Of a stretch of DNA of 64,000 bases, positions 1-64,000 are shown piece by piece. Both the position numbers and the translations under genes were made by a program. The first letter of the stretch is position 1, and every line of letters starts with the position of its first letter. The stretch is from Octopus vulgaris (taxonomy: Eukaryota): positions 144,026,001 through 144,090,000 of the forward strand of contig OX597817.1 of assembly GCA_951406725.2 (NCBI GenBank), in the 5' to 3' direction. Below the pieces are notes generated by a model, which did no database searches, had not been told where the DNA came from, and saw only the letters and a list, made by a program, of their open reading frames with translations.

Positions 1-154
1 TCATCATCATCATCACCGTTGAACGTCCGTTCTCCATGCTAGCATGGGTTGGACGGTTCGACCGGGGATCTGGGAAGCCAGAAGGCTGCACCAGGCTCCA
101 GTCTTATCTGGCAATACCTGTGCTAGCACGGAAAACAGACGTTAAACAATGATG

Positions 155-340
<186 letters not shown>

Positions 341-599
341 TCATCATCATCATCATTTAGCGTCTGCTTTCCATGCTAGCATGGGTTGGACGGTTCAACT
401 GGGGTCTGTGAAGCCAGAAGGCTGCATCAGGCCCAGTCTGATCTGGCAGTGTTTCTACGGATGGTTCACTTACTTGTCACCGGCACTGGTATCACAGCTG
501 CAATTTCCATTGATGTTGATTGACTTCGATTTTGGTTCTGCTTTCTGATATCTGATTTGATTTTGATCTTGATTATATATATAAATATATATATAAATA

Positions 600-2390
600 G
601 ATGAGTGTATTTTTACCTTGTTAACAATTAACACGGAAAAATAAATAAATAGTTACCAGGGCAGCAAAAATCTCACAAGTAAAGGTGTTTAACTCCTTGT
701 CATAAAGGTTGAAACTTCGTGTTTACGTTGAATATTTTGAATAATATGAATAAAAAATGGAGTTAACGCAGGTGTAAACAAGTATTTTTACTTTCGACAC
801 ATGTTTCGAAAATTCCACTGATACTATTCAAAAGAATATATGGTATAAACAATGCAATCTTCTCTTCGGGAAAGTGAAAAAAACGAAACTCGTCAATACG
901 ACATTTTAGCAAAAAATGATGGATTTGTATAGCAATAGACAGAACGCTATTAATATTGTTTAAAAAAACGTTATATGATATAACGTCATAAGTAGCTAAC
1001 AGAAAGAGTAGGGATATTAATAGTGAATGTTAAATATAAAGGAAATTAAAGTTTAAATTATTTATAATGATAGAGACTACTTATATGCACTAAATGTATG
1101 TTTTTGCCAATGCTTACATCTGTATGCTCGCTCTATAACCGTGTTTACTAGAGTATTTTTAGAAAAAATAATGAAAAATAGCTCAGAATTGCAGAGAAGA
1201 CAGAATTTCTTGCCTTTGTCATATGGTATCGAAATTGAGAGGATCAACCATTCTAAATGAAATTGTTCATTGTCGTCTTTTAAATCCCAAATCAGTTAGC
1301 TGAGACCGGTACTATTCCGTTTATTTCTATTCCTAAATGTTGAGTAATGGATAGAAATTCTTTTAGATAACTCTAACGATGTGCTTCCAACGTAAAATCG
1401 TACTTTATTACGAGTACTGTTTATACACTGGTATATAGAATTTTTAATCTTAGAGTTACTTGACATAAATTTAATTCTATTGGAATTGACTTCAGATACA
1501 ATAACGTTGTTATTAATATTTCTAGAGGGTTGGATGGTATTAGCTAAATTAATGTTAGTATGTTAGTATTAGTAAATGTATTAATATTTAACAGTTTGTT
1601 ATTATGAGAAGATATAATTTGCAAGAGATTTTTTGTGTTTGAAAAACCTATCCTAACCTTATGTGAATTAATTATAGAATAATATCTAGAATTGTTTGGA
1701 AAATTCCTAGCAATAGCTTGACGAAACAGCAGTGGGAGATTAGATTTAATTTGTCTCCCGTAAGGAATTATTAACCAAATATTTTTACTAGTATTCATAG
1801 CATAATTACTTTTGAAGGTGTTATATTTACTTTTAGATCGATAATAGGGGATTAAATAAGGGTTATCTGCCTTCATTCGCTTTGTATCGGTGCGTAAGTT
1901 ATGTTTGTTATCAATAATTCTTTTACGACTAGAAATCTTATCTATATTATTGAATTTACAATTAGACTGAACAGAATCAATGTAGAAAATTTTTTCTGTA
2001 TAACCTGCTTTGATTAAGGCAGAGTTATAGAATTCAGCGTTATTATTGAAAATATCAACATTAGCAGATAATTTAGATAATCTAAATGAAATATTCTTAA
2101 CTAAATTCTTAGTAATTGCTCCAGGATGATTACTAAATTTGCTAATGTACTTAAGATTGGTCAACGGTTTATGATATGGGAAGTAAGAGTCACTGTGTAA
2201 ATTAAGTGTAATATCTAAAAAGTTGGCCTTCGTCAGATCGTCATCAAAAACGATTTTTAAGTCCATTCTACTGAAAAAATTAACTAAACTATTCTTAACT
2301 TTTTGTACCTTTTGGTTGGAAACATTTTGGAGGTAAACAATCATCACGATATAGACCTTCATAAATGTCAGGGAACTCTTCAGCCATATA
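600..2390 (-). mobile_element. 5'-truncated, decayed Penelope-like retroelement (RT C-terminal half + GIY-YIG endonuclease)
   Basis: Minus strand reads GLYRDD (YRDD at 2340-2351), then a frameshift into NFLDITLNL...KYISKFSNHP (ORF 1544-2437), then NSIYQC...FYVGST...KRI..H...CLLC..E...RCKH (about 1080-1450, one internal stop); flanked by (TA)n. Confidence 0.88.
790..875 (-). ncRNA. Minimal type-I hammerhead ribozyme (U4C core variant) in PLE 3' region
   Basis: Minus strand: ACUUUC-CCGAAGA-GAAGAUU...AAUUUUC-GAAAC-AUGU-GUC-GAAAGU; 6-bp stem I, 7-bp stem II, palindromic stem III loop. Confidence 0.7.
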
Positions 2391-2392
2391 TA

Positions 2393-3024
2393 TAACCATT
2401 TAACTAATCGATTTTTAAAAATTAATTGTTCAGTCAATCAACCAACCAATCAGCTTGGTTTGTGAGAGTCCTTTCATCTCCCTTCATGGCCTCATCAATG
2501 ACTCAACCTTCTTACTCAGTATAAATATAGAATCTTGGGAGGGTCATTATGCTAATAATAAACACATGCACTGGTTCTCTTTCACTTCTTTATTTGTCAA
2601 TTAGTTAATCATTTATTATTATTATTAGTCAAGTTGTTAACCATTTAACTAATTGATTTTTTAAAATTAATTGTTCAGTCAATCAACCAACCAATCAGCA
2701 TGGTTTGTGAGAGTCCTTTCATCTCCCTTCATGGCCTCATCAATGACTCAACCTTCTTACTCAGTATAAATATAGAATCTTGGGAGGGTCATTATGCTAA
2801 TAATAAACACATGCACTGGTTCTCTTTCACTTCTTTATTTGTCAATTAGTTAATCATTTATTATTATTATCAGTCAAGTTGTTAACCATTTAACTAATTG
2901 ATTTTTAAAAATTAATTGTTCAGTCAATCAACCAACCAATCAGCATGGTTTGTGAGAGTCCTTTCATCTCCATTCATGGCCTCATCAATGACTTCACCGT
3001 CTTACTCAGTATAAATATAGAATC
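2393..3024. repeat. 245-bp tandem repeat, about 2.6 near-identical copies
   Basis: TAACCATTTAACTAAT recurs at 2393, 2638 and 2883. Confidence 0.92.
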
Positions 3025-3254
3025 TGAAAACTAGGAAATGAATCTAACTGATCAATTGACTGATCAGATGATTAATCAAACAATCAATTGGGTAATTGAT
3101 CAAATGTTTAACTAGTTGACAAATAAAGGTTGCAAACCTCTTTGGGGGATATCAAAATCCTATGAAAGTACTGGTTTTGTTACCGATACAAAGAATATTG
3201 AACATTACATTTATTACTCAATTGCAAATTAACTGTATAAACCGTGGTTTATAC

Positions 3255-3652
3255 TCTTTACTCACTCTTTGACTTGTTTCAGTCATTTGACTGCGGCCAT
3301 GCTGGAGCACTGCCTTTTAATCGAGCAACTCAACCCCGGGACTTATTCTTTTGTAAGCCCAGTACTTATTTTATCGGTCTCGTTTGTCAAACCGCTAAGT
3401 GACAGGGACATAAACACACCAGCATCGGTTGTCAAGCAATGATAGGGGGACAAACACAGACACACGCATATATATATATATTCATATATACGACGGGCTT
3501 CTTTCAGTTTCCGTCTACCAAATCCACTCACAAGGCTTTGGTCGGCCCGAGGCTATAGTAGAAGACACTAGCCCAAGATGCCACGCAGTGGGACTGAACC
3601 CAGAGCCATGTGGTTGGTAAACAAGCTACTTACCACACAGCCACTCCTGCAC
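3255..3652 (-). mobile_element. tRNA-derived SINE family A (representative copy)
   Basis: Head GGAGTGGCTGTGTGGTAAG...GGTTCAGTCCC, central (TA/CA)n, tail GACTGAAACAAGTAAAAGAG; further copies near 8933-9270, 12560-13170, 16231-16620, 26218-26602, 58653-58975, 61781-62147 and 63640-63985. Confidence 0.85.
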
Positions 3653-4130
3653 CAATATTATAATAAGATGAGAAAATAGAGATGTAATTAATAAATTATT
3701 ATTTATTAATTTAAAAATTGACAAACATCAAGAAGGACCAACGTTTTGGATGTTGCTCTTTTGTCCTCTCTGACATCAAAAATTCTGTAAAGAAGCTTGC
3801 TTTACAACTGTGTGATTTTATGTTTTGTCCCCCTGTGCAGCAAGTGTCTTCAGTTATACTTTTAGGCCGACCAATGCCATGCGAGAGGATTTGATAGACA
3901 GAAAGTGTGTAGAAGCCTGCCATACATAATATGTGTGTATCTTTCACATACCACAGCTTGACAACTGGCGTTGGTTTATTTACGTCCCCGTAACTTAGCG
4001 GTTCGGTTAAAGACAACAATATAAATACTAGGCTTAAAAAATACAGGAGTCGATTTGTTCGGTTACATTATTCAAGTCGGTGCTCCAGCATGGCCGCAAT
4101 CCAATAACTGGAACAAGTAAATAAAAAACC

Positions 4131-4509
4131 GGTTTTTTTTCTAGTGGTGTCATATGAAATTGTCACCCATAAGTATGACCCTAGTATCGATCTATTGCAT
4201 TTCAATCTGCTTTAGGGTTAGGGTATCTTTTTTTTCTTCAGAAATGTAAATAAACCCAATCTGTTTCTTAAACGAGGGACACATTCACACGGCACAGAAT
4301 GTTTTCACCTCAATAGACGTCATTGATTGGTTGAAAGTGCAGAAATTGAAGAAAAAAAACAACAAATATCTTACAAATTATAGAATTTTCTCAATAAAGC
4401 CAAGATAAAAAGATGTTTTATAAACACATTCTGCCAGTATACGAAGTTTAAAAGTGTTTAGTTACGTGGAAATTATTTTAAAAAACTGCCGTTCAAACCG
4501 AAAAGATCC
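4131..4509 (+). mobile_element. TTAGGG-containing dispersed repeat sharing its right arm with the 43035 MITE
   Basis: Homologous to 30258-30641; ends GAAAAGATCC. Confidence 0.7.
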
Positions 4510-4679
4510 CCAAAAAACAGACAGATAAATGAATATTACCGCTAGGTTAATTCTCTCCATTGTGTTGCTCTCATCTCCCATCTTATTTCATCTTTTCTCC
4601 CACCACGTGTGTATCTTCTCATCTTTAGTATTTTCATTGTTTACATTTTACCGGCCTTTTTGTTAAAAATCTAACTGTA

Positions 4680-5468
4680 GCCTTTCCTTCCTCTCTTTCT
4701 CATCACCATTTCTCTCTCTCTCTCTCTGCTTAATACATCTCATCCAACTCAATAATGATGATTTTTCACTTTCTTTCCCGTTTTCTCTCTCTCTTTCATT
4801 CATTTGTCTCTAGATTGTCTGTTCTTAACCTTCCAACCCTTCCTTTCTCTCTCTCTCACTCACTCATTCATTCTTCTCTTTCTCTACCCTTCTTTCTTTT
4901 AATGACTTTCCCTCTCATTCACTCACACATTTATTCCTTCTCTCTCTCTCTCTCCCATTCAAATCCTTTCCCTCTCGTTCACTGGTTCAATCATTCCCTA
5001 TCAATCTCGCCTCTCCCCCTCTCATCTAATCACTTACCCTTTCACTTTCTCTCTTTATAAACAGTACCCTTTTTATATCCTGCTTCACCTAATCCCCTAC
5101 AATTAATCCCCTCTTTACCTCACTCCTTATCTCCAATTCTCCCTTATTTTCACCTCTCTCACCCATTCCTCTTTTCCTCTCTTCCACTCATATATATCTC
5201 TTTCTCCCTTTTGTCACTTATCTACCTCTCTCCCTATCACTCCTACATATTTCTGTCCCTCTTTCTTTCACACTGACATCTCTGTCTTTCATCGCTATCA
5301 CTCATCTCTCTCTCTTACTATTACTTTATCACTCATCCCTTCTCTCTCTGCCTCTGTACCACTCATCTCCTCTCTAACTCTATCTCTTTATCCCCCTCTC
5401 TCTCTCTCACTCTATCTCTTTGTCCCTCTCTCTCTGTTGTGACATGTGAGATCTCTAAAATGGCGGCC
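4680..5468 (+). promoter_or_regulatory. Probable SUCLG2 promoter/5' region: long polypyrimidine (CT-rich) tract ending in a YY1-like AAAATGGCGGC motif overlapping the start codon
   Basis: Strand-asymmetric CT tract; AAAATGGCGGCC at about 5457-5468; CpGs locally retained downstream. Confidence 0.45.
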
Positions 5469-5516
5469 ACGAGGAAAGTGCTTCAACATGTGTGTTGTCC
5501 GTTGCTGCGGAATCAG
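5460..5516 (+). CDS. SUCLG2: SUCLG2 coding exon 1 (putative mitochondrial presequence MAATRKVLQHVCCPLLRNQ)
   Basis: AAAATGGCGGCC start context after a CT-rich tract; 19 codons with Arg/Lys and no acidic residues; strong donor CAG|GTAAGG in phase 0, matching the phase-0 acceptor of exon 2. Linkage to exon 2 is inferred across 39 kb. Confidence 0.75.
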
Positions 5517-5886
5517 GTAAGGAATACACACAGACATTAATATTTCATGTTTTGCTTTTAATTACATCATTCCATCGAGTCATATGAATGTTATTATGTA
5601 AGCTAGCAGCAGAAATGCGCTGAAAACCCGCCTTTCTCTGCTTTCTCATCTGCCGCAGTTACGTTCATTCAATTTACACGTCCGATCGTGTCCCACCTGT
5701 AATCGAAGACGAATCGGTTTAAAGTCTGCAAACTTCTTAATAATGACCGATTCCTATGTATCCGATCCTTTGTGCCAATGTACGAAATAATCTAAATAAA
5801 AAGAAGAAAAAAAAAGAATTAGACAACTTATGAGTCCTTTATGTATACATACATTATATACACAGCAGGCAACTGAACACACCCTC

Positions 5887-5939
<53 letters not shown>

Positions 5940-8900
5940 TATATAAAGGTTATGTTCCGGCCAACAAGTCTGGTGAGTTGCCGATATTGCTAGTAGGTGC
6001 GAAAACAATGGTAACTTTCTGACCAGCCTTAACCAACACTACATTAAATATTATTACTGCTCGAAAAAAATTCTTTAGCGTGCTTTTGAATTTTTTTTCG
6101 GACCTCTGATCAACAGATATATATATTTATATATATATAATATGTGTGTGTGTGAAGTTATCCTGAGGCGGATTAGTATTTATATATCCATGCATAACTC
6201 CACTTTATCTTTGTTTTCGTGAAAAGTTTTTTTTTCTTCTTTCTGATAAAGATTAGTTGGCCTTTATAATTTGAACATTGGTGAAGGTCATCCACAAATA
6301 CCCGATACTTACATACGGGTAGAGGAAGGACTTCATTAGTACTTAAGACACGTGTTGTTTATTATTTTTACCCTTTGAGTCTATCGTCGTCTGGAGTTAG
6401 GTGGAAATGAGACGGATTGATGATAATTACATGGTGTAAATGGCTACTTGTCTTCGAGTCTTGTATATAAGTATTAAAGCTTATCTTTAGAAGTGATCTG
6501 GGAAGTTGTAACGTTCATGCCCTTACGAGCATGGTTATCAATAAATGAAGTTATATTAACACCGTCGGTTGGTATTACTTAACTCATTTCTAAAATCCAA
6601 TTAAAATCCAATTAATTTTTACCTGTCGTTACAGGTAAACTAGGTAATTGAATAAGGGAGATTCGTAACGTTTTTTATGCCCCTAACCCCTAGGGAATGT
6701 TTAATTAATTTTTACATTCTCTGTTTTTTTCTTCTTCTAATAACTGATTAAATTATTATTTTAATTGAAACACATACAATGATATGAAATATTGAAGTGC
6801 AGCTATCCTTCGGTATTGGTAGACGATGTCATTCACACCACAACCTTGCCTCCAAACTTAAAGAGGCTTGGTTCGAAACAAGGTGAATGACATCGTCTCC
6901 CCGCGCTGGTGCCTAACAGAATAATGCTGTTTTTAAGAGTTAATTAATAATTTTGTTCTCTAAAACGATTTTAATAAAGTTACTTAGTAATTTTGTTCCA
7001 AGCAATTTTGATGAAGTTAGGCCTATACTTTTCCCCTTATCGTCGCGCCCTTTGAAATACTGCCTCAAACCCTCTGTTTGTGTATGTACCGCAGATTTGA
7101 GAATCTTTGCTCTAGGTGGTTGCTTGATAAGGTAGAAATAGCAGTCAAATCTTCATAAAACACCCTACTGTCTCAAAAAAGGGGATAGGCATACTGCATA
7201 ATGGCATCCCCAGATACAATGTGACTTGTAGAAATAAATAAATGAATAATAATAATAGTAACAAAAAGATTAAATAAAAGCATCGTGATGATCGCAGCTG
7301 AAATGTCTTAATATAGTTCGCTCGATCAGGGTGACCCTAAATTCAATAAGTAACATAATACAAAAAATGGAATAATCAACGTCTATTTGTACGTCTCCAC
7401 TAATATAATCTCTCTTAATTACACTGGATTTCACTTTAATATTAAATCGCCTCTTAATACCGTTCACTCTGTTAGGCTCACCTACCAACCAACACGTTTA
7501 ATTATTGTAAATATTTACCAATTCTGTTGCTACACGTAATTTATGATAAAGACTTGCAGACGGTTTATAGTAATGTCACTTGTTAAATCTTTTTCTAAAT
7601 AAATTTTCCAGCCCTTCATTAAATCGTTATCCTTTTTTTGTTTTCGTTTAGCTCTAATAAGAGTCGATAAGGTTATGATCTGAAACGTTCCGTTCATGCC
7701 TATCCCGTCTTTCGTATATATTGTTCAGTGCATCTTGTTTCCAAGACTGCAGGTTGTAATTTGAGGGAGTATACAATTTCCGTTCGTAGCAATTTGAACG
7801 ACCACGTAGAGGATTTAGTTTGTAAACATCTTATCTTACATGTAACCTTTGACCCATAGAATTTGAAAACTGACTCTCAAGCAAGCCTCTTTATCTAATC
7901 GAAAATACGAAAGCAAGAATGTGTTGTGTTGGTGCAAAATTTGTCGACCCCTTTTTTTCTGTCTACCTTAGCAATAAAATTAAACAGGATTCGTGGACAT
8001 AACTATTCATGTTCACTTTAGGATTTTCAGCTTCGACTATTCATCTTCACGTGCTGTTTTTGAAGTCAGGGCGAAAATAACAACTCAAGGTTGTTTTCGT
8101 AATCTTACAAACATGTGATGATAGTGTGATGTGTCTAGTGTGTAACCTAATATAATATATCGAAGAAGGATTACACAACCTAGTTAATAGTCATTAATTT
8201 ACTTTATTGTATTGTAATGTCCTTGAGAAAGTCACGTCACACTTTTCTCATTTCACAGTATTTCTCTTTCGTGCTCGCTCGACCCTCTAGACATAGCAGC
8301 TAAATTCTTTCCAATCACCGTCTATTATCTTAAAAAATGAGGCAAAAGACAATATTGTCCTTGACAGGATGGGAACAGTTTTAACGACTTTGATCACAGG
8401 TCTTCAGAACCATGACTGACCTAGGGTTAAACAACTTTTTTCCTTCCATAAGCGTGGGACTTTGTATCTATGTAAACAGCTGCTTTTACTCCTGAGAAGA
8501 GGTAAATTTCGGAAAATCTGAGTTAGTGAAATTCGGTTTTGTCTTCCGGTTGGCTTCAATCCAGCCAAGTTGGTAATAATGTCTTTGAGAAAGGCATGAA
8601 TATCACGAACTCTCATTTCGTGCTCTTCAAATTTAATAGTTGGGTGTCTTATGATTTTTAATGAAACTTGTTTCGTGCCGGTGGCACGTAAAAAGCACCA
8701 ACCGATCGTGGCTGTTGCCAGTCTCCCCTGGCACCTGTGCCGGTGGCACGTAAAAAGCACCTACTACACTCACGGAGTGGTTGGCGTTAGGAAGGGCATC
8801 CAGTTGGAGAAACACTGCCAGATCAGACTGGAGCCTGGTGCAGCCTCCTGGCTTCCCAGACCCCGGTCGAACCGTCCAACCCATGCTAGCATGGAAAACG

Positions 8901-9999
8901 GGCGTTAAACGACGATAATGATGATTGCATTCATGGCTGTGTGCTTAAGAAGCTCACTTTGTAACCATGTGGTTTTGGGTTCAGTCCCATTGTGCAGCAC
9001 CCTGGGCAAATATCTTCTATAGCCCTGGGTTGATCAATACCTTGTGAATAAATATGGCAGGTGGAAACTGTGCAGAAGCCCGTCGTTTGTATGTCAATGT
9101 ATTTATGCTTGTTCCCCCACCCATTTCTTAACAATTAGGGATCAGCAAAAAATATAAAATAACAGACTTTAAAAAATATAAGTACTGGGGTAGATTTGTT
9201 CAATTTAATCCTTCAAGGCAGTGCCCCAGCATGGCCACAGTCCAATGGCTGAAGCAAGTAAAAGATAAAAGATTTGTTGTAACTACTGAGAGCTGTACTG
9301 TAGCATTAAACGATGCTGTATTCTATTAAGTATGATCCCAGATTTAAGATTTAACCTGTTAAGATATGTGTTGCATCTCATGGCTGTTAGTAAGAAGCTT
9401 GCTTTGCAGTCGCAGAGGTCTGGGTTCAGTCCCACTGTGCGGCACCTTGGATAATTGTCTTCTACTATAGCCTTGGCCCAACCAAAGCCTTGTGAGGTGA
9501 TTTGGTTGCTGGACACTGAAAGAAGTCTGTTGTTTGTATTTGTGTGTATATCGAGGCCTTTGGTGATATGCTGTGCTTGAGAAGACCCGTCAAGCCAAGT
9601 GAAATCATAGTTGTGCCTGATGCTGGTGACACATAACTGGCACATAGTGGGGCCCTCATCATCATCATTGTTTAACGTCCGTTTTCCATGCTAGCATGGG
9701 TTGGACGGCTCGGTGCTTTTTACGTGCCACCAGCACAGGTGCCAGGCGAGGCTGGCAACGGCCATGATCGGTTGGTGCTTTTTACGTGCCACCAGCATGG
9801 AAGCCAGTCAAGGCGGCGCTGGCATCGGCCATGTTTGGATGGTGCTTTTTACGTGCCACCGGCACAAATGAAAATTTTGGTAAAAACAATGTTATTGCAA
9901 AGGTGTCTAGTAACTGTGTTAGATAACACAGTTACTCCATGTACTGATAGAGCTCTTTCTGACTTACACTCTATCAACTTGAATCTGTCCCAGAGTTCA

Positions 10000-11260
10000 G
10001 TTTTGTGCCACCCCCTTCTTCCTTCTATTGATCAATGATCCACTTGCTATCGCCTCTGCCAATGCCCAATCCTATGGAGATGACACCCCACTTCATTCCT
10101 CCCTAACCATCTGTTCCCATGTGTCAGCCACTTAAAACTTAGACACCTCATACCAAACCATGGCAAACTGAGACCTCAAAAACATTCCCCAGTGGGGGTC
10201 ATATCAACTGGTTGAAGACACAATCACTGTACAAATTAAGGAAGTACTCTTGTATCTCATCTCCCCTAATTCATGGGTGACACATAACTAGGACTCTCAA
10301 ATTGTTACAAATGTTGGGCCTCACAATGACTGATGATGATGATCATCATCATCGTTTAACATCCGCTTTCCATGGGTTTGACTGAGGGCTGGCGAACCAG
10401 ATGGCTGCGCCAGGCTCCAGTCTTGATCTGGCAGAGTTTCTACTGCTGGATGCCCTTCCTAAGTCAACCACTCCAAGAGTGTAGTGGGTGCTTTTACGTG
10501 CCATCGGCACGGGGGCCAGTCAGGCGGTACTGGCAACGACCTCGCTCAAATCTTTTTACACATGCCAACGGCACAGGTGCCAGTAAGATGATACTGGTAA
10601 CGATCCCGCTCGAGGAAGCCAGTTAGCCGCTCTGGCAACGATCACGCTTGGATGGTGCTCTTAGCACCCTACTAGCATGGGGCACAAGTTCCATTCACTG
10701 ACCCACATTGCTAAAACTACCTCTCTAAGACTGGTGATCCTTTTTATGGCAATGAAATACTTCATCTTCCACCAGTTGTTAAATCTCTACACAACTCAAA
10801 TGAGACCCTCAATGAGTATTGTTCCCACAAATGAAATGATGGTGTTACTGCCACACATATGCACATTTTGGACTGCATCTAAGAAAGGGCCATTCAACCG
10901 ATTAATGGAGCCATTCACTAGCACATTCACCACTATATTCCAGCTTCTAGCCCCCAGACATACCGTCTCTTTACTGCTTTTCTACAGACATCTGAGGGGC
11001 CTTTGCTCTTGGAGCTGGCTAATCTCATACCCTCTCCACCTTGGCTCACCTGTCTCTCATCACTTCTTATCACTCATATTATCCCTTATCGGGATACACA
11101 CTGAACACTTATCTTGATCTTTCCTATCCAGATTATCCTATCTCTGTGTTCTCTCTTTCATCATATTTTTGCAACAGGTTCAACTCACAGTTAATGAAAA
11201 GAGCCATTAGTCTCATTATTAGTCGTGGAGGGCTTGTGAAGGCACATATCTTTCTTACAA
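10000..11260 (+). mobile_element. Decayed CR1/L2/Jockey-type LINE RT fragment interrupted by an RTE 3'-end copy (about 10332-10690, minus)
   Basis: YGDD-like (tatggagatgac) near 10072; LYTTQMRPSM-(E)YCS motif near 10785; R.TVSLLLFYR. Confidence 0.55.
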
Positions 11261-37566: not shown

Positions 37567-39075
37567 GAGTTACATAGAGTTGGAGAATTTAAATGTAGCT
37601 TTGTAAGTAACACTGCAAATTCACATCAATATATTTCATGAACACTATATAAAAGAAGTGTCAGTCATTATTATTATTATCATCATTATTATTATTATTA
37701 TTATTCGGATTGTTTAGATTAAATTTGACATAAGACAACCTTGGTGCAACACGACAGTAATTTCCCACTTCTTTTGCAACCTTGGTCTGTTGGTGGTCTG
37801 ATGAAGCTGTCAGAAATTGTGTTATCTCATTGTTGGCATTAAGCCCAAGGTAGTGATCTGTTAATTCAATAAAAATAGAATTTACTGTGATGTTAATGAG
37901 ATTTGTCGAAGCTTCAGTGGTCTTTGATTTTGCGAAGATTCTTGATTCTGTTGTCAAAGGAGTTTGTCTTATTTAGCCACTTTCCAAAGTATTTAGAAAT
38001 ATACTATGACAGCACAAATGATCTCTCTCTTTCTCTCTCTCACACACACACACTTTGATGTCTATCTTTGATGCTAGTATGGGTTGAATGGTTGGATAGG
38101 ATCTGATGGGTTGGTCGATTGCAAAACAGACATTCTCCAATGTCTGTTTTGGATTGGTTTATATGACTGACTGCCTCTTCCTAATGTTGTTCACTTTACA
38201 GTGTGTACTGGAGTGAAAACAATCCATACCTGTAATTCTGAAGGGTCAGCCTTGTCACATTCTGTGTCATGCTGAATCTTCCTGGGAACTACATTAACCC
38301 TTTTGTTACCAACCCGGCTGAAACCACCTCTGGCTCTGAGTACAAATGTCTTGCTTTCATATGTTTTGAATTACAATCTTCCACCAAACCTTAGTCACAA
38401 TTTATGTTCCTAACTGAATGATAACTAAGTTATTTTGCTAAATTCTTTGTTATATTTAAAGTAATTGAAAGAAATACAGAGCATCTCAACAGAAAATGCA
38501 GTAATGAAAGGATTAAGGTTATGCATGTCTGTGGAGTCCTCAGCCATTTACATGCTAATTTCCCGGGCAGGCTTGTTCTGTTGATCAAACCAACTGGAAC
38601 ACTTGTAATCCTTGAAACCAACGAAGTTGGTTACAAGGATTACATAGTTTTGCAAGCTGCTTGGCAACCCCACAAGTGCTGGTGACACAAAAAACAAAAC
38701 AAAATAATATCCAGTACATGCTACAAAGTGGTTGGTGTCAGGAAGGCCATTCAGCTGCATAGACTTTGTCGAAGTAGACAGGATGTAGTCCTTGGGCCTG
38801 TTAGATCTACCTAATTGTCCAACCTGTGCCAGCATGGAGCAGGGTGATTAAATGGTGACAACGATGGCACACAAGTGTTTGCTATGTACATCACCGTTAT
38901 CATCTTCATCAGTTAGCATCTGTTTTCCATGCCAGCATGTGGACGGATTGCTGGACAGGAGCTGGCAAGGCCAGAGGCTTCACCAGGTTACGTAATCGGT
39001 TTTGGCTTGGTTTCTACAGCTGGATGCCCTTCCTAATGCCAACTACTTAACAGAAGGTACTGGACACATGTTACA

Positions 39076-39382
39076 TGGCACCAGTGCCTTTTATGTGACA
39101 CCAGCACCAATGCCTTTTACGTGGCACCAGCACCTTTTACGTGACACCAGCACCAGTGCCTTTTACATGACACCAGCACCAGTGCCTTTTACGTGACACC
39201 AGCACCAACACCTTTTACGTGACACCAGCACCAACACCTTTTACGTGACACCAGCACCAGTGCCTTTTACGTAACACCAGCACCAGTGCCTTTTATGTGG
39301 CACCAGTGCATTTTACATGGCACCAGCATCAGTGCTTTCTATGTGACACCAGCACCCACACAAATGCTTTTTTATGTGACAC
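39076..39382. repeat. About 26-bp minisatellite GTGACACCAGCACCAGTGCCTTTTAC
   Basis: Roughly 11-12 variable copies. Confidence 0.9.
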
Positions 39383-39975
39383 CTTGGTTTTAGAACATAA
39401 AAGTGCATGTCCTGTCGACATGCATGCACATACACAGGCCTATACACACACGTAACCAAACACTTCACATTTTTAGACGTCAAAAGTCAAGTATCCCTGC
39501 AAGCAACTATCTCGGGCCAAATGCCATTTTAATCTACCCCCCTCTCTTTCTCTTTTTCTTTCCTCTCTCTCTCTCCCTCTGTCTTTCTTTCTTTCTCTTA
39601 CCCTTCCAGGTTTCATTGAAATTGTGTTGAATCATGATGAATAGAAAAATTGGTTTACGTGTGTGTGTGTGTGTGTGTGAGGCAAGTGGTTTAATGCGAA
39701 GACTTTGGGTATTGTATTTTCATGAGAGAATAATATCTGTTTCATTTGTATCTGATGTGCTATCATGGACATTTTTATTTTTCATATATAAGTGACAAAT
39801 ACGTTTCATATTGTCAGCCAATGTCATCTCATCAACTGTAAACTATTATTGATAACAAAACAGTCAGAGAAAAGAATGGGGGTGGTGGTGGGAACGAGGA
39901 ATTATTTTATTTATTTATTCATTGTATATCTCTTCTCTCTGTCTGTCGGTCTGTCTGTCTCTCTTTTTGGAGTTT

Positions 39976-40010
<35 letters not shown>

Positions 40011-40129
40011 CACTTGCTATTTGGTGATTGAAAACTGCAATATTATCTCTGAATAGGAATGTGATGTGAAGTGAGGATAGATGAGTAGGTAGGGGTGGCT
40101 GGATGGGAAGGCTTTAGTGGCAGTGACCA

Positions 40130-40455
40130 TTATTTGCCGCCACTGCCAATACTGTCGTCATCATCATGATTGCAGTCATTGCCATCCCCTCCACCACCAC
40201 TCACACCATTGCCATCATGAATACCATCATCATCAACACCACCACCATCACTCACACCACCACCATCACTCACACTACCACCATCACTCACACCACCACC
40301 ATCACTCACACCACCTCCATCATCACCACCCTTATCGGTCACCTCCGTCATCATCACCTTCATTATCATCACCACCACAGCCACTACCACCACTACTACC
40401 ATCGCCACAACTACTACCACCACCACCACCACCACTGTCATAATCCTCATCATTG
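40130..40455. repeat. (CAC/CAT)n cryptic microsatellite
   Basis: Direct observation. Confidence 0.92.
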
Positions 40456-43034
40456 CTGGTAGAATTTACTGTTAAATAACATTTCTCATCTGGGTTTTCC
40501 AACCATCGCTCTATTACCAAATTTCCGTCTGACACCTAATTCTAAAAACCATTAATTTCCTCATAATCAGTAAATGATTGATTGATTTTAAATGAGAGGA
40601 TTGTGGTTATTTTTCTTTCTTTCAATTTAAAGAAAATTCTTTTTTCTTAAAAATATTTTTTCTCTCATTAATCTTGGATGTCTGCTGAAAGTTGGTGACA
40701 TCCCAACAGAAATCCATTCTCTGGATCTAACTTTGCTTTCCTTGGAAGAACAAACACTAAATGCTTCAGCAAAAGCCCTCTAGGTCAGTGTCTTGTAAGT
40801 TAGAATTTTAATATGCTCCCACCCACTGCATTAAACATGTTAACACTAACTTAACTGTTATTCTTCATGCAGATGGTGCCTTGTTTCTATGTAACCATTA
40901 TACAATCTCATGTATTTACTTTGTTATGCTCCATTACTACAAAAGCTAGTTTTGTGAAGTGTATGCGTCTCTGGTGAGGTCATAATAAGCTTGAAATATG
41001 TCTAGAGGTATCATATATGTTTTGAAATAATTATTTCAGATTTTTGCCACAAGGACAGCTTGGTGGAGGTGGGAATGAGTTAATTACATTAACCCCGAAA
41101 AGATGAAGGGCAAAATCAACCTCGGCAGAATTTGAGCTCAGAACATAAAGGCGAATGAAATGCCACAAAGCATAATGATTCTGTCAGTTTGTCGCTTTAT
41201 TGAAATAATAAAAATTATTACTTAGCCTACACCAGTGTCACATAACCAGCCCATTTAAAAAGTACCCTTGAATCATCGGGCGACATTCCATGCTTGAGGA
41301 GACCTATTGAGTCAAGTAAAATCACAATCAAATGGAAATTGTAGTTGTGGCCGATGCCAGTGCCACCTGACTGGCTTCCGTACTGGTGGCACACAATAAG
41401 CACCAGTCATGCGTGGGTCATTGCCAGTACCTCCTGACTGGCTCCCATGTTTGTGGCACACAATAAGCACCAGTCATGCGTGGGTCATTGCCAGTGCCTC
41501 CTGACTAGCACCCATGCTGGTGGCACACAAAAAGCACCATCTGAATGTGTTTGATGCCATCCCCCCACCTCGACTGGCTCCTGTGCCGGTAGCATGTAAA
41601 AAGCACCATCTGAACATGTCCGATGCCAGTACCCGCTGACTGGCTCATGCCAGGGGCATGTGAAAAGCAACCACTACACTCTTGGAGTGGTTGGCATTAC
41701 GAAAGGCATCCAGCTGTAGAAACACTGCCAGATCAGATTGGAGCCCGGTGCAGCTTCCTGGCTTGCTGGTCCCCTGTCAAACCGTCTGATGATGATGATG
41801 ATGATGATGATGATTACATTTGTTGCAGTTGTCTAACCCATGCTAGCATAGAAAAATGAACGACTCTTTAATGTTTCTCATATAAGATATCTTAGCACTA
41901 ACTTAACTATTGTTTTACTGGTGTAGGTTTTTATTATCTTTCTGGGTTAGACATTTTATTTTAATCTTCTCAATAAATTTCTCTGGAGAATTTGTTATCA
42001 AAATTTTCAAGAAACTTATCTTCTGTGAACTAATATCTTATGCAAGCCTAGTGGTTCATCTCTCATCGGTTTTCTGCTATGAAATTTTCTTTTTCTTTTT
42101 TCCTACCAATATTTGATAAACATGATGACCATATCTTCTTCACAAAGTGAAGATTGCATAATAAGTAGTTTGTTTTGGTTCCTTTTAGTTTTACTTCTCA
42201 GAATCAGAAAATAGTTCTGGCTTCAAATGCTACTAAAATTATACAAACATACTTTATGCAGAATTTACCAATCTCTCCCTCCCTCCCTCTCCATTTCTCT
42301 TTCTCTCCGTCTCTCTCTCTCTCCGTCTCTCTCTCCTCTCTCTCTCTCTCACACACACACACACAAGGAGTGAACAGCATTTAGATTACAGCCATCTTCA
42401 TCATTGTCTTCATTATTTAATGTCCGTATTCTGCTCTGGCATGAAATGGGACAGAATCTAACATGTCATATCTATGTTGCACTCTTAATTTCTCATGTAT
42501 ACTGATGGGGACATCAGATATACTGTTGGTTGAATTTCAGGAAGCCTGGAAGCCCTGAAGGATTCAGTGTCCCGACACCCATCCACTGGTAGTTTATCTA
42601 TGCTTCAACAATTCTTAGCTTTAGAAAATGTTCCTGAAAGCCATGGGTGCTGTGTTTTTTATTAATTTTGTCAGCATGTCCACAGGTGATAAACAGTTGT
42701 TGAAACACACCGCCTTTGTTTCAATCTATTTAAAAAATACATGATGGATTTAGTAAAATAATTGCCATTATTAAGCAGGTGTTTAGAACACAAATGAAAA
42801 TTAAATTTTGATGAAAGGTTTTAATTTAGATCTTTAAGACAGAAAGTTTGTATCATAAATCTAGAAGTGGTCTTAGGCAAGTTGGTATGGAATGGTTTAA
42901 AGAGATTGATCAGCTGTGAACTCGTTTTTTGGGGATTTAATTCTGAGATATAATTGACCGACTGATGAAAGCTTTGGTCTACAGTGCTGAGTATTGTTCA
43001 TTCAAACTTGTTGTGCTTTCTAAGATGGTATTTT

Positions 43035-43427
43035 GATCTTTTCGCTTTGACCGTCAGATTTTTAAAATAATTTCTTTGTAACTAAACACTTTTAAACTTT
43101 GTATACTGGTAGTGTGTTACATAAAACATCTTTTTCTCTTGGCTTTCTTGAGAAAATTCTGTAGTTTGTAAGCTATTTGTTGTTTAATTTCTTGCATTTC
43201 GGCAATTTCAACCAATCAATGACGTCTATTGAGGTGAATACAATATCTGCCGTATTTTGCCGAAATACAAGAAATTAAACAACAAATAAGCTTACAAACT
43301 ACAGAATTTTCTCAAGAAAGCCAAGAGAAAAGATGCTCTATAAACACACTACCAGTATACGAAGTTTAAAAGTGTTTAGTTACAAAGAAATTATTTTAAA
43401 GGTCTGCCGGTCAAAGTGAAAAGATCC
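43035..43427. mobile_element. Mutator-like foldback MITE (about 170-bp inverted arms)
   Basis: GATCTTTTC...GAAAAGATCC; perfect 9-bp TSD TGGTATTTT at 43026-43034 and 43428-43436. Confidence 0.88.
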
Positions 43428-44517
43428 TGGTATTTTGTATTGTCTCAATTTGGCTGGGGAAATAAAAGCAGATGCTATTTCTTCTATCTTTTGCTTGTTT
43501 CAGTCATTAGACTGCAGCCATGCTGGGGCACCATCTTGTAGAATTATTTTTTAGTTGAATGAACAGTAAAAAGGACTGGGGATGGTTCCATGTCGAAAGC
43601 ATCCAATACACTCTGGAGTGGTTGGCATTAGGAAGGGCATCCAGCTGTAGAAACAGTGGAAACCTGGTATGGCTCCTGTCCTCACCAGCTCCTATCAATC
43701 TGTCCAAACCATGCCAGCATGGAAAATGGATGTTAAATGATGATGATGATGAATTGACCTGAGTGTTTATTTTCTCTTTTAAGCCTGGTACTTATTCGGT
43801 CGGTCTCTATTTGCTGAACCACTAAGTTACGGGGACATGGACACACCAGCACCAGTTGTCAAGTAGTAGTAGTGGGGGACCGACAGACACACACACACAC
43901 ATACACTCGCACACATGCATCCACCCACACACACAACAGGCTATCTACCAAATCCACTCACATGGCTTTGGTCAGCTTGAGAGTATAGTAGAAGACTTGC
44001 CCAAGGTGCCACTTAGCAGACTGAACCCAGAACCATGTAACTTAGCAGTTCAGCAAAAGAGACTGATAGTATAAGTACTAGGCTTACAAAGAATTAGTCC
44101 TGGGGTTGGTTTGTTCGACTAAAGGCGGTGCTCCAGCATGGCTGCAGTCAAATAACTGAAACAAACAAAAGAATAAAAGAATGATTGTTTTAATTTAGAC
44201 CACTTTAAAACAGTTTGTATCACAGCAGCGAGAGTGGTCAGTCTTAGGTGGCCTGGCAGCGAAAAAGATTAACTTGTCTGCTATTTAATTTATTTATCTC
44301 AACTAAAATTTGGATTTAACAAAGTCAGTTCCAACAATAATATTTTTGGAAATAGGACACCCAGACTTTTTTTCCTTCAAAAATTCCGTAATAATTAACT
44401 AATCTTTTTACAATAGTTTTAAATTTCATTAAATTGGTTTTGATATTGATTTTGCTTTGATTTTGTTTTTTCTTCTTTTTTGCATTATTAATTATGAATT
44501 ATTTTCCATTTTTGCAG

Positions 44518-44662
44518 CCGAAAGTTGTCTTCAACCAAGTCCGATGGCTCAACTTACAAGAATACCAAAGCAAAATGTTAATGGCCGACTATGGCATTAA
44601 CGTACAAAAGAACTGTGTTGCTGACACTGCTAAGAATTCTAGTTCTTTAGCCAAGAGTCTCA
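44518..44662 (+). CDS. SUCLG2: SUCLG2 exon 2 (PKVVFNQVRWLNLQEYQSKMLMADYGINVQK...AKSL)
   Basis: tttgcag acceptor, A|GTGAGT donor (phase 1); WLNLQEYQSK is the N-terminus of mature GDP-forming SCS beta. Confidence 0.95.
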
Positions 44663-45137
44663 GTGAGTTTTATCTTTATCTTTTACCTGTTGTGTGTGAT
44701 GGAACCTTTTTTTTTTAATTTTTGGCTCTATAGTGGGGTGAAGGCATGTGGTGTAGTGGTTAGGGTGTTACACTCAAGATTGCAAGATAGAGGTTTCGAT
44801 TCCTAGACTAATCAGTGCATTGTGTTCTTGAGTAAAACCCTTCATTTGATGTTGCTCTTGTTCACTCAACTGCCAGTGAGTAACCCTGTGATGGACTGGA
44901 GTTTTGTAAATAACCAAATCCAGGCCTGTGAGTCCTAGGATTCAGGGCTTAATTTACTTTAGGGGACTAATTTATTTTTTGTTTTTACTAAGGTTGAAGT
45001 AATGATGCTGGTTATTTGAAATTTTGTCATAAACATTTTTGCCATAGGAAAATTCGTCTTAACAAATTTTTAAATGACCTCATCATGTTTTTTTAACCCT
45101 TTAGCATTCAGCTTTCTCTGTCAAATGTAAAGCTTAT

Positions 45138-45487
45138 TTATTACCTCTGCCTAAGCAAAGGTGGAGGTATTGTTTTCGGTCATGTTTGTTTGTCCGTGGA
45201 CAAAATATCTCAAGAACCACTAGATGGATTCGGATGAAACTTTCAGGGATGTCTAGCCTTGTGACTGGCACAAACTAATTAGATTTTGGGATTATTCCAG
45301 CACTGGACAAAGATTCTGGATTATTTTTCTGGTTTTTTAACTTAATTTTTGCGAGCAGTCAGGTTCATTTTTAGTATTCTCGTTTGTGAGAGCAGTTGAG
45401 TTTATTTCAGATATTCTCATTTAAAAATCATCTCTAGTTAATTGTTGAGAGGTCATTGGTGTTGCCTTGGCGGAGGTTTGTGCTCTT
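45138..45487 (+). mobile_element. Helentron-associated (HINE/DINE-1-like) element
   Basis: TTATTACCTCTGCC...TTGGCGGAGGTTTGTGCTCT ends; GTTTGTCCGT tract. Confidence 0.6.
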
Positions 45488-45603
45488 GTTCGTATTATTT
45501 TCAATTAATCATGCATTATCTTGTAGCTTCAAGAAATTTGATGAGGTGATTGTTTATATCTGGAATATCATTGGAAGGAATGTTTTTTAATACATTATTA
45601 TTA

Positions 45604-45832
45604 TTAACCCTTTTGTTACTAACCCGGCCAAAACCGGCTCTGGCTCTGTGGTAAAATGTCTTGTTTTCAGAAGTTTTGAATTAAAATATTCCACCAATCC
45701 TTAGTCACAATTTACGTTCCTAACACTAGCTTAATGATAACTAAGTTATTTTACTAAATTCTTTGTTATATTTAAAATTAATTGAATGAAACACAGAGCA
45801 TCTCAAAATAAATACAGTAACGAAAGGGTTAA
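45604..45832. mobile_element. piggyBac-like MITE
   Basis: TTAACCCTTTTGTTAC...GTAACGAAAGGGTTAA. Confidence 0.78.
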
Positions 45833-45919
45833 TATAAGGAAATTAATATCAAAACTCCACAGAAAGATATTTTTATACAGGTATATCTTTCTGAGGAGTT
45901 TTGATATTAATCTCCTTAT

Positions 45920-45950
<31 letters not shown>

Positions 45951-46755
45951 TATTATTAAAAAATATATATGTATATATCGCTCGTATTAAATATATTAAT
46001 ACTTTAATAGTATTAATACTTTGATACAATTGAGCACTCAATATAAATTCAGTATTCGAGCGAGGTCGTCACCAGTGCCGTTGGACTGGCTCCTGTGCAG
46101 GTGGCACATAAAAAGCACCATTCTGGCGTGGCCGTTGCAGTACCACCAAACTGGCCCTCGTGCCAGTAGCACGTAAAAGCACCCACTACACTCTCAGAGT
46201 GGTTGGCGTTAGGAAGGGCATCAGGTTGTAGAAACTCTGCCAGATCAGATTGGAGTCTGGTTTGCCAGACCTCAGTCAAATCGTCCAACCCATGCTAGCA
46301 TGGAAAGCGGATGTTAAATGATGATGATGATGATGATGATGAATATTCTCATTGAATATATTTAACTAAAGATTGGAAGGTATGTGTGAGAAGCCGGATC
46401 TGACCAGTTTGAACATAAAACAAGTAGAATATTTGGACTAGATTTGGCCAGTTTAAATACTAAAGGTTAATGTTTGACGTTGAATAAAGACTTACCAATT
46501 TAATGCTTTTTATAAAACCTTTTTATCAGTCTTTCTATTTTATTTCAAAAATGCTGATATAATAAATCTAATCATTGTCCATAAAGTGAATTTATCTTAT
46601 CGGGAATTTTCTTATATTATGGCGAAATTTCTTATGGTGAATTTTCTGTACATGAATGGTGCTGTATCTTGCTGCCTGTTTGTGAAACCATCTTCTTTAT
46701 TCTTGCACTAAAGACGAAATAAATGAAGAATGTATGTTTTCTGCTTTCTTTATAG

Positions 46756-46858
46756 ATTGTAAAGAATATGTTGTGAAAGCTCAGATATTGGCTGGTGGCC
46801 GTGGTAAAGGTGTCTTTCAACCAAATGGCTTTAAAGGAGGTGTCCATTTAACGAAAGA
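46756..46858 (+). CDS. SUCLG2: SUCLG2 exon 3 (NCKEYVVKAQILAGGRGKGVFQPNGFKGGVHLTK)
   Basis: tttatag acceptor, GA|GTAAGT donor; conserved ATP-grasp KAQILAGGRGKG motif; phases fit exons 2 and 4. Confidence 0.97.
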
Positions 46859-47207
46859 GTAAGTATTATGTGTCACTTTTCAAAGTTCCTGCTCTAATTC
46901 TTTCTCTCTCTCCATTTCTGACAAACAAATTGTCTGTCTGTTGATCAATTTGATTATCTCAAGTGCCTTGTGGTTGTGAAAATATTGGTTGGTCAATGTT
47001 CTGTTTGTATGTTGATAAAATTTGATTGCCATACCAGACTGCTTCCATGGACAACTAATTGCAACAAAGGATTTCAGAGTAGATTTTCTCTCTCTGTCTC
47101 TCTCTCCTCCCCCCTTCTCTCTCATTCACTCCCTCCCAATCTGTTTTTAGAGTCAATGATTTGGAATGGTCTGTTCTCTTCTAAAACAAATTATTAAGCA
47201 AGAAAGC

Positions 47208-47370
47208 TTTCTTCTTCTTCTTCTTCTTCTTCTTCTTCTTCTTCTTCTTCTTCTTCTTCTTCTTCTTCTTCTTCTTCTTCTTCTTCTTCTTCTTCTTCTT
47301 CTTCTTCTTCTTCTTCTTCTTCTTCTTCTTCTTCTTCTTCTTCTTCTTCTTCTTCTTCTTCTTCTTCTTC
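47208..47370. repeat. Pure (CTT)n microsatellite, about 54 units
   Basis: Direct observation. Confidence 0.98.
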
Positions 47371-47652
47371 CATGGATTCACATGAAGTTTTAGGAGAATG
47401 TTAAAAACGACAGTTCTATTTGTCGAAACTGCCTTTCTTCATTGTTTTTGTTGAAGTTAAAATTAATTAGTAATTGAGGAAAGTTTGGAAGTTAGTAATC
47501 ATTGATAATCGACTGAAATGAATATTAATTAATGAACAAAGGAAATCCAGTATTTATTGGTAGCTGCAGTATTTATTGGTAGCTGCATACTAATCATTGG
47601 TAAATAAAGTCATCATCACCATTTTCCAATGTCCATCTTCCCTGCTGGCATG

Positions 47653-47972
47653 CAGTAGTGGACTGGCCAGGTTGCCAGCTTGCCTGATGGCAAGTGGGCC
47701 CCTGCGCCATTAGAATCCATATATGGGGGCCCATGTTAGTATCAAACCCATCCCCTCAAGTTTGAAAATTTTTTATTCACTCCTGGAAGAATGCATTAAT
47801 TATTTCAGCCTGGCTGTGTTTGAAGACAGTTGAAAAGGATGATTTTAACAAAAAAAAAAAACAAGAAAAACAAAAAACGATAGCATTGTAGTTGTGGGTG
47901 AACCCCCTTGTAGTTGCAGGTGGGCCCCTTAGTCTCCTGGCAACCAATACTTTTTGACCCAGTCTGCCACTG
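47653..47972. mobile_element. hAT-like MITE remnant
   Basis: CAGTAGTGGACTGG...CCAGTCTGCCACTG, internal GGGCCC motifs; no clear TSD. Confidence 0.5.
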
Positions 47973-48057
47973 GTTACGTGTCTTGCCTTTGACCATATCA
48001 TCTGTTAAATAATTATTTATTTTAAATTAATGTCCAAATATATCCCTTTCATTGCAG

Positions 48058-48148
48058 TTTAAACAAAGTTGAGGAATTGGTTGGGAAAATGTTAGGTAAT
48101 AACTTGATCACCAAACAAACATCAACATCGGGTGTAAAAGTTACTAAG
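48058..48148 (+). CDS. SUCLG2: SUCLG2 exon 4 (DLNKVEELVGKMLGNNLITKQTSTSGVKVTK)
   Basis: ttgcag acceptor, AAG|GTGAGT donor; conserved MLG..LITKQT...G motif. Confidence 0.95.
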
Positions 48149-48832
48149 GTGAGTAGATGATTATTTTCACCTGTGATGCTAATTAATAATAATGTTGTTG
48201 ACTCTGGTTGTCAATGTTTTTATTAGGTAAGCAAGATTGCCACCTGGTTAAAGTAGTGGGATGGTTACTTCACTGCCATTATTCCATTACTACATTGCTG
48301 CCCTAGATGGAGCAATTTTTGTTGTGAAAATACAATGACAGTTAATTATGGATTAAATTTATTTTCCAATACCTCAGATCAGTTAATTCTTGTGACAAGG
48401 TATCGGAACATTCAATTGTCCTTAGTTGTGCTAACTTTTGAAACCAGTTACCAGATCATCTAGTTGTCTTAGTTTAGATAATTCCTGAGAGTAGCTATCA
48501 GATCATCTGGTTACCCTCAGTTCACCTAACTCTTAAAGACTATGTACCAGATAATCTGATTGCCTCAGGTTACCCAATACTTGACAGCAGCTACCATATC
48601 ATCCAGTAAGTATTGCAAACTTGACTTTATCTTGTCATTTTATTCCGTATGAGATTTATCTTTATTTACTCAGACATTATGTAATGGTGCAGGCATGGCT
48701 GTGTGGTAAGAAGCTTGCTTCTCAACTACCTGGTTCTAGGTTCAATCCCACTGCCTCGGGCCAACCAAAGCCTTGTGAGTGGATTTGGCAGGCAGAAACT
48801 GGAAGAAAAAGAATTACAATGAGAAATGTTAT

Positions 48833-49118
48833 AGTTCTATATTTAAGAGACGAATAATTATGTACATTATTTACATTTGATGGTTAAGAGCGCAGGCTAC
48901 TAACCCCAAGATTCTAAGTTCGATTCCAGGCAGTGACCTGAATAATAATAATAATAATGATAATAATAATATCGAAAAATACCTTAGGAATGAGAACCCA
49001 GGTTCGAAATTTCCCCAAGACACCTGAAGAAGGCTGGAGGGTATATCAGCCGAAACATTGTGTTAACAACAAACTAGATGAGGACAAATATCTGTCAAAT
49101 GTAAATAATGTAAATAAT
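48833..49118 (+). mobile_element. Second copy of the tRNA-headed hammerhead element, preceded by an inverted copy of its own 3' end (48833-48880)
   Basis: TGGTTAAGAGCGCAGGCTACTAACC...GTTCGATTCC, (AAT)n, GACAC-CTGAAGA-AGGCTG..CAGCC-GAAACATT-GTGTT; homologous to 32334-32667. Confidence 0.75.
49019..49064 (+). ncRNA. Minimal hammerhead ribozyme motif
   Basis: GACAC CUGAAGA A GGCUG-loop-CAGCC GAAA CA UU GUGUU; perfect 5-bp stem II. Confidence 0.65.
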
Positions 49119-50689
49119 GGCATATGTATCTTACTTTTCTCAGGACAGTAAGATGTGATTTGAGATATCTTGGCTGCTATTTCTAACAGATTCAGTGATC
49201 ATGTAGTAGCTTCCCTACTGTAAGCATACTGCAAAACATGTAAGGGATGTATATTAAAGGGGTTTGCTCATTATTAGCATTTATAAGTTAATAGGCAGCT
49301 TGTGGTTAAAGCAAGTATGTGAAGTCTTTAACAGTAAGTCTTTAATGTGGTTTGAGGAAGATTTAGCTATTATTTCTTCAATTTTCAGGACCCTTCATTG
49401 ATTCACCACCATAAGAGTTGTATCGTTGCCAGATTGAATGAAAAACAGTAGAGTGGGGTGCTAGAATACACAGGACTAAGAGCTTTTAATGTGACGGAAT
49501 CATCAAAGACTTGTAGCTTTAGGATTAGTGTCTTGGCATTAGAGAGAATGTTGAAATGGAATTAAAGAATTATAGATTGGATTGAATTCTAAATGACTGA
49601 ACAACTTAATTGGATATAAGCTTTAATTAAATCAATCAACCAATGCATATTTATTACATGCAAGTGTGATTAATTGGGTCAGTTGCCTGACTTTTTATAA
49701 TGAGAGGTCAAATTAATGAGTAATTATCTTCTATTGATTTCAGATGGTGGGGTGGGGGTAGGGGTTTGGTCTGGATTTGCTAAAAGCTTTTCTGAAATAG
49801 TTATCACTGGGAATTGAACCCATGTGGTCACTGTGCTTCCTTGGAAACTCATTACTGTCCACTCAGTGTTGCTTAACCAGCTAGAAAGAGCGGTAAAATT
49901 TCCCTCAAATTGCATCTTACTGTCTTGAATTGGAGAAGGGCATATTGGAGGATATGATGTTTTATGTCCAGATAAACGATGGGGTGGTCAATTTGACTGG
50001 TCCAGACAGCTGTCACATGATTCGCTATTGGCTCAGTTTAACCATATGTAAATACAAGAATCTGATTGGTCCAGATAAAAATCATAATTCTCATGATGCT
50101 GGTGTGTTTACGTACCCATAACTTAACGGTTTGGCAAAAGAAGCCAATAGAATAAGTATGATAACAAGAGCACTCACAGAGCTCAAACCCCCAACAAGAC
50201 AACACCAATGACGTTTCAACAATTGGTCAGAGATGGTTTTTAAAATGAGAATATCTGAAATATACTCAGCTGCTCTCACAAACAAGAATACTAAAAATGA
50301 AACCGACCGCTCTCAAAAACGATTTTGATTATAAGTCTGCTCAGATTTAGCTAACCTGGGGATAATCATCATCATATAACATCTGACTCCTATGCTGCTA
50401 TGGGTTGGCTGGTTTGATAAGATCTGAGAAGCCAACCCATGACATAATGCTCCAGTGTCCTAATTCGGCAAGGTTTCTATGGCTGGATGACCTTCCTAGC
50501 ATCAACCACTTTACATTGTGTACTCAGTGATCTTTTTAATCCTGACAGCTGCACTTGTGAATGTTGGCTCATAAATTGCAAGGCTAAGGGCCTATAGTGC
50601 CTCCTATAACTGAGGAAGAATAGAAGAGAAAGTATACAATGATCCTAGGCAGGGTGATTAGGGAGAGTAAGTTGGATGATGTGAATAGA

Positions 50690-51008
50690 ATAAATCATTT
50701 GTGGAAGCATCATCCAACCAAAGTACAAATATATGGGAAGTTACCACCTGTATCATCTCTTGTGAAAGGTAGAAGAGTCCAGTTTGCTGGACATTTTTGT
50801 AGAGCTGAAAACGAGGTAATTTCTACTTTTCTCCTCTGGAAGCCATCTGCTTGCGATACCAGAGGGCGCACACTCTCCTACCCTGATGTAATCTCCAGGG
50901 ATACAGGCATCCAGCAACAGGACCTCCATAATGCTATGATGGACCGTGAAGTCTGGCGTAACATAGTAAATTCCATTGTCTCGACCACGGTCGAACAATG
51001 ATGATGAT
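50690..51008 (+). mobile_element. 3' fragment of a second RTE-like LINE
   Basis: ORF ...RRVQFAGHFCRA...LLWKP...MMDREVWR ending in a (TGA)n tail. Confidence 0.7.
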
Positions 51009-52327
51009 GTGATAGGATTGTAGTGGAGAGAGTAGCAGAGTCATAGAGTAGTCACTAATTGAAAGCTAAACAACAACATAGGCACCTGTCTCACGTTGAG
51101 ACCGATTAACTTGTTTAAGGAGAGTTTTAAAAATTATTTCCTGGTTTGTTCACTTTGCATAACATCTATTTTTCCATGGTAGCATGGGTTAGATGGAAAG
51201 TAATTACTACAGGATTTATATAGCCTGATGCTTTTCCAATTGTGCCAACCTCAACTTGCTTTTCAAATAAGGGATAATTTTTTTTTTATTGTAGGGGAAT
51301 TTAAAAGCACAGAGCTGATGGATGATTTTTTGATGAGAAATCTCATTGCAGGTCAGCCACAAACAGTGATGTCATTATTTGTAGCCAAAGCCTAGTGTAG
51401 TTTGTAAGCAAATTACCCATGTGTGTATGTATTTTTGTTCCTTCTTCTCCAACTGGGTCATCCTTGTATCTCTTCTACAAGGCACTTATCTCTATACCTT
51501 TATCATTCTTTTAACCTCTCAACAACTGGCACAAAGCCACCTTCCTCAATACCACGTCCCCCATTCAAGGGGACTTTATCTTGCAAGTTACTTGGTGACC
51601 CCACCGGTGCTGGAGTCACAAAGAAAGCACCCAGTACACTCTGTAAAGTGGTTGGTGTTAGGAAGGGCATCCAGCCATAGAAACAGTGTCAAAACAGACA
51701 ATTGGGCTTGGCACAATCCTCTGGTTTGCCAGCTCTTGTCAAACTGTTCAATCCATGTCTGCATGGAAAACAGACATTAAATGATGATGATGATGGTGTA
51801 ATAAAGAAGAAAGTTAGATTTGGAGGATCAAATGGAACTTATTGCAAATGCTCCAGCTGAGGAACTGGTTATCGGTGCATACATTAATCAAATCAATATT
51901 TAATTTAGCATGACTACTCTTCTGGAAATCCAGGAGACCCAAACAGTAATATTTCCACTGTGGTATCTCTCTATATATAAAAACAGGAGATGTGAGAGGC
52001 AAAAGGTTTACTATTTCTGTATAGAGTTATGAAACAGCTGTAACCATACAGAAATGTTAAATTTCCTTCTGCCTCTTATATCACTCAGCTCTTATATATA
52101 CACACACACACTTATAATGGGTTTCTTTCAGTTTTTGTCTTCTACTTAGCAGTTTGGCAAAAGAGACCAATAGAATAAGTACCAGGCTTTTTTTTTATTT
52201 AAATGTACTGCCATTGATTCAGTTGATCAAAAATTGTTGAAGGCTGTGCCCCAGCATGGCCACATTGTAATGAGTGAAACAAGTAAAAAGTAAAAGATAC
52301 AATGGTGCCTCCTTTTTCTTGTTGCAG

Positions 52328-52480
52328 GTGATGATTGCTGAAGCTTTGGATATTTCTCGTGAGGCCTACCTAGCAATCCTGATGGACAGAAAATACGGAG
52401 GACCTGTGATAGTCGGTAGCCCCTGTGGTGGCATGGACATTGAAGAGGTTGCTGCCAAATCACCCGAAGCCATTTTTACG
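52328..52480 (+). CDS. SUCLG2: SUCLG2 exon 5 (VMIAEALDISREAYLAILMDRKYGGPVIVGSPCGGMDIEEVAAKSPEAIFT)
   Basis: gttgcag acceptor, ACG|GTAATT donor; GGMDIEEVA motif; AEALDISRE resembles the GTP-specific subunit, not SUCLA2. Confidence 0.97.
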
Positions 52481-52833
52481 GTAATTTAATTTTTTTTTTG
52501 TTTTCATTGGTTTCTTTTGTATTTTGTTGTGTCGAACTCATACATCTTCAGCTTGTCTCCACCACTACAACCACCATCATCACCATTGTTTTGGTATCCA
52601 CTTTTCCATAATTTCACAGATAGAATTTATTGAGGCAAATTTCTGCAGCTGGATGCCCTTCTTGTTGCCAACCCTCAGCTATTTCCAAGGAAGGTAACAT
52701 TTCTCCATGGCTGGACATGTTTCTCATAGAAGACTAGAAATCAATGACACCACCTGTATGACATTGACACTCATTTACAACTATCATATGATGTCATGTG
52801 GAGATATACACAGACATTTATTACACACACACA

Positions 52834-52873
<40 letters not shown>

Positions 52874-54202
52874 ATTCTTTTACTTGTTTCAGTCATTTGA
52901 CTAGCCATGCAGGAGCACCATCTTTAGTCAAACAAATCAACCCCAGGACTTATTCTTTGTAAGCCTTATACTTATTCTATTGGTGTCTTGTGCTGAACCG
53001 CTAAGTTATGAGTATGTAAACACACCATCATTGGTTGTCAAGCGATGATGGAGGGACAAACACACACACATATATATATATGCATGTGTACAACAGGCTT
53101 CTTTCAGTTTCTGTTCTACCGCGTGGAACCTTGGGCAAGCATCTTCGACTATAGCCTCGGGCCAACCAAAGCCTTGTGAGTGGATTTGGTAGGCGGAAAC
53201 TGAAAGAAGCCCGTCGTATTTGTGTGTATGTTCGTGTGTCCGTGTTTGTCCCCTCATCATCGCATGACAACCAATGTTGGTGTATTTACATCCCCCTGTA
53301 ACTTGGCAGTTTGGCAAAAGAGACCGATAGAATAAGTACTAGGCTTACAAAGAATAAGTCTTAGTGTCGATTTGTTCGACTAAAGGTGATGCTCCAGTAT
53401 GGCCGTTGTCAAATGACTGAAACAAGTAAAAGAAAAGACAGCATAAACCATTATTCTATGCTAATTTAGTTCATTTTGTCAAGCTCCCTTATCAGTTTGT
53501 AAGATAGAAATTTAAATGTAATAAAATGTTTTAAAAGCAAATTAAAGTGCCTACGTGATAACTGGAAACCTACTTTTTTGGGGCCACCCTGTATATAACA
53601 CCTACTAAATGTGTTCAGTGCCTCTTTCTTTCTTTTGTCTGCTCAATTTCATTCGCAAAGCTAATGTTGATCCAAGGCAATCGTAAAAGACACTTACACT
53701 AAGAATTCCAGACTGTTGGATTGAGACTGGAACCTGGTCATATCATTAAGAACACTGGACAAAATACATTCTTTTCTACTATAGGCACAAGGCCTGAAAT
53801 TTTTGGGGAAGAAGCCAGTTGATTAGATCGACCCCAGTACATAACTGGTACTTAATTTATCAACCCCGAAAGGATGAAAGGCAAAGTCGACCTCAGCGGA
53901 ATTTGAACTCAGAACGTAACGACAGACGAAATACCGCTAAGCATTTTGCCCGGCGTGCTAGCGTTTCTGCCAGCTCACCGTTTTGACAAAATACATTGCA
54001 ATATTTGTCCTGGCTGTTGACATGCTAAGTTCAAATATCACTGAGGCCAAGCTCATCTTTCATCCTCCTGGGGTCACAGAGTGGGGTCAATATAATAGGC
54101 TATGTCCCTAGGCCATATTTGAAGTCCTGTGTCTTGTGTAATGTCTGTAAATTATATTTCGTATCAATAAGTAAGGGATGTCTGTTTTGCCTTATTTTTC
54201 AG

Positions 54203-54292
54203 GAACCAATCGATATCTTTACTGGGATTTCTAAGGAACAGGCTCTCAAGATGGCTTCCAACCTTGGCTTCAAAAGTAATTTGCATGAAGAA
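54203..54292 (+). CDS. SUCLG2: SUCLG2 exon 6 (EPIDIFTGISKEQALKMASNLGFKSNLHEE)
   Basis: ttttcag acceptor, GAA|GTGAGC donor, phase 0-0. Confidence 0.95.
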
Positions 54293-54321
54293 GTGAGCAA
54301 TTATACTGATACTCTTTATAA

Positions 54322-54670
54322 CATCATCACCATCGCCATCACCTTTGTAATCGTCATCATCACTGTAACCATCCTCACCGTCATCATCACTATCATCATC
54401 ACTATCATCATCACCACCATCACTATAGCCATCATCATCGCTAACCATCCTAATCATCACCACCATCACCATCATCACTAACCATTCACCTCATCACCAT
54501 CATCACAGTGACCACCATCACCATCACTATAGCCATCATCATCACTATCATCATCACTAACCATCCTTCATTATCATCATCATCACTAACCATCCACATC
54601 ATCACCACCACTATCATCAACATCATCATCACCACCATCATCATCATCATCATCATCACCATTGCCATCC
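54322..54670. repeat. (CAT/CAC)n microsatellite filling most of intron 6
   Basis: Direct observation. Confidence 0.92.
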
Positions 54671-54719
54671 CCAAAATGTTATGTTTTGGTCATTTAGCTA
54701 AGAATGTTCCTCGTTGCAG

Positions 54720-54816
54720 GCTGCCAACCAAATCTGCTGTTTGTACAACCTGTTTCAAAATGTCGATGCAACCCAAGTAGAGGTGAACCCTTTTGGGGAA
54801 ACTCATGACGGCAAAG
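54720..54816 (+). CDS. SUCLG2: SUCLG2 exon 7 (AANQICCLYNLFQNVDATQVEVNPFGETHDGK)
   Basis: gttgcag acceptor, G|GTAAGT donor; DATQVEVNPFGET motif of GDP-forming beta subunit. Confidence 0.96.
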
Positions 54817-56154
54817 GTAAGTCAAGATGGCTGGCCTGGGCAGGGCTGGGCAATTTAAAGTCTAAATAACCTGTGGTTGCCTTGTTATTTATTGTTGATT
54901 GTTTGCCCTAAATCAGATTTGAAAGGTAAGAATATAGTAGATAAAACATTGTTCTTGAACCCTATGGACTAATGAGGGTCAGTTTCCCAGTTTCTGTGGC
55001 GTATATTATATGTTTAGCCTCTGGACGGGATGCTGCTCGATTGCAGGATGACTCATTTTTGCCAGCTGAGTGGACTCCAGAACACAATGCGTCACCTAAT
55101 CTAGGAATTGCAACCACAATCTTGTGATTACAACACCCCCCCTGAATAGGATGCTAGTCCATCGCAGGGTTAATTTCCCAGTTTTACGACTGAGTGAACT
55201 GGAACAATGTAAATACGTTGTCCAGACTAGGAATTGAAACCATAGTCTTATAATTACAACACTCCCCCTGAATAGGATGCTAGTCTATTGCAGGGTTAAT
55301 TTCCCAGTTTTTGCTGGGACCTACTTACGACTGAGTGAACTGGAACAATGTAAAATGAAGTGTTTTGCTCAAGAACACAATGCATTGCCCTATCCAGGAA
55401 TCAAAACCACAACCTTACATTCATGAGTCCAAAATCCTAGCACCAAGCCATGTTGCCTCCACAAGAACAAACATATAATCAAAGACTTTCTAAATTGTCT
55501 TTTTAGTATATTAACACGTTGGCCCCTGAGCCTCATTTTACGTTTTATCTCAGGGTCCCAACACAGTATCTTAATTGATTTTGACATGAACAGCATAATA
55601 TTTTTACATTATACCATATGTGAGGCAAGGATCACATAGGTAGTGTTAGATACCCACATTCCACCAGAGGGTCGTGTAGTACCCTAGTTCATATCACATT
55701 CTATATGCTACACAACCTACCTGAGGTCAATTAAAAATTTGGGTATTTTCTATTAGAAGATCTTGAAATCTTTTCAAAAACAATTATTTTGGTTTCCATG
55801 GCAAGTAAAATATTTTTCATTCCCTCCTGTTTCTATTGGAAAATCTACCATTTTTTTTTTCAAAAAAAGCTATTTTTGTTTCAATGGTATATAAAATTTT
55901 TTCAATACTCAATCTTTTATTTTACCTCATTATATGGTGAAATCAGAAGAAAAATGAAAAAAAAATATGAAAAAATCTATAACAAATTGTTCTCTTCATG
56001 TCGCAAAAGCACAAGTGAAAGCAATTGGAGCATTCCAGCTCTCAGAAAGCCCAAAGGAAAGAAATTAATAAACAACCCACTGGTGGGTCATGCAGGACTC
56101 ACTAACATACCACCACGACCCACCAGCAAGGACGTGTGGCAGCCAACATGTTAA

Positions 56155-56480
56155 GTGTCGGTGGCACGTAAAAAGCACCATCCGAATCGTGGCCGAAGCC
56201 AGTGCTGCTTCGACTGGCTTCCGTGCAGGTGGCATGTAAAATGCACCAATCCGACTGTGGCCGATGCCAGCCTCGCCTGGCACCAGTGCAGGTGGCACGT
56301 AAAAAGCACCCACTACACTCACGGAGTGGTTGGCGTTAGGAAGGGCATCCAGCTGTAGAAACTTTGCCAGATAAGACCGGAGCCTGGTGCAGCCTTCTGG
56401 CTTCCCAGATCCCTGGTCGAACCGTCCAACCCATGCTAGCATGGAGAACGGACGTTAAACGATGATGATGATGATGATGA
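56155..56480 (+). mobile_element. RTE 3'-end-derived short repeat (representative)
   Basis: Same sequence as the 3' UTR of the LINE at 36326-37566 with a (GAT)n tail; other copies at 1-120, 340-570, 8672-8924, 17308-17605, 20960-21297, 41230-41835, 46053-46340 and 59562-59800. Confidence 0.85.
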
Positions 56481-57465
56481 TTATCCATTCTATCTCTCAC
56501 TTCTTCTTTTAAGAGCAGAGAAGATGAGTTAAGGAAAATTAGGTTGTTATTTTTAGCAGATCAACTGATTATACAGTGGCCCTTTGTTGGCTTTGGTGGC
56601 CTTCTGGTAAATATATTTTTTAGCAGACATATAGTAGTGATGTGTGGAAGGGGCAAATTGACTGGAGGAGGAGACTGAAAATAGTCGCCATTCATTGAAA
56701 TGGTATGATTTTAAAAAAATTACTATTTTTAAATCTCACAACGAGAGATATTCAGCAACATTACTTTGGAGTAAAGATCATTTACCAACATAACATGGCA
56801 GCCTTGGTTTAGGATGAATATGTCACGTTGTGAGATTAAAAAATAGTAATTTTCTAATTTATAGATCAGTGACTAGTTGTCACTTTGAAAACTATGTATC
56901 TCTAATGAGAATTTGGCAGTGCTACCTCTAGCTGAACTATTATTCTGTACTGATGAAGGGAAATAACCTGAAAATTGTGATACACAGATATTGTTTTGAG
57001 CTGAGTTGGGGTGCTAGATTCCCTTGTTTGAAAATATAAGGACACAGATCGTGTCGTATAGCCAGCCGGAGACAATTGTCTCCTGGGGCTAAATTACAGC
57101 GACATTCATCCTAAACCAGGACTGCCATGTTATGTTAGCAAAAATCTTTACTCCAATCGTATGATTTGTTTGCTATCATCCATAAAAGCATGTCTGACCA
57201 TTGAGCTACATATAGTTCAAAGGACTGGGGGATTGGTGACAGGAAGAGCATCTGGCTGTAGAAAAGTGTGCCTTGACAAGTTTTGCCTGATCCATGCAAG
57301 CATGGAAAAGTGGATGTTAAAATGATGAGGAGGATGATTGCTCGCGGTGTTGCAAAGTGAACTTCTTAATTACACAGCTATGCCTAATTAAATTTTAATA
57401 TTTTGTTTCAAATTTTGAATGAATGTTTTAAAAAAAACGAAATTTTATTTTTTGTCTTCTTGCAG

Positions 57466-57627
57466 TTGTTTGTTTTGATGCTAAGATCAGTTTCGATGAT
57501 AATGCTGTATTCCGCCAGAAGTCCATATTTGCTATGGAAGACACAACTGAACAAGATCCGAGAGAGGTCGAAGCTGCTAAATTTAACTTAAACTATATCG
57601 GCATGGATGGCAACATTGCCTGTCTTG
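57466..57627 (+). CDS. SUCLG2: SUCLG2 exon 8 ([54 protein letters not shown]); gene continues beyond window
   Basis: ttgcag acceptor, G|GTAAGA donor; FDAK.FDDNA.FRQ and LNYIG.DGNIAC motifs; the next expected exon (VNGAGLAM) was not seen in the window. Confidence 0.97.
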
Positions 57628-60600
57628 GTAAGAGAGAGTTTCCTCTGTTCCTATCGCCTTCCTTAATTTATCCTTTGATCCTTTTGATACAAACCTGCTC
57701 AAAACCATCCCTAGTTCATCATCATCATTTAGAGTTTTAAATCCTGGTTTTGTCCCCATTAACGGGAGTGGCTGGATCTACCTCAATGCCATAGCAACTG
57801 AGGTAGGCAAGTGCAGCCCACCCAAAGCTTTGGGCTGGTTGGTGCCCGTTCTCCTTTGCTATCTCAAGGCTTTTTTGGAGCTGGATTTTCTATGGGGAGC
57901 ATGCCCTTGCTTACCCCCAACCTCAGTTTCTAGACATGAGTGGTCCCGAGACCAAGACCTCTACCATGATTTTTAAGAAATGTGGTGGAAAACTAGCTCA
58001 GGAAGGCAGAGACACTACTCCCTGAAACCCCTTTCGGAGCCCTACCCCTATCATTTTTAAATAATACAAACTTCCTCTTTATAGCATCTAAATAAAACAA
58101 TCCTGTTTATTTATTTTCTAAGCACCAACTTAATAATGACACAGTTATTTTACTAAATTCTTCTTTATTTTCAAAATTAATTAAAACAAAGGTAGTATTT
58201 TAGCAGGAATATGGTAACAAAATGGTTAAGCTTAATGGTATTGGCACCTCCCTCCTTAACTGTAGTGTTTGCCCATCCATTCCTACAACCCATCCAACAG
58301 CATGTCATCACTATTTTGTCTCCTTGTTTACTGAATCATCATTTCTATTCTGCTGTCCCTACATTACAAGACAGCCCCTTCTTCATCCACTCACTCCTGG
58401 AACCCCTACTCCATTCATTCCAAACCACTTTATATCTTGAAGTGCTTGTCACTGGATTTGGTAGATGGAAACTGAAAGAAGCCAATTTATATATATATAG
58501 ATGTATGTATGTATTTGTGTCTGTCTGTGTGTCTGTGCTTGTCTCCCACCATCACCTGACAACTAGTGTTGGTGTGTTTACATCCTTGTAACTTAATGGT
58601 TTGGCAAAAGAGACTGACAGAATAAGTTGCCAAACTTAGAAAAAAAAAGTAAAGGAGTGGCTGTGTGGTAAGTAACTTGCTTACCAACCACATGGTTCTG
58701 GCTTCAGTCCAACTGCGTGGCTCCTTGGGCAAGTGTCTTATGTATGTATGTGTGTGTGTGTGTATATGTTTGTGTGTCTGTGTTTGTCCACTCAACATCG
58801 ATTGACAACCGATGCTGGTGTGTTTACATCCCTGTAACTTAGCTGTTCGGCAAAAGAGACCGATAGAATAAGTACTAGGCTTACAAAGAATAAGTCCTGG
58901 GGTTGATTTGCTCGACTAAAGGCGGTGCTCCAGCATGGCCACAGTCAAATGACTGAAACCAGTAAAAGAGTAAATACCAGAGTTGATTCATTCGACTAAA
59001 AATTCTTCAAGGTGGTGCTCCAGCATGGCCGTAGTCTAATGACTGAACAAATAAAAGGATAAAAGATATACAGAATGCCAATCATGGCTCTTCTTCTCCC
59101 AGATCGATCACTGCGGTTTGACTTCCTTTGTGTCGAACAGGACAGAGAGAAATAATAAAAAAAACCCAATAAAACTGATTCTCTCTTTCTCTCTCATCAA
59201 GAATTTTTGATCATCTGTATAGAGTATATCAGGAATCTAGGCTCATTGTAACCATATTAGGCCGGTTAATTAATAGCATTGTAACAGACATCGTAATAAT
59301 GAAGTCTTGCTAATTATATTATCTCTCCTGTTTTCTAGACATATTTCTGTACATGTTTAATTATCAACCGATTTCTGCATTTCAAATGATTCCAGCAAAG
59401 GTTTGGTCTACAGCATTTGTGCATTGGGTGTTTGCTCATATAACAGATCTGCCAGTTTCCATTATATCTGAAGTAAATAACTAAATTTATGTTATATAGT
59501 ACATGCTAATGAACAAGAAAGAGGAACTTGTCTGTGGTTTAACAGATCTGGAACTTTCAATGTCATCATCCTCATTGTTTAATGTCCGCTTTCCATGCTG
59601 GCATGGGTTGAACGATTTGACTGAGGACTGGCAAACCAGATGGTTGCACCAATCTGATCTGGCAGAATTTCTACAGCTGGATGCCCTTCCTAATGCCAAC
59701 CACTCTAAGAGTGTAGTGGGTGCTTTTATGTGCCACCGGCACGAGGGCCAATCAGGTGGTACTGGCAATGGCCACGCTCAAATGGTGTTTTTTATGTGCC
59801 AAATCCGAGAAATATTTTGTGACTTGCCGTCACAACTTTGAGTGTGTTCATATGGCAAGTTATCAGCTCTTTTTTACATTTTATTTGATTCAGTCATTAG
59901 ACTGTGGCCATACTGGAGCACCACTCTATAGGATTTAGTTGAACAAATCCACCCCTGTACTTATTTTTTTTTAACATCTGATACTTATCTTGTCAGTCAT
60001 ATTTTTTTTTCTTTTCTGCAAACCATTAAGTTACATGGATGTAAACAAACCAAGATTGGTTGTCAAGCAGAGTGGGGCAAACACACACACACGCACACGT
60101 AAGAATTTAGAAACTTCAAGAGGCATTAAATAATTCATTTTTGTTGGTGGAACTGGAAGTAGACAAAGCTATAAGTAGTAACATGACATGTAGGATATCA
60201 GATTAAAGGAAATTGAAGGTTGCCCATGCTAGAATATCTGTTATATTTACAGAAGATGTGGGATTGTGTCTCACAAGGCAGCCTTCAACTTTTTCTATCC
60301 AAGGTTTTTGTAACCCAGTAAAGGGGTAAAGACCCCCTTCGGTCATGAATGACCATGGGATTGCACCTAGAAAGTTACCCTCCTAGACACAAGTCCAGGC
60401 AAGGTTGTTTATGGAAGACCAGCAGTCGCCCATGCAAACCAGCCTCCCCTCTCCACGCCACCAGTGTTATCCAAGGGAAAGACAAAGGTCGATACAGCTT
60501 GGCACCAGTGACGTTGCAACTCATTTCTACAGCTGAGTGAACCCAGTATTTACATACAATTTATAGCTTTATCATCTTTGAATTCCACGATTAAAAAGGA

Positions 60601-60632
60601 GCCCAAATGTACATATTCATATCATCATTGTT

Positions 60633-61164
60633 TAACCCTTTCGATACCAACCTGACTGAAACCGGCTCTGGCTCTGTAGTACAAATGTCTTGTTTTCATA
60701 TGTTTTGAATTAAAATCTTGCACCAAACCTTAGTCACAATTTATGTTCCTAAGACTAGCTTAATGATAATTAAGTTACGGAGGTGTACTTGCATAGCAAG
60801 TGACTTGATCTGAGATTGTGTGCTGGAACGTAAACAATTGCAGTGTGGAAGGTGTTTAAGCCATTTAAGAAACACACAAAAACCATTAGATTCACTTCAT
60901 CTAAATTTAATTTGCCAAAATATTTTTGTTGCTTTGAGACCATGACCTGTTCACCGACAAAATTCTGTGCTGCATGGAATTTTGTCAGTGAACAAGTCAC
61001 GGTTTCAAAGCAATGGAAATATTTTGGCAAATTAAATTTAAATGTTGAAGTGAATTTAACGGCTTTTGATAATTAAGTTACTTTACTAAATTCTTCGTTA
61101 TATTTCAAATTGATTGAAAGAAACACAGAGCATCTCCACAGAAATATGGTAACAAAAGGGTTAA
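60633..61164. mobile_element. piggyBac-like MITE with nested insertion (60779-61066)
   Basis: TTAACCCTTTCGATACC...GGTAACAAAAGGGTTAA; duplicated TGATAATTAAGTTAC around the insert. Confidence 0.78.
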
Positions 61165-61947
61165 TGTCTGTTCTCAATGCGGGTATGGGTTGGGCAATTT
61201 GACAGGAACTGGCCAGATGAAGACCTGTACCAGGCTTCAATTGTCTGTTTTGGCATGGTTTTTACAGCTGGATGCCTTTTCTAATGCTAACTACTTTACA
61301 GTGTGTACTGGGTGCTTTTTCGTGTGACATCAGCATAGATGCTTTTAGTGACGCCATCATATATATGCATGCATGATAGGCTTCTCCATAGTTTCCTTCC
61401 GCCAAATTCATTCACAAGGTATTGGTTAGCCAGAGCTCATGCAGAAGACGCTTGTCCAAGGTGCTATTCAGTGGGATTGAAACCCAAACCACATGGTTGC
61501 AAAGTGAGCTTCTTGACCACACACCCATACCTACACCTATGCATATATTTCTAGACTGTTCGATCCGGTGGAATCTATTTATGGCACTTCAATTAAATGT
61601 CAAGAACCGGCAGATAAAATAGTTTCTGAACCAAATTCTGGAAATCACAACAAGCAATGAGTCTGGCTTTGTTTCTTCAAATGTGAAGCTTCTTGAAAAT
61701 ATTGGTGACTGACTGTTCTTGTTGTTCTTTATAGCCTCACTTAAGAGGAAGAAGCTACATCATACGTCTTTGTTTTTATTGGAGTGGCTGTGTGGTAACT
61801 AGGTAAGTAGCTTGCTTACCAACCACATGGTTCTGGGTTCAGTCCCACTGCATGGCACCTTGGGCAAGTGTCTTCTACTATAGCCTCAGGCTGACCAAAG
61901 CCTTGTGAGTGGATTTCGTAGATGGAAACTGAAAGAAGCCTGTTGTA

Positions 61948-62010
<63 letters not shown>

Positions 62011-64000
62011 GTGTGTGTATATGTTTGTGTGTCTGTGTTTGTTCCCCCAACATCGCTTGACAATCGATGCTGGTGTGTTTGTGTCCCCGTAACTTAGCGG
62101 TTCGGCAAAAGAGACCAATAGAATAAGTATTAGGCTTACAAAGAATAATATCGGTTGTCACATCATTTAACCAGCAATGGAAGAGATTTTACTCAATCGT
62201 TTTATCAACAGTGTTCAATATTCCACCTAACATATAAGATGGTGAACTGGCAGAATTGTTACAGTAGTAAGCAATATGCTTATTTTGGGTTAAGACAGGG
62301 AAAGCAAATCAGAGATTTGGTGTGTCAATCTAGCTTTTCTGTTCTGTAGAGTGTGTATATATGAAGAGCTTACTTTCAAAACCAGATATATGCATTGGAT
62401 TGACTTTTGAGTAATTGTTTAAAACAACAACCTGAATATATATAATTTTGATTGGAAGGCTAAGACTCACTTACTGTCTGTATGGCATTGCGTTTGTCTT
62501 TATGTTCTGTGTTCAAATTCTGCTGTGGTTGACTTTACTTTTCATCCATTCAGGGTCAATAAAATGAACATCAGTTGAGCATTGGGTTTGATGTAATTAA
62601 CTTACCCCTCCACCCCCCCAAATTGCTGGCCTTGTGCCTAAATTTGAAACCAGTATTTTACCTTATGTGAGAAACTTGTTTTATTTAATTTAATTTCAAG
62701 TTGGGAAGCTGGCAGAATTGTTAGCACACTGGGTGGAATGCTTAGCTGTATTTCATCTACCATTACATTCTGAGTTCAAATTCTGCTGAGGTCGACTTTG
62801 CTTTTCATCCTTTGAGGGTCAATTAAATAAATACCAGTTATATACTGGGGTTGATGTAATTGACTTAATCCCTTTGCCTGTCCTTGTTTTTTCACTCTTT
62901 ATTTAGCCCCTTGTGGGCAATAAAGAAATAAATTTAATTTCAAGGCAATAAATATTTTTCCTCTGAAAAGTACTTCCATTTCATCATATTCCGTATAAGC
63001 TCCAAGAAATCGGATAAAAGTTGTTTTTGTTTTTATGTTTTTGAAAAGCCAAACCAATGTGAGTTATAAGAAAGAAGCTAAGTCAATAGTTTGTTCTTTT
63101 GTCTTATATTTTGATATTTTGGGTTAAGACCCCCCCTCTTCAGGAAAAGTAAATCAGAGATTTAGTGTGTCAATCTAGCTTTTCTGTTCTGTAGAATGTG
63201 TATATATGAAGAGCTTTCTTTCAAAACCGGATATATGCATCGGAATGACTTTTGAGTAATTGTTTAAAACAACATCCTGAATATATCTGATTTTGATTGG
63301 AAGGCTAAGACTATATGGTATCTCGTCTAGTTTGACTGAAAAAAATTCCACATGCGTGAAACCAGCAGCTTGCAGATTGTGTTTTAATGGATATCATTAA
63401 ATTGACCAAATATGTACTTATGCCAGTTTTGAAAGCAAGGTCCTCATATACACATACTCAGAACGGAAAAGCTAACATCCTGAAGAAGGGATTTTAACCC
63501 TAAAATATCAAAATATTATAAGATAAAAGTGAAAACTGCTGACTTGTCTTATTTCTTATAACTTGTGTTGTTTTGGCTTTTCAAAAGTATAACATTTACT
63601 CTGTATCACACAGTTCTTCATCTCAACAACTCTAAATTATGCGTGGCTGTGTGGTAAAGTTTTCTTCCCAACCACATGGTTTGGGGTTCAGTCCCACTTT
63701 GTGGCATCTTGGGCAAGTGTCTTATACTATAGCCTCAGGCTGACCAAAGCCTTGTGAAAGGATTTGGCAGACAGAAATTGAAAGAAGCCCAGTGTGTGTG
63801 TGTCTGTCTGTGTTTGACCCTTACCACTGCTTGACAACCAGTGTTGGTGTGTTCACATCACTATAACTTAGCAGTTCAGCAAAAGACACTGACAGAATAA
63901 GTACCAGAGTCAATTTTTGGATTAAAATTCTTGGTGCTCCAGCATGGCCACAGTGAAATGTCTAAAACAAAAGACTGAAAGAATATACCCAAATTTCCTG

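Follow-up and report, generated by a model that had tools for sequence, protein, structure and literature searches.

A candidate tRNA-type promoter in the pseudo-LTR of a coding Penelope/Poseidon-type element of Octopus vulgaris

At positions 48833..49118 of a 64-kb stretch of Octopus vulgaris DNA (the window, meaning the whole of the DNA analyzed) lies what is probably a dead, 5'-clipped, back-to-back insertion of the pseudo-LTR (pLTR) of a coding Penelope/Poseidon-type element, a PLE. This pLTR starts with a tRNA-derived A/B-box promoter that likely drives Pol III transcription. Drawn from sequence evidence, this reading has in our estimate a probability of about 0.7. The candidate tRNA-type promoter in a coding PLE is the new part; the inverted segment is ordinary for PLEs.

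The insertion, its ribozyme and its parent element

The pLTR unit is present three times in the window: at 32333-32666 on the minus strand, at 48833-49118, and as a fragment pair at 12468-12562. The features of these copies are:

48833..48880, minus strand: inverted arm, the last 48 nt of the pLTR, matching the 3' end of the 32.4-kb copy at 45/48 positions
48865-48833, minus strand: tail within the inverted arm, which ends at body 168 and belongs to the tailed end class
48881..48937, plus strand: tRNA-like head, +15 to +71, colinear with genomic tRNAs (best tRNA-Arg)
48917-48927, plus strand: B box in the head; the A box is clipped and its last 3 nt remain
48938..48972, plus strand: CTG + (AAT)n spacer, also separating head from body where copies are ORF-linked or in tandem
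48973..49118, plus strand: body, the end of the leader and the first 43 codons of the PLE ORF, in open frame
49019..49064, plus strand: predicted minimal type I hammerhead, called from its sequence, column counts over 141 copies and an architecture as in PMC4209133
32333..32666, minus strand: solo pLTR copy with a complete head (A and B boxes), mixed trinucleotide spacer, hammerhead and tail
12468..12562, no single strand: third copy, head-to-head, with a tailed inverted arm (12468-12510) and a tail-less arm (12512-12562)

The first-pass annotation described 48833-48880 as the reverse complement of the family's own 3' end, fused to a clipped tRNA head; the match of the inverted arm (E 1.7e-15 within the window) and a head that begins with +15 at 48881 bear this out. 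The direct arm stops at body 144, a tail-less end that lacks the ~34-nt tail of the inverted arm. Target duplications are absent at this copy, where the best direct repeat is 6 nt, and at the 12.5-kb copy, where it is 7 nt. The body carries the ATG start codon of the PLE ORF at 48990. The (AAT)n spacer is the internal, length-variable 5' leader of this ORF, and is an internal microsatellite rather than a target. Its length lies anywhere between a few units and several hundred bases, and its sequence drifts into other trinucleotides (32500-32596 minus; L004, L016, L020, L187), which makes the pLTR family a large source of microsatellites. The difference between spacers that had been pointed out earlier is there, with (AAT)n in 48833..49118 and (AAG/CAG/CGA/CAA)n at 32.5 kb. 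Just after 49118, GGCATATG resembles a head start; it is absent after other tail-less ends and we ascribe it to chance. With its A box clipped and its stem III mutated, the copy reads as dead.

Several other repeats lie in the same window. The left flank of the insertion (48691-48805) is a truncated copy of the tRNA-headed repeat of the 27050 type. A long near-perfect inverted repeat at 60885-61060 is probably a MITE, and its matches to miRNA models fall far below the gathering score. At 2393-3127, a 245-nt unit stands three times in tandem, two of the copies being 98% identical.

The hammerhead of 48833..49118 is built from stem I GACAC/GTGTT, the core CTGAAGA (49024-49030) with one extra A, stem II GGCTG/CAGCC with five perfect pairs, and GAAA at 49052-49055, with a predicted cut after 49059. 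Its position at 49019-49064, its CTGAAGA core and its perfect stem II agree with the earlier description; the 32333..32666 copy has a mismatch in stem II. Stem III reads GAAACATT versus GAAACGTT in most copies, through a G>A change at 49057 (G in 70% of 141 copies), and the stem III word of the family is GAAACGUU versus GAAACAUU here. Minimal PLE hammerheads require an ACGT palindrome for pairing as dimers (PMC4209133), so that an A at 49057 should break the palindromic stem III of the dimeric ribozyme in this copy. Across copies, N7 alone among the core positions has two states (T 93, A 45, other 3; n=141), and its change is a third-codon-position D/E change in the PLE ORF. Apart from N7, the core is intact in 103/141 copies. 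As evidence of selection on the ribozyme the N7 variant is weak, and the ribozyme of 48833..49118 is damaged.

Rfam and ARAGORN, run on the window, both missed the hammerhead and the tRNA-like head and returned only microsatellite-driven miRNA noise; the calls of both features therefore rest on motif reading and alignment. In single-strand folding, no hammerhead formed from the 32.4-kb copy and only stems I and II from 48833..49118. Incomplete single-strand folds are expected because the motif is dimeric. We make no claim of a pile-up of 5' ends at the cut site: 9/62 ends fall in a 7-nt window against 3.9 expected (P 0.02), a count in which one locus was counted twice and whose site overlaps a GTTAAC palindrome.

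The coding element appears on both sides of the unit. Sequence upstream of the head is common to several copies and holds an RT fragment in locus L013, which was used as a query against the genome to collect RT-bearing loci. In 12/20 extended loci, the order is RT, GIY-YIG-type C-terminus, stop, ~30 nt, head, (AAT)n and hammerhead body. The RT domain PF00078 (RVT_1) scores above the cut-off 1.3 kb upstream of the head. The C-terminal domain gives no Pfam GIY-YIG hit; we call it GIY-YIG-type from its motifs and because it aligns weakly (E 9e-6) with a PLE that is itself GIY-YIG-positive. A distant query, a 39%-identical protein, gave 117 matches, of which 18 were fetched; all 18 belong to the same family (85-93% identical DNA), with the head after the ORF in 13/18, only pre-head sequence (by BLAST) in one, and four ending earlier. 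At the other side of the unit, the body continues into the ORF N-terminus in 20/29 loci, with the head upstream in 6. Taken as a column majority over 27 copies, the ATG of the body opens a single 2.5-kb frame of 834 codons, which has YVDD at 535 and VYSIP/YKGET at 726-741; copy 48833..49118 keeps 43 of these codons open. Between RT and EN motif the majority ORF has no Cys pair; a Zn-finger-like linker motif at this place marks Neptune/Nematis.

Because the head follows the ORF and the body runs into the ORF start, the unit is to be read as the pLTR of a coding element: head, spacer and body together form, by their sequence context, the pseudo-LTR of an autonomous Penelope/Poseidon-type element and not a separate SINE family. 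The SINE label of the first-pass annotation fails at this point, since the unit, tRNA-like head included, is the end-repeat of a coding element in the loci just counted (13/18 and 20/29). As a family assignment it is wrong, although the short copies work like SINEs. The element has a single ORF with RT followed by a C-terminal GIY-YIG-type EN, a pLTR that includes the first ORF codons and holds the hammerhead, and an inverted 5'-truncated copy at the 5' junction with a 30-40-nt tail on one end only, all as in EN+ PLEs. It shares with tRNA-derived SINEs an A/B-box head near the 5' end of full-length copies, clipped in 48833..49118. Two properties separate it from them: the unit with its head is contiguous with the ORF on both sides and is not a distinct non-autonomous family, and it has two fixed non-repetitive 3' ends with no simple-repeat or A-rich tail. 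Nor are its random insertions tandem arrays of non-coding hammerhead units, as non-LTR retrozymes are; they are solo or head-to-head pairs.

A Pfam GIY-YIG search of the genome brought up other PLE families, a 781-aa ORF with its relatives, as possible partners of the unit; none matched it, and they were used as controls. The 781-aa family (L101, L102:5713-8055 minus) is young and distinct from ours. Many of its copies retain an intact RT + GIY-YIG frame, its 3' region is rich in tandem repeats, and it shows no canonical hammerhead within 1.5 kb of EN. More than 100 proteins (P0003-P0122) are 50-65% identical to the C-terminus of our element, which is above expectation for distant hosts; a horizontally moved relative is a possible explanation. 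Among named proteins the closest come from Octopus, and the other repeats look like octopus SINEs.

Copy number, junctions and mode of insertion

As a random sample we took 1 Mb in 100 stretches, each 10 kb long and placed at round positions set in advance; 19/100 stretches contain an insertion, or 19 per Mb, which extrapolates to ~53,000 genome-wide (32,000-83,000). ORF sequence beyond the last 60 nt is present in 1/19 of these insertions. Such brevity would be expected if a separate tRNA-headed SINE had captured the 3' end of a PLE and moved in trans, or, in a softer form, if solo pLTRs had become self-propagating SINE lineages. One site adds to this case, being G in 17/50 arms linked to the ORF side and in 1/23 head-start arms, which could mean separate short sources; however, the way in which the loci were retrieved biases this comparison of alleles, and the site is, in addition, a CpG. 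Against such a capture, the head belongs to the coding element in every locus that has kept the element's 3' end, and we find no sequence specific to short copies: even the CTA variant of 48833..49118 occurs in the ORF-linked locus L013. We regard a separate SINE as improbable and retain the pLTR of a coding element.

The junctions point the same way. Under one automatic rule applied to the 1 Mb, 10/22 pLTR clusters are head-to-head within 30 bp and 0/22 are tail-to-tail; one insertion is counted as two of these 22 clusters and two more are short matches outside the 19, and by eye 11/19 insertions are inverted. Three control repeats from the window, taken as LINE-driven SINEs by their appearance, give 12/266, 0/68 and 0/139 head-to-head clusters, or 12/473 pooled (Fisher P 1.4e-9). 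The comparison of inverted junctions with those of other SINEs that was proposed with the first description thus comes out in favor of an excess in the pLTR family. The 3' ends of arms, collected from 199 sources (window, random and search-derived loci), are bimodal: 67/132 lie at body 128-150 and 65/132 at 164-172, with none between. One tailed and one tail-less end, differing by a tail of ~34 nt, are combined in 40/41 head-to-head pairs (P 2e-11). Direct repeats of at least 11 nt (one mismatch allowed, three element bases per side included) flank 25/41 pairs, as opposed to 1.6% of mismatched pairings. From the one-tail rule and the target duplications it follows that each head-to-head pair is a single insertion event.

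These data bear directly on the idea that the family is an ordinary LINE-driven SINE whose inversions come from twin priming or from the chance adjacency of two copies. One control repeat, the very common tRNA-headed family of 27050-27445, does have a few head-to-head clusters, 12 within 30 bp versus 3 tail-to-tail (n=266, random 1 Mb), a small excess that is unexplained. In twin priming as known from L1, the inverted part is a 5' segment free of overlap with the 3' end, whereas both arms of the pLTR pairs hold the same 3' sequence, and no simple-repeat 3' tail is present. The tail rule in 40/41 pairs and the lack of tail-to-tail pairs among the 22 clusters also speak against this idea. A LINE-driven origin is largely refuted and we consider it extremely unlikely.

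Insertion by PLE machinery, which had been proposed at first reading, is upheld by the inversion excess and the one-tail rule. An inverted junction, a single tail and target duplications are known PLE behavior; the anatomy of the pairs matches the general description of PLEs in PMC8557442 and that of rotifer Pen2a, for which a 9-bp duplication is given (PMC3846280), and the earlier remark that an inverted partial pLTR at the 5' end is typical of PLEs agrees with both. The same junctions, at short shared words, come back in loci independent of one another (L003, L015, L030; L005, L023), which would fit microhomology joining. An informal look at the flanks of the pairs gave no support for microsatellite targeting.

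A model of insertion can be put forward in three steps. First, the GIY-YIG nuclease of the element would cut both strands ~11 nt apart. Second, each cut end would prime reverse transcription at one of two internal sites, at about nt 118 and 151 of the ORF. Third, the two cDNAs would be fused head to head, which leaves a tail on one arm and none on the other. In the anole, Poseidon protein acts on both strands, cutting and extending each, and reverse transcription begins at two internal sites, one of them 111-118 nt into the ORF, that bound the tail (PMC11167929). The one-tail rule in 40/41 pairs, together with duplications of ~11 nt, provides genomic support for two-ended priming, a model that links this in vitro result to the unexplained head-to-head insertions of PLEs.

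At four loci (L006:1029-1504, L337, L340, L343; compare L057 and L240:2861-5116 minus), a young, unrelated RT element (RVT_1 and a weak zf-RVT, in pieces 97-99% identical) lies in or right after the (AAT)n spacer. We take it to be an R4/Dong-like LINE. Given this position at (AAT)n, the PLE seems to provide landing sites for a LINE that targets microsatellites.

The tRNA-like head as a candidate Pol III promoter

The head aligns colinearly with genomic tRNAs, best with tRNA-Arg among 30 loci, and its acceptor stem is unpaired. The A box, TGGCGTAGTGG, matches the consensus TGGCNNAGTGG at 11/11 positions and the B box follows 33 nt later; the consensus for both boxes and their spacing is that of SINE promoters (PMC8969392). 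The 5' starts of 55 arms that bear a head, in loci chosen without regard to it, fall inside the head (22, over 68 nt), in -8..+3 (23, over 12 nt) or further upstream (10, two of which are palindrome artefacts). That is, 23/33 arms that reach the head start stop in the 12 nt just before the perfect A box, a ~16-fold higher stop rate. Most head-start arms are solo or have an unsymmetrical, unrelated partner. The stretch -7..+3 is a near-palindrome, GCCC-AC-GGGC, on which several symmetrical hairpin junctions sit (L014, L027, L045), so fold-back explains part of the 5' pile-up.

The column majority of the ORF contains no TTTT where synonymous-codon shuffles predict 2.9 (P 0.03), and TTTT and TVTTT together occur once versus 5.4 expected (P 0.0065). 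TVTTT runs act as weak Pol III terminators, as measured in mammalian cells (PMC8466645). Both tests set a column majority against single natural ORFs and have small expected counts, and the mammalian motif list was added after the first of them. Single copies do have TTTT runs, 27 in all, at scattered places and each in at most 3/17 copies. Depletion at P<0.05 was seen in 0/7 long control ORFs, and the ORFs of two other PLEs carry ~6 terminators per kb. The sole weak terminator is TCTTT, 228 nt after the ATG and 77 nt downstream of the tail. Neither the local loci nor the 18 fetched of the 117 distant-homologue matches contain a head-less sister family that could serve as a control for terminators. 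Phe makes up 1.3% of the ORF versus 2.5% in 107 aligned homologues; since these are not independent of one another, we give the difference no weight.

All of this could in principle belong to an ordinary Penelope element transcribed by Pol II, in which the head is what remains of a SINE once inserted into the pLTR, the 5' pile-up arises by fold-back of the palindrome or at a chance Pol II start, and the lack of T-runs is compositional. Precedent is on its side, with Inr/DPE elements in Drosophila Penelope (PMC2377424), a TATA/Inr in rotifer Pen2a and palindromes reported at inverted junctions (both PMC3846280). So are the -7..+3 palindrome with its hairpin junctions and the lack of an RNA signal in three runs, and TT dinucleotides are low across the ORF (93 vs 118). 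Fold-back does not account for head-start arms that have no partner or a partner from elsewhere in the unit (L061, L064, L223, L239, L258, L008, L010, L016, L025, L107 and the 32.6-kb copy). A relic is at odds with an A box that matches the consensus in full and with the kept box spacing, and codon shuffles that keep composition still give P 0.0065 for the missing terminators. We judge a purely Pol II-driven element unlikely, and the A/B-box head remains our preferred promoter.

RNA reads from three runs of one study (~6% of each) map equally to both strands, no molecule starts pile up at the head, and the reads lend no support to a transcript. Read depth follows the 3'-rich gradient of the copies, in libraries whose strandedness is not given and in which intronic passengers are inseparable. 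Loose read ends at -7 (296, 209 and 231 reads) reflect copy boundaries and not RNA ends. The family is ~10% diverged and may be silent.

We also propose, more tentatively and at somewhat less than even odds, a fuller account. A 2.9-kb coding Penelope element would be transcribed by Pol III from a captured tRNA promoter, its ORF purged of terminators save the leaky TCTTT past the RT-start region; it would make both an mRNA and a built-in SINE RNA, and would have seeded ~50,000 SINE-like insertions that bear a ribozyme and a microsatellite. Already in our main reading, the RNA would start ~7 nt before the head, where cDNAs from the 5' pLTR or from solo pLTRs would run off. The run-off products would be SINE-like copies of ~300 nt, and these would make up most of the roughly 50,000 insertions. 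More weakly, the single leaky terminator 228 nt into the ORF might yield two products, a short template RNA and a read-through RNA.

If Pol III transcription is real, this is a coding retrotransposon under a tRNA-type promoter, an arrangement that PMC10886601 deems implausible: Kojima holds there that autonomous elements cannot use Pol III, owing to weak processivity. Pol III transcription also leaves the translation of an uncapped RNA unexplained. It would offer a direct route for the birth of a SINE-like family from inside its own autonomous partner. Repeat pipelines would annotate the short pLTR copies as SINEs.

Relation to known systems

Among the papers listed by full-text literature searches, no title or abstract opening describes a PLE with a tRNA-type promoter or a tRNA SINE driven by Penelope. 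The text searched of the Octopus vulgaris repeat annotation makes no mention of this family, which its supplements may hold, and SINEBase yielded nothing further. The present analysis adds the inversion controls, the one-tail rule, the target duplications and the terminator depletion.

The ribozyme is essentially that of the minimal PLE hammerheads (PMC4209133), which likewise have a short stem I, an extra nucleotide between 9 and 10.1, G10.1-C11.1 and a palindromic 15.2-16.2. They too occur mostly as solitary copies, with some pairs 100-700 bp apart on opposite strands. The cut triplet is GUU, and a tRNA-like head is not described in that work.

Poseidon_Ac (PAc) of the green anole (Frangieh et al. 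2024, PMC11167929) has the same single ORF with RT and C-terminal EN and a hammerhead that overlaps the ORF start. Its RT starts lie 111-118 nt into the ORF, compared with a tail at nt 118-151 in the octopus element, and its hammerhead cuts 26 nt after the ATG rather than 70 nt. Unlike the octopus element, it is described, in the accessible text of that paper, with neither a tRNA-like promoter nor an (AAT)n leader. Pen2a_Av of Adineta vaga (Arkhipova et al. 2013, PMC3846280) resembles our element in its inverted 5' pLTR, its 31-bp tail on one inverted pLTR, a pLTR that includes the first ORF codons, and target duplications of 8-10 bp in some copies and none in others. It differs in its putative TATA/Inr Pol II promoter and in being single-copy, in contrast to ~53,000 insertions here.

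Among shorter elements, tRNA-derived SINEs share with the short octopus copies an A/B-box head, a length of ~300 nt and a high copy number, but have an independent body and a LINE-type 3' tail. Animal non-LTR retrozymes (bioRxiv 10.64898/2026.07.22.740005) are also short, PLE-related hammerhead elements; unlike the octopus copies, they form tandem arrays, and the accessible preprint text contains neither 'tRNA' nor 'promoter'. Known PLE promoters are of the Pol II type as reported in PMC2377424 and PMC3846280. The nearest parallel for a Pol III promoter derived from a small RNA and placed in the terminal repeat of a retroelement is found in the TRIMp3 elements Cassandra, Helenus and Ajax (Kojima 2024, PMC10886601). 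These are non-autonomous LTR elements of 311-1263 bp, whereas the candidate promoter of the octopus element sits in the pLTR of a coding PLE.
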